Part shown: positions 1 through 64,000 of the stretch, piece after piece
Numbering within the stretch: position 1 is the stretch's first letter
Layout of the letters: each line of letters starts with the position of its first letter
DNA from: Candidatus Uhrbacteria bacterium
GTDB taxonomy: Bacteria; Patescibacteriota; Patescibacteriia; GWA2-47-26
Direction of reading: 5' to 3'
NCBI GenBank assembly: GCA_016187515.1
Contig: JACPJN010000008.1
Coordinates: 4,525 to 68,524 of the forward strand
DNA: 64,000 nt
Translations under genes and position numbers: made by a program
The notes under the pieces: generated by a model
Told to the model about the DNA's origin: nothing
Seen by the model: only the letters and a program-made list of their open reading frames with translations
The model's database searches: none

Positions 1-3
1 GGA

Positions 4-588
4 TTGAAGCAAGGGCGGTACGGCAGCACCGTTACGGCGAAAACCGCCGGAGAAGTTATCGCGGCCTTAGCAAATTCCAGTTCGCTGGCGCCCAGAGTGA
101 TTCTTTACTCCGGCGACCTTGAAATTCTGGGTCGGGTGGCAATTCCTTCCACTCGCGGCGGAGTAACGGTCTTGGTTGATGGCAATCTATTGTTCGGATC
201 AGCTTCAGAATCAGCGCGCGTTGTCTATGAATCCGGCGTTAATTCCGATCCCCGTAAAATCCCGTCGGTCGCCTGGATCGCGCTTGATCCTAACCTGAAT
301 GATGATCTGGTAGAAGGCAATATTCAGATCGACCCTTCTGTCGGTGAGTTAGTGGGCGCTCTTTTTGCCGCCGATACCATTGCCACCGGCGCGGGAGGAA
401 GACAGCTTCAGGTGCAGGGGCTAATGGTGGCGCGGCGGTTTAGATTTGAGCGGGAATATACTCCTGATCCGGAGGAACCGCAGGGAGCGGAGGTAATTAT
501 TTATGACGGACGCGTGGCGCTCAATCCTCCTCCGGGACTTGCCGATCTGGTGAAAACCTTGCCAACCTCCAATGTGGTCCCGCGCTAG
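4..588 (+). CDS. hypothetical protein, 5' truncated by window edge
   Basis: ORF open from the window start. No recognisable motif. Immediately upstream of pilM. Confidence 0.3.
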   Translation: MKQGRYGSTVTAKTAGEVIAALANSSSLAPRVILYSGDLEILGRVAIPSTRGGVTVLVDGNLLFGSASESARVVYESGVNSDPRKIPSVAWIALDPNLNDDLVEGNIQIDPSVGELVGALFAADTIATGAGGRQLQVQGLMVARRFRFEREYTPDPEEPQGAEVIIYDGRVALNPPPGLADLVKTLPTSNVVPR

Positions 589-618
589 TGGATAAGACCT
601 ATTCGACCTATCGGACTT

Positions 619-1707
619 ATGAGCATATTTAAACGAAAACAAAAAGGATACCTGGGGATAGATTTTGGCGCGGGAGGAATTAAGGTTATCCAGCTTGCTC
701 CGGAGGGCGGGCGGGGAAACCTTTTTACCTATGGATTTACCGAACGCCCGCCCGAAGAGATTGGCGGGGACTACTTGGAATCCGCGGAGATTGCCGGCGG
801 TCTTTTAAAGCAGATCTGCGCCAGAGCGCGGACTTCGGTTACCCACGCGGTATCCGCCCTGCCGATCCCCACCGTATTTTCCGCCGTGTTATCCATCGCG
901 GCCGTGCCTAAAAAAGAGCTGCTCAAGGCCGTGGAGTGGGAGGCCAAAAAGCTTATCCCGCTTCCGCTGGAGGAAGTGCGCCTGGACTACAAAGAGCTTA
1001 ATCTAAAAGGCGAAAAGGCGGACCGCGGGGAAGAGCAAGGCGCCCGCGGCGGGTCGGCGGAGTCAATTGCGGTCTTGTTAACCGCGGCGCCGCGGAGTAT
1101 AATAGATAAGTACCTGGCCATTGCCAAAGTTGCCGGGCTGAATCTCGGCTCGCTCGAGACCGAGGCCTTCGCGCTCATCCGCGCCCTTATTGGAAAGGAC
1201 TTATCGCCCGCGGTTATCCTGGATATGGGGGCGCTCCGCTCCAACATTCTGATGGTTGATCGGGGAATTCCGATGTTTACGCGCTCCATAGAAATTGGAG
1301 GAAAACGGTGCACCGAGGCGATCGCGCAGTCCTTGAAGGTGAACCTTGGCCAGGCCGAGGCAATGAAGCGCGATGTAAGCGCGCCGGCGGGAGCGGCCCC
1401 CCCCTCGGATATTCCGCATATTTTGCAAGAGGTGCTTCAGCCGCTCGTGAATGAGATGAAGTATAGTTTTCATGTCTATCGCACGCGAAATGTCATTGCC
1501 CGTCCTCCGGAGCGAATCATTTTAACCGGAGGCGGCGCGCAAATTGCCGGATTTGCGGAGTTTCTTAGCCGAGAGTTCAATATTCGCGCGTTTATCGGCA
1601 ATCCTTGGGAGCGCGTGAATGTGCCTCCGGATTTAGCGCCCCTGCTTCAGGGATTTGGAAGCCGTTTCGCGGTCGCGATCGGACTCGCCTTGCGCAATAT
1701 TATCTAA
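619..1707 (+). CDS. pilM: type IV pilus assembly protein PilM (actin-like ATPase fold)
   Basis: N-terminus LGIDFGAGGIKVIQL is typical of PilM/FtsA-like proteins. First gene of a pilMNO-pilB-pilC cluster. Confidence 0.7.
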   Translation: MSIFKRKQKGYLGIDFGAGGIKVIQLAPEGGRGNLFTYGFTERPPEEIGGDYLESAEIAGGLLKQICARARTSVTHAVSALPIPTVFSAVLSIAAVPKKELLKAVEWEAKKLIPLPLEEVRLDYKELNLKGEKADRGEEQGARGGSAESIAVLLTAAPRSIIDKYLAIAKVAGLNLGSLETEAFALIRALIGKDLSPAVILDMGALRSNILMVDRGIPMFTRSIEIGGKRCTEAIAQSLKVNLGQAEAMKRDVSAPAGAAPPSDIPHILQEVLQPLVNEMKYSFHVYRTRNVIARPPERIILTGGGAQIAGFAEFLSREFNIRAFIGNPWERVNVPPDLAPLLQGFGSRFAVAIGLALRNII

Positions 1708-1715
1708 CCCTTGAT

Positions 1716-2318
1716 ATGGCCAAAAAAATAAGACCATCCGCGCCGGTGGAGGTTAGCTTACTGCCGGATGATCCGGGTCGGAGAGCGGATCACGGGCGTA
1801 AAAGTTTGGCGTACATACTTTGGCTGGTACTGCTCGCTCTTGTGGCGGGGCTCACGGTAACCGCCGGGTATTTTCGATTCTCCGCGAATAAGATGAGCGA
1901 TAAAAGCGCGGTATTGCTCCGGCAGCTGCGGGATCTGGACCGGCAGATTGGTGAAGCGGAGCGGAAGGTTGGTCCGGTGAAGGATATTGGCCGACGTATT
2001 GGGTTGGCCAAAAGCGCGCTGGCCCAGCACCTTAGCGGTTTTCCATTACTGGAAGCGCTTCAGGCGACCGCGATTCCCGAGGTGGTCGTTAAGCAAATCA
2101 ACGCGGATGCCAAAGGTACGGTAGTGCTCTCCGGCCGCGGTAAGACCGTCAGTACGGTAATTCGGCAAATTTTGGCCTGGAATGGCCACCCGGCGGTTCA
2201 AGATGTGAAAATTTCCGGAATTTCCAATATTCTAAATAACGTGGGAGAGCTGGAAGGGGTGGAGTTCACCGCGACACTGATTTTTGATTCCGCATTATTT
2301 ACAAGCGGTCTAAAATAG
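1716..2318 (+). CDS. pilN: PilN-like pilus assembly protein; start reassigned to the ATG at 1716
   Basis: Single N-terminal TM helix (LAYILWLVLLALVAGLTVTAGYF) followed by a coiled-coil region. Position after pilM. The ORF-track start at 1605 overlaps pilM in another frame. Confidence 0.55.
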   Translation: MAKKIRPSAPVEVSLLPDDPGRRADHGRKSLAYILWLVLLALVAGLTVTAGYFRFSANKMSDKSAVLLRQLRDLDRQIGEAERKVGPVKDIGRRIGLAKSALAQHLSGFPLLEALQATAIPEVVVKQINADAKGTVVLSGRGKTVSTVIRQILAWNGHPAVQDVKISGISNILNNVGELEGVEFTATLIFDSALFTSGLK

Positions 2319-2323
2319 CGGGT

Positions 2324-2998
2324 ATGTCAGTTTCATTTTTTTCACGCGTCAGCGCGCTTATCCCGGGGATTTTGGCGGTACTGGTTGGAACCATCGGATT
2401 CAGCGTTTTATTGCGGCCGGGCCTGGATCGTTTTCAGGAGATTCGCGCGGAGCTTAATGGGCGGCAGCGCGATTATCAGGACGCCCGGACGCGTTTTGGC
2501 GAATTAAGTGAAATTGAAAACCGGTTAAAAGCAATCAGCCCGGATGAGCTTAAAAAACTAAAAGCATTTTTCGTGGAAGCGCCGGAAGTTGCGCATCTGC
2601 TTAACGCTTTGGCGGATCGGGCGGCCGCGGCGGGTTTTTTTATCGGATCGCTGGAGGTCGGACGGGCACGGGAGACGGAAATAACGGGCCCGCTTACGGA
2701 TGTCAGCATTCAAGTGCAATTAAAAGGCGGAGGATATCGCGAGCTTAAGCAATTGCTTTATCTGCTCTCTAAAACCGTGCCGCTTCTGGATTTTACCTCT
2801 TTTGCTTTTCAACCCCAAAACGCGCTAGTCAGTTTGAATCTCAAAGCCCGGGCGGTCGTGAAAGCCGATACTCCGAGCGCGGTTCCGCTGGATGTGAGTT
2901 TTTTCACTGATCCGAATTTTCAGGCGCTTTCCGCTCCGGTGGATCTGCCGGCGCTCGAGGCGGTTGGCCGAGAAAATCCGTTCGCGCCCTTAGAGTGA
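2324..2998 (+). CDS. pilO: PilO-like pilus assembly protein
   Basis: N-terminal TM helix plus coiled coil. Gene order pilM-N-O. Confidence 0.5.
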   Translation: MSVSFFSRVSALIPGILAVLVGTIGFSVLLRPGLDRFQEIRAELNGRQRDYQDARTRFGELSEIENRLKAISPDELKKLKAFFVEAPEVAHLLNALADRAAAAGFFIGSLEVGRARETEITGPLTDVSIQVQLKGGGYRELKQLLYLLSKTVPLLDFTSFAFQPQNALVSLNLKARAVVKADTPSAVPLDVSFFTDPNFQALSAPVDLPALEAVGRENPFAPLE

Positions 2999-3059
2999 CT
3001 GTTGCCGATGGAGTAGTTTGACTCCGGGATTGGTCGGAAAATGAAACCACCACCGCAGT

Positions 3060-4802
3060 ATGCAATCGTTGGTACAGGTACAAAACGAATTTCTGAAATT
3101 TTTGGTTAGCCAGGGCCTCCTCTCTAATGAAAGCGCCCGGGAGGTTGAGCAGCACGCGAGCGCCGAAGGGGTTGCGGCTGATCAGCTGCTGGTCCGCGAG
3201 AAAATTATTTCCGAGGAGGAATTAACCAAGCGGAAGGCCGTTTTTTTCGGTATTCCGTACGCTGATCTAACCGGCCAGCGCGTTGATCCGCGAGTCCTAA
3301 AGATTATCCCCAAGCATGTCGCGGAGAACTATCACGTCGTCGCTTTCGGAAGGGATGCCGGCGAACTTAAAGTGGCAATTGCAGACCCGCGTAATTTTCA
3401 AGCGATGGCCGCGCTTGATGTGCTGGCCTCCAAGGTGAACCTGCGCTTGCGGTATTATGCCGCGTCACCCTCTAGTTTTGATTCCGCGTTTAAGGGCTAC
3501 GCGGAACTCAAAGGCGAAGTGGAGGAAGCCGCGGAAGTCGCCCGAAAAGAGCTGGAACCGACCGGCAAAAAGGACGCCGCGCCGGTAGCGGAGGTGATTA
3601 AAGGAGCGCCGGTTTCCCGCATCGTATCCGTTATTATGCGGCATGCCTATGAAGGGCACGCTTCCGATATTCACATCGAACTTCATCAAGGAACCTCGCG
3701 CGTGCGCTATCGGATTGACGGAGTATTGCGGACTACCCTGACCTTGCCGGAGGCGCTTCACTCTTCCATCATCGCGCGCGTTAAAGTGCTCGCCAATTTA
3801 AAACTCGACGAAACGCGGGTTCCCCAAGACGGCCGGATTACCGAGACGATTGGAGATAGACCCATTGATTTCCGCGTCTCCACTTTGCCGCTCCAGGAGG
3901 GGGTGGAAAAAGTAGTGCTCCGGATTCTTTCCACCGAAAGCGCGCCAACGCTGGCCGATCTCGGATTCAATGCCGAGCATATAAAAATTATTGAGAGTAA
4001 TATAAAAAAGCCGCACGGCCTGATCCTGATTTCCGGTCCAACCGGCGCGGGTAAGTCCACCACCCTGTACGCGATATTGACTTTGCTCAATCGCGAAGGG
4101 ATTAATATCGTGACCCTGGAAGACCCGATCGAATACTTCATTGAAGGGATTAATCAGTCGCAGATTCGTCCGGAGGTTGGCTATACTTTCGCCACCGGGC
4201 TGCGTTCAATCTTGCGCCAAGACCCCAATGTGATTATGGTCGGGGAGATTCGCGACGGAGAAACTGCCGAACTTGGCGTGCATGCCGGACTAACCGGACA
4301 CCTGCTGCTGACAACCATTCATACCAATGACGTGCTGGGCGTTATCCCGCGGCTTATTGATCTGAAAGTCGAACCGTTTTTGCTGGCCGCGACATTTATG
4401 CTGGGTATTGCCCAGCGCCTGGCCCGGAAGATCTGTCCGGATTGCAAGGAAACCGCGAAAATCCCCGATAGTTTGGCGGCCGCCATGCGGGACGAGCTGA
4501 AGAAAATTCCGAAGCGTTATCTTACGGACAATATCAATAGCGGCGCGCCCTTGACATTTTATCGCGGCCGGGGATGCCCAAAGTGTGGTACAATGGGTTA
4601 TCGGGGACGCGTGGCCGTCTCGGAAGTCCTGCAGGTAACGCCCGCCTTGTCGCAGCTAATCGCGGACGGTTTTAAAATGGGCGATGAAGTAACCCGCGAA
4701 TTATCCGCGCAAGAAATGATTAGCATGAAACAAGACGCCCTGCTAAAAGCGCTTCAAGGACTGACCACGATTGAGGAAGTTCTGCGCGTGAGTAAAGAAT
4801 GA
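3060..4802 (+). CDS. pilB: type IV pilus assembly ATPase PilB (GspE family)
   Basis: Walker A ISGPTGAGKSTTLYA, GspE signature region, and C-terminal zinc knuckle CPDCK...CPKCG. Confidence 0.9.
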   Translation: MQSLVQVQNEFLKFLVSQGLLSNESAREVEQHASAEGVAADQLLVREKIISEEELTKRKAVFFGIPYADLTGQRVDPRVLKIIPKHVAENYHVVAFGRDAGELKVAIADPRNFQAMAALDVLASKVNLRLRYYAASPSSFDSAFKGYAELKGEVEEAAEVARKELEPTGKKDAAPVAEVIKGAPVSRIVSVIMRHAYEGHASDIHIELHQGTSRVRYRIDGVLRTTLTLPEALHSSIIARVKVLANLKLDETRVPQDGRITETIGDRPIDFRVSTLPLQEGVEKVVLRILSTESAPTLADLGFNAEHIKIIESNIKKPHGLILISGPTGAGKSTTLYAILTLLNREGINIVTLEDPIEYFIEGINQSQIRPEVGYTFATGLRSILRQDPNVIMVGEIRDGETAELGVHAGLTGHLLLTTIHTNDVLGVIPRLIDLKVEPFLLAATFMLGIAQRLARKICPDCKETAKIPDSLAAAMRDELKKIPKRYLTDNINSGAPLTFYRGRGCPKCGTMGYRGRVAVSEVLQVTPALSQLIADGFKMGDEVTRELSAQEMISMKQDALLKALQGLTTIEEVLRVSKE

Positions 4803-4831
4803 TAAAGTAATAAAATAATAAAACTAATCGT

Positions 4832-5218
4832 ATGCCGCAATCGAAAAAGACCAAAATTCTAATTGTGGAGGATGATACCTTTCTCGCGGGCATTTACGCG
4901 AATAAATTTGAGAAGGAAGGATTTGAAGTGTCGCTGGCAACGGATGGCGAGGCGGGACTGAAGGCCGCCGGCAAAGAAAAACCCGACATCGTTCTGCTGG
5001 ATATTTTACTTCCCAAGCTGGACGGTTTTGAAGTGCTGGAAAAGTTAAAGGCGGATACGGGACTGCGCGCGATACCGGTAATCTTGCTCACTAATCTTGG
5101 ACAGAAAGAGGATGTTGATAAAGGACTGAAATTGGGCGCGGCCGACTACCTGATCAAGGCGCATTTCATGCCTTCGGAGACCGTAGATAAGGTGAAAAAG
5201 GTCTTGAGCGCGACATGA
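4832..5218 (+). CDS. CheY-like response regulator receiver domain protein (PilH-like single-domain regulator)
   Basis: KILIVEDD..DIVLLDILLPKLDGFEVL..PVILLTNLG..AADYLIK receiver-domain motifs including the phospho-acceptor Asp. 128 aa with no output domain. Confidence 0.8.
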   Translation: MPQSKKTKILIVEDDTFLAGIYANKFEKEGFEVSLATDGEAGLKAAGKEKPDIVLLDILLPKLDGFEVLEKLKADTGLRAIPVILLTNLGQKEDVDKGLKLGAADYLIKAHFMPSETVDKVKKVLSAT

Positions 5219-5232
5219 TCCGTTTTTAAATT

Positions 5233-6432
5233 ATGGCCGCCTTTAAGTATCGCGCCCGCAGCAAAGCGGGCAAGGTAATTGTCGGAAGGATTGACGCGCC
5301 CAGTATTCAGTTCGCGGAGGATACGCTTTCCGAGCGAGGGCTTCAGGTCATTCTTCTGGAGGAGACGCGCGAGCGCTTTACGATTTCATGGCTCCACGGC
5401 CGGGTTACCGCGCGTGAACTCGTTATTCTTTTTCGTCAGCTTTCCACGCTTTCCGGCGCGAACGTGCCGCTGGTGCAGTCCTTGCGGACGATTGTCGCGC
5501 AGACGACCAATCACGAGCTCAAACGCGTCCTGGCGCTTGTCGCTGACGACGTAGAGGGCGGAGCGCGGCTTTCTTTCGCGTGCGCGAAGCATCCGCGGAT
5601 CTTCACCAATTTTTTTGTAAGCATGCTGAAGTCCGGGGAAACCGCCGGCCGGCTCGCGGAGGTTCTGGAGTACCTTGCCAATCAAACCGAGAAAGAATAT
5701 GATTTGGTTTCCAAAGTGCGCGGGGCGCTGATCTACCCGGCGTTTATTGTTTTTGGAATGCTGGCGGTGGGCGTCGTGCTTTTGGTTTTTGTCATTCCCC
5801 AGCTTACCCAGGTCCTTATTGAATCCGGGGCTGAACTCCCCCTGACGACCCGGATGCTCATCACCAGTTCGGATTTCATGCGGAGCTTTTGGTGGCTGAT
5901 TCTGATTTTTATTGTGGCCGCCTTCGGCGCGTTCCGCTGGGGTTTGCGTTTTAGCGATTTTCGATTGCGGGTGGATACCTGGAAACTGCGGATGCCGATC
6001 CTGGGCACCCTGTTGCAGAAAATTTATTTGGCCAGGATTACGCGGAGTTTGCAGATCCTTATTTCCGGGGGAGTTGACGCGGTGGGGGCGCTCGAGGTGA
6101 CTTCCGACGTAGTGGGAAATAAATATTATGAGGAATTATTGCGGGAAACCAAGCGCGAAGTCGCGGATGGCAGTCCAATGACCACAGTACTCCAGCAAAG
6201 CCCGCTGGTTCCCGGAATGGTTTCCCAGATGCTTACGGTTGGCGAAGAAACCGGACAATTTACCGCCATTTTAGATAAACTGACCGGATTTTATACGCGG
6301 GAGGTTGATAATGCCGTAACCACCCTGGTTTCCGTGATCGAACCGCTGCTCATGGTTGTTATTGGGATTGGAGTGGGACTCGTGGTGGCCTCGATTATTT
6401 TGCCAATGTATCGGCTGGCGGGACAATTTTAA
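5233..6432 (+). CDS. pilC: type IV pilus inner-membrane platform protein PilC (GspF family)
   Basis: Two GspF-type repeats with TM segments. Follows pilB. Confidence 0.85.
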   Translation: MAAFKYRARSKAGKVIVGRIDAPSIQFAEDTLSERGLQVILLEETRERFTISWLHGRVTARELVILFRQLSTLSGANVPLVQSLRTIVAQTTNHELKRVLALVADDVEGGARLSFACAKHPRIFTNFFVSMLKSGETAGRLAEVLEYLANQTEKEYDLVSKVRGALIYPAFIVFGMLAVGVVLLVFVIPQLTQVLIESGAELPLTTRMLITSSDFMRSFWWLILIFIVAAFGAFRWGLRFSDFRLRVDTWKLRMPILGTLLQKIYLARITRSLQILISGGVDAVGALEVTSDVVGNKYYEELLRETKREVADGSPMTTVLQQSPLVPGMVSQMLTVGEETGQFTAILDKLTGFYTREVDNAVTTLVSVIEPLLMVVIGIGVGLVVASIILPMYRLAGQF

Positions 6433-6435
6433 GCG

Positions 6436-6532
6436 TGGTATACTAGTCCTATGTGGATAAGTGACCCCGATCGCGATCGGGGTCATCCTGAGGAGTCCCG
6501 ACCAAGTCGGGACGACGAAGGATCTCGCGCCT
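6436..6532 (+). promoter_or_regulatory. putative pilin promoter (extended -10 TGgTATACT at 6436-6444) and structured 5' UTR with two perfect hairpins (6463-6484 GACCCCGATCGCGATCGGGGTC; 6495-6513 GTCCCGACCAAGTCGGGAC)
   Basis: Read directly from the sequence. Sits between the pilC stop and the pilin ATG at 6533. Confidence 0.35.
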
Positions 6533-6976
6533 ATGAAGAAGAAGGGTTTTACCCTAATTGAGCTTTTAGTGGTCATCGCGATTATCGGAATACTCGCGGT
6601 AGTCAGCGCCGTATCGCTTAATCAGGCGCGCCGGCGCGCGCGGGATACCAAACGCGTCGCGGATATACAGCAGCTGCGCAATGCCATGCTGTTATATTCA
6701 AATTCGCGCGCGGATTATCCGGCCGGGAGCGGGGTTAACCTTGGCGAGGGAAACGCGCGCTGTCTTGATGATGACGGCTTGCACGACAATTGCGCTCCGG
6801 GCGGCCTGCTCATTATGGAGCGCGTGCCGGGCGAGGCGACAAACGGCCACCCCGAATATGTCTATACGAGGGTCGATGCCAATGAGTATCAGATTACGTT
6901 TCAATTGGAAGGGCCGATCGGCGATTTAGCCGGCGGGAATTGTACCGCCGATTCAGAGGCGATTACCTGTACTTAG
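6533..6976 (+). CDS. type IV pilin (prepilin with class III signal peptide MKKKG|FTLIELLVVIAIIGIL)
   Basis: Canonical prepilin peptidase cleavage motif G/FTLIE and hydrophobic N-terminal helix. Cys pair near the C-terminus. Start reassigned from 6461 to the ATG at 6533. Confidence 0.8.
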   Translation: MKKKGFTLIELLVVIAIIGILAVVSAVSLNQARRRARDTKRVADIQQLRNAMLLYSNSRADYPAGSGVNLGEGNARCLDDDGLHDNCAPGGLLIMERVPGEATNGHPEYVYTRVDANEYQITFQLEGPIGDLAGGNCTADSEAITCT

Positions 6977-7011
6977 GCCTCGTCCTTAAGCAAAAGAAAG
7001 GGGGTGAGACA

Positions 7012-7536
7012 ATGACAATAAGAATGAAAAATGCAAAATTGAAAATGCAAAATAGGCGGGGCTTCACCCTCATTGAACTTTTGGTAGTGATCGCGATTAT
7101 CGGAATACTCTCGACGCTGGCCGTTGTCTCACTTGGCAATGCTCGAGTACGCGCTCGAGATTCTAAGCGAGTGGCGGATATTCGCAATACCCAGACCGCG
7201 CTGGAGATCTACTACACCGACCGGACTGCCTATCCGGCGGCAGCTACCTCTGGCGCATGCGTGCCGGGAACTACGCTGGAAGGCTGCTGTCTGGAGAATG
7301 CGGCAACTGGCGGCGGATGGCTCGCGACCTGCACCAGCGCCAACCGTTTGATCACCGTGCCCAATGACCCGCGAAACGGGACCGGGACCACGGATGACTA
7401 TCTTTATCAGCAAAGCGGGAGCAATTACTCAATCACCTTTAACCTGGAGAGCGGCGCGGGGGATTTGAGCAGCGGAGCGAATTGCGCGCGGCCGTCTGGA
7501 ATTTCTGCAGTCGGTACAGGTACATGCGCGCCATAG
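7012..7536 (+). CDS. type IV pilin paralog with a long leader (MTIRMKNAKLKMQNRRG|FTLIELLVVIAIIGIL)
   Basis: Same prepilin N-terminal domain after a 17-aa K/M/Q/N-rich leader encoded by AAAATGCAAAAT-type repeats. The ORF-track start 6940 is a TTG; the ATG at 7012 is preferred. Confidence 0.75.
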   Translation: MTIRMKNAKLKMQNRRGFTLIELLVVIAIIGILSTLAVVSLGNARVRARDSKRVADIRNTQTALEIYYTDRTAYPAAATSGACVPGTTLEGCCLENAATGGGWLATCTSANRLITVPNDPRNGTGTTDDYLYQQSGSNYSITFNLESGAGDLSSGANCARPSGISAVGTGTCAP

Positions 7537-7563
7537 GGCCGATCCAGACGTAGTAAGGAAGCG

Positions 7564-7599
7564 AAGGCTGCCTCATGAAGAGGCAGCCTTTTGCGTTTT
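7564..7599 (+). terminator. rho-independent terminator after the second pilin (AAGGCTGCCTC-atgaag-GAGGCAGCCTT + TTTGCGTTTTG)
   Basis: Perfect 11-bp stem followed by a T-rich tract. Confidence 0.6.
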
Positions 7600-7617
7600 G
7601 TGATACAATAGTGGACT

Positions 7618-8487
7618 ATGACGGCAATCATTTTTGTCCTTGGTTTGGCTGTGGGTAGTTTTTTAAATGCTTATATTTGGCGTTTACACGCAATGACGGA
7701 TAGCCGCGGATTAAGTGGACAGCTAGCCGCGGATCACCGATTACCACGAATTTGGGAAGGACGATCAATGTGCCCCAAGTGCCGCAAGACCTTGCGCTGG
7801 TTGGAGTTAATTCCGCTGGTCTCATTTATTATCCAACTCGGCCGCTGCCGGGGGTGCAAGGCTCGTATTGATATCCAATATCCACTTGTTGAACTAGCGA
7901 CTGGTATTTTGTTCGTACTAAGTGTTTGGAATTTGTCCTCCCACGGCGGACCCGCCTCGGGCGGGGAAATTGGGATTTGGGATTTGTTTCGGATTTCGGA
8001 TTTCGGATTTCGGATTTTACCACAGTGGTACTTATTGGCCGTACTGGTCATTCTGTTCGTCTACGATCTTCGCTTTGGGTTGGTTCCGGACCGTGTCGTA
8101 TTGCCGGCAATCCTGATCGCCTTTCTGTATGGCATGATTCGTCCGGGTCAGATAAATCAATTATCCATGATTCATAATTCATTATTCATGATTCTGGCAA
8201 CCACGGTTGGCGCCGGCTTTTTCGCGCTTCAATACTATCTTTCCAAAGGCCGCTGGCTTGGCGCCGGCGACATCCGCATCGGCGCGCTGATGGGAGCGAT
8301 GCTGGGTTTTCCGCTGATTTTTGAAGGGCTGGCAGTGTCGTATTTTATAGGCGGCGCGGTGGGAATCGGATTGCTGGCGGCGGGACGAAAGCGGTTTGGG
8401 GAGACCCTGCCCTTGGGAACATTTTTAACCGTCGGCGCCGCGATCGCGTTTTTGTATGGTCAGGAGCTTTGGAACTGGTATTTTTGA
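7618..8487 (+). CDS. pilD: prepilin peptidase PilD (A24 family) carrying an in-frame repeat insertion at about 7920-8030
   Basis: N-terminal zinc-binding CPKC...CRGC domain and polytopic membrane peptidase domain with a GAGDIRIGALMGAMLG-type motif. The insertion encodes SSHGGPASGGEIGIWDLFRISDFGFRILPQ, made of tandem TCGGATTT and GGGATTTG repeats. Confidence 0.8.
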   Translation: MTAIIFVLGLAVGSFLNAYIWRLHAMTDSRGLSGQLAADHRLPRIWEGRSMCPKCRKTLRWLELIPLVSFIIQLGRCRGCKARIDIQYPLVELATGILFVLSVWNLSSHGGPASGGEIGIWDLFRISDFGFRILPQWYLLAVLVILFVYDLRFGLVPDRVVLPAILIAFLYGMIRPGQINQLSMIHNSLFMILATTVGAGFFALQYYLSKGRWLGAGDIRIGALMGAMLGFPLIFEGLAVSYFIGGAVGIGLLAAGRKRFGETLPLGTFLTVGAAIAFLYGQELWNWYF

Positions 8488-8491
8488 TAAT

Positions 8492-9223
8492 ATGAGTACG
8501 AATTGCGAATCTCGCGCAAATACTACTAATTCGAGTGATCGATATATTCGTAATATTCGCAACTCATTCGTTGATTCGTACACAGAGCGCGGAGCGCGAG
8601 GTTTTACGCTTATTGAGCTCTTGGTGGTGATTGCGATTTTTGGCATCGTGACAACCGCCGTGGTCGCTAATTTAAAAATCGGCGAGCAGGGAAGCGAGTT
8701 GCGCCTTTCCGCGCAGGCCCTGGTCAGCCAGCTTCGAGAAATGCAAACCATGGCGCAGACCGGTAAAACGGTTAAAATGTGCGCCGGGCAGGGCGCGGTT
8801 GGGTCCCCGGGATATTGCGAGGATAGGCAGGCCGGCGGCCTTTGCGAAAATACAAATATCCAGTGCGATTGCAGCTGTGTTGATCAAGTCCCGCCCGGCG
8901 GCTATGGTCTGCGCATTGATCGTACGGCCGTTACGGCTTTTGTGGATATCAATCGCTCCCATGTTTATGAGGAAGGAGAGGAATTTACCGGTGTGGACTT
9001 TGAACTTCCGCGGCGGATCGCGGTTTCCGAACTTATTCCCGCGGCTCCTCTGGATATTGTCTTTACTCCGCCCGCCGGATCCGTCTGGATTAACGGGTGC
9101 GATTCGGGAATTGCCGAAAATGACTGTCCTCCTGCCGCGCGGGTTACTTTAGGGCACGCGCGGCTCCCGCAAGTCCGGACCGTTACGATTTACCGCGTGA
9201 GCGGAAGAATCGAGTCGGAATAA
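8492..9223 (+). CDS. pseudopilin / minor pilin (prepilin-type N-terminal domain ..RG|FTLIELLVVIAIFGIV) with a long 37-aa leader; start uncertain
   Basis: Prepilin cleavage/methylation motif. ATG at 8492 in the frame of the 8456 ORF, which overlaps the pilD end. Many Cys in the C-terminal domain. Confidence 0.55.
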   Translation: MSTNCESRANTTNSSDRYIRNIRNSFVDSYTERGARGFTLIELLVVIAIFGIVTTAVVANLKIGEQGSELRLSAQALVSQLREMQTMAQTGKTVKMCAGQGAVGSPGYCEDRQAGGLCENTNIQCDCSCVDQVPPGGYGLRIDRTAVTAFVDINRSHVYEEGEEFTGVDFELPRRIAVSELIPAAPLDIVFTPPAGSVWINGCDSGIAENDCPPAARVTLGHARLPQVRTVTIYRVSGRIESE

Positions 9224-9239
9224 TTTTTTACGAAAATTT

Positions 9240-9806
9240 ATGCTCTCCCACGCGCGCGGCCAAGGCCTTCTGGAAACGGTTGTCGCGATCGGAATTATTA
9301 CGACCGGTCTGTTTTCGGTTATTACCCTGGTCATTTCCAATCTGACTACCCAGCGTGAAGCCGCGTTTCGCTATCAGGCCATGAATTTCGCGCGCGAGGG
9401 GGTTGAACTTGCGCGCAACATTCGCGACTCCAATTGGTTGACGGGGCAAGATGACGTGTGGGCCGGTCTGCCGGCGGGTCAGTTAATTCCGCAGTTTGCT
9501 ATTGGAGAGGCGGAAATTAGGTTTGAACCGGCGCAGACGGGATCCCGGATTATTTATCAATGCGAGGACGGCTCCTACGCGCAGGGCCGCGCCAGCTGTA
9601 CCGCACCCACGCCTTTTTCGCGCACTGTCACGCTCGATATCTTGCCTTGCGGCGAGGAGGAGACCGTCCCCTGCGAGGGGCTGGAGGGGCTTCCAAGCGA
9701 GCGGCGGGCGCGAATCGCGATGCGGGTAACTGTCGAGGTGGCGTGGATAGACCAGGAGCGGCCGCGGAGCGTCGAATTAAGTCAGCTGTTATATGACTGG
9801 CGTTAG
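9240..9806 (+). CDS. minor pilin-like protein (PilV/PilW-like), hydrophobic N-terminal helix
   Basis: ARGQG|LLETVVAIGIITTGLFSVITLVISNL resembles a degenerate prepilin N-terminus. Location within the pilus cluster. Confidence 0.4.
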   Translation: MLSHARGQGLLETVVAIGIITTGLFSVITLVISNLTTQREAAFRYQAMNFAREGVELARNIRDSNWLTGQDDVWAGLPAGQLIPQFAIGEAEIRFEPAQTGSRIIYQCEDGSYAQGRASCTAPTPFSRTVTLDILPCGEEETVPCEGLEGLPSERRARIAMRVTVEVAWIDQERPRSVELSQLLYDWR

Positions 9807-10455
9807 AAAATGTAAAATGCAAAATGTAAAATGTAAAATTTTAAATTTTAAATTTTTAATTTTACATTCCAATAGGGGTTTTACACTAATGGAAATGCTG
9901 GTTGCTCTGACGCTGTTTTCGGTAGTGGTAACCGTGACCACGGATTTATTTTTTACATTTCAGCGCACCAGCCGAAGGACGGAAAACTTGGAAAGCGTAG
10001 TGGCGAGCGGCCGCTTGATGATGGAGCAGATCGCCCGCGAGGCGCGGCAGGGGACGATTGATTACGATTGGTATGCGCGGCAGTCAATCGATCTTTCGGC
10101 GCGGGCGGCCCAGCCGGTTTTAGCGCTTCGTGATCGAGAGGGCGGTCAGGTTCAGTTTGAATTTGACGAAAACCTCGGGACGCTGATGATGAGCCGGCGG
10201 GGAGGAAATCCGGAATCCTTGAATTCTCCGGATACGGCGGTGCTGCGGAATGCATATTTCTCAATTACCCCGGCCAGTGACCCGTTTCAGTTTATTAGCG
10301 ACCAAGATGATCCGCGCGCGGGACAATTTGGCGCCGATATTCAGCCGCGCGTAACGATTCTTCTGGCGCTACGCACCGCGGCTTTGCGCGGTCAGCAAAA
10401 TTATCTCGAGTATGATCTGCAAACTACCATCTCCAGCCGCGTTTACCGAAGATAG
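9793..10455 (+). CDS. pseudopilin with prepilin-type N-terminal domain (..NRG|FTLMEMLVALTLFSVVV) and a long K/M/N-rich leader
   Basis: Cleavage motif G/FTLME. Leader encoded by AAATGTAAAATGCAAAATG repeats with several in-frame ATGs, so the true start is ambiguous (9793-9817). Confidence 0.55.
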   Translation: MTGVRKCKMQNVKCKILNFKFLILHSNRGFTLMEMLVALTLFSVVVTVTTDLFFTFQRTSRRTENLESVVASGRLMMEQIAREARQGTIDYDWYARQSIDLSARAAQPVLALRDREGGQVQFEFDENLGTLMMSRRGGNPESLNSPDTAVLRNAYFSITPASDPFQFISDQDDPRAGQFGADIQPRVTILLALRTAALRGQQNYLEYDLQTTISSRVYRR

Positions 10456-11215
10456 GCGCGGGCCCGCCCGCCTGAAATTTTTTCCGCGCAAAAATTTGGA
10501 CGGGTACGCCTTACTGCTTGCGCTTGTGATCGTGAGCGCGGTGCTTTCCGCCGCCTCCGCGCTGGCCAGAATTGTTTTGTCGGAAATTAGACAAACGCGC
10601 GAGCTGGTTGATTCAATTCAGGCCTACGGGCAGGCGGAAAGTTTAAGCGAGACCGCTCTTTTTCTGGTTCGAAACCGGGAGTCGCTTGACGACGCGCAGG
10701 GCGCGTTTCCTTCCGGAGTTACGGTTGAGGAGGCCGCGGAGGCCCAGTATTTTACGATTGAAGACAGCGATTTTGTTTCTTTGCCAATACCGTTAAGCCA
10801 GGGACGGGAGCAAGTCAATCCGCGAATTATCGAGTGGACTCCGCAGGCCCAGTGCGCGGACGTGAGTTGGATTGAAATCACGACGATTTCCTGGAATCAA
10901 GGACCGCCGGCCGATGAAGATCCTTTTCAGTTTCAGCACTATCAGTTCTCGCGAGGGAGCAACTTTAACGCCGTGTCCGGTTCGGATATTATTCAATTCC
11001 CGCCCGGAATTCCAACCGAAATGCGCGTCCGCGCGTTATTTTGCGGGATTGAGCGCCTGGGCATTTCCGGAATTCCCGGACGCCTGCGCGTCGCTTCCAG
11101 CGCGACCGAGAAGGGGGTGCGGCAGACGATTGAAACCTATATACCGCAGCGCGCGCCGGTGTCGGGCTTGTTTGATTTTGTGATATTTTCCGAGGAAGAA
11201 ATCGTCAAAAATTAG
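10412..11215 (+). CDS. hypothetical membrane-anchored protein, possibly pilus-associated (PilX-like position); start uncertain
   Basis: One N-terminal TM helix (LLLALVIVSAVLSAASALA). Last gene of the pilus cluster before ligA. Confidence 0.3.
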   Translation: MICKLPSPAAFTEDRRGPARLKFFPRKNLDGYALLLALVIVSAVLSAASALARIVLSEIRQTRELVDSIQAYGQAESLSETALFLVRNRESLDDAQGAFPSGVTVEEAAEAQYFTIEDSDFVSLPIPLSQGREQVNPRIIEWTPQAQCADVSWIEITTISWNQGPPADEDPFQFQHYQFSRGSNFNAVSGSDIIQFPPGIPTEMRVRALFCGIERLGISGIPGRLRVASSATEKGVRQTIETYIPQRAPVSGLFDFVIFSEEEIVKN

Positions 11216-11229
11216 ACCGGGATTAAAAT

Positions 11230-13392
11230 ATGACTAAACAAGAGGCAAAGCAGAGGATTTCCAAATTGCGTCAAGCGATTGATCATCATCGCTATCTTTA
11301 TCATGTGCTGGATCGGCAAGAGATCTCGGAAGCCGCGCTTGACTCGCTTAAGCATGAATTATTTAAGTTGGAGCAGGAGTTTCCGGAATTTATCACTCCG
11401 GATTCGCCAACCCAGCGGGTCGGCGGGGCGCCTTTACCCGAGTTTAAGAAGGTGCCGCATAAGACCCCAATGCTTTCAATGGAAGATGTGTTTACCGCGG
11501 AGGAATTAAGCGAGTGGCTGGCGCGTATTAAGCGGTTATATCCGGCAGGCGCGTATGATTTTTACGCCGAGTTAAAGATGGACGGGCTTGCGGTCTCACT
11601 TATCTATAAACGCGGCGTCCTCGCCGTTGGCTCTACGCGTGGCGATGGGAGAGTGGGGGAGGATGTCACCCAGAATTTAAAGACGATCGAAGCGATCCCG
11701 CTCCGATTACGTATCCCGACGGAGAAGGAGATCAGAGAAATTTTTGCGGATCATAACCCCTCCCAACCTCCCCTTACCTTAAGGGGAGGAGATCGATCAA
11801 TACCCCCTCTTAAGATAAGAGGGGGGAGGGGGAGTTATGAGGCCGCAGGAAAGGCAGTGTATAACAACATCAGGAATGCGCTTGAACATGGCGAGATTGA
11901 AGTGCGCGGCGAGGTGTTCATGCTGAAGAAAACATTTGACGCACTCAATCGCGCACAAAATAAAAAAGGAGAAGAGCCGTTTGCCAATCCGCGCAATGCC
12001 TCCGCCGGTGCGATACGCCAGCTTGATCCGGCGATCAGTGCGTCGCGAAAACTTTCTTTTTTTGGTTATGCGCTTCTTTGCGATCTTGGTTTGACCATGC
12101 ATGCGCAGGAACATGAACTCATGAAATTGCTCGGTGTGCCGATTAATCCTTTGAGCGAGCATTGTGCGACCGTTAATGAAGTTGCTGCATATCAGAAACA
12201 TATTCAGAAAATGCGCGAAAAACTGCCATATTGGACCGATGGGATTGTGGCAGTCGTAAATGATGATCGCACTTTTGAACGGTTAGGCGTGGTCGGCAAA
12301 ACCCCGCGCGGAATCGTGGCATATAAATTCCCGGCGGAGCAGTCAACCACACACGTGGCCGAGGTGCGCTGGCAGGTGGGACGCACTGGAGTGCTCACCC
12401 CCGTGGCGGTGATGGATCCGGTATTTGTGGCCGGTACGACGGTGAGGCACGCGACCCTCCATAATATGGACGAGATTGAGCGGTTGGGGCTCAAGATGGG
12501 GGATACGGTTATTTTGGAAAAAGCCGGAGATATTATTCCGAAGATCATCAAGGTGCTTCCCAAATTGCGGACGGGAAAAGAAAAAGCGATCCAGGCGCCC
12601 ACGCACTGTCCGGTCTGCGCCGCGCGCGTGGAACGTCCCGAGGGAGAGGTGGCCATTCAATGCACGAACAAAAATTGTCCGGCCAAGCACCATGAGCGGC
12701 TGATTCATTTCGTGTCTAGAAAGGCGTTTGACATCGATGGACTGGGAGAAAAGATTGTGAAGCAGCTTATGGATGTTGGTCTTATCTCCACCCCGGCGGA
12801 TATTTTTAAACTGGAAAAAAGCGATCTGGTGGATCTCGAGCGATTCGCCGACAAGTCGGCAGAAAATTTGATTGCCGCCATTGCTAAAGCCCGCGAGATC
12901 AGTTTACCGCGCTTTATTTTTGCCCTCGGAATCAAACATGTTGGTGAAGAGACCGCGGTGGATTTGGCGAAAAGGTTTGGTACGCTAAAGAAGATTCGCG
13001 AGGCCACGTTTGAAGAATTGAATTCGGTTCCGAACATCGGAGAAGTCGTGGCGCAGTCATTACACGAATACTTTTCCGACAAGCACAGCCAAAAGCTGAT
13101 TGACGACTTACTCGCGTCCGGCATCAAAGTTCAAAGCTCTAAGCTCTCTGCCATAAGCCCTAAGCTTCACGGCCTGACGTTCGTTTTGACCGGCGGCCTG
13201 GAATCCATGACCCGCGATGAAGCCAAAGAAAAAATCCGCGATTTAGGCGGCGATATTTCCAGTTCTGTCTCGAAGAATACCGACTATGTTGTGGTTGGCA
13301 GCGAGCCAGGGGATAAACTGGCGCGAGCTAAAAAATTAAATGTAAAAATACTTAACGAGAAGCAATTTCTGGAAATGCTAACGGAAAAGTAA
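11230..13392 (+). CDS. ligA: NAD-dependent DNA ligase LigA carrying an in-frame palindromic element insertion (11752-11839)
   Basis: KMDGLAVSL adenylation motif, Cys4 zinc finger CPVC..C..NCPAK, HhH region, C-terminal BRCT (LTFVLTGGLESMTRDEA). The insertion encodes HNPSQPPLTLRGGDRSIPPLKIRGGRGSY. Confidence 0.9.
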   Translation: MTKQEAKQRISKLRQAIDHHRYLYHVLDRQEISEAALDSLKHELFKLEQEFPEFITPDSPTQRVGGAPLPEFKKVPHKTPMLSMEDVFTAEELSEWLARIKRLYPAGAYDFYAELKMDGLAVSLIYKRGVLAVGSTRGDGRVGEDVTQNLKTIEAIPLRLRIPTEKEIREIFADHNPSQPPLTLRGGDRSIPPLKIRGGRGSYEAAGKAVYNNIRNALEHGEIEVRGEVFMLKKTFDALNRAQNKKGEEPFANPRNASAGAIRQLDPAISASRKLSFFGYALLCDLGLTMHAQEHELMKLLGVPINPLSEHCATVNEVAAYQKHIQKMREKLPYWTDGIVAVVNDDRTFERLGVVGKTPRGIVAYKFPAEQSTTHVAEVRWQVGRTGVLTPVAVMDPVFVAGTTVRHATLHNMDEIERLGLKMGDTVILEKAGDIIPKIIKVLPKLRTGKEKAIQAPTHCPVCAARVERPEGEVAIQCTNKNCPAKHHERLIHFVSRKAFDIDGLGEKIVKQLMDVGLISTPADIFKLEKSDLVDLERFADKSAENLIAAIAKAREISLPRFIFALGIKHVGEETAVDLAKRFGTLKKIREATFEELNSVPNIGEVVAQSLHEYFSDKHSQKLIDDLLASGIKVQSSKLSAISPKLHGLTFVLTGGLESMTRDEAKEKIRDLGGDISSSVSKNTDYVVVGSEPGDKLARAKKLNVKILNEKQFLEMLTEK

Positions 13393-13515
13393 CAAGGGTA
13401 GAAAATAATTAAAATCACTCAAAACGTCAAAATACTCAAAAGAATCCATAGCCCATAGCCGTAAAATACTCACGATCGTGAATAAAATTCTACTACGTCT
13501 GCCGTATTCATTATT

Positions 13516-14133
13516 ATGCCGCAAAAAAGTAAAAAGAGGAGTCCATCACGCACTCAGCGCATTTTAGCTAAAATTGATCCGGTGCTTACTCCCGCGCGAG
13601 AGGCATTGTATGAACTAAATCTATTTCTCGGAGCCGCTTCCGGATGGCATCCGATGAGTATTAGTGAATACGAAGACCGCCTTGCAGGGCAGCAGTGGCG
13701 TGAAAAGAAGGAGCGAATTCAATATCTCAAAGAACGGAAATGGATTGAAACGAAAAAGATAGGAAAAAAACTGATGGTGCGGCTTACCGAAAAGGGATGG
13801 CAACAGGTGTTGCGCGACCACATACGATGCACAAAAGTTATGTGCAAGGATGGGGTATGCATTCTCGTGATTTTTGATGTTCCGGAATCGCAACGGCATG
13901 TGCGCGATACATTGCGTTGGATTTTGTCGGAGTGTGGTTTTACTATGCTCCAGAAAAGCGTGTGGTACACCAATAAAGACGTACTTGAACCCCTCTGCGC
14001 GCTTCTTCAAGGAGCAAAACTCAATAAGTGGGTACGTATCATTGTAGGTAATGAGTTTCGGCAGTCGATGATAAAAAATGCAGTAGTTCGTCTGCACGCT
14101 AGGCAAAAGTCCGCAAAAAGCTCACGATCGTGA
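13516..14133 (+). CDS. winged-helix domain fused to a Cas2-like C-terminal domain (orphan Cas2 homolog)
   Basis: C-terminal half ILVIFDVPESQRHVRDTLRWILSECGFTMLQKSVWY..VRIIVGNEFRQSMI matches the Cas2 pattern (beta1-FD-V, basic helix, G-F/RxQxSV). N-terminal ~110 aa is wHTH-like (KKLMVRLTEKGWQ). No cas1 or CRISPR array in the window. Confidence 0.45.
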   Translation: MPQKSKKRSPSRTQRILAKIDPVLTPAREALYELNLFLGAASGWHPMSISEYEDRLAGQQWREKKERIQYLKERKWIETKKIGKKLMVRLTEKGWQQVLRDHIRCTKVMCKDGVCILVIFDVPESQRHVRDTLRWILSECGFTMLQKSVWYTNKDVLEPLCALLQGAKLNKWVRIIVGNEFRQSMIKNAVVRLHARQKSAKSSRS

Positions 14134-14144
14134 GCTTTTTGCGG
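14111..14144 (+). terminator. 34-nt perfect palindrome CCGCAAAAAGCTCACGATCGTGAGCTTTTTGCGG overlapping the stop codon of the Cas2-like gene; likely bidirectional terminator
   Basis: Perfect hairpin flanked by A and T runs. Identical copy at 58404-58437. Confidence 0.5.
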
Positions 14145-14436
14145 CAATGGACGGGGTAGTGTGTTTATTGGTGTGGTAGTGTTGCTGATATTTTTACTGG
14201 TAGTGTTGCTCGGTAGAGGTAGCAGAATCACTACTGCGCATTTGTCGCGGTATATTATTTACGATCGTAAATAATATACGGAAGGCGGAAGGATGACATG
14301 GCAAGCCAGTAGAGTCAATTATGGCAAATTGTGGAGAAAGTGGAGAAAAAGAAAACCGAGCGAGGGCTCGGTTGGCGGCGTGCGCGGTGCACGTTCGCCC
14401 TAGTGATACAGTCGTGGGTGGCCTGCCTGCTGTTGA

Positions 14437-15540
14437 TCAGGAAACTGGCGGACAGGTACCTCTGTGCATGCCTCCCTCGTCCGGTTCGGGGAGCGGCCAA
14501 GCATCCTCCGGCTCGTAGATCTTGCCGAGCGGAGACAGCTCCATGCGGATAATCCCTTGTGCATCCGTTGGCGCTGGCTTGGCGTTGGGCCAGTGGATCT
14601 GGCCGCAGCAGGGGGAATTGACAAGCATGTCACGGTAGAGCGGTACGGCTTGCCGGATGAGCGGCGATGGGTCGCTCCGTTCGAGATCCGCAAGTACCGG
14701 GCTCCAGATCCTCGCTCCTTCTGCGCGATCATCTTGATGCATCCCTGCGATGGCGTTAAGCCAGCCATGCAGCAGAGCGAGACGAACTTCCTCCGGCAGT
14801 CGGGTATCCCGGAAGCGCTGCACTCTTACGATGCTCGTGAGAGCGCCACGGCGCGTGAAATACACCGCGATCCGCATTGCGGCACGCGCGAGGTCTCCAT
14901 CGCAGTGCTGGATGTCGTCCGTCACGGTCTGCTCGAACCACGGTTCGGCCGCGAGCGCCCGGCTGCGCGAATTCTCAATAAGCGTGTCAGAGGGCGTCTT
15001 ACCAAGCTGGTCCGCAAGACCCCTGTACGCGTGGTAGCGTAGGTGGGCTTTGGTTTCCTTGGGATTAGGATGGCCATGAAGGTATTCACGCAGGAACGCG
15101 TAGAACTGATCGAACTCCGCCGGAGTACGCTTCGAAGGCGCGATCGCCCGATCGATGCGGATCTTGCCGTCCTCGTTACGTGCTGGCAAGAGACACAGCA
15201 GCGTATCCGGTGCGCTCGGGTCCGGAAACATGTCCGTGTAGTAGTCGAAGACCATGTATTCTCCGCACTGCCGCGGCTTGAAGGTAGCATCCACCTCCGA
15301 CTCGCCCTTGGGTGCGCAGGCGCTGCCGTTTTGGTTCGTGCGCATGTGGTAGCCCGTAGGGCAGGCGATCTGTTGAGATGCAACTGACGGTGCACGATCC
15401 GCGGGCTGCTTTTGTACCACACGGGACGTGAGCCAGTGCTCCTGCTTTTTCGAGGTCGCGCATCCGGCGAGCGCCAGAGCGCAGATCATGAGAACGTGCA
15501 AAGAGCGCATCGGGAATTCCTCCTTGTTTATGCTCTCCAT
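14437..15540 (-). CDS. hypothetical lipoprotein (signal peptide + lipobox LALAGC); GC-rich gene, likely horizontally acquired
   Basis: N-terminus MRSLHVLMICALALAGCATSKK. Local GC is clearly higher than flanking genes. Minus-strand terminator hairpin CCGAGCCCTCGCTCGG + T-run at about 14355-14385. Confidence 0.5.
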   Translation of the reverse strand: MESINKEEFPMRSLHVLMICALALAGCATSKKQEHWLTSRVVQKQPADRAPSVASQQIACPTGYHMRTNQNGSACAPKGESEVDATFKPRQCGEYMVFDYYTDMFPDPSAPDTLLCLLPARNEDGKIRIDRAIAPSKRTPAEFDQFYAFLREYLHGHPNPKETKAHLRYHAYRGLADQLGKTPSDTLIENSRSRALAAEPWFEQTVTDDIQHCDGDLARAAMRIAVYFTRRGALTSIVRVQRFRDTRLPEEVRLALLHGWLNAIAGMHQDDRAEGARIWSPVLADLERSDPSPLIRQAVPLYRDMLVNSPCCGQIHWPNAKPAPTDAQGIIRMELSPLGKIYEPEDAWPLPEPDEGGMHRGTCPPVS

Positions 15541-15673
15541 GGGGCTTAGGTAGCACTGGTGACTGGCTAAAAGAGCGTTGCCCCATCACTATTTTTAACC
15601 TATCACTGATTACAGTGAAAGTCAAGAGGTCGGCTATTGCATTGCGTTATAAAGTAGAGTACACTGTTTAACT

Positions 15674-15967
15674 ATGGCACTCACTAAAGCAGAAGTCCTG
15701 CATATTGCAAAATTGGCGCGGTTGGAGTTGAAGGAAGAAGAGGTGGAGAAATTTCGGACGCAGTTGTCCGAGATTTTGGAGTATGTGGGGCAGTTGCAAA
15801 AGGTGGACACGGCCGGGATTGAGCCGATTTCCCAAATTACGGGTTTGCAAAATGTAGTGCGGGAAGATTTGGTGCGCGGATGTGAACCGGACGTGCGGGA
15901 CGCTATGCTTGAGCAGTTTCCGAAAAGGAGAGGAGATTTGCTCGAGACACTAGGCGTGTTTGAGTAA
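15674..15967 (+). CDS. gatC: Asp-tRNA(Asn)/Glu-tRNA(Gln) amidotransferase subunit C
   Basis: 97 aa. MALTKAEVLHIAKLARLELKEEEVEKFRTQLSEILEYV is typical of GatC. Directly upstream of gatA. Confidence 0.8.
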   Translation: MALTKAEVLHIAKLARLELKEEEVEKFRTQLSEILEYVGQLQKVDTAGIEPISQITGLQNVVREDLVRGCEPDVRDAMLEQFPKRRGDLLETLGVFE

Positions 15968-16090
15968 TTTCTAATTGTTCTAATTATTCTAATTGATCTA
16001 AACAATGACTAATGTCCAATGACCAAAATTGGGATTTGGGGCTTGGGATTTGTTTAGAATAATTAGGTCAATTAGGTGAATTAGATCAAT
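15964..16090. repeat. AT-rich inverted-repeat element (arms ..TTCTAATTATTCTAATTGATCTAAACAA / TTGTTTAGAATAATTAGGTCAATTAGGTGAATTAGA) filling the gatC-gatA intergenic region
   Basis: Second copy at 17547-17658. The left end abuts the gatC stop codon TAA. Confidence 0.6.
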
Positions 16091-16092
16091 TT

Positions 16093-17556
16093 ATGCCAAA
16101 GCTCAACGAACTCACCATCACCGCCGCCCACGAGGGTTTAAAGCAAAAAGAATTTTCGTCCGAGGAATTGACGCGGGCGTGTCTTAGTCGTATTGCCGAG
16201 GTGGATGGCAAGATCGGCGCGTTTTTGACGGTGCTTGATAAAGAGGCGATCGCGCAGGCCAAAGCCGTGGATAAAAACATCAAGGCCGGTTTGATTCCGG
16301 GTCCGCTGGAGGGGATTCCGGTAGCGCTCAAAGATAATATGTTGGTGCAAGGAGTGAAATGCACGGCGTCTTCGCGTATTTTGGAAAACTACGTTGCGGC
16401 GTATGACGCAACAGTGGTTACAAAGCTCAAACGCGCCGGCGCGGTGATTTTAGGTAAGACCAACAATGATGAATTCGCCATGGGATCTTCCGGCGAAAAC
16501 TCGGCATTCAAGGTTACAAAAAATCCTCATGACCCGGAGCGCGTGCCGGGCGGATCCTCGGCTGGATCGGCGGCCGCAGTGGCGGCCCACGAAACAATCT
16601 ACGCGCTGGGATCTGATACGGGCGGCTCCATTCGTCAGCCGGCTGCGTTATGCGGCGTGGTGGGACTGAAGCCCACTTACGGTTCAGTGTCTCGGTATGG
16701 GTTAATTGCTATGTCATCCGGCTTAGATATCATTGGGCCGTTGACCAAAACCGTGGAAGATGCTCGGATTGTGTTTGATGCGATAAGAGGGAAAGACCCG
16801 ATGGATGCGACGACGGTGGAATTGAGAGAATCAGGAATCATGAATTATGAATCAGGGGTTGGGTTGAAAGACGTACGTATCGGTGTACCGAAGGAGTATT
16901 TTATTGATGGGATGGATAAGGAGACTGAAGCGCGGGTACGCGAGGGCATTGCACAGCTTAAAAAACTCGGCGCTCAAATTGTCGAAATTTCTTTACCATA
17001 TTCTCCGTATGCGCTGGCGGTCTATTATATTTTGATGCCGGCGGAGGTGTCGGCGAATTTGGCAAGGTATGATGGAATACGATATGGATATAGTGAATTA
17101 GTTCACAGTCCACAGTCGTCAGTTCACAGTTTGTTGGAGTTGTACGAGAAATCGCGTTCCGAAGGTTTTGGCGACGAGCCAAAGCGGCGGATTATGATCG
17201 GAACGTATGTGCTTTCGGCCGGATACGCCGATGCTTATTATAAAAAGGCACAAGCCGTTCGCACCCTCGTAAAGCGCGATTTTGATGAGGCCTTTTTGAA
17301 AGTGGATTGTATTGCCACTCCAACTACACCAACTCCGGCTTGGCTTATTGGCGAGAAGATGGATGATCCGCTGTCCATGTATCTTGCCGATATTTATACT
17401 GTGTCCGCAAATATCGCGGGGATTCCGGGAATTTCAGTACCTTGCGGCAAGGCGCAGGGGCTGCCGGTGGGGTTGCAAATTCTGGCGCCGCAGTTGCGAG
17501 AGGATGTGGTGTTTAGGGTGGCAGGAGCGTATGAGCAGAGTCGTACAAATTTCTAA
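16093..17556 (+). CDS. gatA: Glu-tRNA(Gln)/Asp-tRNA(Asn) amidotransferase subunit A
   Basis: Amidase signature GGSSGGSAAAVAA and GatA-length protein (487 aa). Confidence 0.9.
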   Translation: MPKLNELTITAAHEGLKQKEFSSEELTRACLSRIAEVDGKIGAFLTVLDKEAIAQAKAVDKNIKAGLIPGPLEGIPVALKDNMLVQGVKCTASSRILENYVAAYDATVVTKLKRAGAVILGKTNNDEFAMGSSGENSAFKVTKNPHDPERVPGGSSAGSAAAVAAHETIYALGSDTGGSIRQPAALCGVVGLKPTYGSVSRYGLIAMSSGLDIIGPLTKTVEDARIVFDAIRGKDPMDATTVELRESGIMNYESGVGLKDVRIGVPKEYFIDGMDKETEARVREGIAQLKKLGAQIVEISLPYSPYALAVYYILMPAEVSANLARYDGIRYGYSELVHSPQSSVHSLLELYEKSRSEGFGDEPKRRIMIGTYVLSAGYADAYYKKAQAVRTLVKRDFDEAFLKVDCIATPTTPTPAWLIGEKMDDPLSMYLADIYTVSANIAGIPGISVPCGKAQGLPVGLQILAPQLREDVVFRVAGAYEQSRTNF

Positions 17557-17658
17557 TTGCTCTAATTATTCTAATTGACCTAAACAATACACAATATCCA
17601 ATGTTCAATCTTGGGATTTGTTTAGAATAATTAGGTCAATTAGGTGAATTAGAAATTT
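17547..17658. repeat. second copy of the AT-rich inverted-repeat element, overlapping the last codons and stop of gatA
   Basis: About 90% identical arms to 15964-16090. Central loop contains TTGGGATTTG, as in the pilD insertion. Confidence 0.6.
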
Positions 17659-17661
17659 ACC

Positions 17662-18429
17662 ATGCTTCCTTATTTTAATACCTCGACTTTTTCGCTCGGT
17701 CCTCTCACCATCCACACCTGGGGTTTTGTGGTGTCTTTGGGATTTTTGGTAGCCATATTGGTGGCCTATCGCCGGGCAAAGCACACTGGACTCAATGCCA
17801 ATCGGGTGCTGGATCTTGCCTTTTGGATAATAGCGCTTGCATTTATCGGCGCGCGGATTTTCCATGTATTTTTTTACGAGTGGGGGTATTTTCAGGATCA
17901 TCTTTTTGAAATCGTTAGGATTGATCAGGGCGGACTATCGTCGTTTGGGGGGTTTATTGGCGCGACAGTAGCATTTATTATATTTACGCGGAAATATCAC
18001 CTGGATCGCTGGAGATACGCCGACCTGCTTATGTTCGCCTGGCCATTGGGCCATGCGCTTGGCCGCATCGGATGTTTTTTAACGCACATGCATCCCGGGC
18101 GATTGAGCAGCGTCTGGTGGGCAGTGCAATATCCGGGCGGCGCGCGGTTGGATATGGGAATGGCCGAGAGTGTCGTGTTATTAAGTTATTGGGTTATTAT
18201 GTTATTAGTTTCACGCAAACACAAACGGTTTGATGGGTTTTATCTTATATCCGGCATGATTTTTTATGGCGCCACGCGTTTCATCTTGGATTTTTTCCGC
18301 GCGACAGATCTGCCGATGTCGGACGCGCGCTATTTGGGATTGACGCCGGCGCAGTATGGCAGTATTGCCCTCGTGATTATCGCGCTGACGATTTGGAAAA
18401 AACGCGCGCAGTGGGTAAAGTCGGCGTAG
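17662..18429 (+). CDS. lgt: prolipoprotein diacylglyceryl transferase
   Basis: Polytopic membrane protein with the Lgt-typical N-terminus (FSLGPLTIHTWGFVVSLGFLVAILVAYRRA) and a conserved G..R..H region. Confidence 0.75.
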   Translation: MLPYFNTSTFSLGPLTIHTWGFVVSLGFLVAILVAYRRAKHTGLNANRVLDLAFWIIALAFIGARIFHVFFYEWGYFQDHLFEIVRIDQGGLSSFGGFIGATVAFIIFTRKYHLDRWRYADLLMFAWPLGHALGRIGCFLTHMHPGRLSSVWWAVQYPGGARLDMGMAESVVLLSYWVIMLLVSRKHKRFDGFYLISGMIFYGATRFILDFFRATDLPMSDARYLGLTPAQYGSIALVIIALTIWKKRAQWVKSA

Positions 18430-18452
18430 CGTGATATACTGAAAATGTTTAA

Positions 18453-18564
18453 GAATTAACACCTGCGCAGGTTCACACGAATATCCACGAATAGACGGCC
18501 GCCGGAAGCGACGGTTTCCTGCGCTGCTCTGGCCAGGCGGCCTTACAAATGAACACGAATAATC
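18453..18564 (+). repeat. ~110-nt element with three CACGAATA direct repeats flanking a GGCCGCC..GGCGGCC stem-loop; inverted second copy at 60074-60189
   Basis: Alignment of 18453-18564 with the reverse complement of 60074-60189 shows conserved flanks and outer stem with a divergent loop. Confidence 0.5.
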
Positions 18565-18597
18565 AATTGTTTAACGGTCTCATACTAATACCTGAAT

Positions 18598-20019
18598 ATG
18601 GCGTTTAAGCCCGGGGTGCACACCCCGACCATTTTTATTGTCCTTGGCGCAACCGGGGATTTGATGGCCAGAAAAGTTCTGCCCGCGCTTTTTAATTTGT
18701 TTGAGACCGGACGGCTTCCCGCGCGTTTTCAAGTAGTGGGTTTTTCGCGGCGTGAGCTCACTACCGCGGCTTTTCAGAAATATGTCGAGGATATTTTGCT
18801 GACGCATAAGGATATTCGGCCAAAACGGACGGCACGGAAGAAATTCATCAAGGCAATCCAGTATGTGCAGGGAAATTTTGATGGGGAGCGCGATTACGAG
18901 CGGCTGGCCAAAAAACTTGCGGAAATTGATAAGCAGTGGGGAATATGTTCCAGTAAATTATTTCATCTGGCGGTGCCGCCCCATCTTTATGAGACGATTC
19001 TAAAGCAGCTGGCCCGTTCCGGACTGACCAAGGGCTGCGGCCCGGATGGCGGATGGATGAAAGTGATTGTTGAAAAACCATTTGGGAAAAATTTTGAAAC
19101 CGCGGAAAAACTGGATACCCTCCTGGGAACGCTGTTTCGCGAAGGCCAGATTTACCGTATTGATCATTATCTGGGAAAGGCCATGATTCATAATATCCTG
19201 GCGTTTCGTTTTTCCAATAAGTTATTTGAAGAGGGCTGGGATCGGGATTCAATCGAGCAGATTAGGATCCGTTTGCTCGAAAATTTGGGCGTGAAAGATC
19301 GGGGCGCGTTTTATGACGGAATCGGCGCGCTTCGGGATGTTGGTCAAAATCATATGCTCCAAATGCTGGCGCTGACCACCATGGATCCGCCGCAGGAATT
19401 TAGCGCCGCGGGGATTCGCCGCAAGCGTTACGAACTCTTAAGCACTTTGCGGCCGTTTACTCGCGCGGCAATAAGAGCGCAGACCTCGCGCGGCCAGTAT
19501 CAAGGATATTCGAAAATAAAGGGAGTGGCCGCCGGATCAAAGACGGAAACATTTTTCAAAATTAACCTGGAGTTGGATGCGCCGCGCTGGAGGGGAGTGC
19601 CGATTACGCTGACGAGCGGAAAATCCATGGGTAGAAATGAAAAAGACATCACCATTGTCTTTAAGCATCCGACGCCGTGTCTGTGTCCCGCGCGCTCCCC
19701 GCATACTTTTCGCAATGAGGTGGTTTTTGAAATAGAACCCGAGGAATCAATTCGCATCCGTTTCTGGGCAAAAAAACCCGGACTGACGATGGAACTGGAG
19801 GAGCGCGAGTTTTATCTGCCGTACCATGAAAAGCGGGTGAGTCGGGTTGAAGAATACGCCAAACTCCTTTATGATTGTATTGCCGGAGACCAGACGCTTT
19901 TTGTCTCCACCGGCGAGGTACAAGCCATGTGGCGTTTTATTGATCCGATTGTGCGCGCCTGGCAAAAAAATTTAGTGCCGCTGGCGTATTATAAATCCGG
20001 TCAGCCGCCGAAATTATAA
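18598..20019 (+). CDS. zwf: glucose-6-phosphate 1-dehydrogenase
   Basis: GATGDLARKV NADP motif, RIDHYLGK active-site motif, EKPFG motif. Confidence 0.9.
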   Translation: MAFKPGVHTPTIFIVLGATGDLMARKVLPALFNLFETGRLPARFQVVGFSRRELTTAAFQKYVEDILLTHKDIRPKRTARKKFIKAIQYVQGNFDGERDYERLAKKLAEIDKQWGICSSKLFHLAVPPHLYETILKQLARSGLTKGCGPDGGWMKVIVEKPFGKNFETAEKLDTLLGTLFREGQIYRIDHYLGKAMIHNILAFRFSNKLFEEGWDRDSIEQIRIRLLENLGVKDRGAFYDGIGALRDVGQNHMLQMLALTTMDPPQEFSAAGIRRKRYELLSTLRPFTRAAIRAQTSRGQYQGYSKIKGVAAGSKTETFFKINLELDAPRWRGVPITLTSGKSMGRNEKDITIVFKHPTPCLCPARSPHTFRNEVVFEIEPEESIRIRFWAKKPGLTMELEEREFYLPYHEKRVSRVEEYAKLLYDCIAGDQTLFVSTGEVQAMWRFIDPIVRAWQKNLVPLAYYKSGQPPKL

Positions 20020-20031
20020 ATCCAGAACAAT

Positions 20032-20958
20032 ATGCGTAAGGAAATTGGCCTGATTGGGCTGGGAAAAATGGGAGCAGGATTGGCGCGCAATCTGCGCGGC
20101 CAGGGCTGGCAGGTGGTCGCCTTTAATCGTACGGCGCAGGTCACCCGCGCTATGGAACAAGAAGGGATTATTGGCGCCTACCATCTTGAGGGGTTGGTCC
20201 AGAAGCTAAAGGCGCCGCGGGTGGTGTGGCTCATGCTCCCCAGCGGAAAGCCGGTGGATGAGATGATCTTTGGTAAAGTTGGTCTGATACATCTCCTTTC
20301 CAAAGGTGATACAATTGTTGACGGAGCTAATTCCTATTTTAAGGATACGCAGGCGCGCTATAAAAAAATCGCCAAGACCGGAATTCGTTTTATTGATGTC
20401 GGTGTTTCCGGCGGCCCGGGAGGGGCCAGAGGCGGCGCGTGCATTATGGTCGGCGGGCCGAAAAAGTTATTTAAAGAACTTGAACCGCTGTTTCGGGACT
20501 TATCCGTGCCGGAAGGGTACGCGCATTTTGAAGGACTGGGCGCCGGACATTTTGTAAAAATGGTCCATAACGGCATTGAGTATGGCATGATGCAAGCGCT
20601 GGCCGAGGGGTTTGCGGTACTCAAGAAATCGCCATATCATATTGACCTAAAACGCGCCGCCGGTATTTACAATCGCGGTAGTGTAATTGAATCGCGTTTG
20701 GTTGGTTGGCTTAATAGCGCCTTTAAAGAATTCGGGATTGATTTAAAAGGGGTGGATGGTGCGGTCGGATATACCGGAGAAGGCGAGTGGACCGTAAAAA
20801 TCGCGAAAAAATTACAGGTCGCGGTTCCAATTCTCGAAGGATCTTTTAAGTTTAGAGTTGGATCGCAAAAAAATCCAAGTTATACCGGGAAATTGCTATC
20901 GGCGATGCGCAATCAATTCGGCGGTCATGCGCTTAAAAAAGCGCCGATACGGCATTAG
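20032..20958 (+). CDS. gnd: 6-phosphogluconate dehydrogenase, decarboxylating (short YqeC-like form)
   Basis: N-terminal Rossmann IGLIGLGKMGAGLARNL. Length and context (zwf-gnd-tal operon). Confidence 0.7.
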   Translation: MRKEIGLIGLGKMGAGLARNLRGQGWQVVAFNRTAQVTRAMEQEGIIGAYHLEGLVQKLKAPRVVWLMLPSGKPVDEMIFGKVGLIHLLSKGDTIVDGANSYFKDTQARYKKIAKTGIRFIDVGVSGGPGGARGGACIMVGGPKKLFKELEPLFRDLSVPEGYAHFEGLGAGHFVKMVHNGIEYGMMQALAEGFAVLKKSPYHIDLKRAAGIYNRGSVIESRLVGWLNSAFKEFGIDLKGVDGAVGYTGEGEWTVKIAKKLQVAVPILEGSFKFRVGSQKNPSYTGKLLSAMRNQFGGHALKKAPIRH

Positions 20959-20973
20959 TATAGGACATAAGAT

Positions 20974-21843
20974 ATGAAACCGGCAAATCTACGGACGAAA
21001 ATATTTCTTGATGGGGGAGATCCGGAGGAGACGCGCGAGATTATTGAGTTACTCGGATTTTTGGATGGACAAACCACTAATCCGACGCTGATTGCCAAAA
21101 ATCCGGAAGCAAAAGCGCGACTCGCGCGTGGGGGAAAATTTACGGAAAAAGAAATTTATGATTTTTATCGCGGCGTGGTAAAAGAAATATCGGTCATGAT
21201 CCCGGACGGCTCGGTGTCAATCGAGGTATACGCGGATGCTGCGACGCGTGCCGAGGATATGTTGAAGCAGGGGCGCGAATTTTTTGCGTGGGTACCCAAT
21301 GCCCATATTAAATATCCGACCACAAAAGCGGGGCTAGAAGCGGCGCAGCAGTCGGTCAAAGAGGGCCTGCGGGTGAATATGACGCTTTGTTTTTCGCAAG
21401 AACAGGCCGCAGCGGTGTATGCGGCAACACGAGGAGCCAAAAAGGGGCAAGTGTTTGTTTCGCCATTTGTAGGGCGGCTGGATGATAAGGGAGAAAACGG
21501 CATGGAGTTGATTGCCAATATTGTGCGGATGTACAAGGAAGGTGATGGACACACGGAAATTCTGACTGCCAGCGTGCGCACGCTGGAGCACTTTCTGTAT
21601 GCACTGGCGCTTAAATCTGATATAATTACTGCGCCGGCAAAAACCCTGCGCGAGTGGGCGGAAAAGGAGATGCCGGTGCCGCCGGAGGATTATGTTTATA
21701 ATGCGGGCGCACTCCAGGCGATTGCATACCAAAGCATCGCGCTGACGAAACCGTGGCAGGAATATAATATCGCGCACGCGCTTACGGATGCGGGGATTGC
21801 GAAATTTGCCGAGGATTGGAATGGATTGATAGCGAGTAAGTGA
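20974..21843 (+). CDS. tal: transaldolase family protein
   Basis: KIFLDGGDPEETREI...GQTTNPTLI matches the transaldolase/FSA N-terminal signature. Third gene of the pentose-phosphate operon. Confidence 0.7.
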   Translation: MKPANLRTKIFLDGGDPEETREIIELLGFLDGQTTNPTLIAKNPEAKARLARGGKFTEKEIYDFYRGVVKEISVMIPDGSVSIEVYADAATRAEDMLKQGREFFAWVPNAHIKYPTTKAGLEAAQQSVKEGLRVNMTLCFSQEQAAAVYAATRGAKKGQVFVSPFVGRLDDKGENGMELIANIVRMYKEGDGHTEILTASVRTLEHFLYALALKSDIITAPAKTLREWAEKEMPVPPEDYVYNAGALQAIAYQSIALTKPWQEYNIAHALTDAGIAKFAEDWNGLIASK

Positions 21844-21880
21844 GTAAGTGAGTAAGTGAATAAGTTGTAAGTAGTAGGTT

Positions 21881-22237
21881 ATGTTGGTCAAAACTTTTAA
21901 CGACATTATCGCGTGGCAGAAAGCGCATGAGCTGGCACTTGCAGTCTACAGAATTACCGAGAAGTTTCCGAAAACCGAAATCTTTGGATTAGTGAGTCAG
22001 ATGCGAAGGTGCGGGGTGTCGATCCCGTCAAATATCGCGGAAGGATTTAAAAGAAAATCAAAAAATGATTCAGTACATTTTTACAACATCGCGGAGGGAT
22101 CATTGGAAGAATTGAAGTATCAATTACTTTTGTCTTCAGATTTAGGTTATATTTCAAAGGAGGTCTATCAACAAATGAGCGCAATTGCGGACGAAACCGG
22201 TAAATTGTTGAATGGTTGGAAGAGGGCTCAAAAATGA
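21881..22237 (+). CDS. four-helix-bundle protein (23S rRNA intervening-sequence protein family)
   Basis: 118 aa. ..AWQKAHELALAVYRITEKFPKTEIFGLVSQMRRCGVSIPSNIAEG.. is typical of this family. Flanked by inverted GTAAGTGAATAAGT-type repeats. Confidence 0.75.
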   Translation: MLVKTFNDIIAWQKAHELALAVYRITEKFPKTEIFGLVSQMRRCGVSIPSNIAEGFKRKSKNDSVHFYNIAEGSLEELKYQLLLSSDLGYISKEVYQQMSAIADETGKLLNGWKRAQK

Positions 22238-22287
22238 ACTGCCTCACGACTTACCCACTTACCACTTATTCACTTATACACTGATCT

Positions 22288-23247
22288 ATGATGGACCAAG
22301 CAATTCGTGATTTTCCAAAACAATTTAAGTTTCGTCTCAAGATTGAGGGCGGCAAAGTTAAAAAATATAAAAAATTTTTGGTCTGCGGCATGGGCGGTTC
22401 AGGCCAGCCGCCGCAAGTGCTCAATAGCATTGCGCCGGAGCTGGATATTGTCGTGCACAAGGATTACGGATTGCCCGCCGGGGATCTGCGAAAGACGCTG
22501 GTGATCGCAATGTCATATTCTGGAGAAACCGAGGAAACTATTTCTGCTCTTGAGGAGGCAAAAGAAAAAGGCCTGCCGGCCGCAGTCGTGGCAACCGGCG
22601 GAACGCTTATCGCGCGCGCCAAGCAGTACGGGTTTCCGTATGTGCAAATTCCCAATACCGGTATTCAGCCGCGCACCGCGACCGGCTTGTTGTATTGCGC
22701 GCTTCTAAAACTCATGAAACAGAATGAGCTGTTGCGCGCCTGCCGCGATCTTGCAAAAACGCTGGGGCGTTCCGATGAAGAAGCGCGCGGAAAAGAACTC
22801 GCGCGGACACTGCAGGGCACAGTTCCACTGATCTACGCCTCCAGCCGGAATTTTCCGTTGGCCTATATGTGGAAGATTAAGTTCAATGAGACCGGAAAAA
22901 TTCCCGCGTTTTACAATGTATTTCCGGAATTAAATCATAACGAAATGACCGCGTTTGACATTAAAGACGCCACGCGCGGACTTTCGGAAAAATTTCATTT
23001 TATATTTTTGACCGATTCTACGGATTTACAAAAGAACCAAACTCGCATGGATGTTACGACAAAACTTTACCAGGATCGGGGATTGCGCGTGAGTACGATC
23101 ATGCTTTCCGGTGAAAACCGGCAAGCGCGCGTTTTTTCCGCCCTTATTTTGGGCGATTGGACCGCATTTTATACCGCGCAGCTGTATGGGCTGGAGGCGG
23201 AACAGGTGCCAATGGTGGAGGAGTTTAAATTATTGATGAGGAATTAG
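22288..23247 (+). CDS. SIS-domain bifunctional phosphoglucose/phosphomannose isomerase
   Basis: FLVCGMGGSGQ SIS motif. ~320 aa archaeal-type PGI/PMI architecture. Confidence 0.6.
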   Translation: MMDQAIRDFPKQFKFRLKIEGGKVKKYKKFLVCGMGGSGQPPQVLNSIAPELDIVVHKDYGLPAGDLRKTLVIAMSYSGETEETISALEEAKEKGLPAAVVATGGTLIARAKQYGFPYVQIPNTGIQPRTATGLLYCALLKLMKQNELLRACRDLAKTLGRSDEEARGKELARTLQGTVPLIYASSRNFPLAYMWKIKFNETGKIPAFYNVFPELNHNEMTAFDIKDATRGLSEKFHFIFLTDSTDLQKNQTRMDVTTKLYQDRGLRVSTIMLSGENRQARVFSALILGDWTAFYTAQLYGLEAEQVPMVEEFKLLMRN

Positions 23248-23262
23248 TGAAAGTGTATAAAC

Positions 23263-23420
23263 AGACCCCCTCTCACTCCCCCTTGAAAAGGGGTAGAAAA
23301 CGGCGGGACCCCCTCTAACTCCCCCTCGGAGAGGGGGAGAAGCGATCCGATTTCCTCCCCTTACCAAGGGGAGGTTAGGAGGGGTCTAACCGAGAGGGGG
23401 AGATCAGGAGGGGGTGGGAG
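23263..23420. repeat. two adjacent copies of the family-2 GC-rich palindromic element (GACCCCCTCTCACTCCCCCTTGAAAAGGGG.. / ..CCTCTAACTCCCCCTCGGAGAGGGGGAG..TTTCCTCCCCTTACCAAGGGGAGGTTAGGAGGGGTC)
   Basis: Intergenic, between the PGI stop and the cyclase gene. Same family as 50733-50810 and 58918-59000. Confidence 0.65.
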
Positions 23421-23429
23421 CAATTTCCT

Positions 23430-24059
23430 ATGAAAATTATCGACATTTCCGTGCCGCTCTATCCCGGCATGGCCACCTATCCGGGGGACCCCACCGTGGA
23501 ATTCAGACCGTGGCCCGGAAAGGATTGGGCGCTGACCGAGATTACTTTAGGAACGCATACCGGCACCCACGCGGATGCGCCCCGGCATGTATTTAAAAAT
23601 GGCGCGCGAATTGATGAATTGCCGCTTGAAAAATTTGTCGGCCCTTGCCGCGTACTGGATATGACCCATGTAAAGCACGCAATCGAACTGCGCGATCTCC
23701 AGGCGGCGCGGATTAAAAAAGGTGAGCGGATTCTTGTAAAAACGCGCAACTCGCTTCGGTCGCCAGAAGTGTTTCGCCCGGATTATGTGTATCTTTCCGG
23801 CGACGCAACGCAGTATCTGGCGAAATTGCCGATCACGCTTTTTGGAATTGACGCGTTTTCGGTAAAACAGCGCGGAAGCGGCGATCGGCGGCCGCATACG
23901 GTGTTGCTAAAGAAAAAGATTGTGATTTTGGAGCGGCTGGCGCTTCAGTCCGTCAAAGCCGGAGCATATTTTTTGGCGGCGCTTCCGCTTCGGTTGCGCG
24001 GATTGGACGGATCGCCGGTACGCGCGATATTACTGCAAGGAAAGGGGGTGAGCATATGA
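23430..24059 (+). CDS. cyclase family protein / kynurenine formamidase-like
   Basis: HTGTHADAPRH metal-binding motif of the putative cyclase (arylformamidase) family. Confidence 0.7.
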   Translation: MKIIDISVPLYPGMATYPGDPTVEFRPWPGKDWALTEITLGTHTGTHADAPRHVFKNGARIDELPLEKFVGPCRVLDMTHVKHAIELRDLQAARIKKGERILVKTRNSLRSPEVFRPDYVYLSGDATQYLAKLPITLFGIDAFSVKQRGSGDRRPHTVLLKKKIVILERLALQSVKAGAYFLAALPLRLRGLDGSPVRAILLQGKGVSI

Positions 24060-24514
24060 AAGGTCTTTTGTGTGGAAAAAGTTCCGTAAGTTGCGGAGAG
24101 TGGGGACTGCTTATACTTCGGGTGGCAGTTGGCTTGGTATTTTTTGCGCATGGGGCGCAGAAACTGCTCGGTTGGTTTGGCGGGCCGGGTATTGCCGGAA
24201 CCGCCGGTTTTCTTGGCCAGCTGGGATTTGCCGGCGCCGGATTCTGGGCTTGGGCGCTTGCGCTGGCGGAATTTTTCGGCGGCCTGGGATTGATTTTAGG
24301 ATTATGTACGGGCATTGCGGCGATTCTCCTTGGTATTGTTATGCTAGTCGCGCTCTTTACCGTGCATCTCAAAAACGGGTTTTTTGCTCCCGGCGGTATT
24401 GAATATGTGCTAGTACTGCTGGCCGCGGCTGCCGCGCTTGGTCTGGCCGGTCCGGGAAAATGGGCTCTTGGCGAGCGCCTCGGTTGTGATCGAAATAAGA
24501 ATGTGCTAAGCTAG
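24056..24514 (+). CDS. DoxX family membrane protein
   Basis: Four TM helices. VGLVFFAHGAQKLLGWFGG motif. Confidence 0.6.
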   Translation: MKGLLCGKSSVSCGEWGLLILRVAVGLVFFAHGAQKLLGWFGGPGIAGTAGFLGQLGFAGAGFWAWALALAEFFGGLGLILGLCTGIAAILLGIVMLVALFTVHLKNGFFAPGGIEYVLVLLAAAAALGLAGPGKWALGERLGCDRNKNVLS

Positions 24515-24523
24515 GGTTGCGCT

Positions 24524-25051
24524 ATGGAACCGCATATTATCAGCAAAAAAGCCATTGCGTTTTTGCGCAATCTGGTTTTTGGCGTAGAAGACAGTTTGGT
24601 GTCCACCGTGGGCCTGCTTTCCGGAATTGCCGTGGCCGGAACTTCGCGCGACACGATTTTCCTTACCGGGGTAGTGCTTATTTTTGTGGAGGCGTTTTCC
24701 ATGGGGGTGGGCAGTTTTATCTCGGAGCATGCGGTAGAAAGCTATGCCAGCAAAGAAAGCAAATCGAATGCCGATCACAGCCATACAAAACTCGGGGGGA
24801 TTGTGATGTTTTTCTCATATTTTGTAGCTGGCTTTATCCCGTTGTTTCCCTATATGGTCACCGAGGTTAAACGCGCTTTCCCATTTTCTATCCTGATTTC
24901 ACTGTTGGCGCTTTTTGGACTCGGAATTTTGACCGGTAAACTGTTTCGTCTTAATATCTGGTCCCGCGGTTGGCAAATGCTGATCCTGGGCGGGATCGCC
25001 ATTGCGCTCGGCATCATCGTTGGAAAAGGCGTGGAAGTATTTCTTGGGTAG
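24524..25051 (+). CDS. VIT1/CCC1-family (DUF125) membrane protein, putative Fe/Mn transporter
   Basis: GVEDSLVSTVGLLSGIA and EAFSMGVGSFISE motifs. Confidence 0.55.
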   Translation: MEPHIISKKAIAFLRNLVFGVEDSLVSTVGLLSGIAVAGTSRDTIFLTGVVLIFVEAFSMGVGSFISEHAVESYASKESKSNADHSHTKLGGIVMFFSYFVAGFIPLFPYMVTEVKRAFPFSILISLLALFGLGILTGKLFRLNIWSRGWQMLILGGIAIALGIIVGKGVEVFLG

Positions 25052-25062
25052 GTTTAAGGATT

Positions 25063-26886
25063 ATGACTGCAACTGAAGATATCAAGGCCCGCCTTGATAT
25101 CGTTGACGTTATCAATACTTACGTTCCCCTTAAACGCGCCGGAGTAAATTTCTCCGGCCGCTGTCCTTTTCATTCGGAAAAAACCCCCTCCTTCATGGTT
25201 TCGCGATCCAAACAGCTTTGGTATTGTTTTGGCGCGTGCAGTGAGGGCGGCGATATTTTCAAATTTGTAATGAAGATGGAGGGGCTGGAATTTTTGGAAG
25301 CGCTGAAATTGCTGGCGGATAAAGCCGGAGTGGTCTTGCCCAAATATGACCGCGCGCGAGACGCGCGGCGCAATGTGCTTTTGGATATCGTAAAAACCGC
25401 CGTAGAGATATACGCGCGCGAACTGAACAGTCCGCGCGGAAATTTTGCCCTTGAATATCTGAAGCGGCGCGGATTAGACCAAGCCGTAACCCGTCAGTTT
25501 GCGCTGGGGTACGCGCCGGATACCTGGGATACGCTTACCAAAGCGCTTTTGGAGAAATTTAAACCCGCGGATATCCTGGCCTCTGGAGTGGTAATCAAGA
25601 GTGAGCGCAACCAGGGCTTATATGATCGGTTTCGCCATCGGCTAATGTTTCCAATTTGCGATATTCATGGCAATCCGGTTGGATTTACCAGCCGGATTCT
25701 TGATGAGACCAGAAAGGAGGGGAAATATGTCAATACGCCGGAGACCCTGATATACAGCAAGGGTAAGGTTCTTTATGGGCTTAATCTGGCCCGCGAGGCG
25801 ATTCGCGCGCAGGACTGCGCGATGGTGGTGGAAGGAAACATGGATGTAATCGCTTGCCATCAATTCGGCATTGCTAATGTCGTCGCCTCCTCCGGCACGG
25901 CGCTTACGATTGACCAAGCTCGGCTGCTTAAGCGTTATACGCAGAATTTAAAAATTGCGTTTGACGCGGATCCGGCCGGGCAAAGCGCGGCCCGGCGCGG
26001 CATTGACGTGATCTTGCAGGAAGGCATGCGGGTCAAGATTATTACATTTCCGGAGGGGTGCGGCAAGGATCCGGACGAGTGCATCCGGAAGAGTAAGCCG
26101 GTTTTTGAAAGCGCGGTTTTAGAAGCCCGGGAGATTATGGAATATTATATCACGCGAGCGCTGGGTCAGTATGATATTAAAGGGGCCGAGGGACAATCGA
26201 AGTTTGCCAATCTAATGCTGCGCGAGATTCTCAAAGTAACGGACCTTATTGAGCAGGATTTTTGGTTAAAACGCATTGCGGAAATTTGCAAGGCCGATGA
26301 AAAAGTACTGCGCGCGCAACTGGCGCGTTTGAACACCCCGCCGTTGCGCGGATCCAGAAATGCTTCCGCGGAAGTATTGCCGAGTGCGGTTCGTCCGCCA
26401 AAAGCGCGGCTGGAACTTTTGTCCGAGCGAATTCTCGCGATATTTTTGCTTTCGCCGCAAGCGGCCGCGGATGGGCTGGCCTTGATCACCGCGGAGATGC
26501 TGGCGCCCCAGGTCTTGCGGGAACTTTACACCCGAGTTACTTTAGGATATAATGCGTATAATTCAATACCCAGGTCAGGCAATGCCGACCTAAACTTCCG
26601 CCAGTTTTGGCGAAATTGGGCCATAAAAGAGCCCCCCGACATTTTATCCACAGCCGATATCCTCGAACTCCTTGCGGATAAGGAGTTTGAAGGATGGTCT
26701 TTGCTTCAATTGAAGCACGAGGCAGAATTTATTATTGAAGAGGTGCGCCGCGAATATACCAAAGTTCGGCGGGCGAAACTGCGCGAGGCGATGAGTCAGG
26801 CCGAGCGTTTTGGCAATCATGCTCGCGCGGCAGAGCTTGCGCGGGAATTTAATGTGTTGCAAGCGGATACCACGAATAAAACGTAG
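25063..26886 (+). CDS. dnaG: DNA primase DnaG; start reassigned to the ATG at 25063
   Basis: CHC2 zinc finger [21 protein letters not shown] region (VEGNMDVIA). Upstream of rpoD, the classic operon. Confidence 0.9.
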
Positions 26887-26954
26887 CGGCGGCAAAAGCA
26901 CCGCATAAGCGCGGGGTAACTTTTTGTTTTGATTTTTTAATCGGGGTTCTACTA

Positions 26955-28124
26955 TTGGGTATGGTTAAAAAGAAAAGCACTAAGCAAAAAAAAGTCCCGG
27001 CGAAAAAACTCGGACGCCGGCCAAAAGTCCTGCCGCCCTCCGAAGCGGTGATCGCGCACGCGGTCGCGAAGGCGCGCCTGCGCGGGTTTATTACAGAAAC
27101 CGAATTGCTTTACGTGTTTACGGACTTGGAAGAATACCTGGCGGTCTATGAGGCGTTTTTGGATCGCCTGGACGAGCAGGGAATTATTGTGGTGGAGACG
27201 CGCGAGTCGCTGCTGGGGGCGCGTCCCCAGCAGGTCCCGGGCGCGCCCGCTATTCCAAAATTATCCGGAAAAGGGACGGTGGTAACCGACGCCGGCGAAA
27301 TAATGACTGATTCGGTTCAGGTGTATCTTCGAGAAATCGGCAAGATCCCGCTTTTAACTTCGGAAGAGGAAGTGGCGTTGGCGAAAAGAAAGGAACGCGG
27401 GGAAAAAGAGGCGGAGAAGCGGCTGATTGAGGCAAATTTGCGCTTAGTAGTATCGATCGCGAAAAAATTCGTGGGGAAAAGTCTTTCACTTTTAGATCTT
27501 ATTCAAGAGGGCAATGTGGGACTTTTTCGAGCGGTCCGAAAATTTGAATATCGCAAAGGATACAAATTCTCCACTTACGCGACTTGGTGGATTCGCCAAG
27601 CGATCACGCGCGCGCTCGCCGATCAATCGCGCACCATTCGAATCCCGGTGCACATGGTGGAGACGATCAACCGGTTTCAGACGATTGAGCGGCAGTTGAT
27701 TCAAGACCTTGGACGCGAACCGCTTCCCGAGGAAATCGCGGCCGAAATGGGCGAATCGGTGGAAAAGATCAATTACATTATTAAAATCTCGCAGGACACC
27801 GTCTCCTTGGAGACCTCGGTGGGGGATGATGAAGAGGATTCCACTTTGCTGGATTTTCTTGAAGATGTGCGGACGGTTGCGCCGGATCGTTCAGCCGCCC
27901 AGCAATTGCTGCGCGACTATGTTAAGGCGGCGATTTACGATCTTAGTTCGCGCGAGCAGAAAATTTTGGAGATGCGTTTTGGACTAACGGACGGCGTAAC
28001 CCATACGCTTGAAGAAGTCGGTCGGGAGTTTGACGTAACCCGCGAACGCATCCGTCAAATTGAGGCCAAAGCGCTTGACAAAATCCGCGGACACGCTATG
28101 CTGGAGAAGTTGAAAGATTACTAG
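26955..28124 (+). CDS. rpoD: RNA polymerase primary sigma factor (sigma-70)
   Basis: Region 2 ([40 protein letters not shown]), region 3, and region 4 HTH ([24 protein letters not shown]). Confidence 0.9.
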
Positions 28125-28154
28125 AATGCGGAGCAGTGGCGAAGAACAGCGAAT

Positions 28155-28270
28155 TCCGGGGTGGCGCAGCGGTAGCGTACGCCTTGGGCGGGAGTCGTGC
28201 CTGTCCGCCTCTGGCGGAGGTTCTGCGCCTTAGGCGCACTCGCCTATGGCGAGGAATCCTTACGTCGTGT
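28155..28270 (+). other. tRNA-like fragment: first ~25 nt identical to the tRNA-Asn 5' half, followed by three tandem triloop mini-hairpins (CCGCC-TCT-GGCGG, TGCGCC-TTA-GGCGCA, CTCGCC-TAT-GGCGAG). Not a canonical tRNA
   Basis: No anticodon or T arm can be folded. Identity with 28293-28317 read directly from the sequence. Confidence 0.3.
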
Positions 28271-28292
28271 ATAAATATATCGAGTTTCAGGC

Positions 28293-28364
28293 TCCGGGGT
28301 GGCGCAGCGGTAGCGCAGCTCCCTGTTAAGGAGTTGGTCGTGGGTTCGAATCCCACCCCCGGAG
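28293..28364 (+). tRNA. tRNA-Asn (anticodon GTT)
   Basis: Manual cloverleaf: acceptor TCCGGGG/CCCCGGA, D arm GCGC-AGCGGTA-GCGC, anticodon arm GCTCC-CTGTTAA-GGAGT, T arm GTGGG-TTCGAAT-CCCAC, discriminator G. 72 nt. Confidence 0.85.
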
Positions 28365-28510
28365 CCTGAAACTTACTATGTTCCATGTATATATCATCCA
28401 AAATCTTACTCGTGGTACGCGTTATGTGGGTAGTGCCGAGGATGAGGAATCCCACTCTCGGAGGCATAGTGAGAATTAAATTTCAATATTCTTCACTCGA
28501 CCCCCAAGCC

Positions 28511-28557
28511 CAACCGGGCTGATTTTTGTTTTTGAGGTGGTAGAGTGGGGGAATATG
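28511..28557 (+). promoter_or_regulatory. conserved box: small terminator hairpin (AGCCCAACCGGGCT) + TTGATT-17nt-TAGAGT promoter-like spacing, ending GGGGGAATATG (probable leaderless start). Copies at 29551-29599, 29841-29913, 31165-31213; variant at 28753-28809
   Basis: Four to five near-identical copies. Each precedes either an S element or a cassette gene ATG. Confidence 0.4.
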
Positions 28558-28580
28558 TTTGAAATACAAAACAAAGTGCA

Positions 28581-28752
28581 TTCTGCAATTCTGCGGAATC
28601 GCAGACCAAGAGGTGGGGAGGTGGGGGTCAACTCAATATCACCACCGCATCCCCCAAATGTCATCCCCGAGCGGCATCGGGGATCCAGTCAATTTCCCCT
28701 CTCCGACCGAGGTCGGAGGGATTAAGGCCTGCCTGCGCAGGCAGGGGTGGTT
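28581..28752 (+). repeat. S element copy 1: ~170-nt GC-rich structured repeat with four predicted hairpins
   Basis: TCTGCGGAATCGCAGA, TCCCCGAGCGGCATCGGGGA, CTCCGACCGAGGTCGGAG, GCCTGCCTGCGCAGGCAGG. About 90-95% identical to 29621-29820 and 30891-31089. Confidence 0.7.
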
Positions 28753-28806
28753 TTACTGCTCAAAGAGGGTTTACTTCAATGCTAAAAAGTGGTAGGATGG
28801 GGGAAT

Positions 28807-29415
28807 ATGAATCAGGAGGAAATTAAAAAGTTCTTGGAGTCATTTCAATCAAGGCAAGACAGGACTATCGTGATTGTTGATTATGGAAATGTAGAAAAGT
28901 GGAAAAATAGCTTAGGTTGGAAAGTTGGTATTAAGCAGTTGGGTAATCTTGTAAAACACTTTTCCAGCGGCAAGCAATTTTTACGTAGATTCTACTACGG
29001 GTCAGATTATGGGAAGAATGAGCGATCAACTTTGCGGTCCGAGTGGTCACGCTCGGCTACCGATCGCGCAAAGATGAACCGTTTTGAGGTGGTGACGAAA
29101 CGCGTCAAATGTATGCATAGCCAATCCAGCAAATATGGCTTTGAAAAGAAATGCGACTTAGATGTGGAGATGACCGTTGATCTTATCAAGGAGCGTGATA
29201 ATTATGACACGATTATTATCTTTTCAGGTGACGGAGACCTAATGTATGCAATTCGATATTTACGCGACATGTATGACAAGAAGTGTATTGTGTTTGGAGC
29301 CCGCGGACATATTGGGAGAGAGGTATTTGATGCGAAAGTTGAGGGGTTTGTAAATAATATTTTGTTTGCTGATGACTTTGAATATCGCCTTAATGACGCA
29401 CGATTTCGATGCTAA
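28807..29415 (+). CDS. NYN-domain (LabA-like, PIN-fold) putative RNase; cassette gene 1
   Basis: IVIVDYGNV ... CDLDVEMTVD ... IIIFSGDGDLMYA acidic motifs of NYN/LabA domains. Start taken at the ATG of the conserved box (ORF-track GTG at 28789 is in frame). Confidence 0.65.
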   Translation: MNQEEIKKFLESFQSRQDRTIVIVDYGNVEKWKNSLGWKVGIKQLGNLVKHFSSGKQFLRRFYYGSDYGKNERSTLRSEWSRSATDRAKMNRFEVVTKRVKCMHSQSSKYGFEKKCDLDVEMTVDLIKERDNYDTIIIFSGDGDLMYAIRYLRDMYDKKCIVFGARGHIGREVFDAKVEGFVNNILFADDFEYRLNDARFRC

Positions 29416-29620
29416 AAATCAAAAACCCGCCCAAATAGGCGGATTTTGATCAAAATGGGGTAAGCCCAAAGCTTACATTAATAATGTATCAAGCAAGCGC
29501 TGATTTGTCAATAGTTTTATCCACATGCGGTTTTTGGTTGAAAATCAGGCCATTCGGGCTTGAGTTTTTGTTTTTGAGGTGGTAGAGTGGGGGAATATGG
29601 CAATGCACAATTGAACACTC

Positions 29621-29855
29621 GGTCTGCGATTCGCGCGAATCGCAGACCGAGAGGTGGGGAGGTGCGGGTCAACTCAATATCACCACCGCATCCCCCAAAT
29701 GTCATCCCCGAGCGGCATCGGGGATCCAGTCAATTTCCCCTCTCCGACCGAGGTCGGAGGGATTAAGGCCTGCCCGCCAATCGCCTGACGGCTCAAGCCG
29801 GATGGCAGGCGGGGGTGGTTGCCAACCGCCCGCCCCAAGCCCCAATCGGGCTTGA
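29621..29855 (+). repeat. S element copy 2 (with an extra 3' extension carrying a GGTTGCCAACC hairpin and a terminator-like AGCCCCAATCGGGCT + T-run)
   Basis: Aligns with copies 1 and 3. An indel in the GCCTGCC..GGCAGG arm. Confidence 0.7.
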
Positions 29856-29910
29856 TTTTTTGTTTTTCAAGGGTTTACTTCAATGCTAAAAGGTGGTAGA
29901 GTGGGGGAAT

Positions 29911-30627
29911 ATGAATGAGGAGGAAAAAATAAGAGAGATGGCCATCGAGTTTGCGAAGCGAAATAAAAAGCGTATCGCAAAAGTACTGACTGATCCAAAG
30001 GTGTATGCGCCGGATCCTAATCCGATATCGGTGTTTATGGCTGGTTCTCCCGGCGCGGGGAAAACGGAATTGTCAAAAAACCTGATTGATCTTTTGGAAC
30101 GGGAACGAGAGCGCCGCGTCATTCGTATTGATGGCGATGAAGTCCGTCCGCTTATCCCCGGATATACCGGGGTAAATTCAAACTTATTTCATGGCGCTAT
30201 ATCTCTTATCGTTGAAAAAATGCAGGATTTGGCGTTGCATCAAGGTCAAACGTTTATATTGGACGGAACCATGGCAAATACTAATAAAGCAGTTGATAAT
30301 GTGCAGAGGTCGCTCGATAAGAATCGCACGGTTATAGTGTTTTATGTTTACCAACGACCCGAAGTCGCTTGGCAGTTTACACAAGCTCGCGAAGCGAAAG
30401 AAGGAAGGAATATACCCAAGTCGGCATTTATTGAACAATTCTTTGGTGCAAAGGATACCGTGCGCCGCGTTCATGAATTATTTCCAAGGAACGTAATGAC
30501 GTTTCTCGTAAAAAAGGATTTCAAAAATCGGACAGTTGAACATGTTAAGCTTGAGCATTCCGGTGCCGCGCTTGACACATATATCGGGGAGACGTATACT
30601 AAAGATGAACTTGAGCAACACTTATGA
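29911..30627 (+). CDS. zeta-toxin-like P-loop kinase (AAA/Zeta_toxin family); cassette gene 2
   Basis: Walker A MAGSPGAGKTEL, Walker B-like FILDGT, and overall similarity to zeta toxin / UDP-GlcNAc kinases. Confidence 0.6.
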   Translation: MNEEEKIREMAIEFAKRNKKRIAKVLTDPKVYAPDPNPISVFMAGSPGAGKTELSKNLIDLLERERERRVIRIDGDEVRPLIPGYTGVNSNLFHGAISLIVEKMQDLALHQGQTFILDGTMANTNKAVDNVQRSLDKNRTVIVFYVYQRPEVAWQFTQAREAKEGRNIPKSAFIEQFFGAKDTVRRVHELFPRNVMTFLVKKDFKNRTVEHVKLEHSGAALDTYIGETYTKDELEQHL

Positions 30628-30806
30628 AATTATTCAATATTTTTAAAAAACCAACTGAAGCCAAGCGTTCAGGGGGTTTTTCCGATTTCTTTTTGCATGC
30701 AAACGAAGAAGAAAAACGCAGAGTTATTGAAGAGGCCGCGCGGCGGGCCAACGAGGATCAACGCCGTCTGGTTGAACAATACGAAGCCCAAAAGAAAACC
30801 GCCTAA
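30624..30806 (+). CDS. small charged protein (60 aa) translationally coupled (ATGA overlap) to the zeta-like kinase; possible cognate antitoxin/partner
   Basis: Overlapping stop/start. Highly charged, helical sequence EEEKRRVIEEAARRANEDQRRLVEQYEAQKK. Confidence 0.35.
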   Translation: MKLFNIFKKPTEAKRSGGFSDFFLHANEEEKRRVIEEAARRANEDQRRLVEQYEAQKKTA

Positions 30807-30821
30807 CCCGGGCGGTTTTTT
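30795..30821 (+). terminator. rho-independent terminator (ACCGCC-TAACCCG-GGCGGT + TTTTTT)
   Basis: Stem-loop plus T-run; contains the stop codon of the small ORF. Confidence 0.6.
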
Positions 30822-30890
30822 AGTACATCATAGAAACAGCCATGCTCACAGCTCACAAATCACCAAGCTCACAAAGGGCTTGATTTTTTC

Positions 30891-31089
30891 TATTCTGCGA
30901 TTCTGCGGAATCGCAGACCAAGAGGTGGGGAGGTGCGGGTCAACTCAATGTCATCACCGCGCCCCCCAATGTCATCCCCGACCTGATCGGGGATCCAGTC
31001 AATTTCCCCTCTCCGACCGAGGTCGGAGGGATTAAGACCTGCCCGCCAATCGCCTGACGGCTCAAGCCGGATGGCAGGCGGGGGTGGTT
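30891..31089 (+). repeat. S element copy 3, followed by a half copy of the family-1 palindromic element (31111-31150) and the conserved box
   Basis: Aligns with copies 1-2. A frame-breaking difference relative to copy 1 shows it is non-coding. Confidence 0.7.
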
Positions 31090-31210
31090 GCAAACAATCC
31101 GCCAATCAATTCCTCCCCTTAAGGTAAGGGGAGGCGAGGAGGGGTTATGCTTCCGTCTCAATCCCAATCGGAGTTGATTTTTTGTTTTTGAGGTGGTAGG
31201 ATAGGGGAAT

Positions 31211-31915
31211 ATGGAGGACACAAATCAAACTACAAACAAGGCCTTTACAATCCATGATCTGCCTTTTGAGGAGCGTCCGCGAGAGCGACTGGCGCAACTT
31301 GGTGAACAAGCGCTTTCAGCACAGGAATTGTTGCAGATTATTCTTGGCCGAGGCGTGGCCGGAGAATCAGTCGCGGTAACTTCCCAAAAGTTAATTTCAC
31401 GCTTTGGCAGTCTTCCAAAACTATCCGAAGCAAGTGTTGAAGAATTATCGCAGATAAAAGGCATTGGTCTTGCGAAAGCCGCTCAAATTAAAGCCGCGTT
31501 TGAAATCGGGCGGCGGGTTTCCACGCAGACCGCGCCTTACAAAAGCAAAGAGCTGAATGATCCTGAAAAAGTATTTCGGCTGATAAAAAGCAAACTCAAG
31601 GATTATCACAAAGAGCATTTTTACATTATTCCCATCAATAGTAGGAATTGGTCGGTGGCGGAAGTATCCATTGGCACACTTAACGCCAGCTTAGTGCATC
31701 CCCGCGAGGCATTTTCGCAAGCGATAAAGGCGAACGCCGCCTCGGTAATTTTCGCGCACAACCACCCGTCCGGAGATCCTGAACCTTCCGAAGACGACCT
31801 TGCAATCACAAAACGACTGGTTGAGGCGGGAAAACTGCTAGGAATTGAAGTGTTGGATCACCTTGTTGTCGTTCAAAATGGATTTTTTAGTTTCAAGGAG
31901 AAAGGCCTGATTTAG
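31211..31915 (+). CDS. radC: RadC-like JAB/MPN domain protein (UPF0758); cassette gene 3
   Basis: HhH region (GIGLAKAAQIKAAFEIGRR) and JAMM-like motif SVIFAHNHPSGDPEPSEDDLAITKRL. Confidence 0.75.
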   Translation: MEDTNQTTNKAFTIHDLPFEERPRERLAQLGEQALSAQELLQIILGRGVAGESVAVTSQKLISRFGSLPKLSEASVEELSQIKGIGLAKAAQIKAAFEIGRRVSTQTAPYKSKELNDPEKVFRLIKSKLKDYHKEHFYIIPINSRNWSVAEVSIGTLNASLVHPREAFSQAIKANAASVIFAHNHPSGDPEPSEDDLAITKRLVEAGKLLGIEVLDHLVVVQNGFFSFKEKGLI

Positions 31916-32052
31916 TTATACACAGCCGGAGTTTGACAGAATTCAGGATGTACATTATTATGTACATATCATCATTTTAAAAATGATGCGGGATAAAACC
32001 CTGTAAAAATGTTTCTCGCAGTACGTAACTGCAGTTAACAAACGGAAACGCT

Positions 32053-32424
32053 ATGAATACTAAGACCACCATATCCATATCCGAGGCAAGGAAAAATATT
32101 TTTGACATCGCAGATGATGTTCAAAAACCAAATAATTATTACACACTAACCGAAAACGGACGGCCTAAGGCAGTCATTCTTTCGGCTGAAGAATTTGAGT
32201 CATGGCAGGAAACTCTTGAGGTAATGCGCGATTTTCCGGATTTGGATAAGGACGTAAAGGAAACGGATCGTGCGGTTGCAAGCGGTGAATGCAAGAAATG
32301 GGCGACTCTTGATGATATTCTTGCCAAAGAAGGATATATTGTGGCGGACCGGCCTAAACAAAAATATGGAGTATCAACTAAGGTTCAAATCAAGCGCGGA
32401 AAGAGAGTTAGAAAAAATAGATAG
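32053..32424 (+). CDS. Phd/YefM-family type II antitoxin
   Basis: N-terminus TISISEARKNIFDIADDV..YTLTENGRPKAVILSAEEFESWQETLEV is typical of YefM/Phd. Confidence 0.65.
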   Translation: MNTKTTISISEARKNIFDIADDVQKPNNYYTLTENGRPKAVILSAEEFESWQETLEVMRDFPDLDKDVKETDRAVASGECKKWATLDDILAKEGYIVADRPKQKYGVSTKVQIKRGKRVRKNR

Positions 32425-32617
32425 TCGTTATAAACCCCGCATCCTTGAGGCAATCGTCAGCATTAGGCAGGATCCCTATATTGGCAAGAAATTAGAGGGG
32501 GATAGAAAAGGAGAATGGTCATATCGCGTATGGCCATATCGTATTATTTATCGCATTTACAAACACGAATTGTTGATAATCATCATCCGCATCGGGCACC
32601 GGCAGGGGGTGTATTAA
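32366..32617 (+). CDS. RelE/ParE-family type II toxin (overlaps the antitoxin 3' end in another frame)
   Basis: C-terminal WSYRVWPYRIIYRIYKHELLIIIIRIGHRQGVY matches RelE/ParE. Start taken at the internal ATG 32366 of the 32270 ORF. Confidence 0.6.
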   Translation: MEYQLRFKSSAERELEKIDSRYKPRILEAIVSIRQDPYIGKKLEGDRKGEWSYRVWPYRIIYRIYKHELLIIIIRIGHRQGVY

Positions 32618-32620
32618 AAT

Positions 32621-35023
32621 ATGACACAATATAAAAATCTGGAAGAAAAAATTGGTGCATACCTGGACAGCAATGAAAAACAGACTGTCAATTTTAAGGC
32701 CAGTGATTGGAGTGTTGTGTATGGTAATAAAATTAAACAGCATAAGGTTGTAAATAAAGTTACAGGAGATGAGGAATTTGTACGAATGTATTTGGTTTCA
32801 AAATTAGTGAACGAATTAGGGTATAAAGATGAAAATATTGAACTCGAAAAAACTTACCAAGCAGGACGACCCAAAACTATAAAGCCTAGGATTGACGTTA
32901 TTGTAAAAGATTCAAAAGGCAATCCTTTCTTTTTTATAGAGATTAAAGCTCCTGAAGAATTTGAAGCGGGTAAAAGTTTGATTGAAGATCAACTCTTCGG
33001 GTTGGCGGCGTTGGAGGAGGGAAAGTACGGTACGAATATAAAATATTTAGTTTACTTTTCAGTTGACGTCAATGATGTTGGTGCAATTAGAGATAAGTTA
33101 ATTGTGATTGATTACCAAAAATACCGTACATATGAGGTATGGGAAAAAGATGGTTTTCTGTCAGTAGCGGATGAATTGCCCGCGCGATACGAAATGGCAC
33201 AGAAAGAACCCTATATAAAAGGTGGCAAGAAGGATTTACTAAAAACTTTTGATAAAACTGATTTGAATTCCTTACGTGCAAACTTGCACAATGTACTATG
33301 GGGTGGTGGCGGTACAGATGATAATGACGTATTCGCCTATTTGGTAAATATAGTATTGGCCAAGATTCAAGATGAAGGTGAAAAAGCAGATGGTGAAAAA
33401 TATGATTTTCAGATCTTTACCTATGAAAAACAAGGGGGTGAAAAGTTTGAAAGCGATGAAGAGCTTTTCGAGAGAATTAATGGACTATATAGGCGAGCAC
33501 TCAAACAAAGACTGTATATAACCGATGAGGCGAAGTTAAAAAAGAGTTTTGTTATTGATGAAAACAAATTTTCTTTGAACAAATTAAAATATGCGGTTGG
33601 TGCATTAGAAAAATATTCTTTTGTTGATGGAAAAAATAATTTTGATGGCAAAGATATTTTGGGCGACTTTTTTGAGGGTATTATTCGTGAGGGGTTTAAA
33701 CAGACAAAGGGTCAATTTTTTACGCATATCAATGTGGTCCGGTTCATGCTTTGGGGTCTGCAGCTTGATAAGCTCGCCATTGAAAGGGTAAATAAGGATG
33801 TTGAACTGCCGTATCTTATTGATCCAAGTGCAGGCAGTGGCACATTTCTTATTGAATACATGAAATTTATTACTGACAATCTCAAGCGGAGATTTAGGAA
33901 TCAACTTGCGAAAAAACGAGATGTCGAGGATAAATTTCATCAGTGGTTTTTACCAGACCATCGTGAGAATAAATGGGCAGAAAAATTTATCTACGGTGTA
34001 GAGATAAATTTTAATCTCGGAACTGCTACTAAGGTGAACATGATCCTGCATGGTGACGGTTCCACCAATGTTTTTGTCAAGGATGGTCTTTTGCCATTTC
34101 GATTTTATGATAAGGAGACGGCACCGAATTTTCTTAAGCAATACGAGGAAGAAAAGACGTATTTTGATAAGGAGGTAAATGCGCAATTTGATGTAGTCAT
34201 TAGCAATCCACCCTTTAGTGTTGATTTGGATAATGAAACAAAAAAGAGTGTGAAGAAGGAGTTTATCTTTGGTGATAAAAAGAACTCGGAAAATTTGTTT
34301 ATAGAAAGGTGGTATCAATTACTGCGTGAAAATGGCCGACTAGGAGTTGTTTTGCCCGAAAGCGTGTTTGACACCACGGAAAACAAATATATCCGCCTGT
34401 TCATCTATAAATATTTCAAAGTAAAAGCAGTCGTGAGTTTGCCCCAGCTTACCTTTGAGCCATTTACTTCCACTAAAACCAGCCTGCTTTTCGCCCAAAA
34501 GAAAACCAAAGCAGAAATAGAAGAATGGAATAAACTCTGGAGCAAATACTCAAACGAATGGAGCGCGCTCAAAACCCGATGTGAAAATCTACTTGCTGTA
34601 TACCTTGAAGACAAAGACAGAAAAAAACTGCCCTCGATTAAGGATCTGAAAGAAGCTGAAGAAAAGCAAATTCTCGCGCGAATGCTCAAGGATTATCTTG
34701 AAGAAGACGACAAGAAGCTTTCTGCTAAGGCGCTGGTAGAAAAGTATCAAGACGAGCTCAAAGAGCTTTGCAAATACGATAATGACACCAAGGACGCATT
34801 TGGCTTTGTAAATACTTGGTGGGTATTTGGCGAAGTGGCAAAAGAGCTCAATTACAAAATCTTTATGGCGGAAGTGGAAAATGTGGGCTACAAGCGCACC
34901 AAGCGCGGCGAAAAACCGATGTCAAACGAACTATATCGCACAAACAGCAAGGGTGAGATTTTGATTGATGACGGCGAAACCAGAACCGCGCTGGATTATA
35001 TGAGAAAAATTGAGTGGGAGTAA
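32621..35023 (+). CDS. restriction-modification enzyme: N-terminal PD-(D/E)xK nuclease-like domain (HsdR_N-like, ..RIDVIVKD..FFFIEIK..) fused to a gamma-class N6-adenine DNA methyltransferase
   Basis: MTase motif I IDPSAGSGTFL and motif IV VISNPPF. N-terminal D..EIK nuclease motif. Followed by a specificity-subunit gene, giving a Type IIB/IIG- or Type I-like architecture without a separate HsdR. Confidence 0.7.
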   Translation: MTQYKNLEEKIGAYLDSNEKQTVNFKASDWSVVYGNKIKQHKVVNKVTGDEEFVRMYLVSKLVNELGYKDENIELEKTYQAGRPKTIKPRIDVIVKDSKGNPFFFIEIKAPEEFEAGKSLIEDQLFGLAALEEGKYGTNIKYLVYFSVDVNDVGAIRDKLIVIDYQKYRTYEVWEKDGFLSVADELPARYEMAQKEPYIKGGKKDLLKTFDKTDLNSLRANLHNVLWGGGGTDDNDVFAYLVNIVLAKIQDEGEKADGEKYDFQIFTYEKQGGEKFESDEELFERINGLYRRALKQRLYITDEAKLKKSFVIDENKFSLNKLKYAVGALEKYSFVDGKNNFDGKDILGDFFEGIIREGFKQTKGQFFTHINVVRFMLWGLQLDKLAIERVNKDVELPYLIDPSAGSGTFLIEYMKFITDNLKRRFRNQLAKKRDVEDKFHQWFLPDHRENKWAEKFIYGVEINFNLGTATKVNMILHGDGSTNVFVKDGLLPFRFYDKETAPNFLKQYEEEKTYFDKEVNAQFDVVISNPPFSVDLDNETKKSVKKEFIFGDKKNSENLFIERWYQLLRENGRLGVVLPESVFDTTENKYIRLFIYKYFKVKAVVSLPQLTFEPFTSTKTSLLFAQKKTKAEIEEWNKLWSKYSNEWSALKTRCENLLAVYLEDKDRKKLPSIKDLKEAEEKQILARMLKDYLEEDDKKLSAKALVEKYQDELKELCKYDNDTKDAFGFVNTWWVFGEVAKELNYKIFMAEVENVGYKRTKRGEKPMSNELYRTNSKGEILIDDGETRTALDYMRKIEWE

Positions 35024-35966
35024 ATCTATGTTTAAGCTTTGGAGTGAGCAAAATAATGAGGCGAAACAATTACTGAGTCCCAACCTTGATTTAAGGAGTT
35101 GGGACGATCTTTCAAATGAAGAAAAGGAAAAGATGTGGAATTTCCTTAAAGAATGGTTTAATCGCGAGGATGACCCGCGAGTTTTACTCGCGATTATTCA
35201 TTTAAATGAAGTGCATAAATTTAGGTCGTATGCGAGGGCGACGTTAGAGCATCCTTCTCCGAGGAGTTCCTCTGCGGATTTTAAGAATATATTTTTTAAT
35301 GAGAGCCGCCATGTTGTATTAGAATGCTTATCCTGCTTTTGCAAATCTGTTCTCGACGAACGCCGGCGTGATAGCGGGAGAATTTATCGACATGATTATG
35401 ATTCAGATGAAGAATACATGGAGGCATTGACCAGATGGCGATTTAACGAATTTGATAAATTCACAGAGAGAATCAATGATGTCTTTGAACATTTCAGTAT
35501 TAATTTGATTCTTACTCGAAGCGGATTTATTGATAGACAGGATCCGAAAGTAGTGCAGGAAATTTATGTACCAGTTTTAAATTTTCTTTCCTTGCCGAAA
35601 TGGAGAGATGTTAACAGAGACCTCAGTGATGCCTTCAAGGAATATCAAATAAAGACCGCGCAGAGTTATAGTAATTGCATCACGCATGCGGTCTCAGGCG
35701 TGCAGGCTTTTTTGCAGATTTTGGTGCATGAGCAAACAGGCGGCGAATATGGTATTAGCAACCTTATAAAACAAGCGCAAGAAAAAGGTCTCATTCCGGA
35801 GGATAAATTTTCCAATGCCATTTTTAAAAACGTAGAAACAATTTTGATGGGTGAGAGAGGGAAAACTGGAGATGCTCATCCAAAGCAAGAATATGCGAAT
35901 GAAAAGAACGCTCGTTTGGTCTTAAATTTGATTATGATATTCATCCAGCACTGTATTCAGAAATAA
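35010..35966 (+). CDS. hypothetical 318-aa protein embedded between the MTase and S genes; candidate accessory defence gene
   Basis: 14-nt overlap with the MTase stop; the S gene starts 3 nt after its stop (tight operon). No recognisable motif. Confidence 0.4.
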   Translation: MSGSKSMFKLWSEQNNEAKQLLSPNLDLRSWDDLSNEEKEKMWNFLKEWFNREDDPRVLLAIIHLNEVHKFRSYARATLEHPSPRSSSADFKNIFFNESRHVVLECLSCFCKSVLDERRRDSGRIYRHDYDSDEEYMEALTRWRFNEFDKFTERINDVFEHFSINLILTRSGFIDRQDPKVVQEIYVPVLNFLSLPKWRDVNRDLSDAFKEYQIKTAQSYSNCITHAVSGVQAFLQILVHEQTGGEYGISNLIKQAQEKGLIPEDKFSNAIFKNVETILMGERGKTGDAHPKQEYANEKNARLVLNLIMIFIQHCIQK

Positions 35967-35968
35967 CT

Positions 35969-37426
35969 ATGTCACTAAAACAATTTACAACTGACTTTCG
36001 GGAATTAGCTCAAGATAGTTTTTTGAGAAGTGACGAGAAATACCATGTCTTTTTAAATTCATCAGACTGGAATTTATTCGGTAACAAAGACAAAGATTTG
36101 GTAGCACTGAGAGACATTTTGATTGATGACTACCAAAATTTTAAATATGACGAGGGCGAGGAGTACAAAGGAATCCCGACAGGACAAACATATTTGGACG
36201 AAGACGGTTATATCAAAAGTTTCGATTTAGTAACGGCCGAAGATCATCCTGGGAGGTTGAAATATAGAGTTTCAAATGACAATATTCTTATTTCAAGCTT
36301 GAGATTGGCAAAATCTCCCGCTTTGTATTTTGAAAAAGAATATTTGGCTGGTTATGTTTTTTCAAACGGCTTTTATATCTATAAAGTCAAAGAGGGATGG
36401 AACAAGAAATTTCTTTTGTATATTTTACGGACAAAACGATTAAAAAGTATTTTGGATAATAACATCTATAGGGGCATTGGAATTTCTGCATACAAAGATG
36501 ATGATTTAAAGAAAATAAAAATTCCTCTAGTTTCAAAATCTACCCAAGACAAAATCGTTGCACGAATTGAGCCAATTGAGAAGAGGATTAAAGAGCTCAA
36601 AAATCAGATCACGCCGCCGCAGGAGGTTATCAATGAAGTTTTTGCACGAGAGTTTAAGTTTGATTTAAAGAAGTTTGAGGAACTAAAGAATATCAAGAAT
36701 TATTATCTTGAGCTGTCTAAATTTGCGGACAATAGAGATATTCGGCAAAGCGTTAAATTTCACAGAGAAGCAGGGGCATTTGTGATAGATCAGTCGAAAA
36801 AAGTTACCAACAAAAAAATAAAGCATTTTTTGGCGGAGCCGATCGTGCTTGGTAAAGGCGTTTCGCCTTCAAATTATGACGAGAATGGTGACTACTTCTA
36901 TGTTTCAATGGCGAATATCAAAAACTGGAAATTCGAAAGCGAAGATTCAAAATTAGTTTCAAACGAATATTCAAAAAAAAATCAGAACAAAACAGTTGCA
37001 AAAAACGATATTTTAATCGCCCGTTCCGGCGAGGGAACTATAGGGAAAGTCGCGCTAATTGACGATGAAGATTTGAAGGGAATTTTTGCCGATTTTACAA
37101 TGCGAGTTAGATTGCAAAATTATGCCCCTTTGTTTGCTTATTATTATTTTAGAACTGAATATTTCCAGTATTTAGTCGAGGTGAATAAAAAAGGACTTGG
37201 AAACAATACCAACATTTTCCCGAGCCAGATTCAGGAATTTCCGATGATTGATGTTTCTCTCAAAAACCAGCAAAAAATTGTGGCCGAAATCAAGACGGAG
37301 CTGGACGCGCAGGAAGAAATGAACCGAAAAATTGAAACCGAGCGAAATAAAATAGATGAAATCATAGAAAAGCTGATCCAGCATGCGAGATATCAACCCA
37401 CACCAGAACGGTTTTACAGCCCTTGA
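35969..37426 (+). CDS. hsdS: restriction system specificity (S) subunit with two target-recognition domains
   Basis: Two variable regions separated and followed by conserved coiled-coil repeats (IKELKNQI.., IVAEIKTELDAQEEMNRKIETERNKIDEIIEKLI) typical of HsdS. Confidence 0.7.
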   Translation: MSLKQFTTDFRELAQDSFLRSDEKYHVFLNSSDWNLFGNKDKDLVALRDILIDDYQNFKYDEGEEYKGIPTGQTYLDEDGYIKSFDLVTAEDHPGRLKYRVSNDNILISSLRLAKSPALYFEKEYLAGYVFSNGFYIYKVKEGWNKKFLLYILRTKRLKSILDNNIYRGIGISAYKDDDLKKIKIPLVSKSTQDKIVARIEPIEKRIKELKNQITPPQEVINEVFAREFKFDLKKFEELKNIKNYYLELSKFADNRDIRQSVKFHREAGAFVIDQSKKVTNKKIKHFLAEPIVLGKGVSPSNYDENGDYFYVSMANIKNWKFESEDSKLVSNEYSKKNQNKTVAKNDILIARSGEGTIGKVALIDDEDLKGIFADFTMRVRLQNYAPLFAYYYFRTEYFQYLVEVNKKGLGNNTNIFPSQIQEFPMIDVSLKNQQKIVAEIKTELDAQEEMNRKIETERNKIDEIIEKLIQHARYQPTPERFYSP

Positions 37427-37465
37427 CTTTGTGTAGTTAATCAGTATAATGATTAGACAATTGCT

Positions 37466-38359
37466 ATGTCAGATCCATTTACAATTCGTATATTTGTTCC
37501 GGAGGGCGATCCGGAAGGGATTCGTATTATTGATCGCCTTAATTCGACAGGTACTTTTTTTGCATTTCCAAGAGCAAAATGGGCGCAAATGCGCAATCAT
37601 GAAAAACTTAATCAAGCCGGAATTTATATTTTAAACGGTTATGCAAATCCGGACGATGAATTGCCGACTATTTATGTTGGTCAAGCAGATGTAGTTAAGA
37701 ATAGAATTGAGCAGCATACGCGGAATAAAGATTTTTGGGACAAAGGAGTGGTGTTTGTTTCTTCAAACATGAATGTGACATACGCAAAGTGGCTTGAGTA
37801 TGCCCTAGTTAAGCAAGCATCGGAGGCTGGACGGAGTATACTTGAAAATGGTAATAATCCGCAGGAGCCCAACATTTCTGAATCGGAAAAAGCGGACATG
37901 CAAGTTTTTCTAAAGGAAATCTATCAGACATTACCGCTCGTTGGTCTGAGTGCATTTGAGATACCTAAGACAGTTGCGAAGCCGGAGACAGTGCGCCAAG
38001 AACATGCCAGCGATAGAGATACGATTGTGGTTCCGGCTCAAGAGGATGGATTTAAGCGGGTATTCCTCGGAGAAAATGCGTGGTGGTCTGTTCGCATATC
38101 CGGCGGCATGCTTGATAAGATTCGATATATCGCAGCATATCAAGTCGCACCAATAAAAGCCATTACACATATTGCTCAAGTGAATCGTATTGAACCGTAT
38201 GGTGAAGAGGGAAAATACAAATTAATCTTTACAGAGCCCGCAAGGCGTTTGGATAATCCAATTCCATTTGGCAATGCGCCACAGGGGATGATGCAAGGTC
38301 CAAAATACACGAATTTTGAAAAATTGAAGAAGGCAAAACAATTAACGGATCTTTTTTAA
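37466..38359 (+). CDS. GIY-YIG nuclease-family protein with an uncharacterised C-terminal domain
   Basis: GIYILNG..TIYVGQA..VKNRIEQH matches the GIY / YIG / catalytic Arg-Glu pattern. Co-oriented 39 nt after the S subunit gene. Confidence 0.55.
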   Translation: MSDPFTIRIFVPEGDPEGIRIIDRLNSTGTFFAFPRAKWAQMRNHEKLNQAGIYILNGYANPDDELPTIYVGQADVVKNRIEQHTRNKDFWDKGVVFVSSNMNVTYAKWLEYALVKQASEAGRSILENGNNPQEPNISESEKADMQVFLKEIYQTLPLVGLSAFEIPKTVAKPETVRQEHASDRDTIVVPAQEDGFKRVFLGENAWWSVRISGGMLDKIRYIAAYQVAPIKAITHIAQVNRIEPYGEEGKYKLIFTEPARRLDNPIPFGNAPQGMMQGPKYTNFEKLKKAKQLTDLF

Positions 38360-38385
38360 GTGTGTAGTGAATTTAACCCCGCACA

Positions 38386-38557
38386 CTCATCCTTACAAAC
38401 TCCAGTATTTAAGGATGAAAGTGGTCATACAGATTTTTGCACTGGATAGAGGGCCTTGCGCCGGATTCCGTGGCCTGCCCCCACACCAATTTTAGAAATA
38501 TTGGTGTGGGGGCAGGCCGCGAGGCATTTGTGCTTATATATTTTTTCCGTGGATGAT
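38386..38557 (+). repeat. R2 element copy 1 (~170 nt: CCTTAAAT..ATTTAAGG hairpin, then a 20-bp perfect stem GCCTGCCCCCACACCAAT-TTTAGAAAT-ATTGGTGTGGGGGCAGGC, then a T-run)
   Basis: Direct repeat of 39769-39939 (~90% identical). A partial third copy of its first arm at 38703-38740, followed by a partial S element at 38744-38790. Confidence 0.6.
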
Positions 38558-38915
38558 CATGTGAAATCTCTCCCACCCCCTCTAACTCCCCCTCGGGCAG
38601 GGGGAGAAATTTTATTGGGCAGGAGGGGAAAGTGATAACCGAATACTCGCCAAAAGATTTTAAAAATTTTTAATCCCACACCCCAAACTCCCAACCCCAA
38701 ACCATCCTTAAATTCTCAAGTATTTAAGGATAAAAAATCTCCATTCTGCGATTCCCTCCTACGGCGGACAGGCGCGCGAATCGCAGAATGCCGCAGTGGA
38801 CAGGCACACGTTAAGCGGGGTAGGCAGGAATCCAAAACGCGTCACCATTGGCGCGTTTGTGCATATACTTGACATTTTCCTTCATTTATGAAACAATGTC
38901 TTCAGGAGGAAAACA

Positions 38916-39623
38916 ATGGAAAATCGTTCATTTTCATTTGATACATACCAGGCCACACATCCAAAGACCGATGCGGTGTGGAAAGCACTTTGCGCCGGCC
39001 CGCTTCGTGCGGCAATTCAAGCCACGTTGAAGCTGTTCGTCGAAGATGCTTGTCGGTTTTTTGTCATCCATGCGGGGCAAGTACAGACCCTATCGCATGA
39101 TCAGCGCATTGAATTGTACTACCTTCATTACATTAGCCCTTTGTGTTCGCCGGGAAGCCTTCCAGATACCAAACCCCGCGAGGTATTCTCACGGGTACTC
39201 ATTGCCGCGATTACTGAATTCGTGGATTTGGAATCCGGACGTACATTCCCCGGCGCCAAGAGTCGCAAAGTTACCTTAGGCGAAGTCCATGAAACAAGTT
39301 TCGGGGGTGATGCCTCGGGTGAGAATGGTATAAGGATTGTGGATGCGGAAATTGAATTACTGCGGCATGTGTGGGATGAACTCTGCCAGCTAAAGGAGGT
39401 ATCGGATCTTGAGGATCGGACCGCAGGGGCGCCGGTTCTGAATTTTCCGTCGTCGTTGGATAGCGAATTCTGCGCGGAGGAGTTTTCCAGCGTGTGTATG
39501 GGTTCGTTCCTGCGTGTCCTTGTGGACAATATTCTCCACCTGTATGATTATTTCGGTGATCCGCAGTACGTGCGAGAAATGGCGGAGCAAGCGGCGCGCG
39601 AGGAAGCCAGATCTGGTAACTAG
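38916..39623 (+). CDS. hypothetical protein (235 aa), GC-rich, flanked by R2 direct repeats
   Basis: Strong RBS GGAGGAAAACA before the ATG. No recognisable motif. Confidence 0.4.
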   Translation: MENRSFSFDTYQATHPKTDAVWKALCAGPLRAAIQATLKLFVEDACRFFVIHAGQVQTLSHDQRIELYYLHYISPLCSPGSLPDTKPREVFSRVLIAAITEFVDLESGRTFPGAKSRKVTLGEVHETSFGGDASGENGIRIVDAEIELLRHVWDELCQLKEVSDLEDRTAGAPVLNFPSSLDSEFCAEEFSSVCMGSFLRVLVDNILHLYDYFGDPQYVREMAEQAAREEARSGN

Positions 39624-39768
39624 CCTATAAGGAGGGGTGCTCGACATTGCGCCGCACGACCCGGCATTTTGCCGTGGTCTTTTTTTGTAAAATGACCCAG
39701 AATTTCTTGACACCACCCCTCGCCGGGCGGGGGAGTGGGCGGATGTTCCACCCCCCCCCCAACACCAA

Positions 39769-39939
39769 CTCATCCTTAAATTCTCAAGTATTTAAGGATG
39801 AAAGTGGTCATCAGATTTTTACATTGTATAGACGGCCTTGCGCCGGATTCCGTGGCAAGCCCCCACACCAATTTTAGAAATATTGGTGTGGGGACAGGCC
39901 GCGAGGCAGTTGTGCCTATACATTTTTTCCGTGGATGAT
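39769..39939 (+). repeat. R2 element copy 2, preceded by a C10 homopolymer (39751-39760)
   Basis: Aligns with 38386-38557. Confidence 0.6.
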
Positions 39940-40016
39940 TAGGATGGCATATAGTCCCGCGTACGACACTTTGTCTCGCGCGCTTGTTGGTATTTGATGG
40001 CGATGGTATACTATAG

Positions 40017-40529
40017 GTGTATATGGTAAAAAATCCCAAAATTAACGAGAAAAAGTACCGCAATGCCGTGCTTTTTTTCGCGAATAAGATTCGCAATGGT
40101 ACACTGGGCAAACTGAAGCTGATGAAGCTTTTGTATTATCTTGATTTTGATTTTTTTGAGAAGTATGGCCGGTCGGTGACTGGAGACGAATATTTGCGTT
40201 TTGAAAATGGGCCGGTACCACGGATGGCCGAGAAGACATTAAAGCGGATGCGGGGCAAGGAAATAAAAATTGTGAACCGCAAGATGCAAAAAGGATATAA
40301 TGATCAGCAGCACATTGAGCCGCTTATCACATTTGATCCAAGTTCTTTTTCACGAGAAGAAATTTTGATGATGGAAGAAATTGCTGATAAGTGGGAGAGG
40401 TTTACCGGAACGGAAATGAAAAGTGCGAGTCATGGTGAAGCGCCATGGATCGCCACAAAGCCGAACGATGTTATTGACTATAATCTTTCGTATTACCGCA
40501 ATAAATATGCCGAGATGGAACGGCTTTAG
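40017..40529 (+). CDS. Panacea-domain (DUF4065, SocA/PanA-like) putative antitoxin
   Basis: KLKLMKLLYYLDFDFFEKYGRSVTGDEYLRFENGPVPRM matches the DUF4065 core (KLQKLLYF....G.pl..d.f.aw.GPV). Confidence 0.6.
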   Translation: MYMVKNPKINEKKYRNAVLFFANKIRNGTLGKLKLMKLLYYLDFDFFEKYGRSVTGDEYLRFENGPVPRMAEKTLKRMRGKEIKIVNRKMQKGYNDQQHIEPLITFDPSSFSREEILMMEEIADKWERFTGTEMKSASHGEAPWIATKPNDVIDYNLSYYRNKYAEMERL

Positions 40530-40535
40530 TGTGGT

Positions 40536-40871
40536 ATGGAAATTTCTCGGCACGATGCTATTGAAAAAGATTTTCGTGCGTTAAGACGTTCTGCCGCGCC
40601 GCAAGAATCGCTTGAGGCATGGGAACGCCTTTTTTGTTTAAAGGGGTTACGGGAAACGCCGGCAATTGACGCGTTCCCCGGGTTTGGCGGGCGGAAAATT
40701 TTCAAAGGGCGAGTGGTGCCGCTTAAAGAAAATGTGGGCAAGTCAAAAGGGTATAGGGTTATTTTTGAGATGGTTCATGAAAGTCATTGTATCATTTTGG
40801 TTTTTTCGCGACATGGCGTGTACCATACTGAAACGGAGCTAGTTGCGCTAATTAAAGAACGCCTTCATTAA
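40536..40871 (+). CDS. putative RelE/ParE-fold toxin partner of the Panacea antitoxin
   Basis: C-terminal KSKGYRVIFEMVHESHCIILVFSRHGVYH resembles the RelE/ParE/HigB C-terminal strand motif. 7-nt intergenic gap. Confidence 0.45.
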   Translation: MEISRHDAIEKDFRALRRSAAPQESLEAWERLFCLKGLRETPAIDAFPGFGGRKIFKGRVVPLKENVGKSKGYRVIFEMVHESHCIILVFSRHGVYHTETELVALIKERLH

Positions 40872-41009
40872 AAGGGCGCTTGGGAGTGTTTACGGGAACT
40901 TGGTCAACGGGCAGGGGGAGAAATTTTAATGGGCAGGCGCTAGCCATCCTTCGACCGACGGTTGCTGTGGATAAGCAGATGTTGTACAATGCCACAATAA
41001 AAAATAAAT

Positions 41010-41201
41010 GTGGATAGCTTTAATATGCACGATCTTTCCTGCGCGACCTGCGGCTCGCTTGCCGAGGGGTTTAAGTGCGCCGCGTGCGGAATTGAACAGG
41101 ACGAGTTTGAGGCCGGGCATTTGTGCGGCGACGAGCACCTGATGCCGAAATGCTCGATCTGCAGCGAGGCCGAAACCGAATGCAATTGCGATAGTTTATA
41201 G
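41010..41201 (+). CDS. small Cys-rich protein (63 aa, 9 Cys: CxxC, CxxC, CxxC, CNC) - zinc-ribbon-like
   Basis: Cys spacing read directly from the translation. Followed by a strong terminator. Confidence 0.4.
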   Translation: MDSFNMHDLSCATCGSLAEGFKCAACGIEQDEFEAGHLCGDEHLMPKCSICSEAETECNCDSL

Positions 41202-41206
41202 GGCAT

Positions 41207-41243
41207 AAAAACATATCCCCCTTATCGGGGGATATGTGTTTTT
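41207..41243 (+). terminator. rho-independent terminator (ACATATCCCCC-TTAT-CGGGGGATATGT + TTTTTAA)
   Basis: Perfect 11-bp stem plus T-run. Confidence 0.7.
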
Positions 41244-41268
41244 AATTTGTATGCTATAATACGCATAT

Positions 41269-41841
41269 ATGGGTATGGGATCCAAACTCTACGCTATCCA
41301 GAGTATCGCTCTGGCGGTGGGTATCATTATTGTTTTTAATCTTTTTGTTAATTTTGGCGTTCGGACGTTTTACGCGCCCCTGAAATACGAGCAATTTTGC
41401 GAGGAAGGGAAGGCCGCTCGGGCCTACTCCGAGCGTCAGTCCTGCGAGGGGGTGGGTGGATTTTGGTATGAGCCCGGCGCCAATCCCCATGGCAGTCCGT
41501 ATCCGGCCCGTCCGGTCGCGGTCGGCGAGAAGTATGAGCCGCAAGGATGGTGCGATCCGAATTATCAGTGCAATAAAAATTTCCAGAACTCGAGCGAGTT
41601 ATATAATCGCAATGTTTTTATTGTCCTGATCATTGCCGGGGTCTCAGCGCTGGCAATCGGACTTTTTATTAAGGCCGCGACCGCGGTGGCCACCGGATTT
41701 ATTTTTGGCGGGGTAGTATCGCTTATTGTCGGCACGATTCGCTATTGGTCGGACATGCAGGAGTACTTGCGGTTTATTATTCTGGGAATCGCGCTGGTAA
41801 TTCTCATCCTGGTTGGATGTCGGCGCCTTAAATCCGCGTAG
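41269..41841 (+). CDS. hypothetical membrane protein (3 TM helices, Cys/Pro-rich periplasmic loop)
   Basis: Hydrophobicity pattern only. Confidence 0.35.
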   Translation: MGMGSKLYAIQSIALAVGIIIVFNLFVNFGVRTFYAPLKYEQFCEEGKAARAYSERQSCEGVGGFWYEPGANPHGSPYPARPVAVGEKYEPQGWCDPNYQCNKNFQNSSELYNRNVFIVLIIAGVSALAIGLFIKAATAVATGFIFGGVVSLIVGTIRYWSDMQEYLRFIILGIALVILILVGCRRLKSA

Positions 41842-42020
41842 GATTTATATGTCATCGCCGAAGTCCGTACCGCTAAGGGCGGAACGCCGCGAGCGAAAGA
41901 AAAAAATCAAAATGGTGATCCACGGCAAGGGAGTAAAAACGCAGCCGTCTTACGGAATTCCCCGCTGCGCGCGGCGCGTAAAGCGGAGTCGGATCTTAGC
42001 CGGGCCTTCTCGCTCGGTTT

Positions 42021-42063
42021 AGACGGACGTGTAATGCTTTTGGAGCTGGCACGTCCACTTTTT
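42021..42063 (+). terminator. putative terminator / attenuator immediately upstream of the ECF sigma gene (GGACGTG..CACGTCC + ACTTTTTT)
   Basis: 7-bp stem with a long loop followed by a T-run that ends at the sigma ATG. Confidence 0.35.
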
Positions 42064-42064
42064 T

Positions 42065-42604
42065 ATGGAGGGCAAGCCGATAATCTACGCCTCCGATATA
42101 CTTGATCTTGACGTGTTTGAGCGGCTTTATCGCGAATACGGGCAGCGCCTCTACCGGTTTATCTGGCTGCGAGTCGGACAGCGCGAGGACGCGGAAGATA
42201 TTCTCGCCACGGTATTTGTCCGGCTTTGGGAATTTTCGGAAAAATATCCCCAGACCCCCATTCGCTCGGTAAATGCCCTGCTTTATCGAATTGCGCGCAA
42301 TGCCGTGATTGACGCGCGGCGCAAGCGCAAAATCCCGCTGCTGTCCATGGAAGAGTTGAGCGCCCAAGGAATGGAATTTGAGGACGCTGCCCAACCCGAT
42401 CCGCGCGTCAGTTCGGAAATATCCTTGGTGCGGGAGGTGATGCGTTCACTTCAAAGCGCGGAATATGAAATTATCGAGCTGCGTTTTGTGGAGGGCTTCA
42501 AAGTCGCGGATATCGCCGCGCTTTACGGGATTTCCGAAAACAGCGCGGCCGTGCGCATTCATCGCGCCATGAAAGGTCTAAAGAAATTGATGAAAACCGG
42601 TTAG
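42065..42604 (+). CDS. ECF-type sigma-70 family sigma factor
   Basis: Region 2 (YRFIWLRVGQREDAEDILATVFVRLWE) and region 4 HTH (KVADIAALYGISENSAAVRIHRAMKGL). Confidence 0.75.
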   Translation: MEGKPIIYASDILDLDVFERLYREYGQRLYRFIWLRVGQREDAEDILATVFVRLWEFSEKYPQTPIRSVNALLYRIARNAVIDARRKRKIPLLSMEELSAQGMEFEDAAQPDPRVSSEISLVREVMRSLQSAEYEIIELRFVEGFKVADIAALYGISENSAAVRIHRAMKGLKKLMKTG

Positions 42605-42614
42605 CTTACCTACT

Positions 42615-43586
42615 ATGAACGAAGATCGAATCCAGCATCTTTTATCGCGGCTTGGTCAGGCGCGCCTGGACCAAGATACATCCGGGCGCATTTTTGGAGC
42701 GATCCGCCGGCGCTTGACCGTAAGGGAAACTTCCCCGCGATGGCGCGCCTGCGATTTTATGCCCGCGCTTTGTATGTTGCGGCGTTTTTCCTGTGTGGGA
42801 ATTATACTGGTCGCGATTATCATTGCCGCGGGAGGCGGAACAATTGCCGCGGCGCAAGTCGCCATGCCCGGCCATCCTTTTTATGGACTTAAACTCGTAA
42901 GCGAGCGGGTTTTCGAGCAGTTGACCCCGGGCGGTGAAGCGCGCCTGAATCTGTATAATGATCTGGTCGCGCGCCGCGCGCAAGAGCTGGCTAGCTTAAA
43001 AGTTCAAGCGCTTATTCCGCGCGATGGTCAGACGGCTTTATTGCGCCAGGGCGTTAAAAAAACCGCCGCGCGGCTGACCCAAAATATCGCGAATCTAAGG
43101 CAGGATGTGAATAAAATTTCCGCGAGCCCAGCCGCGAAAAAGTCATTCCCGACCCTGCAAACCCTAAATACCCGCGTGGAGGTTTTGGAAACCGTGCTTA
43201 ATGATCTTCAGGATACCGTGCCGCAAGATAGCCAGGCGGCGCAAACGGTGACCCAAGCGCAGCAGGCGGTTGAGGATTTGCAGGTGACGGTCAAGACCAT
43301 CGTGGCTCCTTCTTCCCGGGCAGAGGCCGGCGCGGCCTTGGAGGAGGCCCAAGCCGTGCTGGCCGAGATCCGGCGGGCGGAAGATCATCTTTCCAGCATG
43401 GGAATTTCCTCCACAGTGGGCATTACCGAGGACCTAAGGACTATGAGCGCGATGCTGAAGGATACTGATTCGTTTTTAGCCCGTGAACAATACTCCGAGG
43501 CCTATATGCTGGCCAAGACCGCGACTCGGATGGGCGACAAGATCTTGCGCGCCCTTGGCGATCGCCTGATTAACCGAGTTAAGTGA
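42615..43586 (+). CDS. putative anti-sigma factor / membrane-anchored coiled-coil protein
   Basis: Single TM helix (GIILVAIIIAAGGGTIAAA) then a long helical extracytoplasmic region. Directly downstream of the ECF sigma gene. Confidence 0.35.
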   Translation: MNEDRIQHLLSRLGQARLDQDTSGRIFGAIRRRLTVRETSPRWRACDFMPALCMLRRFSCVGIILVAIIIAAGGGTIAAAQVAMPGHPFYGLKLVSERVFEQLTPGGEARLNLYNDLVARRAQELASLKVQALIPRDGQTALLRQGVKKTAARLTQNIANLRQDVNKISASPAAKKSFPTLQTLNTRVEVLETVLNDLQDTVPQDSQAAQTVTQAQQAVEDLQVTVKTIVAPSSRAEAGAALEEAQAVLAEIRRAEDHLSSMGISSTVGITEDLRTMSAMLKDTDSFLAREQYSEAYMLAKTATRMGDKILRALGDRLINRVK

Positions 43587-43641
43587 GCTTACGGCAGCCG
43601 GCGCATTTGTCGTCTTCCAGTATTTCGGGTATACTGGGGGC

Positions 43642-44208
43642 ATGAGATTTTTCAGGTTATTGCTTCCCAGCGTAGTCATTGTAATTGCCGCCTCCGGGGC
43701 TTACGCCGGAGCGCCGGATATTTTTATTATTTCTCCCGCGCCCGGCGAAGTGATTGTCGGCAGCCAGGCCGCGCTTAAAGTCGAACTTGCTCCGCGATTC
43801 ACGCTGACCGATCCGGAATTATATCCGCGCCACGCGGATGGACAAGGGCATCTGCATATTTGGCTGGACACGCTTCCCCGCCATGATGACGCGGTATCCA
43901 CGGTGCTTACCGATACTTCCGAGTATACTTTAAAGAATGTTGCGCCGGGCTTGCACACGATCTACGCTGAATTCTTTCGCAATGACCATGCCGCCTATGA
44001 ACCGCGCGTGATTGGGAGCGTTGAATTTGAAAACACGGCGGAGGTGATTTTTCCAGCCGGAGGCGTAGCCGCGCCCGGAGTCGGCGCGCCAGCGAGCAGC
44101 AGCGGAATTTTTCTGCCGGCCGGACGTTCCAACGCGATTTTGAGCATTGCGCTAATTCTGGCGGCCCTCGGCATACTCTGGTATCTATTGGGACGGAAGC
44201 GGAAGTAG
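43642..44208 (+). CDS. exported protein with signal peptide and C-terminal TM anchor
   Basis: N-terminal signal LLLPSVVIVIAASGAYA. C-terminal ILSIALILAALGILWYLLGRKRK. GHLHIWLD motif. Confidence 0.35.
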   Translation: MRFFRLLLPSVVIVIAASGAYAGAPDIFIISPAPGEVIVGSQAALKVELAPRFTLTDPELYPRHADGQGHLHIWLDTLPRHDDAVSTVLTDTSEYTLKNVAPGLHTIYAEFFRNDHAAYEPRVIGSVEFENTAEVIFPAGGVAAPGVGAPASSSGIFLPAGRSNAILSIALILAALGILWYLLGRKRK

Positions 44209-44211
44209 GAT

Positions 44212-46200
44212 ATGGCCATACCTTACGCGCGGGATTTGAATCGCGAACAATTAGCAGTGGTGCAAGGGGGCGACGGCCCCTGTTTGGTCTTGGCCGGAGC
44301 CGGAACCGGAAAGACGCGCACCATTACCTATCGGGTCGCGTATTTACTGGAGCAGGGGGTGGCGCCCGGGCGCATTCTGCTCGTAACTTTTACCAACAAA
44401 GCCGCGCGGGAAATGCTCCGCAGGGTGGAACTCTTGATGGGTGCCCGGCCGCAAGGGCTCTGGGGCGGGACCTTTCACCATGTGGGTCACGCGCTCCTGC
44501 GCCGTTACGGGTCGCGCATCGGAATTCCGCCGTCATTTACAATTTTGGACGCGGATGACAATGCCGAATTGCTGAAAGCCGTAATGGCGGCCAGCGGCCG
44601 CGGTAAAAAAAGTGATCAGTACTTTCCGGCGCCGGACGTGGTGGAAAATCTGATCAGTTTCGCGGCCAATAGCGGACGTCCGCTGCCGGAGCTTATTTTA
44701 GAGTGGCTGCCGCGGCATGCTGATAAAACTCCGGAACTGCTGCGTATCGCGGCCGCTTATGAGCAAAGAAAACGTGAGCGGAATGTCGTCAGTTTTGATG
44801 ATCTCTTGGCTTTTTGGCTGCGCATTTTACGGGAGCGTCCGGAAGTGCGTGAAAAGCTGGGCGGAAAATTTGACTACATCTTAATTGATGAATATCAAGA
44901 TACGAATCGCCTGCAAGGGATGATTGTGGAGGAATTGGCGCGGGGCGCGAAAAATGTTTTGGTCGTCGGCGATGACGCCCAGTCCATCTATGCTTTCCGC
45001 GCCGCCACGGTTGAAAATATTATGCGCTTTCCGGAGGTCTTTCCCGGAGCGCGAACCTTCCGGCTGGTGCAGAATTATCGTTCCACCCAGGCGATTTTGG
45101 ATCTTGCCAATGCCGTAATTATTTGCAATCGCCGGCAGTTTGAAAAAGAACTGCGTACCGTGCGTGGCCGCGGATCTACACCGGAGCTCATCGGCTGCGC
45201 GGATAATCGCGAGGAAGCCCGATTTATTGTTGATCGCGTGCTGGAATTTCATAGTGAAGGCGAAACACTTTTGGAGAGCGCGGTATTATTCCGAGCCGCG
45301 TATCATGGCATGCAGATTGAACTGGAACTTCAAAAACGCGGCGTGCCCTACATTATTCGGGGCGGAATTCGGTTTTTTGAGCAGGCGCACATTAAGGATG
45401 TGGTGGCGTATTTGCGCGTGGTCGCCAATCCGCTAGACGAATTAGCGTGGCAGCGCATGCTTAAAATGGAAGAGGGGATCGGCGATAAAACGGCGGCAGT
45501 GATTGTAGAAAAGTTGATTCATAACGCCCCCCCGCCCCCTCTTACCTTAAGAGGGGGAGCGGCTGACAATCCTCCCCTTAAGATAAGGGGAGGTGCAGGA
45601 GGGGTTATGAAAAGCGAAGCAGGATTAGCAAAGGTGCTCCGGCGCGTGGATCACCTTAAGACCGTGCCGCAGGTTGATAAAATGATTTCGTATGTGCTGG
45701 AGGCGTTTTATGCGGATTATGCTCAAGCGCAGTTCGAAAATGCGACGGAGCGGCTGGAGGATCTTGAGCAACTGGCCTTGTTTGCGGCCTCCTATGAAAA
45801 ATTGGAGGAATTTTTAGCCGATGCGACGCTTTCGGAAGGATTTCGCGGTGATCGCGCCGCGGCAACGCCGCAGGATGCGGATAAAGAATATCTGGTGCTC
45901 TCGACCATCCATCAGGCCAAAGGTCTGGAATGGAAAAATGTATTTGTGGTCGGACTGGTTGACGGACAATTTCCGCATCACAAATCCCGCGCGCGCCGCG
46001 AGGAGCTGGAAGAAGAACGCCGTTTATTTTATGTGGCGATTACCCGCGCGCGGGAGCGGCTCTACTTAACTTATCCGCTAACAAGCTTAGCGGCGCTGGG
46101 AACCGCGATACACCAGCCGTCGCTGTTTGTGCGCGAACTTGATCCGGAATTATATCAAGAGATCCGGAATGAGGAAACCGTGATTGAATATGCGGACTAA
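44212..46200 (+). CDS. pcrA: ATP-dependent DNA helicase PcrA/UvrD family with an in-frame palindromic element insertion (45520-45609)
   Basis: Walker A AGAGTGKTRT, motifs TFTNKAAREM, DEYQDTN, and a C-terminal UvrD domain. Insertion encodes HNAPPPPLTLRGGAADNPPLKIRGGAGGVM. Confidence 0.85.
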   Translation: MAIPYARDLNREQLAVVQGGDGPCLVLAGAGTGKTRTITYRVAYLLEQGVAPGRILLVTFTNKAAREMLRRVELLMGARPQGLWGGTFHHVGHALLRRYGSRIGIPPSFTILDADDNAELLKAVMAASGRGKKSDQYFPAPDVVENLISFAANSGRPLPELILEWLPRHADKTPELLRIAAAYEQRKRERNVVSFDDLLAFWLRILRERPEVREKLGGKFDYILIDEYQDTNRLQGMIVEELARGAKNVLVVGDDAQSIYAFRAATVENIMRFPEVFPGARTFRLVQNYRSTQAILDLANAVIICNRRQFEKELRTVRGRGSTPELIGCADNREEARFIVDRVLEFHSEGETLLESAVLFRAAYHGMQIELELQKRGVPYIIRGGIRFFEQAHIKDVVAYLRVVANPLDELAWQRMLKMEEGIGDKTAAVIVEKLIHNAPPPPLTLRGGAADNPPLKIRGGAGGVMKSEAGLAKVLRRVDHLKTVPQVDKMISYVLEAFYADYAQAQFENATERLEDLEQLALFAASYEKLEEFLADATLSEGFRGDRAAATPQDADKEYLVLSTIHQAKGLEWKNVFVVGLVDGQFPHHKSRARREELEEERRLFYVAITRARERLYLTYPLTSLAALGTAIHQPSLFVRELDPELYQEIRNEETVIEYAD

Positions 46201-47494
46201 GCCAACCGTTTATCTTGACCATGCGGCGGCAACGCCGCTGGATCCGCGCGTGGCGGAAGCAATGGTGCCATACTTACGCGCAGAATATGGCAATCCATCC
46301 GCGCTTTACGCACTGGGACGTGCCGCACGCGAGGCAGTGGATAACGCGCGGGAGACCGTGGCGCGCATTTTGAATTGCCGCGCGGCGGAGATTGTATTTA
46401 CCGGCAGTGGAACCGAGTCGGACAATTTGGCGGTGTTTGGCGTGGCAAAAAACTACGCACATAACTCACCCCATCCCTCCCTTACCTCCGACGCCCTGAA
46501 GGGTCGGAGTCCGACCGAAGCGTCGGACTTAGGGGAGGGGGCCGATACAAATACCCCCCTTAGGGTAAGGGGGGGCAGGGGGGTTACGAAGGGCCACCTT
46601 ATCACCACCGCCATTGAACACCATGCCGTGCTCAATCCCTGCCGCGCGCTTGAAAAAGAGGACTATGCAGTAACTTATTTGAAAGTGGAACATGATGGAT
46701 TGATAACCCCGGAGCAACTTAGAGCCGCAATTCGGCCGGACACCGTGTTAATCTCAATAATGTATGCAAATAACGAGATCGGCACCATTGAGCCAATCGC
46801 GGCGCTGACCCGCGCGGTACGGGCGTGGAAAAAAGAACACGGTAGAAAGGAAAACGACCCGCCGTTTTTTCACACGGACGCGTGTCAGGCCGCCGGATAT
46901 CTGGACATGGATGTGGGGCGACTGGGTGTGGACTTGCTCACACTGAATGCCAGTAAAATCTACGGCCCAAAAGGTGTGGGAGCATTGTATGTGCGGCGAG
47001 GAATAAAATTGCAACCGTGCATTTACGGCGGCGGACAAGAGTTTGGGTTGCGCTCCGGCACAGAAAACGTGGCGGCGATTGTGGGGATGGGGAAGGCGCT
47101 GGAGTTGGTGGTGAGATTAAGAGACCAAGAGATTAAGAGATTAAGTGGGTTGCGGGATCGGTTGATTGCGGGGATTTTGGCGCGTGTGGAAGGTGCGGAA
47201 TTGAATGGACACCCCACGCAACGCCTGCCCAATAATGTGAATATCTCAATTTCCGGCATTGAGGGCGAGGCCATGCTATTCTATTTGGATGAACATGGAA
47301 TCTCGGCCGCTACCGGTTCGGCTTGCGAGTCCGCCGGTCCGGATCCATCGCATGTTGTTCAGGCGCTAGGAAAATCCCGCGACGCCGCGCGATCCAGTAT
47401 TCGCTTTACCCTGGGGCGCGGGACAATGAAGGACGACGTTGAGTATGTGTTGGAGGTATTACCGGGAATAGTTCAAAAATTGCGCCACAAATAA
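46184..47494 (+). CDS. cysteine desulfurase (NifS/IscS/class V aminotransferase) with a 128-nt in-frame composite palindromic insertion (46460-46587)
   Basis: LDHAAATPLDPRV N-terminus and the PLP-lysine region NASKIYGPKGVGALYVRR. Insertion encodes HNSPHPSLTSDALKGRSPTEASDLGEGADTNTPLRVRGGRGVT. Confidence 0.8.
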   Translation: MNMRTKPTVYLDHAAATPLDPRVAEAMVPYLRAEYGNPSALYALGRAAREAVDNARETVARILNCRAAEIVFTGSGTESDNLAVFGVAKNYAHNSPHPSLTSDALKGRSPTEASDLGEGADTNTPLRVRGGRGVTKGHLITTAIEHHAVLNPCRALEKEDYAVTYLKVEHDGLITPEQLRAAIRPDTVLISIMYANNEIGTIEPIAALTRAVRAWKKEHGRKENDPPFFHTDACQAAGYLDMDVGRLGVDLLTLNASKIYGPKGVGALYVRRGIKLQPCIYGGGQEFGLRSGTENVAAIVGMGKALELVVRLRDQEIKRLSGLRDRLIAGILARVEGAELNGHPTQRLPNNVNISISGIEGEAMLFYLDEHGISAATGSACESAGPDPSHVVQALGKSRDAARSSIRFTLGRGTMKDDVEYVLEVLPGIVQKLRHK

Positions 47495-47602
47495 TTTGTA
47501 ACGATTGTTCAACGGTCTCAACTGTGCGGGTTTGACGCGGTTTTTTTGTTATGATACATTAAAATCAGAAGGAAGTTCTTTCAATAAACCGAGGAGGCCA
47601 AC

Positions 47603-47743
47603 ATGAACAGTTGGGAAGTGGCACCAGTAGCCGTGCTTGCCAGCACGCTCGTAATTGTCGTGTTTCTGGCGGTCGGTATTGCCGCGTGGGAGGCGCATGG
47701 GTGGTGGGAACGTCGGAAACAGCGGCGTGCGGGATGGAACTGA
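47603..47743 (+). CDS. small membrane protein (46 aa, one TM) with strong SD GAGGAGG
   Basis: SD 8 nt upstream. TM helix VAVLASTLVIVVFLAVGIAAW. GC-rich local composition. Confidence 0.3.
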   Translation: MNSWEVAPVAVLASTLVIVVFLAVGIAAWEAHGWWERRKQRRAGWN

Positions 47744-47758
47744 ATCTCGGAGGCGATC

Positions 47759-47986
47759 ATGACTGAAAAACAATGGATGCGGGTACGCGGTCCGATCTTT
47801 CTCATGATGCTCGGCGGATTGATCTGGGGGATCATCAAGATCCAACTGGGTCCACATCGCGAGATCTTCCGGAGCTTTCTGTGGGAGACGATGGTTGTGT
47901 TAGCCCTGGTGTTCGCACTATTGAACGTTCCGTTAACCTTGCTCGCGTGGCACGAGGCAAAGCGGCGCACGGCGCGGCAAATTTAG
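47759..47986 (+). CDS. small membrane protein (75 aa, two TM) with SD GGAGG; overlaps the previous ORF region (16-nt gap)
   Basis: SD plus hydrophobic helices. Same GC-rich mini-island. Confidence 0.3.
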   Translation: MTEKQWMRVRGPIFLMMLGGLIWGIIKIQLGPHREIFRSFLWETMVVLALVFALLNVPLTLLAWHEAKRRTARQI

Positions 47987-48113
47987 CCATGTACCTTCGA
48001 ACAGTCGGTTCTCTCGCGGAGCCGGCTCTTTTCTTTTTTTGTGAAATTTGGTAGTGTGTTGGCATAACCCCTCCTCGCCTCCCCTTACCTTAAGGGGAGG
48101 AAATTGTTAGAGT

Positions 48114-49337
48114 ATGCAGCAGGTCTATGTAGTGCATTATCATGAAATCGCCTTAAAGGGCCGGAATCGGCCGGATTTTTTGCGGCAGCTGCAGGAAAAT
48201 ATTTGCCGGGCAACCGGGCTTCGGAAGGGGAGTGTGAAGATTGTGTCGGGGCGGCTACTGGTGCGACCCCCTCTTAATCTCCCCCTTGAAAAGGGGGAGA
48301 AAATTGTTCGCGCATTGCAACGGACGTTTGGGATTTCTTCGTTTTCACCGGCGGCGCTTGTTAAGGCGGAGTATGGAGAGATTGTGCAAGCAGTAAAAAG
48401 CTCCATAGTTCCAAGTATGGAACTTTTTACCAAGTGGAATACTTTTGCAATTAGAGCCACGCGCGGGGATAAAGAGTTTTCCCTGACCTCTAAGGAAATT
48501 GAAGTCAAGCTAGGAGATTTTGTGCGTGAAAAGTTTAAGAAAAAAGTGGATCTTGAAAGTCCGGATGTTACATTTTATGTTGAAGTTTTTTCCGCCAAAG
48601 GCGGATCCGCCTCGGGAGGACCCGGTGGCGCCGTGGTGTATACCGAAAAAATTCCTGGTCCGGGCGGTCTGCCGGTTGGCACGCAGGGAAAAGCGGCCGT
48701 GATGCTCTCGGGCGGCATTGATTCGCCAGTGGCCGCCTATCGCATATTAAAACGCGGCGCACCGATTGTGGGTGTGCATTTTCATAGTTACCCATTTACT
48801 TCTCGCGCTTCAATTGATAAAGTAAAAGAGCTGGCCGGAGTACTGGCGCGATATGGCGGCCCATTTAAATTGTTCCTGGTCCCGCTTACCGACGCGCAAA
48901 AAGCCGTAATACAGAATTGCGAGGAACGTTATCGCGTGCTGCTATATCGGCGGCTGATGGTGCGGATTGCGCAGGAACTGGCGCGCCACGAAGGCGCGCA
49001 AGCGTTGGTTACCGGGGAAGCGCTCGGGCAAGTCGCTTCGCAGACCATTGAAAACATCGGGGTAACGGACGCGGCCGCAACACTGCTCATCCTGCGCCCG
49101 CTTATCGGCTATGACAAAGAGGAAATCATCGCGGAGGCAAAACGCATCGGCACGTACGAAATTTCCATCCTGCCGCATGATGATTGCTGTACCATAATGA
49201 TGCCGAAAAATCCCGCTACCCGGGCGCGGCTTTCGGATGTGGAGCGAGAAGAAGTAAAGTTGGAGGTGAGTCGTCTTATTGATAACGCATTAGAATGCGC
49301 AGAACTCATAACCCTCCCCAGCCCTCCCTTATCTTAA
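48114..49337 (+). CDS. thiI: tRNA 4-thiouridine synthase ThiI (THUMP + PP-loop) carrying three repeat insertions
   Basis: PP-loop SGGIDSPVAAY. Insertions: 48265-48305 (PPLNLPLEKGEKI), 48595-48625 (GGSASGG mini-palindrome), and the last 10 codons plus stop lie inside element 49307-49394. Confidence 0.8.
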   Translation: MQQVYVVHYHEIALKGRNRPDFLRQLQENICRATGLRKGSVKIVSGRLLVRPPLNLPLEKGEKIVRALQRTFGISSFSPAALVKAEYGEIVQAVKSSIVPSMELFTKWNTFAIRATRGDKEFSLTSKEIEVKLGDFVREKFKKKVDLESPDVTFYVEVFSAKGGSASGGPGGAVVYTEKIPGPGGLPVGTQGKAAVMLSGGIDSPVAAYRILKRGAPIVGVHFHSYPFTSRASIDKVKELAGVLARYGGPFKLFLVPLTDAQKAVIQNCEERYRVLLYRRLMVRIAQELARHEGAQALVTGEALGQVASQTIENIGVTDAAATLLILRPLIGYDKEEIIAEAKRIGTYEISILPHDDCCTIMMPKNPATRARLSDVEREEVKLEVSRLIDNALECAELITLPSPPLS

Positions 49338-49401
49338 GGGAGGGAGACGATCGCGATCCCCCTCTTAAGGTACGAGGGGGTAGGGGGAGTTATGAATTAA
49401 T

Positions 49402-50085
49402 ATGTCAAATTTCTATATTGTTGCCACTCCCATCGGCAATCTTGAGGATATTACCTTGCGGGCGCTTCGCGTGCTTAAGGAAGTGGATTTTATCATTTGT
49501 GAAGACACGCGGGTAACCAGCAAATTACTGGCGCGTTATGAGATAAAAAAGCCGCTGGTCAGTTATTTTCAGCATAGTCAACTCTCGCGCGTGGATGAAA
49601 TTATCGCCCGGCTTCGCCGGGGTGAAAATGCGGCGCTGGTTACCGATGCCGGAACGCCGGGAATTTCTGATCCGGGCGGCGTACTCATCAGGCAAATTAA
49701 CCAATTAACTAATCAACTAATTAACATCGTTCCCATTCCCGGTCCCTCGGCATTGACGGCGGCGCTTTCCATCTCCGGTTTTCCCACGGACAAATTTTTA
49801 TTCCTGGGTTTTCCGCCGCATAAAAAAGGACGGCAGAAGTTTTGGCAGCGCGTGGCAGAGAGTGAGGAAACCACAGTATTCTACGAATCCCCGCATCGCA
49901 TCTTGAAGTCGCTCAATGAACTCAAAAATAACTTAATAACTCAATCACATAATAACCCGATCGTCGTCTGCCGCGAACTGACCAAGATGTTTGAATCCAT
50001 ATATCGTGGTACAATGGAAGAAGTGCTTGAAAAAGCACAGCGCGATCCGATAAAAGGGGAATATGTCGTTGTGATAGGTAAGTAG
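49402..50085 (+). CDS. rsmI: 16S rRNA (cytidine1402-2'-O)-methyltransferase RsmI
   Basis: MSNFYIVATPIGNLEDITLRALRVLKEVDFIICEDTR tetrapyrrole-methylase-fold N-terminus. Small low-complexity insertion INQLTNQLIN encoded by AATTAAC-type repeats. Confidence 0.8.
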   Translation: MSNFYIVATPIGNLEDITLRALRVLKEVDFIICEDTRVTSKLLARYEIKKPLVSYFQHSQLSRVDEIIARLRRGENAALVTDAGTPGISDPGGVLIRQINQLTNQLINIVPIPGPSALTAALSISGFPTDKFLFLGFPPHKKGRQKFWQRVAESEETTVFYESPHRILKSLNELKNNLITQSHNNPIVVCRELTKMFESIYRGTMEEVLEKAQRDPIKGEYVVVIGK

Positions 50086-50094
50086 CAAATGAAA

Positions 50095-50515
50095 AAGCCG
50101 AGCAGGCGCCTGCTCGGCCCGGAGTTGGAGCGCTGTCGGTCGGGGGTACCAACCAACAGTCCCATGGATGCTCCGTCTCCTTAGGGACGTGTTTCGCCCG
50201 CGCGTCGTCATGGGGGCGACGGCCGCGCGTAACGCCACACGAACCCTATCGGAACAAGAGGGCCCGCAACTCGTACTGCGCCGGACGCCGTGGTGATGGC
50301 GAGGGGAGCGCGATCCACAGCGCCTCGGCAGCTAACGAGTTTTGGGCCCAAGGTAGAGGGCTGGTACTCCACCGGTTCAGGGTCGCCGGGGGTGGTTGGC
50401 GGCCTAGGGTACCGGCAGAGTACCAAGCCCGGCAGGAGATGGTGGTATCGCTCCACCGCATGTGGGATAGAATACCCACATTCTGCGTAACAGTCCCCTG
50501 AAAGTACTATACACA
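50095..50515 (-). ncRNA. candidate structured ncRNA (~400 nt, ~60% GC) ending in a minus-strand rho-independent terminator (GCCGAGCAGGCGCCTGCTCGGC + TTTTTC at 50091-50122); identity undetermined
   Basis: Long GC-rich non-coding gap between rsmI and metG in an otherwise tightly packed region. Perfect 9-bp-stem hairpin followed by a T-run on the minus strand. No conserved RNase P / tmRNA / SRP / T-box motifs recognised by eye. Confidence 0.3.
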
Positions 50516-50524
50516 CTAAATCAT

Positions 50525-52240
50525 ATGCTCAAAAAGTTGTCAAGTACAGGCAAGAAATTCTATATCACAACTCCAATTTACTACGTCAACGACGTGCCGC
50601 ATATTGGGCATGCGTATACGACGATTGCGGCGGATGTGTTGGCGCGGTATTATCGGGCGCGCGGCGAGCCGGTGCGTTTTTTGTGCGGCACGGATGAGAA
50701 CGCGCAGAAGAATGTGGAGGCGGCGTTGCGACACACCCCCTCTAACTCCCCCTCGGAAAGGGGGAGAAAACAATTTCCTCCCCTTTTGAAGGGGAGGTTA
50801 GGAGGGGTCCGTGAAGTTGTCCAGCAGTACGTTGATGAAATGTCGGCGAAGTGGCAGCGCACGTGGGACGAGCTCCAGATTTCCAATGACGATTTTATCC
50901 GCACTACCGAGCCGCGGCATGTAAAATATGTGGAGAAATTTTGGGGCCTGGTAAAAAAGGGCGATATTTATAAAGGCCAGTACGAGGGTCTGTATTGTAC
51001 CGGTTGTGAAGCGTACAAAACCGAAACCGAACTTGTAAAAGGCAAGTGCCCGGATCATAATCGCGCGCCGGAAAAATTAAGCGAGGAAAATTATTTTTTC
51101 AAACTTTCCGCGTATCGCAAAAAATTGTTAGCGCATATTAAAAAGCATCCCGAATTTATTCAGCCCGAAGCGCGGCGCAATGAAGTAACGGCGTATATTC
51201 GCGACCACACGGCGGATTTCAGCATTTCGCGAAAAAATTTGGAGTGGGGGATTCCGGTTCCGGGCGATCCGTCGCAGACGATCTATGTCTGGTTTGACGC
51301 GCTGCTCAACTACATTAGTGCAGTAACTCCCTCACCCCCTCCTCAATCCTCCCCCATCAAGGGGGAGGAAGAAAAAGGAAGTTCCCCTCCCCTTGTGGGA
51401 GGGGTTAGGGGAGGGGTCAATGGTGAGGGGTGGTGGCCGGCGGATTTGCATCTGGTTGGCAAAGACATAATCAAATTTCACTGCGCCTACTGGCCGGCCA
51501 TGCTAATGTCAGCCGGACTTCCGCTTCCACGAACAATTTTTGCGCATGGATTTTTCACCGTGGATGGCCAGAAAATGAGCAAAACCATCGGCAATGTTGT
51601 TGATCCGGTGGCAATGGCGAAAAAATATGGTAATGACGTTTTGCGTTATTATTTAATGCGTGAAATTCCGTTTGGCGGAGATGGAGATTTTTCCGAAGCG
51701 CGTTTACGGGAGCGCTACAATGGCGAGCTGGCCAACGGGCTTGGAAATTTGGTGGCGCGAGTATTGACGATGGTGGAGAAGTACAGTGAAGGTGTGGTTC
51801 ATAACCCCTCCCAACCTCCCCTTACCTTAAGGGGAAGAGACGATCGCGTACCCCCTCTTAAGGTAAGAGGGGGCGAGGGGGAGTTATGGCAACAATACGA
51901 ATCCCACATGGCACAATATCAGCTTGACCGCGCGCTAGACACGGTGTGGAAATTTATTAGCGCACTGGACGCTTTGATTGATCAGGAACAGCCGTGGAAA
52001 TTGGCAAAACATGACAAAGAGCGCCTTAATATGGTATTATATACTTTAGCCGAGAATTTACGTCACATCGCTTGGATGCTCCTGCCTTTTATGCCGGAGA
52101 CCGCGGGAAAGATCTTTGAACAACTTGGTGTGCCACGCGAGACCTCCGAACGCACGTATGAACAGGCAAAAGAATGGGGCGGCCTCAAATCCGGCACAAA
52201 AATCGAGCGAGGAGATTCCTTATTTCCACGATTAATATAA
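50525..52240 (+). CDS. metG: methionyl-tRNA synthetase with three in-frame palindromic element insertions (50733-50810, 51323-51432, 51800-51888)
   Basis: HIGH motif (VPHIGHAYT), KMSKS (KMSKTIGN), zinc knuckle CTGCEAYKTETELVKGKCPDH. Insertions encode TPSNSPSERGRKQFPPLLKGRLGGV, a Pro/Gly-rich 35-aa segment, and HNPSQPPLTLRGRDDRVPPLKVRGGEGEL. Confidence 0.9.
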   Translation: MLKKLSSTGKKFYITTPIYYVNDVPHIGHAYTTIAADVLARYYRARGEPVRFLCGTDENAQKNVEAALRHTPSNSPSERGRKQFPPLLKGRLGGVREVVQQYVDEMSAKWQRTWDELQISNDDFIRTTEPRHVKYVEKFWGLVKKGDIYKGQYEGLYCTGCEAYKTETELVKGKCPDHNRAPEKLSEENYFFKLSAYRKKLLAHIKKHPEFIQPEARRNEVTAYIRDHTADFSISRKNLEWGIPVPGDPSQTIYVWFDALLNYISAVTPSPPPQSSPIKGEEEKGSSPPLVGGVRGGVNGEGWWPADLHLVGKDIIKFHCAYWPAMLMSAGLPLPRTIFAHGFFTVDGQKMSKTIGNVVDPVAMAKKYGNDVLRYYLMREIPFGGDGDFSEARLRERYNGELANGLGNLVARVLTMVEKYSEGVVHNPSQPPLTLRGRDDRVPPLKVRGGEGELWQQYESHMAQYQLDRALDTVWKFISALDALIDQEQPWKLAKHDKERLNMVLYTLAENLRHIAWMLLPFMPETAGKIFEQLGVPRETSERTYEQAKEWGGLKSGTKIERGDSLFPRLI

Positions 52241-52350
52241 TTCAATAAAACTCCTCCCCTTAAGATAAGGGGAGGTTGGGAGGGGTTATGACAATTGACA
52301 TAACTCCCCCTGCCCCCTCTTACCTTAAGAGGGGGGATGCATTGGCAAAT

Positions 52351-52851
52351 ATGATCACCCCTTTTGACCTCATTCTCATTCTTATCGTGTTCTCCTTCGT
52401 CCTTTTCGGACTTTGGTTTGGTCTGATTCACGCCATTGGCGGACTGCTCGGTACGATTGTTGGCGCGGTGGTCGCTTCCAAATATTACCGAAAATGGGGA
52501 ACCACCAATCTTGGACAAGTAGTTTCTTTTATCGTGCTGTTTACGTTAAGCAGTCGGCTGACCGGTTTTGTTTTTTATGGAATTGAAAAAGCGCTCAAGC
52601 TTGCCAATATCTTGCCTGGAATTAAAACCATCAATCGGTTGGCCGGCGGTATCCTTGGGCTGGTGGAGGGAGTAATTGTAGTGGGAGTGGCGCTGGCCTT
52701 TGCGACCCGTTTTCCTTTTCCGCTTTTAATCACCGCAGTCGGCCGTTCGGAAATGGCGCAATTTTTAATCGGAGTTGGCGCGTCCGTAATTCCATATTTC
52801 CCACGGTTACTAGAGCAGATTCAAGGAGCTTCCCGCGTCTTGCCCGAGTAA
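52351..52851 (+). CDS. cvpA: CvpA-family membrane protein; start uncertain (the ORF track begins inside repeat element 52251-52336)
   Basis: MITPFDLILILIVFSFVLFGLWFGLIHAIGGLLG is typical of the CvpA N-terminus. Four TM helices. Confidence 0.5.
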   Translation: MITPFDLILILIVFSFVLFGLWFGLIHAIGGLLGTIVGAVVASKYYRKWGTTNLGQVVSFIVLFTLSSRLTGFVFYGIEKALKLANILPGIKTINRLAGGILGLVEGVIVVGVALAFATRFPFPLLITAVGRSEMAQFLIGVGASVIPYFPRLLEQIQGASRVLPE

Positions 52852-52857
52852 GCGGTT

Positions 52858-53805
52858 ATGTTAATTGATTATCACGCCCATGTAAATTTTGGCGCATTTA
52901 AGGATGATGCGGAGGCGGTGATCAAACGCGCGCTTGACAGCGGCGTTTTTATGATTTTAGTGGGCACGCAGATTGACACGTCGCGGCGCGCGGTGGAGAT
53001 GGCGTCTATGCACAAAACAGGCGTGTGGGCGTCGGTGGGATTGCATCCGATACATTTAGAAAAAACCGAGCGCGATGAGGAAGAGAGTCATTTTATTTCA
53101 CGCGCCGAGGTGTTTGATCCGGCTGCCTACCGCGCGTTGGCACAGCACGAAAAAGTTGCCGCAATAGGGGAGTGTGGCCTTGATTATTGGCACATTGTAG
53201 ATGCGCAGACCCCTCCTATCCTCCCCTTGGCAAGGGGAGGAAAAATTTCTCCCCCTCTTGGAGGGGGAGTGAGAGTGGGTCCGGAGTGGGTTCAGGAAGT
53301 CAAAGCGCGTCAGCACCGAACATTTCGCCAGCATCTTGATTTAGCCGACGAGCTGGATTTACCGCTAATTTTGCATTGCCGGGGGAGCGTGGGTGATCCA
53401 GAAGATGCCTACCGCGACATGCTGGTGATTTTGCGCGAGTACGTGGAAGGCGGAAAAATAAAACGGCGCGGCTCTATCCATTGTTTTGTGTCCACTTGGG
53501 ACATCGCGCAAGATTTTCTGGGCCTGGGATTTCATATTGGATTTACCGGTGTAATTACATTTGTAAAAAGTGGCGTTGGCCCGTATGATGAGGTGGTACG
53601 CAATGTGCCACTTGAGCGCATTCTGGTGGAAACCGATTGTCCGTATCTTGCGCCAGTCCCGATGCGGGGAAAGCGCAATGAGCCGCTCTACGTCCGCTAT
53701 GTGGCGGAAAAAGTGGCGGAGATCAAGGGGATGAATCGGATGGATGTGAAAAAGCAGTTGTTCGAGAATACGTTAAGAGTGTTCTATAAAATTTCCTCCC
53801 CTTAA
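52858..53805 (+). CDS. tatD: TatD-family metal-dependent hydrolase/DNase with an in-frame element insertion (53208-53282); its stop codon lies inside a terminal element (53793-)
   Basis: N-terminal IDYHAHVNF, LHCR and ETDCPYL motifs. Insertion encodes TPPILPLARGGKISPPLGGGVRVGPEW. Confidence 0.75.
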   Translation: MLIDYHAHVNFGAFKDDAEAVIKRALDSGVFMILVGTQIDTSRRAVEMASMHKTGVWASVGLHPIHLEKTERDEEESHFISRAEVFDPAAYRALAQHEKVAAIGECGLDYWHIVDAQTPPILPLARGGKISPPLGGGVRVGPEWVQEVKARQHRTFRQHLDLADELDLPLILHCRGSVGDPEDAYRDMLVILREYVEGGKIKRRGSIHCFVSTWDIAQDFLGLGFHIGFTGVITFVKSGVGPYDEVVRNVPLERILVETDCPYLAPVPMRGKRNEPLYVRYVAEKVAEIKGMNRMDVKKQLFENTLRVFYKISSP

Positions 53806-53910
53806 GATAAGGGGAGGTCAGGAGGCGTTATGAAAAGTTCATAACTCACCCCAGCCCTCTCTTATCTTTCCGCCCGAGGCGGATCCGCCTCGGGCGGAAA
53901 GAGAGGGGGA
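53793..53910. repeat. cluster of palindromic elements (family 1: TTCCTCCCCTTAAGATAAGGGGAGG..GTTATG / CATAACTCACCCCAGCCCTCTCTTATCTT, plus GGSASGG-type CCGCCCGAGGCGGATCCGCCTCGGGCGG)
   Basis: Read directly from the sequence. Provides the tatD stop codon. Confidence 0.6.
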
Positions 53911-54008
53911 TTGATAAAAAAAAGCCGCCGGATCCGGAGGGGGGCGCTGCGCGGATTGACTCACGCGCATCCGAATCCGACGGCGGGGTGTAGAAGGAGC
54001 GGGGCGGG

Positions 54009-54407
54009 CTATTTGGCGGACGGGTCCGCGGGCGGCGACGCCTCCGGGTGTTCGATGCCCTCGATGATGTCGAGGAAGAGTTCGCACTGGACAAGCGCCG
54101 CTTTGCTCATTCGGAGATGCTCTGCGAGTTGTTCTGCATTCGGCCTCCGGATACAAAATTCGATTTCGATGCCGACTTGAGTGTGCAAGAGTTGCGCCAT
54201 TGCATTGTAAAATGCCGGAGCATCACAACTCTCTTTCCACTCGGCATTGACCCTTCGCATCGCCGCGATGGCCCGCCGGCAGACCGTAGGTGAGAGACCG
54301 GTGAGTTGCTCGCCGAGTACTTGTATTTGTTTTTGTTTCATTGCCATTGCTGACATCCTCCTTTGTGGTATTGACAGTTGTGGTAGGTGCTGAATATAGG
54401 GTAACAT
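54009..54407 (-). CDS. hypothetical protein on the opposite strand in a GC-rich segment
   Basis: Only long ORF in the 53.9-54.4 kb GC-rich gap. No motif recognised. Start ambiguous (several in-frame Met). Confidence 0.3.
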   Translation of the reverse strand: MLPYIQHLPQLSIPQRRMSAMAMKQKQIQVLGEQLTGLSPTVCRRAIAAMRRVNAEWKESCDAPAFYNAMAQLLHTQVGIEIEFCIRRPNAEQLAEHLRMSKAALVQCELFLDIIEGIEHPEASPPADPSAK

Positions 54408-54419
54408 AGAACATAAGCT

Positions 54420-55238
54420 ATGTCAAGTGTATCCGTCATTATCCCGTGCTACAATGCCGAGCGCACGATTGAGCGGTGCTTGGAGTCAATTTTCGCGCAG
54501 ACGTATCGGAATGTTCACATTGTCATTGTGAATGATGGTTCTACGGATGCCACACTTTCAGTAGTGCACGATACGATTTCACGATTGCGCAATCGTGAAA
54601 TGCGTATCGAGGTGGTGTCGCAGGAAAATCGAGGGGCTAACGCGGCGAGAAATAGGGGATTTGCGGAATGTGTGACACATAACCCACCCCAACCCTCCCT
54701 TACCTTAAGGGAGGGGGAATCGTCCAGGGTTCCTCCCCTTAGGGTAAGGGGAGGTGAGGAAGGGTTACGAACCGCGCACTATGCGCTCTTCTGTGATGCG
54801 GATATTGTGCTCCGCCGCGACTGCCTTGAAAAAATGGTACGCGCGCTAGAGGAACACCCCGATGTATCATATGCTTACTCTTCATTTAAATTCGGATGGA
54901 AAACATTTAAGCTCTGGCCGTTTGATGCAGAGCGCTTGCATAAAATGCCATACATCCACACGACGTCGCTCATTCGCGCGGATCACTTTCCCGGTTGGGA
55001 TGAATCCATAAAACGCCTGCAGGACTGGGACCTTTGGCTTACCATGCTTGAACAAGGACACACCGGCGTATGGATTCCCGAAGTGCTATTTCGCGTGATA
55101 AATACCAAAGGCACCATGAGCACGTGGCTGCCCTCATTTGCCTATAACATCCCCAAATGGCTGGGAATACAACCCAAGGCCGTAATGCTCTATAATGAGG
55201 CCGTGGCGCGTATAAAAGCGAAACATAACCTAAAATAG
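54420..55238 (+). CDS. family 2 glycosyltransferase with an in-frame palindromic element insertion (54678-54769)
   Basis: VSVIIPCYNAERTIERCLESIFAQTY..VIVNDGSTD GT2 N-terminus. Insertion encodes HNPPQPSLTLREGESSRVPPLRVRGGEEGLR. Confidence 0.8.
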   Translation: MSSVSVIIPCYNAERTIERCLESIFAQTYRNVHIVIVNDGSTDATLSVVHDTISRLRNREMRIEVVSQENRGANAARNRGFAECVTHNPPQPSLTLREGESSRVPPLRVRGGEEGLRTAHYALFCDADIVLRRDCLEKMVRALEEHPDVSYAYSSFKFGWKTFKLWPFDAERLHKMPYIHTTSLIRADHFPGWDESIKRLQDWDLWLTMLEQGHTGVWIPEVLFRVINTKGTMSTWLPSFAYNIPKWLGIQPKAVMLYNEAVARIKAKHNLK

Positions 55239-55343
55239 TCATTCCGAGCGGCGCGTAAGCGAAGCGAGGAATCTCTTACGCCTGCCATGGTGAAGAGATT
55301 GCCACGTCGCTCCGACTGAAACGTCGGAGCTCCTCGCAATGAC
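55238..55343. repeat. ~105-nt MITE-like element with terminal inverted repeats GTCATTCCGAGCG...CGCTCCTCGCAATGAC and internal hairpins (AATCTCTT..AAGAGATT; GCTCCGAC-TGAAAC-GTCGGAGC)
   Basis: Starts at the last base of the GT2 stop codon and contains the candidate ATG (55339) of the ABC permease. Confidence 0.55.
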
Positions 55344-56151
55344 TGATAGAAATATGCGGAAATACTGGACAATTTTTCGGGTGGTGCTGGAAAATAATCT
55401 GATGTATCGCGGGCACGCGTTTGTCTGGATGCTTTTTGATTTGCTTTGGATCGGGGTCTTCCCGTTTATCTGGTTTTTCATTATTAATGCGCAGGGCGGG
55501 GAAATTCAAGGGTGGAACAACTCCGCAATTATTGTGTACTACGTGTTTATGGCGGTTTTGAGCAACATTGTTTTAATGCATCCGGAAGCCCATATGGCGT
55601 ATGAAATTTACGAAGGAAAATTTTCAAATTACGTGATAAAACCGCACAGTTATCTCCTCTATGTGTTTTTGCACGAAAGCGCCTATAAAATGGTGCGTTT
55701 TCTGGCGTTCATACCTTTTGCGGTGCCTTTGATTTGGGCAATACAGCACTTCGGCGGATCTGGCGCAGTGCTGCCGCAATTGCCGTTTATTATCCTGGCG
55801 ACTTTGTTGGCGATGCCGATTTTTTTCCTGGTGGCGGCCATCATCGGTATGACATGTTTTTGGCTGGAGGACTCCTACGCCGCGCGCACCATCTTCTGGG
55901 CCTCCTCCGGACTTTTCGGCGGGCAATATGCGCCATTTGAGCTCATGCCGCCGATCTTGAATACTGTTGCGTCTGCGCTGCCCTTTAAATATGCGATTTA
56001 TTTTCCTTTGCGGCTCATCAGTCAGCAAGTGCCGCGCGCGGAGATGCTGCGCGGCTTGGGAATACAGCTCGTATGGATTGCGGCACTTTTTGTTTTGAGT
56101 TCAATTATCTGGAAAAAAGGACTTAAGCGCTACAGCGCGGTAGGACGTTAG
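55339..56151 (+). CDS. ABC-2 family transporter permease
   Basis: Six predicted TM helices. Followed by a second permease and an ABC ATPase. An alternative start at 55354 is possible. Confidence 0.6.
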   Translation: MTDRNMRKYWTIFRVVLENNLMYRGHAFVWMLFDLLWIGVFPFIWFFIINAQGGEIQGWNNSAIIVYYVFMAVLSNIVLMHPEAHMAYEIYEGKFSNYVIKPHSYLLYVFLHESAYKMVRFLAFIPFAVPLIWAIQHFGGSGAVLPQLPFIILATLLAMPIFFLVAAIIGMTCFWLEDSYAARTIFWASSGLFGGQYAPFELMPPILNTVASALPFKYAIYFPLRLISQQVPRAEMLRGLGIQLVWIAALFVLSSIIWKKGLKRYSAVGR

Positions 56152-56155
56152 TGCT

Positions 56156-56941
56156 ATGCGGCGATATTTTAGAATCTTGAAAGTACTGGTGCGGGTGTCG
56201 TTTATTCGCGATATCGTATTTCGCGGAGCATTTTATATTGATTTATTTCACGCGGTACTCTGGCTGGGATTGTTTTTCCTAGTGATTGAGGTATTTTTTT
56301 CGCATACCGAATCCATCGTGGGTTGGACCAAAGGTAATTTGATCGTCCTGCTCGGAATATGGTCGCTTTTGGATGATCTGGCCAGTGGAACATTCTGGGA
56401 AGGCGTGAAACGGATTCCCACGCTTGTGGCCGATGGAAATATGGACTTTATTCTGACCCGTCCCGTAGATTCACAGTTCCTTATCGCGGCAGAACGTTTT
56501 CGGTTTAGTCGGGTGATTCCGCTTATCGCCGATATTGCGCTGATTTCTTATGGGCTTTCAATTGGCAGTATTGGTTCATTATGGACGATCCTGTTGGGAT
56601 TTCCCATTGTTATAATTGCCGGTTATCTGACCGTGTTATCCGTATTTTATCTGCTGCATACGCTGGGATTTTGGTTTTTACGCATTGATAACATTTGGGC
56701 GCTCTATGAGGGTATTGAAAATATCGGCAAGTACCCACTGGATGTGTTTGGGCGGCATATCAAACTGGTTTCGCTTACGGTAGTGCCGCTTACGGTCATG
56801 TTTACACTTCCGGCGGAAGCGCTTGTCGGATTTTTGTCCGGAGCAGAAGTAATCAACGCGCTGCTGGTGAGTGCCCTATTTTTATGGCTGACGCGGAAGT
56901 TTTATCAGTATTCGGTGCGGCGGTATAGCTCGGTGGCCTAG
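56156..56941 (+). CDS. ABC-2 family transporter permease (second membrane component)
   Basis: Polytopic membrane protein, paralogous architecture to the preceding gene. Confidence 0.6.
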   Translation: MRRYFRILKVLVRVSFIRDIVFRGAFYIDLFHAVLWLGLFFLVIEVFFSHTESIVGWTKGNLIVLLGIWSLLDDLASGTFWEGVKRIPTLVADGNMDFILTRPVDSQFLIAAERFRFSRVIPLIADIALISYGLSIGSIGSLWTILLGFPIVIIAGYLTVLSVFYLLHTLGFWFLRIDNIWALYEGIENIGKYPLDVFGRHIKLVSLTVVPLTVMFTLPAEALVGFLSGAEVINALLVSALFLWLTRKFYQYSVRRYSSVA

Positions 56942-56948
56942 CACGCTT

Positions 56949-57060
56949 CTCCTCCCCTTAGGGTAAGGGGAGGTTGGCCTGCCTGCGCAGGCAGGGAGGG
57001 GTTACGAGATGTGCATGGCTCATAACCCACCCTACCCTCCCTTATCTTAAGGGAGGGGAT
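56949..57060. repeat. intergenic palindromic element pair (family 1 arms CCTCCCCTTAGGGTAAGGGGAGG / CATAACCCACCCTACCCTCCCTTATCTTAAGGGAGGGG) enclosing GCCTGCCTGCGCAGGCAGG, the same hairpin found in the S elements
   Basis: Read directly from the sequence. Confidence 0.6.
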
Positions 57061-57094
57061 CCATTGATTTGTGCACAACTGCAATGTATAATAA

Positions 57095-58078
57095 ATGAAT
57101 ATGCTAATCATTGAAGTAAAAAATCTTACCAAGAAGTACGAATACTATAAAAAGGCCCCTGGGCTTTTGGCATCGGTAAAAAGTTTATTCCATCGCGAAA
57201 AACTTTATACGAAGGCCGTGGACAATATCTCGTTTTCCGTTGAAGAAGGAGAATTAGTCGGTTTTTTAGGTCCCAATGGCGCGGGAAAGACCACCACGCT
57301 CAAGATGCTCTCCGGAATTTTATATCCGACAAGCGGCGAAGCGCGCGTACTGGGTTACACGCCCTGGGAGCGCAAGAAACAGTATCAAAAGCAATTTGCC
57401 ATTGTGATGGGACAGAAAAATCAGTTGTGGTGGGATTTGCCGGCGATGGACAGTTTTATTTTGAACAAGGAAATTTACGAGGTGCCTGATGCGCAATTCA
57501 AGCAGACGGTGGACGAACTGGCCGAACTTCTGGAAATTAAGGATATTCTTGACGTGCAAGTGCGCAAACTCTCGCTGGGCCAGCGCATGAAGTGTGAACT
57601 TATCGCGGCGTTGCTACATCAGCCAAAAGTGCTATTTTTGGATGAGCCGACCATTGGCCTGGACGTGGTGTCGCAGCAAAAAATGCGTGAGTTTATCAAA
57701 ACGTACAATGAACAGAAAAAAACCACGATTTTGCTAACCTCGCATTATATGGAAGACGTGGAGGCGCTGTGCAAGCGGATTATTATTATTGATCACGGTC
57801 AAATTCTCTATGACGGCGCGCTTGCGGATCTGATGGAAAAGTATGTGGATCATAAAGTGCTGACGGTAACCTTTACCAAGGCGGTGGAGCGTGGCGATTT
57901 GGAAAAATATGGCGAGATTAAGGAGAGCGCGCCCTTTCGGGCGCTACTCCACATTCCAAAAACGGAGGTTAAAAAGTCCGCCGCCGCGATTCTGACCAAA
58001 CTGCCGGTTGATGATATTTTGATTGACGAGGTGCCGGTGGAGGAGGTGATACGCAAGATTTTTACGGCACACAGATAG
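57095..58078 (+). CDS. ABC transporter ATP-binding protein
   Basis: Walker A GPNGAGKTTTLKMLSG, ABC signature LSLGQRMK, Walker B VLFLDEPTIGLD. Confidence 0.85.
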   Translation: MNMLIIEVKNLTKKYEYYKKAPGLLASVKSLFHREKLYTKAVDNISFSVEEGELVGFLGPNGAGKTTTLKMLSGILYPTSGEARVLGYTPWERKKQYQKQFAIVMGQKNQLWWDLPAMDSFILNKEIYEVPDAQFKQTVDELAELLEIKDILDVQVRKLSLGQRMKCELIAALLHQPKVLFLDEPTIGLDVVSQQKMREFIKTYNEQKKTTILLTSHYMEDVEALCKRIIIIDHGQILYDGALADLMEKYVDHKVLTVTFTKAVERGDLEKYGEIKESAPFRALLHIPKTEVKKSAAAILTKLPVDDILIDEVPVEEVIRKIFTAHR

Positions 58079-58088
58079 CCACGGATCG

Positions 58089-59681
58089 ATGACCAGATTG
58101 CCACAGATCACGGATATGCGATTTCGTACTCTCGTTTTGATATTTCTTCTTGCCGAGCTTGTTTCATACACGGGATATTTTTTTCCAGCAATAAATACCG
58201 CGGGATTTTTTGTGACTGTGGCGGCGGCGTTGGTGCTATCGCTTAAGCGGCTGGAGTATGGATTGTATTTTGTATTGGCGGAATTGATTTTGGGAGGGAA
58301 AAGCGGAGCGCTGTTTTCTTTTGAATATGGGGGATTTTTTCTTTCGCTGCGCATGGCATTGTTTATCGTGATCATTGCAGTATGGTTTGCTAAAATGATC
58401 GGCCGCAAAAAGCTCACGATCGTGAGCTTTTTGCGGCAGCCATCTTTAAGATGGTGGGGCATTCTAGGTATCGCTGTGCTCTGGGGAATTATAGTTGGAC
58501 TTGCGCGCGGCAATGATTTTGGCAATGTGTTCCTAGATGCGAATGGATATTTTTATGCCGCATTAATTTTGCCAGTGTGGTGGGCGCTTAAGGGTGCGAA
58601 TTACGAATCCGTTGCGAATTCACGAATCTCGAATTCGGAGATTCGCAAATCCCAGTCGAATTCGCAATTCGCACCCCTCGGTACAGTGTTTTTTGCCGCC
58701 ACCACCCTCCTCGCGCTGAAGACGCTTTTTGCGGTGTATCTTTTTACCCACGCCGGCAGTAATTTTATTGGCGCGAATTTGGCGCCGTTTTATCGGTGGA
58801 TCAGGGATACCGGAGTAGGGGAGATTACTTGGCTGCCCGGAAATTTCGCAAGAGTGTTTTTCCAGAGTCAGATTTATAATGTGATGGCGTTTTTCGCGGT
58901 GCTGGTTATTCTGATGCGCACCCCCTCTCACTCCCCCTCGGAAAGGGGGAGAAATTGGTTGCAATTTCCTCCCCTTTTCAAGGGGAGGTTCGGAGGGGTC
59001 TTGATTCTCAATACCGCCGTCATCATTGTTTCCCTTTCCCGCAGTTTTTGGGTGGGGATGATCGCGGGATTGCTCGTGGTCGCGGTGGTCTCGGGCCGTA
59101 TCGGACGGATACGGCATATCGGACGCCTGGTCGGCCTCCTTGCGGGTTCCGCGGTCGCGGCAGTACTGCTGCTTCTTGCCTTCGCCCGTTTTCCATTCCC
59201 CAAACCGGCCCCGGCGGATTTGGGAACCGCGGTCCAAAGCCGGCTGGAAGCCGGAGACGCCGGACAAAGCCGCTGGAATCTTTTGCCGGCAATGTGGAGT
59301 ACCGTTCGTGAGCATCCAATCCTTGGCAGCGGATTTGGGCGCACGGTAACGTATATCTCGAATGATCCCAGAGTTCGTGAGGTTAGCCGTACCGGAGAAT
59401 ATACAACTTACGCTTTTGAATGGGGGTGGATTGACGTGTGGGTGAAGATGGGACTGATGGGACTTATAGGTCTTATCGGTCTTATGGGACGCATAGGAAT
59501 TATGCTCTACCGTCGGGCAAAAACTGACCCTCGGGCCTTGGCTGCTCTTGCAGTTCTCGCTGTTCTTGCTTCAATCAATATATTTACCCCCTACTTAAAT
59601 CACCCCTTGGGGCTGGGCATTTTAATCCTGCTTGCCGGGATAAGTATCGCTTGTCAGGAGAAGCGCCTTATGGTATCCTGA
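58089..59681 (+). CDS. large polytopic membrane protein (possible O-antigen ligase/polymerase-like) carrying three repeat insertions
   Basis: >10 TM helices. Insertions: the 34-nt CGATCG palindrome (58404-58437, encodes KKLTIVSF), GAATTCGC-type tandem repeats (58612-58680, ANSRISNSEIRKSQSNSQF), and a family-2 element (58918-59000, PSHSPSERGRNWLQFPPLFKGRFGGV). Confidence 0.4.
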   Translation: MTRLPQITDMRFRTLVLIFLLAELVSYTGYFFPAINTAGFFVTVAAALVLSLKRLEYGLYFVLAELILGGKSGALFSFEYGGFFLSLRMALFIVIIAVWFAKMIGRKKLTIVSFLRQPSLRWWGILGIAVLWGIIVGLARGNDFGNVFLDANGYFYAALILPVWWALKGANYESVANSRISNSEIRKSQSNSQFAPLGTVFFAATTLLALKTLFAVYLFTHAGSNFIGANLAPFYRWIRDTGVGEITWLPGNFARVFFQSQIYNVMAFFAVLVILMRTPSHSPSERGRNWLQFPPLFKGRFGGVLILNTAVIIVSLSRSFWVGMIAGLLVVAVVSGRIGRIRHIGRLVGLLAGSAVAAVLLLLAFARFPFPKPAPADLGTAVQSRLEAGDAGQSRWNLLPAMWSTVREHPILGSGFGRTVTYISNDPRVREVSRTGEYTTYAFEWGWIDVWVKMGLMGLIGLIGLMGRIGIMLYRRAKTDPRALAALAVLAVLASINIFTPYLNHPLGLGILILLAGISIACQEKRLMVS

Positions 59682-60067
59682 AAACGGCTATGGGAGCGCG
59701 TATATTGATTATCGCGACCACGATATTTACGTGGCTGCTGTGGGGATTTGTGCTGATCCGTTTTGAGCCATCGGCCGGCGCGCCCTGGTCGCTAATTTTA
59801 TTTTATGGGACGCTGACCCTCGCGCTGTTTGGAACTTTTCTCAATATCGGAATGGCCTGGAATACTCGGAATCTTGGACGCCTCCCACTCGGCGGCGAAA
59901 CCGGAATCATTATTCGGCACGCGGTATTGCTGACGTTATTTATTCTGGTCATTTTAAATCTGGCGGCAATCCGTCTGCTGCGCGTCTGGAGCGTAATTCC
60001 GCTCGCGCTCTTGGTTATCCTGATTGAATTTTTTCTTGACTCGCTTATCCGACGCGGCGCCCGCTAG
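59651..60067 (+). CDS. hypothetical membrane protein (4 TM)
   Basis: Hydrophobicity only. 31-nt overlap with the upstream gene. Confidence 0.35.
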   Translation: MSGEAPYGILKTAMGARILIIATTIFTWLLWGFVLIRFEPSAGAPWSLILFYGTLTLALFGTFLNIGMAWNTRNLGRLPLGGETGIIIRHAVLLTLFILVILNLAAIRLLRVWSVIPLALLVILIEFFLDSLIRRGAR

Positions 60068-60073
60068 CCCGAC

Positions 60074-60189
60074 CTATACTATATTCGTGGTCATTCGTCA
60101 GGCCGCCTGGTAAGCGCCTCGCCGGAATACTGCGGTTTTGGCGGCCGTCTATTCGTGGATATTCGTGTAAACTGCGCAGGAGTTAATTC
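60074..60189 (-). repeat. inverted copy of the CACGAATA-repeat / GGCCGCC-stem element (see 18453-18564), upstream of proS
   Basis: Reverse complement aligns with 18453-18564 at the flanks and outer stem. Confidence 0.5.
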
Positions 60190-60206
60190 TTCAACACTCT
60201 CATCCT

Positions 60207-61469
60207 ATGCGACAATCTTTGCTTTTCGGAAAAACCCTGCGCGAGCTTCAAAGCGATGAGGTTAGCGTGAACGCGAAGCTGCTGCTGCGCGGCGGTTTTA
60301 TTGACAAACTCATGTCCGGCAGTTATACCTATCTTCCTTTGGGGCTGGCGGTTTTGCAAAACATCGCGGCGCTTATCCGCCAAGAGATGAACGCGATCGG
60401 CGGACAGGAGGTCTTAATGCCGGCGCTGCATCCCAAGGAGGCCTGGGAACAAACCGGACGCTGGAAAGATCCCGGGCGCGAGGTGATGTTCCAGTTTTCC
60501 GGGCGCGGCGATCGCCAGTACGGTTTGGGCTGGACCCACGAGGAGATTATTACTCCGCTCGCCAAAAAATTCGTTTCCTCGTATAAGGACTTGCCGCTTA
60601 AGCTCTACCAGATCCAGACGAAATTTCGCGATGAGCCGCGCGCGAAATCCGGCCTGCTGCGGGGACGCGAATTTATGATGAAAGATCTTTATAGTTTCCA
60701 CGGGAGCGAAACGGATCTGGATGAGTTTTATGAAAGGGCCAAGGGCGCGTATTTAAAAATTTTTAAGCGCGCGGGTCTGGAGGCGATTTTAACGGAAGCG
60801 TCCGGGGGCGCCTTTAGCCAGTATTCGCACGAGTTTCAGGTGGCCACCCCGGCGGGTGAGGATATTGTTATCACTTGCGCCGGCTGCGATTATGCTCAAA
60901 ATCGAGAAATCGCGAAACAGAAATCCGGTGATGCTTGTACGCGCTGTAAAGGCGAGATCCAGGCGCAGCGCGCCATTGAAGTCGGTAATATCTTCAAATT
61001 AAAAACGCGTTTTACCGAGGCCGTTCGTTTTACTTATCGCGGCGAAGACGGAACGAGCAATCCGGTGCTGATGGGCTGCTACGGAATCGGGCTGGGCCGG
61101 GTTATGGGCGCGATCGTCGAGGTACATCATGATGAGCGCGGCATCCTCTGGCCAGAGGCGGTCGCGCCATTTTCGGCGCACCTCCTGCGTCTGCAGCGCG
61201 ACCGGCGCCTCGGTAAGACCGCGGACGCACTGTACGCGTCTTTACAAAAATCCGGGTTTAGCGTATTGTACGATGATCGCGAGGAATCCTCGATTGGCGA
61301 AAAACTCGCTGACGCGGATTTAATCGGTATTCCGCTGCGCCTGGTAATCAGCGAAAAAACGCTTGAAAAAAATCAAATCGAAGTGAAGCTGCGCGGCGAG
61401 CCGGCGGCGGCGCTGATGCCGGAAAAAGATTTAATCAAATATCTTAAAACGGTTTTGGGCAGGGTTTGA
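60207..61469 (+). CDS. proS: prolyl-tRNA synthetase (short form without INS editing domain)
   Basis: Class II motif 2 region YQIQTKFRDEPRAKSGLLRGREFMMKDLYSF. C-terminal zinc-binding CAGC..CTRC and anticodon-binding domain. Confidence 0.75.
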   Translation: MRQSLLFGKTLRELQSDEVSVNAKLLLRGGFIDKLMSGSYTYLPLGLAVLQNIAALIRQEMNAIGGQEVLMPALHPKEAWEQTGRWKDPGREVMFQFSGRGDRQYGLGWTHEEIITPLAKKFVSSYKDLPLKLYQIQTKFRDEPRAKSGLLRGREFMMKDLYSFHGSETDLDEFYERAKGAYLKIFKRAGLEAILTEASGGAFSQYSHEFQVATPAGEDIVITCAGCDYAQNREIAKQKSGDACTRCKGEIQAQRAIEVGNIFKLKTRFTEAVRFTYRGEDGTSNPVLMGCYGIGLGRVMGAIVEVHHDERGILWPEAVAPFSAHLLRLQRDRRLGKTADALYASLQKSGFSVLYDDREESSIGEKLADADLIGIPLRLVISEKTLEKNQIEVKLRGEPAAALMPEKDLIKYLKTVLGRV

Positions 61470-61506
61470 GCGCTATGCCCTTCACTACGGGGTTCTACTA
61501 CCGGAT

Positions 61507-62562
61507 ATGCTGGAGAAAATTTTCGGACATTTTTCCAAAGATGTCGGCATTGACTTGGGGACCGCCAATACCCTGGTGTACGTGCGCGATGCCGGGATTG
61601 TGATCAATGAACCCACGGTGGTCTCCATCAATACCCGCACGGATCAATTGGTGGCGGTCGGCTGCGCCGCGCGCGACATGATCGGCAAGACCCCGTCCTA
61701 TATTACCACCACCCGTCCGCTGATCAAGGGAATTATTTCGGATTTCGAAGTTACCGAAAAGATGCTGCGGCATTTCATCGAAAAGATTCACGCGGATACG
61801 ATGGCGTGGTATCCGCGCCCGCGCGTGGTCATCGGCGTGCCGCTGGACTTGACCGAAGTTGAACGCAAGGCCGTTGAAGACGCCGTGCTTTCCGCCGGAG
61901 CCCGGGCCGTTTATTTGGTTGAAGAACCCATGGCCGGCGCGATCGGCGCGCGCTTGCCGATTAAAGAAGCCGTGGGGACCATGCTGATCGACATCGGCGG
62001 GGGCGTTACGGAAATCGCGGTGCTCTCGCTTAGCGGAGCGGTAAATTGGCGCGTGATACCGATTGCCGGAAGCGAATTAAATCGCAGCATTATTCAGTAT
62101 GCCCGGGATATGTTCAACCTGCTCCTGGGGGAGCGCACCGCCGAGGAAATGAAAATTCGCATTGGTTCCGCGATTGAGCTGGCTACACCGCTCGAGGGTC
62201 CGATGCGCGGGCGCGACCTGTTAACCGGACTGCCGAAAGAAATTATGGTAACCGACAGCCAGATTCGCGAGGCAATTTCGCGGTCGGTAAAACAGATTAT
62301 TGAAAGCGTAAAACTTACCCTCGAGACCACCCCGCCGGAACTCGTTGCCGATATTTATGAACGCGGGATTGTCATGATGGGCGGGGGCGCGCTATTGCGC
62401 GGTCTGGATAAATTAATCGCCAAAGCGACCGAGATTCCGGTGCGCGTGGCGGATGATCCGCTTACTTGCGTAGTGCGGGGAACCGGGGTTATTCTTGAGG
62501 ATGACCTATTGCTGCATGAGATCGCGCTGCCCTCTCCTTCCACGGCCGGTATAATGCGCTAA
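61507..62562 (+). CDS. mreB: rod shape-determining protein MreB
   Basis: Actin-fold motifs DLGTANTLVYV, GGGVTEIAV. Typical length. Confidence 0.9.
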   Translation: MLEKIFGHFSKDVGIDLGTANTLVYVRDAGIVINEPTVVSINTRTDQLVAVGCAARDMIGKTPSYITTTRPLIKGIISDFEVTEKMLRHFIEKIHADTMAWYPRPRVVIGVPLDLTEVERKAVEDAVLSAGARAVYLVEEPMAGAIGARLPIKEAVGTMLIDIGGGVTEIAVLSLSGAVNWRVIPIAGSELNRSIIQYARDMFNLLLGERTAEEMKIRIGSAIELATPLEGPMRGRDLLTGLPKEIMVTDSQIREAISRSVKQIIESVKLTLETTPPELVADIYERGIVMMGGGALLRGLDKLIAKATEIPVRVADDPLTCVVRGTGVILEDDLLLHEIALPSPSTAGIMR

Positions 62563-62570
62563 CATAATAT

Positions 62571-63401
62571 TTGCCAGAGGTCTATATGCGCGGGTACGCG
62601 CGGGCGACGCGAGCAGTAATCCTTTTTTGTATCGGCCTCCTCGCGATTTTTGGGTTGGGCCGATTGCGCGCGGAAAATTATCCGCTCGCGTTTTTACGCC
62701 GCGTAGTTGATCCCGGCGCTACTTTGGCGCTGCAGCTGAAACAGCGGGTGTTTACCGGCCTGCGAGCGCTTACTGCCGGACCGCGGCTGCAGGGCGAAAT
62801 AGATCTTTTGCGGCGTGAATTTGCGCAGGTCGCCCAAGAAAACGCCCGCCTCTTGGAGCTTCGCGAGGAAAATGCTCGTCTGCGCCGCGTACTCGATTTC
62901 CGCGAGAAAAATGAATTGCGCGTTAGTATCGCCCGGGTGGTGGGAAAAACGTCGGTCGGCGGAACAACGTTTTTTACCCTTAATCAAGGCGCGGATGACG
63001 GGATTGCCCCGGGTTTCGCGGTTCTCGCGGATCAGGTCTTTGTCGGCAAAATTGTCAAAGTGAATTCGCGCTGGAGTATTGCCGCGCCGCTTACCGCTCC
63101 CGGAATCCGCACCGCCGCGACGCTTTCGGGCCATGAAAAGAACGCCGGAATTTTGGAGGGTGAACTTAATCTCGGCGCGGTCCTGCGCTTTATTCCCAAG
63201 GATGTAACGGTGCGCGAGGGCACGCCGATTATGAGCTCCGGACTGGAAGAAAACGTTCCGCGCGGCCTGCTGATTGGGCTCGTGGAGCGCGTTCTGTCTC
63301 AAGAGCAGGATCTTTTTCAAACTGCTTATCTCAAAGTCCCGCTGCGCCTGGAAGACGCCGCGCTGGTTAGTGTGATTATCGCGCCGGCCGCCTCGCTATA
63401 G
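62571..63401 (+). CDS. mreC: rod shape-determining protein MreC
   Basis: N-terminal TM, coiled coil (LQGEIDLLRREFAQVAQENARLLELREENARLRRVL), C-terminal beta domain. Follows mreB. Confidence 0.7.
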   Translation: MPEVYMRGYARATRAVILFCIGLLAIFGLGRLRAENYPLAFLRRVVDPGATLALQLKQRVFTGLRALTAGPRLQGEIDLLRREFAQVAQENARLLELREENARLRRVLDFREKNELRVSIARVVGKTSVGGTTFFTLNQGADDGIAPGFAVLADQVFVGKIVKVNSRWSIAAPLTAPGIRTAATLSGHEKNAGILEGELNLGAVLRFIPKDVTVREGTPIMSSGLEENVPRGLLIGLVERVLSQEQDLFQTAYLKVPLRLEDAALVSVIIAPAASL

Positions 63402-63430
63402 AACTCCGGTGAATTATTAATTATTCAATT

Positions 63431-63952
63431 ATGCGAACTGTTCTCCGGCGCGCCGTATCCGGCCTCGGGCTCTTAATTATCGCCGGGGCCGTTTTAGCTC
63501 TGCTTAACAATCCGTACCTGAACGTCCCCGTGCTGTCGCTTATCGTGGTGCGGCTGATTGCCTCGCGATATTTCGCCCGCGTTTGGGCAATTTTGGTTGG
63601 CCTTATCGTGGAGATAAACTCGCCGTTTCCCGGACTGGTCTACGGAGTCAGCGTTCTTGCGGCCTACTTTTTCCTGGAAATATACGCGCTCCATTTCGTA
63701 AGCCGGCAGACCTTTCTGGGCGTCCTCATTTGCGGTTTGCTGACAGCAGCGGTCGCGGAAGCAACTATGCTGCTGCTGATATTTTTGAAAATCGGATCGC
63801 CCGCCGGATGGATTCCTCATCTGGATTGGGCGTATGGGATTTCCGCGCTTCGGCAGGGCGCGCTGACCTCCGGCGCGGCGGCGGTCATCGCGGTTTTTGG
63901 CATTCGCCGGTATTCTCCGCGTTTGCGGGGCACGGTGATTGCCAGTAGATAA
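63431..63952 (+). CDS. mreD: MreD-like membrane protein
   Basis: Small polytopic membrane protein immediately after mreC. Confidence 0.45.
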   Translation: MRTVLRRAVSGLGLLIIAGAVLALLNNPYLNVPVLSLIVVRLIASRYFARVWAILVGLIVEINSPFPGLVYGVSVLAAYFFLEIYALHFVSRQTFLGVLICGLLTAAVAEATMLLLIFLKIGSPAGWIPHLDWAYGISALRQGALTSGAAAVIAVFGIRRYSPRLRGTVIASR

Positions 63953-63968
63953 AAATGGATTTAGCCAT

Positions 63969-64000
63969 CCTGCAATTCCGCAGAATCGCAGACACCATAA
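63969..64000 (+). repeat. start of another S-element copy (CTGCAATTCCGCAGAATCGCAGAC..) truncated by the window end
   Basis: Matches the first 25 nt of S element copy 1 (28583-28607) with the palindromic core inverted. Confidence 0.4.

Follow-up and report, generated by a model that had tools for sequence, protein, structure and literature searches.

A predicted ~410-nt structured RNA with a 5' cloverleaf and C-rich hairpin loops between rsmI and metG of an Uhrbacteria bacterium

The GC-rich rsmI–metG gap of this Candidatus Uhrbacteria genome most likely encodes a highly folded non-coding RNA of ~410 nt that lies outside every catalogued RNA family. The predicted RNA begins with a 5' cloverleaf and a CC spacer, continues with four long hairpins bearing C-rich loops, and ends in a Rho-independent terminator. 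In the best reading, to which we give even odds, it is a lineage-restricted regulatory sRNA that would act through its C-rich loops in the manner of sX13 and 6C; its expression and mechanism are inferred. CPR bacteria have tiny genomes and few recognisable regulators. As far as we are aware, their regulatory RNAs are almost entirely undescribed, and most CPR lineages have no cultured representatives. A 410-nt RNA under structural constraint with no Rfam family would provide an entry point to CPR regulatory RNA.

The rsmI–metG gap and its predicted minus-strand transcript

The gap covers 439 nt (50086–50524) of the window, the whole 64,000-nt stretch of DNA analysed, and is without coding signal. 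It is flanked by rsmI and metG (Table 1). The rsmI product is 100% identical to P0001 (NCBI name 'Candidatus Uhrbacteria bacterium') and carries Pfam PF00590; tRNA-synt_1g domains are present in homologues of the metG product. The GC content of the gap is 63–68% in 200-nt windows, and the 300 nt from 50101 form the GC maximum of the entire 64 kb (0.673, against a mean of 0.504 and a standard deviation of 0.062). The original prediction of a non-coding region upstream of metG with GC above its flanks is borne out (67% in these 300 nt, versus 50% for the window), and its description of the gap as unusually long is roughly right, although the gap is not unique: a second one, of 556 nt, lies at 38360–38915 on a crude ORF map. 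The identical sequence also occurs on L001, a Logan contig of independent origin that is reported from 12 samples, and the gap is therefore not an assembly artefact.

Table 1. Features of the rsmI–metG region, with positions in the window
Feature	Position	Strand	Basis or remark
rsmI, 16S rRNA (cytidine1402-2'-O)-methyltransferase gene	49402..50085	+	Flanking, convergent with the RNA gene
Intrinsic terminator, 11-bp G+C-rich hairpin then U-run	50092..50120	-	Terminator scans of the window and of the homologue L004
Predicted hairpin H5	50121..50180	-	z -4.74; basal helices GGAG/CUCC and GGAGC/GCUCC
Predicted hairpin H4	50182..50248	-	z -2.79; most conserved internal block UAGGGUUCGUGUGGCGUUA
Predicted hairpin H3, 90-nt irregular	50260..50349	-	z -5.84; closed by GGGCCC/GGGCCC
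Predicted hairpin H2	50358..50430	-	z -5.32; basal helix GGGCUUGGUACUCU/AGAGUACCAGCCC
Predicted 5' cloverleaf (tRNA-like four-way junction)	50433..50500	-	MFE and centroid structures identical; z -3.78
Candidate -10 box TATAGT	50506..50511	-	Putative, read by eye; 5 nt upstream of the cloverleaf 5' end
metG, methionyl-tRNA synthetase gene	50525..52240	+	ORF list and protein alignment; flanking, divergent from the RNA gene

Three features point to the minus strand as the transcribed one. First, the fold z-score is -8.35 on this strand and -4.54 on the plus strand; because the reference is a set of dinucleotide-preserving shuffles, composition is controlled in this value, and every domain beats its shuffles when folded separately. 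Second, 14 G-U pairs of the predicted structure are compatible with the minus strand only. Third, the strand ends in an intrinsic terminator, GGGCCGAGCAGGCGCCTGCTCGGCTT followed by TTTCATTT; its hairpin, at 50120..50095, has 11 pairs, of which 7 are G-C. The core of this terminator is a perfect 22-nt palindrome, and since its plus-strand side has no T-run it works for minus-strand transcription only; a terminator scan of the window found none on the plus strand after rsmI. The minus-strand terminator that had been predicted by eye is thus real, and the difference in z-score between strands, the G-U pairs and the architecture of a homologue (below) support the structured RNA that had been proposed to end at it.

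The candidate promoter is less distinct. Upstream of the candidate -10 box by 15 nt is a possible -35 (TTGAGC), which overlaps the metG start codon; the match to consensus is poor, and a consensus scanner did not call this promoter in the window. At the equivalent place the homologue L004 carries TTGACA-17-TATAAG, which has the metG ATG inside its spacer and was likewise not called. The start codon of metG thus sits within the putative promoter region of the minus-strand RNA gene, and at five loci (the window, L004, L006, L010 and L018) it lies inside or beside a putative minus-strand promoter.

Predicted architecture and its conservation in a homologue

The cloverleaf in the window is closed by a 7-bp stem, CAGGGGA/UCUCCUG, which pairs positions 25–31 with 86–92 of the RNA. 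Inside this stem are three hairpins, of 4 bp, of 7 bp (8-nt loop) and of 5 bp (7-nt loop), and next on the 3' side of the cloverleaf is the CC spacer. Each of the long hairpins that come next is predicted to display a run of C residues. The apical region of H2, CACCCCCG, contains one at 50388–50392 that is unpaired in the folds of both the window and L004, and the apical loop of H3, CUCCCCU, has one at 50303–50306. In H4 the run at 50212–50216 forms the apical loop CCCCCA, closed by CGUCG/UGACG, and in H5 the apical loop UACCC lies inside a run at 50142–50146 (ACCCCC). C-runs occupy the apical loops of individually stable hairpins in four of four cases in the window and three of four in L004.

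One homologue, L004, was found, in the same place and orientation and next to an RsmI that is 79% identical. Its layout matches that of the window, with a 5' cloverleaf, four long hairpins and a shared 3' block containing the terminator. The 3' 44-nt block CAGCGCTCCAACTCCGGGCCGAGCAGGCGCCTGCTCGGCTTTTT, which has the terminator at its end, is 100% identical between the two in alignments, and overall RNA identity (76%) is on par with that of the flanking protein genes (75–79%); together, these values indicate constraint. Identity in the full alignment is 44–71% in the cloverleaf, H2 and H3, and 83% in H4.

The predicted folds agree where the sequences differ. The L004 cloverleaf reaches an identical topology from largely different sequence (z -3.55); its closing stem, GGGCAAUG/CAUUGCCC, has 8 bp, and its T arm, GAGGG-UUCAAGU-CCCUC, is canonical. 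In the basal helix of H2, an A-U pair becomes G-U, a U-A becomes U-G and one pair is changed on both sides, leaving 94.7% of cells paired. The lower helix of H3, ACUCGU/ACGAGU, becomes GCUUGU/ACAAGC, so that changes on both strands preserve the pairing, and the motif CCCCUCGC is common to both H3 sequences. The H4 helix is paired in 98% of cells across the two members, with one double change, and a covariance model of it (R1) scores 96.5 and 89.4 bits on them; its C-run is absent in L004. The basal helices of H5 are identical, and its apical part differs yet ends in a C-rich loop, CGCCCCA.

When the window structure, itself derived from one of the two aligned sequences, was threaded on the alignment, 88% of cells could pair, compared with 39–49% when the partners were slid. 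The threaded alignment contains six pairs changed on both sides, a number reached by 8 of 500 shuffles. Because only two long-form members were found, the covariation rests on one pairwise comparison and lends modest support to the fold.

It is very unlikely that the locus is non-functional, whether as a decayed gene, as what is left of an insertion or as GC-rich spacer DNA folding by chance. GC-rich sequence generally folds stably, only two members of the element are known, and its presence among relatives is patchy; however, the minus-strand z-score was obtained against dinucleotide-preserving shuffles, and the architecture and the identical 44-nt block have been kept while the flanking proteins are 77–79% identical. 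None of the five ORFs in the gap has a Pfam match at E<=1, and a 102-aa ORF has no match among 5.8 billion proteins, so these translated searches also fail to bear out the degraded pseudogene that had been named as the alternative to an RNA. A mobile element was considered and rejected, there being no flanking direct repeats or target-site duplication, no terminal inverted repeats and no phage similarity.

Catalogued RNA families and relatives at the rsmI–metG site

At gathering thresholds, Rfam returned nothing in the whole window. At E<=10, no RNase P (RF00010, RF00011), SRP or 6S match appeared in 601 nt of the window and 511 nt of L004. The Rfam scan that accompanied the original prediction as its proposed check therefore yields no RNaseP_bact, 6S or SRP match and, for tmRNA (RF00023), only a T-arm fragment in L004 (9.9 bits, 18 nt, model positions 346–363). 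Apart from this and a mascRNA-menRNA match described below, the element, L004 and the short-form loci of other relatives gave only chance matches of microRNA or terminator type at this cutoff. The 6C RNA model (RF01066) also found no match at E<=10 in the window and L004; the loops of the present RNA carry C4–C5 runs, on four hairpins. ARAGORN detected no tRNA and no tmRNA in the window or L004. As the Rfam, ARAGORN and protein searches are all empty, neither RNase P RNA, tmRNA, SRP RNA or 6S RNA nor a pseudogene is supported.

A very diverged housekeeping RNA of one of these four kinds is largely refuted and, in our view, extremely improbable. In its length of ~410 nt and its high GC content the element looks like a typical RNase P RNA or tmRNA, a T arm of tRNA/tmRNA type is present in the L004 cloverleaf, and the short strings CCGGGCU and AUAGGGUUC may resemble segments of E. 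coli M1 RNA. However, the two ends of the RNA are unpaired, the 5' end closing a local cloverleaf and the 3' end being the terminator, so that there is neither a P1 helix nor a tmRNA acceptor stem. A by-eye reading of the element found neither GGAAAGUCC nor ACAGAA..GGCUUA, the CR-I and CR-V motifs of RNase P RNA. The sole candidate for a long-range contact, a P4-like pairing of CCGGGCUUGG with CCAACUCCGG, was rejected as it competes with helices of H2 and H5 that have much better support and are retained in L004. No conserved tag frame is present: the sole AUG-led frame lies in the H4 loop with no stop close by, and L004 has CUG in place of its AUG. CPR RNase P RNAs can drop below Rfam thresholds, and diverged examples have been reported as detectable with RF00010 at ~5 bits or more (PMC8172020), a model that matched neither homologue at E<=10. 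Tempting as the annotation may be, a long GC-rich gap that adjoins an aminoacyl-tRNA synthetase gene of a CPR bacterium need not be the missing RNase P RNA.

The cloverleaf likewise falls short of a tRNA (RF00005), despite its shape, its 7–8-bp closing stem and its T-like arm of 5 bp with a 7-nt loop, in agreement with the negative Rfam and ARAGORN results. The D-like arm has 3–4 bp and no spacer; the anticodon-like arm, which in tRNAs is a 5-bp stem with a 7-nt loop (U33), has 7 bp and an 8-nt loop in the window and is a branched 8-bp stem in L004; and the canonical T loop (UUCRANY in tRNAs) is found in L004 only, not in the window. The mascRNA-menRNA model (RF01684) gives the L004 cloverleaf its best weak Rfam match, with 22 bits (E 0.049), below its gathering score of 42.5, and does not match the window copy; this likeness is a resemblance of shape, not membership. 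Two further tRNA-based candidates were discarded. tRNA genes with group I introns are known in CPR bacteria (PMC8172020), but here the cloverleaf closes within 68–97 nt, neither a T arm nor an acceptor strand is found at the 3' end, and no intron was matched. Mimicry of a MetRS substrate was rejected because the anticodon-like loops have no CAU.

Presence at the site is patchy, the rsmI–metG gap ranging from 0 to 488 nt among relatives. In six close relatives (L002, L011, L012, L017, L019 and L100) the two genes abut, so the element is not a housekeeping gene with a fixed place at this site; RNase P RNA, for one, would be expected as an essential single-copy gene in all relatives, which were compared here at the rsmI–metG locus only. 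The negative Rfam and ARAGORN searches and these empty loci leave the identities first suggested, RNase P RNA, tmRNA or another housekeeping RNA, unsupported. Other relatives carry shorter minus-strand sRNA-like genes at the site, with promoter-like boxes, terminators and C6–C8 apical loops. R1 and a second model, R2 (H5 and the terminator), gave noise-level scores only on the short forms L006, L010, L018 and L005 and on L097, a diverged fragment interrupted by a contig end. Since the long-form covariance models miss the short forms, a C-loop sRNA family at this locus rests on analogy, and homology of short and long forms is not claimed. L004 was the only second long form among 12 contigs looked up. 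A gapped 22-base pattern had three chance matches in JGI metagenomes, all within coding DNA, an 18-mer had two chance matches only in IMG/VR, and nhmmer detected no additional copy in 80 GTDB loci (reached via RsmI) together with the loci collected before them.

The relatives also bear on a role in cis, in which the minus-strand transcript or its promoter would tune metG by antisense action or transcription interference within a thiI-rsmI-metG operon and the fold would be secondary. The abutting genes of the six relatives suggest such an ancestral operon, plus-strand transcripts would traverse the gap with no terminator after rsmI to stop them, and the metG ATG is placed in or next to the putative minus-strand promoter, as described above. 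We nevertheless regard this explanation as unlikely: such a role needs no conserved cloverleaf, compensating hairpin changes or C-rich loops, and it leaves the identical 44-nt 3' block unexplained. Interference in cis and a trans-acting RNA are not mutually exclusive.

Proposed function and comparison with known systems

Under the preferred reading of a C-loop regulatory sRNA, 50092–50500 on the minus strand would be an independently transcribed structured RNA gene of a narrow Uhrbacteria lineage, and its product would act in trans. The exposed C-runs may pair with GGGG or GGGGG stretches that a minority of mRNAs carry shortly before the start codon, and such pairing could block initiation or alter mRNA stability. 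The cloverleaf may be a degenerate tRNA-type module whose role could be to shield the 5' end or set its position, or else to offer processing sites of RNase P or RNase Z type that would free the hairpin array. Most genes in the window appear leaderless and have no Shine-Dalgarno sequence. GGGG occurs within 25 nt upstream of 10 of 53 genes, compared with 8.6% of background windows, and the best predicted loop–target duplexes (-19 to -20.5 kcal/mol) are at GGGG genes, for example those at 32621, 49402 (rsmI) and 23430. This target prediction is weak, C/G-run complementarity being easy to find and the genome being covered over only 64 kb. G-runs are also present in a dispersed palindromic repeat.

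Alternatively, the hairpin array could be a protein sponge comparable to CsrB and RsmZ, titrating a C-loop-binding protein instead of pairing with mRNAs. The same kind of apical motif appears on four hairpins of one long RNA, the module GGCCG..C-run..UGACG recurs in H4 of the window, H2 of L004, L006 and L010, and a size of 410–490 nt fits a sponge better than a base-pairing sRNA. The H4 model also matches H2 of L004 weakly (14 bits, E 0.64), a hint of internal duplication, but this similarity is not significant, the loops vary outside the C-run from hairpin to hairpin and from one homologue to the other, and no candidate protein partner emerged. On balance, a sponge seems improbable. CsrB and RsmZ are likewise long RNAs of repeated hairpins that each show one short single-stranded motif; theirs is GGA, for CsrA, whereas C-runs are displayed here, and there is no sequence relationship.

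Returning to the C-loop sRNA, it is tentatively proposed, at somewhat less than even confidence, that the locus represents a hitherto undescribed kind of large, modular RNA regulator in CPR bacteria, in which a degenerate tRNA-like cloverleaf serving processing or tRNA mimicry is combined with a C-loop array that controls a few mRNAs with G-rich leaders in a largely leaderless genome. To join a tRNA-shaped module to an array of several C-loop hairpins would be an unusual design. If the proposal is correct, this RNA would be among the first regulatory sRNAs defined in CPR/Patescibacteria, and the rsmI–metG site would be a hot spot of sRNA gene gain, expansion and loss.

RNase P RNA and tmRNA resemble the predicted RNA in length, GC content and association with a tRNA-like shape. 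Unlike RNase P RNA, it has no P1 or P4 helix, conserved-region motifs or covariance-model match; unlike tmRNA, in which the tRNA-like domain joins the 5' and 3' ends, it has a contiguous 5' cloverleaf and no tag frame; and, from the locus comparison only, it differs from both in being dispensable in close relatives. The mascRNA of MALAT1 and menRNA of MEN-beta (RF01684) also offer a non-tRNA cloverleaf embedded in a longer non-coding transcript, and RNase P and RNase Z cut at this tRNA-like element. They are eukaryotic, from vertebrate lncRNAs, and occupy a 3'-terminal position in the long RNA, whereas the cloverleaf here is at the 5' end.

The closest parallels in proposed function are the C-loop sRNAs, of which the known ones (sX13, 6C and RoxS/RsaE) are far smaller than 410 nt. 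In 6C RNA (RF01066; B11/6C of M. tuberculosis), C-rich apical loops pair with their targets, and multiple G-C pairs suffice without a chaperone (PMC6486639). The likeness in C-rich apical loops is a functional analogy only: 6C RNA is restricted to Actinobacteria and has two hairpins in fewer than 100 nt, with loops of six or more Cs, whereas the RNA predicted here, four to five times longer, carries a cloverleaf at its 5' end. The sX13 RNA of Xanthomonas, encoded by a separate gene with a dedicated terminator, is independent of Hfq and forms stable stem-loops with 4C/5C apical motifs; its targets are mRNAs with G-rich motifs near the start codon, a minority of genes (PMC3771888). The present locus shares predicted C-run apical loops on several stable stem-loops and a terminator of its own, and candidate G-rich sites precede a minority of genes in the window; a similar function may be supposed. 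It differs in that sX13 is short, has three hairpins and no tRNA-like domain, and belongs to another phylum, and Rfam detected no sequence or covariance-model similarity to it. If C-loops do target G-rich leaders here, the chaperone-independent logic of sX13 and 6C would extend to a mostly leaderless genome. As in these C-loop sRNAs, the C-runs are displayed in the loops of the predicted structure, and this display is kept in the predicted fold of the homologue.

The GC-rich gap between rsmI and metG

The source lineage belongs to the CPR/Patescibacteria, and its RsmI is identical to an NCBI protein from Candidatus Uhrbacteria bacterium. The 300 nt with the highest GC content anywhere in the 64 kb fall within the 439-nt gap between rsmI and metG (67.3%; mean 50.4%, sd 6.2%), and a terminator scan places a G+C-rich hairpin of 11 bp, with a T-run after it, at the minus-strand end of the gap. 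The core of this hairpin, 22 nt long, reads as a perfect palindrome; no T-run lies on the plus-strand side of the hairpin, and therefore only minus-strand transcription would be terminated. The sequence also stands in an independent Logan assembly (reported in 12 samples), and the GC-rich gap with a minus-strand terminator described in the original prediction is therefore real. Its unusual length is true in part: it ranks with the longest gaps of the window, but a crude ORF map gives another of 556 nt (GC 47%), in which lie a long perfect hairpin, GGCCTGCCCCCACACCAATATT..AATATTGGTGTGGGGGCAGGCC, and one palindromic-repeat copy.

The suggestion that the gap encodes a structured RNA is upheld. 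The minus strand folds at -218.9 kcal/mol, with z = -8.35 against dinucleotide-preserving shuffles, whereas the plus strand reaches z = -4.54; 14 G-U pairs of the minus-strand fold correspond to A-C mismatches on the opposite strand. Each domain folded singly is also more stable than its shuffles (z -2.8 to -5.8), the apical loops of all four long hairpins, H2–H5, carry an unpaired C-run, and the five-domain architecture recurs in a relative. The element is thus a candidate lineage-restricted, strongly structured ncRNA gene of ~410 nt that lies outside Rfam.

Features of the window and of related loci (relatives' positions are those of their own loci)
Feature	Position	Strand	Remarks
rsmI	49402-50085	+	flanks gap
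rsmI-metG gap	50086-50524		439 nt
metG	50525-52240	+	flanks gap
Candidate -10 box, TATAGT	50511-50506	-	read from sequence
Cloverleaf	50500-50433	-	7-bp closing stem; 4-bp arm; 7-bp arm, 8-nt loop; 5-bp arm, 7-nt loop
Spacer CC	50432-50431	-	
H2, long hairpin	50430-50358	-	apical C-run 50392-50388
H3, long hairpin	50349-50260	-	apical C-run 50306-50303
H4, long hairpin	50248-50182	-	apical C-run 50216-50212
H5, long hairpin	50180-50121	-	apical C-run 50146-50142
Terminator	50120-50092	-	hairpin and U-run
44-nt identical block	50092-50135		L004 3162-3205
Other long gap	38360-38915		556 nt
Palindromic repeat copies	23265-23420, 38575-38640, 50735-50815, 53261-53280 (-), 58920-58950		
MetG insertions	50730-50815, ~51330-51440, ~51840-51920		
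RsmI insert sites	49690-49730, 49925-49960		
GC-rich palindromic stretch	53806-54420		
Similar ORF starts	28760-28800, 29865-29905		
L004 metG	3633-5369		
Short units	L006 ~2255-2440, L010 ~2630-2760, L018 ~3255-3400, L005 ~3745-3915, L097 1630-1744	-	

Identity, conservation and distribution of the element

The identities proposed for the RNA, RNase P RNA and tmRNA foremost, fall. Rfam 15 gives no match at gathering thresholds, and at E<=10 the element alone matches only a microRNA and a ctRNA model, both on the terminator hairpin. RNase P, SRP and 6S models find nothing at any score (E<=10) in the element or in L004, the relative's locus with the only other long copy; SRP and 6S RNA are likewise not supported. 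Lui et al. recovered diverged CPR RNase P RNAs with RF00010 at a threshold lowered to ~5 bits (PMC8172020), a score that the element does not reach. ARAGORN reports neither a tRNA nor a tmRNA in the window or L004, no pairing joins the 5' and 3' ends, a reading of the sequence shows no CR-I or CR-V motif, and no tag reading frame is conserved. The sole P4-like pairing competes with well-supported local helices. The L004 cloverleaf matches mascRNA-menRNA weakly (22 bits, E 0.049; gathering 42.5), and L004 also gives an 18-nt match to the tmRNA T arm (9.9 bits). A very diverged housekeeping RNA is largely refuted. A degraded pseudogene is rejected as well, since five ORFs lack a Pfam match and the longest ORF has no relative among 5.8 billion proteins. 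No target-site duplication, terminal repeats or phage similarity of a mobile element is evident.

Neighboring DNA of relatives was retrieved via RsmI homologues, and only L004 (RsmI 79% identical; gap 488 nt) is homologous to the element over its length (nhmmer E 1e-35). Its fold shows the same architecture. The two cloverleaves are almost unalignable (44% identity over the alignment); in L004, a closing stem of 8 bp encloses a short D-like arm, a long branched anticodon-like arm and a T arm of canonical form, GAGGG-UUCAAGU-CCCUC, where the window has the T-like stem GGUGG/CCACC. The 13-bp basal helix of H2 is kept through A-U to G-U and U-A to U-G changes, and the lower helix of H3 changes from ACUCGU/ACGAGU to GCUUGU/ACAAGC. 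Threading the window structure of H2–H5 and terminator, which was derived from one of the two sequences, on a MAFFT alignment leaves 88.4% of cells paired; the figure is 39-49% with partners slid by 1-3 columns. Both sides change at six pairs, a count reached by 8 of 500 shuffles. Identity over the whole element is 76%, against 75-79% for the flanking protein genes, and rises to 83% in H4 and H5. Conservation of this order at such divergence is unlike that of unconstrained intergenic DNA, and because of this constraint non-functional DNA is an unlikely explanation. A 44-nt 3' block including the whole terminator is 100% identical, which exceeds what a terminator should need; the block may serve as a binding site for a protein or at the DNA level. 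The block comprises the H5 3' strand and the terminator with its 22-nt palindrome, in a setting of flanking genes 77-79% identical.

Gap length at this site is very variable among relatives: ~0 nt in six (L002, L011, L012, L017, L019, L100), ~100 nt in L008/L009, and 140-260 nt in L005, L006/L007, L010 and L018, each with one short minus-strand gene-like unit. That rsmI and metG abut in six relatives, that no plus-strand terminator is present, and that the metG ATG lies inside the putative minus-strand promoter would fit a rival reading, a cis-antisense or promoter-interference role in an ancestral rsmI-metG operon. In each short unit, promoter-like boxes (by eye) and a terminator accompany a C6-C8 apical loop, and Rfam finds no match; the units are sRNA-like, ~100-170 nt, with sigma-70-like boxes adjoining the metG ATG. 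At L097, the contig ends within a diverged fragment, and RsmI reads through into the GC-rich DNA downstream. The RsmI homologue P0018 has a 33-aa C-terminal extension from reading into the GC-rich RNA region. Short and long forms have position, orientation, layout and the motif GGCCG..C-run..UGACG in common; homology is not demonstrated, because covariance models R1 (H4) and R2 (H5 and terminator) score the short forms no higher than noise. No copy was found in 80 GTDB species-representative loci fetched through RsmI, and a 22-base gapped H4 pattern in JGI metagenomes and an 18-mer of the 3' block in IMG/VR gave only three and two chance matches, respectively. Known long-form members number two.

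Dispersed repeats and protein insertions

A family of palindromic repeats, with ACCCCCTCTAACTCCCCCTC..GGGGGAG..GGGGAGGTTAGGAGGGG as its core (six matches with <=3 mismatches, 0 expected), is dispersed both between and within genes, and resembles REP/MITE-like elements or the Rickettsia-type palindromic elements that insert in frame. Compared with L008 and L002, MetG has three in-frame low-complexity insertions, the first of which, HTPSNSPSERGRKQFPPLLKGRLGGV, is a copy of this repeat; the ORF stays open (571 aa, against 511-537 aa), and at these three sites L004 metG carries inserts that differ from them. Short low-complexity inserts, including QINQLTNQLIN, NNLITQSHNN and PSPGLRPPSPFGRGGGEG, also differ at two fixed sites among RsmI homologues P0001-P0030. 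Elsewhere, one of the few minus-strand genes appears to lie in a GC-rich stretch (62-64%) that also contains a long palindrome, TTTCCGCCCGAGGCGGATCCGCCTCGGGCGGAAA; a clear AAGGAGG Shine-Dalgarno precedes this gene. At two ORF starts, the start and the sequence upstream of it are nearly the same, GGGTTTACTTCAATGCTAAAA(A/G)GTGGTAG, which points to paralogous genes in tandem or to a repeated promoter cassette.

A putative C-loop regulatory RNA

A known functional class of bacterial sRNA is characterized by stable hairpins that display C-runs in their apical loops. Most window genes have no Shine-Dalgarno, and -10-like boxes lie a few bases upstream of their start codons, so their mRNAs are probably mostly leaderless. 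TATAAT-like boxes stand 6-12 nt upstream of the starts at, for example, 6461, 7618, 40017, 41269, 43642, 57095 and 62571. A minority have G-rich leaders: in a survey of the 30 nt upstream of 53 ORF starts across the window, GGGG lies within 25 nt of 10, against 8.6% of background windows. The most favorable predicted duplexes between loop and leader (-19 to -20.5 kcal/mol) are with these genes, such as those at 32621 and 23430 and the neighboring rsmI; this target prediction, which covers 64 kb, is weak, and the dispersed repeat also supplies G-runs. Because the apical C-runs match the sX13 and 6C kind and GGGG leaders give the best duplexes, a trans-acting C-loop sRNA is the best-supported mechanism; its loops would pair with G-rich mRNA leaders. 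Repeated hairpins with one common kind of motif, and a weak resemblance between H2 and H4, are also what a CsrB-like protein sponge would display.

A degenerate tRNA-type module is the best explanation for the cloverleaf, which could mark or shield the 5' end of the transcript. In the window, the putative -10 box would put the transcript start at about the first base of the cloverleaf, whereas a leader of ~14 nt would precede it in L004. Alternatively, the cloverleaf could supply RNase P/RNase Z-type cleavage sites, in the manner of the mascRNA element of MALAT1. Regulatory RNAs of the CPR are essentially uncharted, and the anatomy of this one is unusual: it is a candidate C-loop sRNA of unusually large size and modular build, with a tRNA-like domain fused to it. 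The three stems of Xanthomonas sX13 have C-rich loops, and this sRNA, without needing Hfq, represses mRNAs with G-rich motifs at the ribosome-binding site, motifs that occur in ~5% of genes (PMC3771888); mycobacterial 6C binds mRNA directly through its C-rich loops and needs no chaperone (PMC6486639). Like both, the element displays C-runs in the apical loops of stable hairpins.
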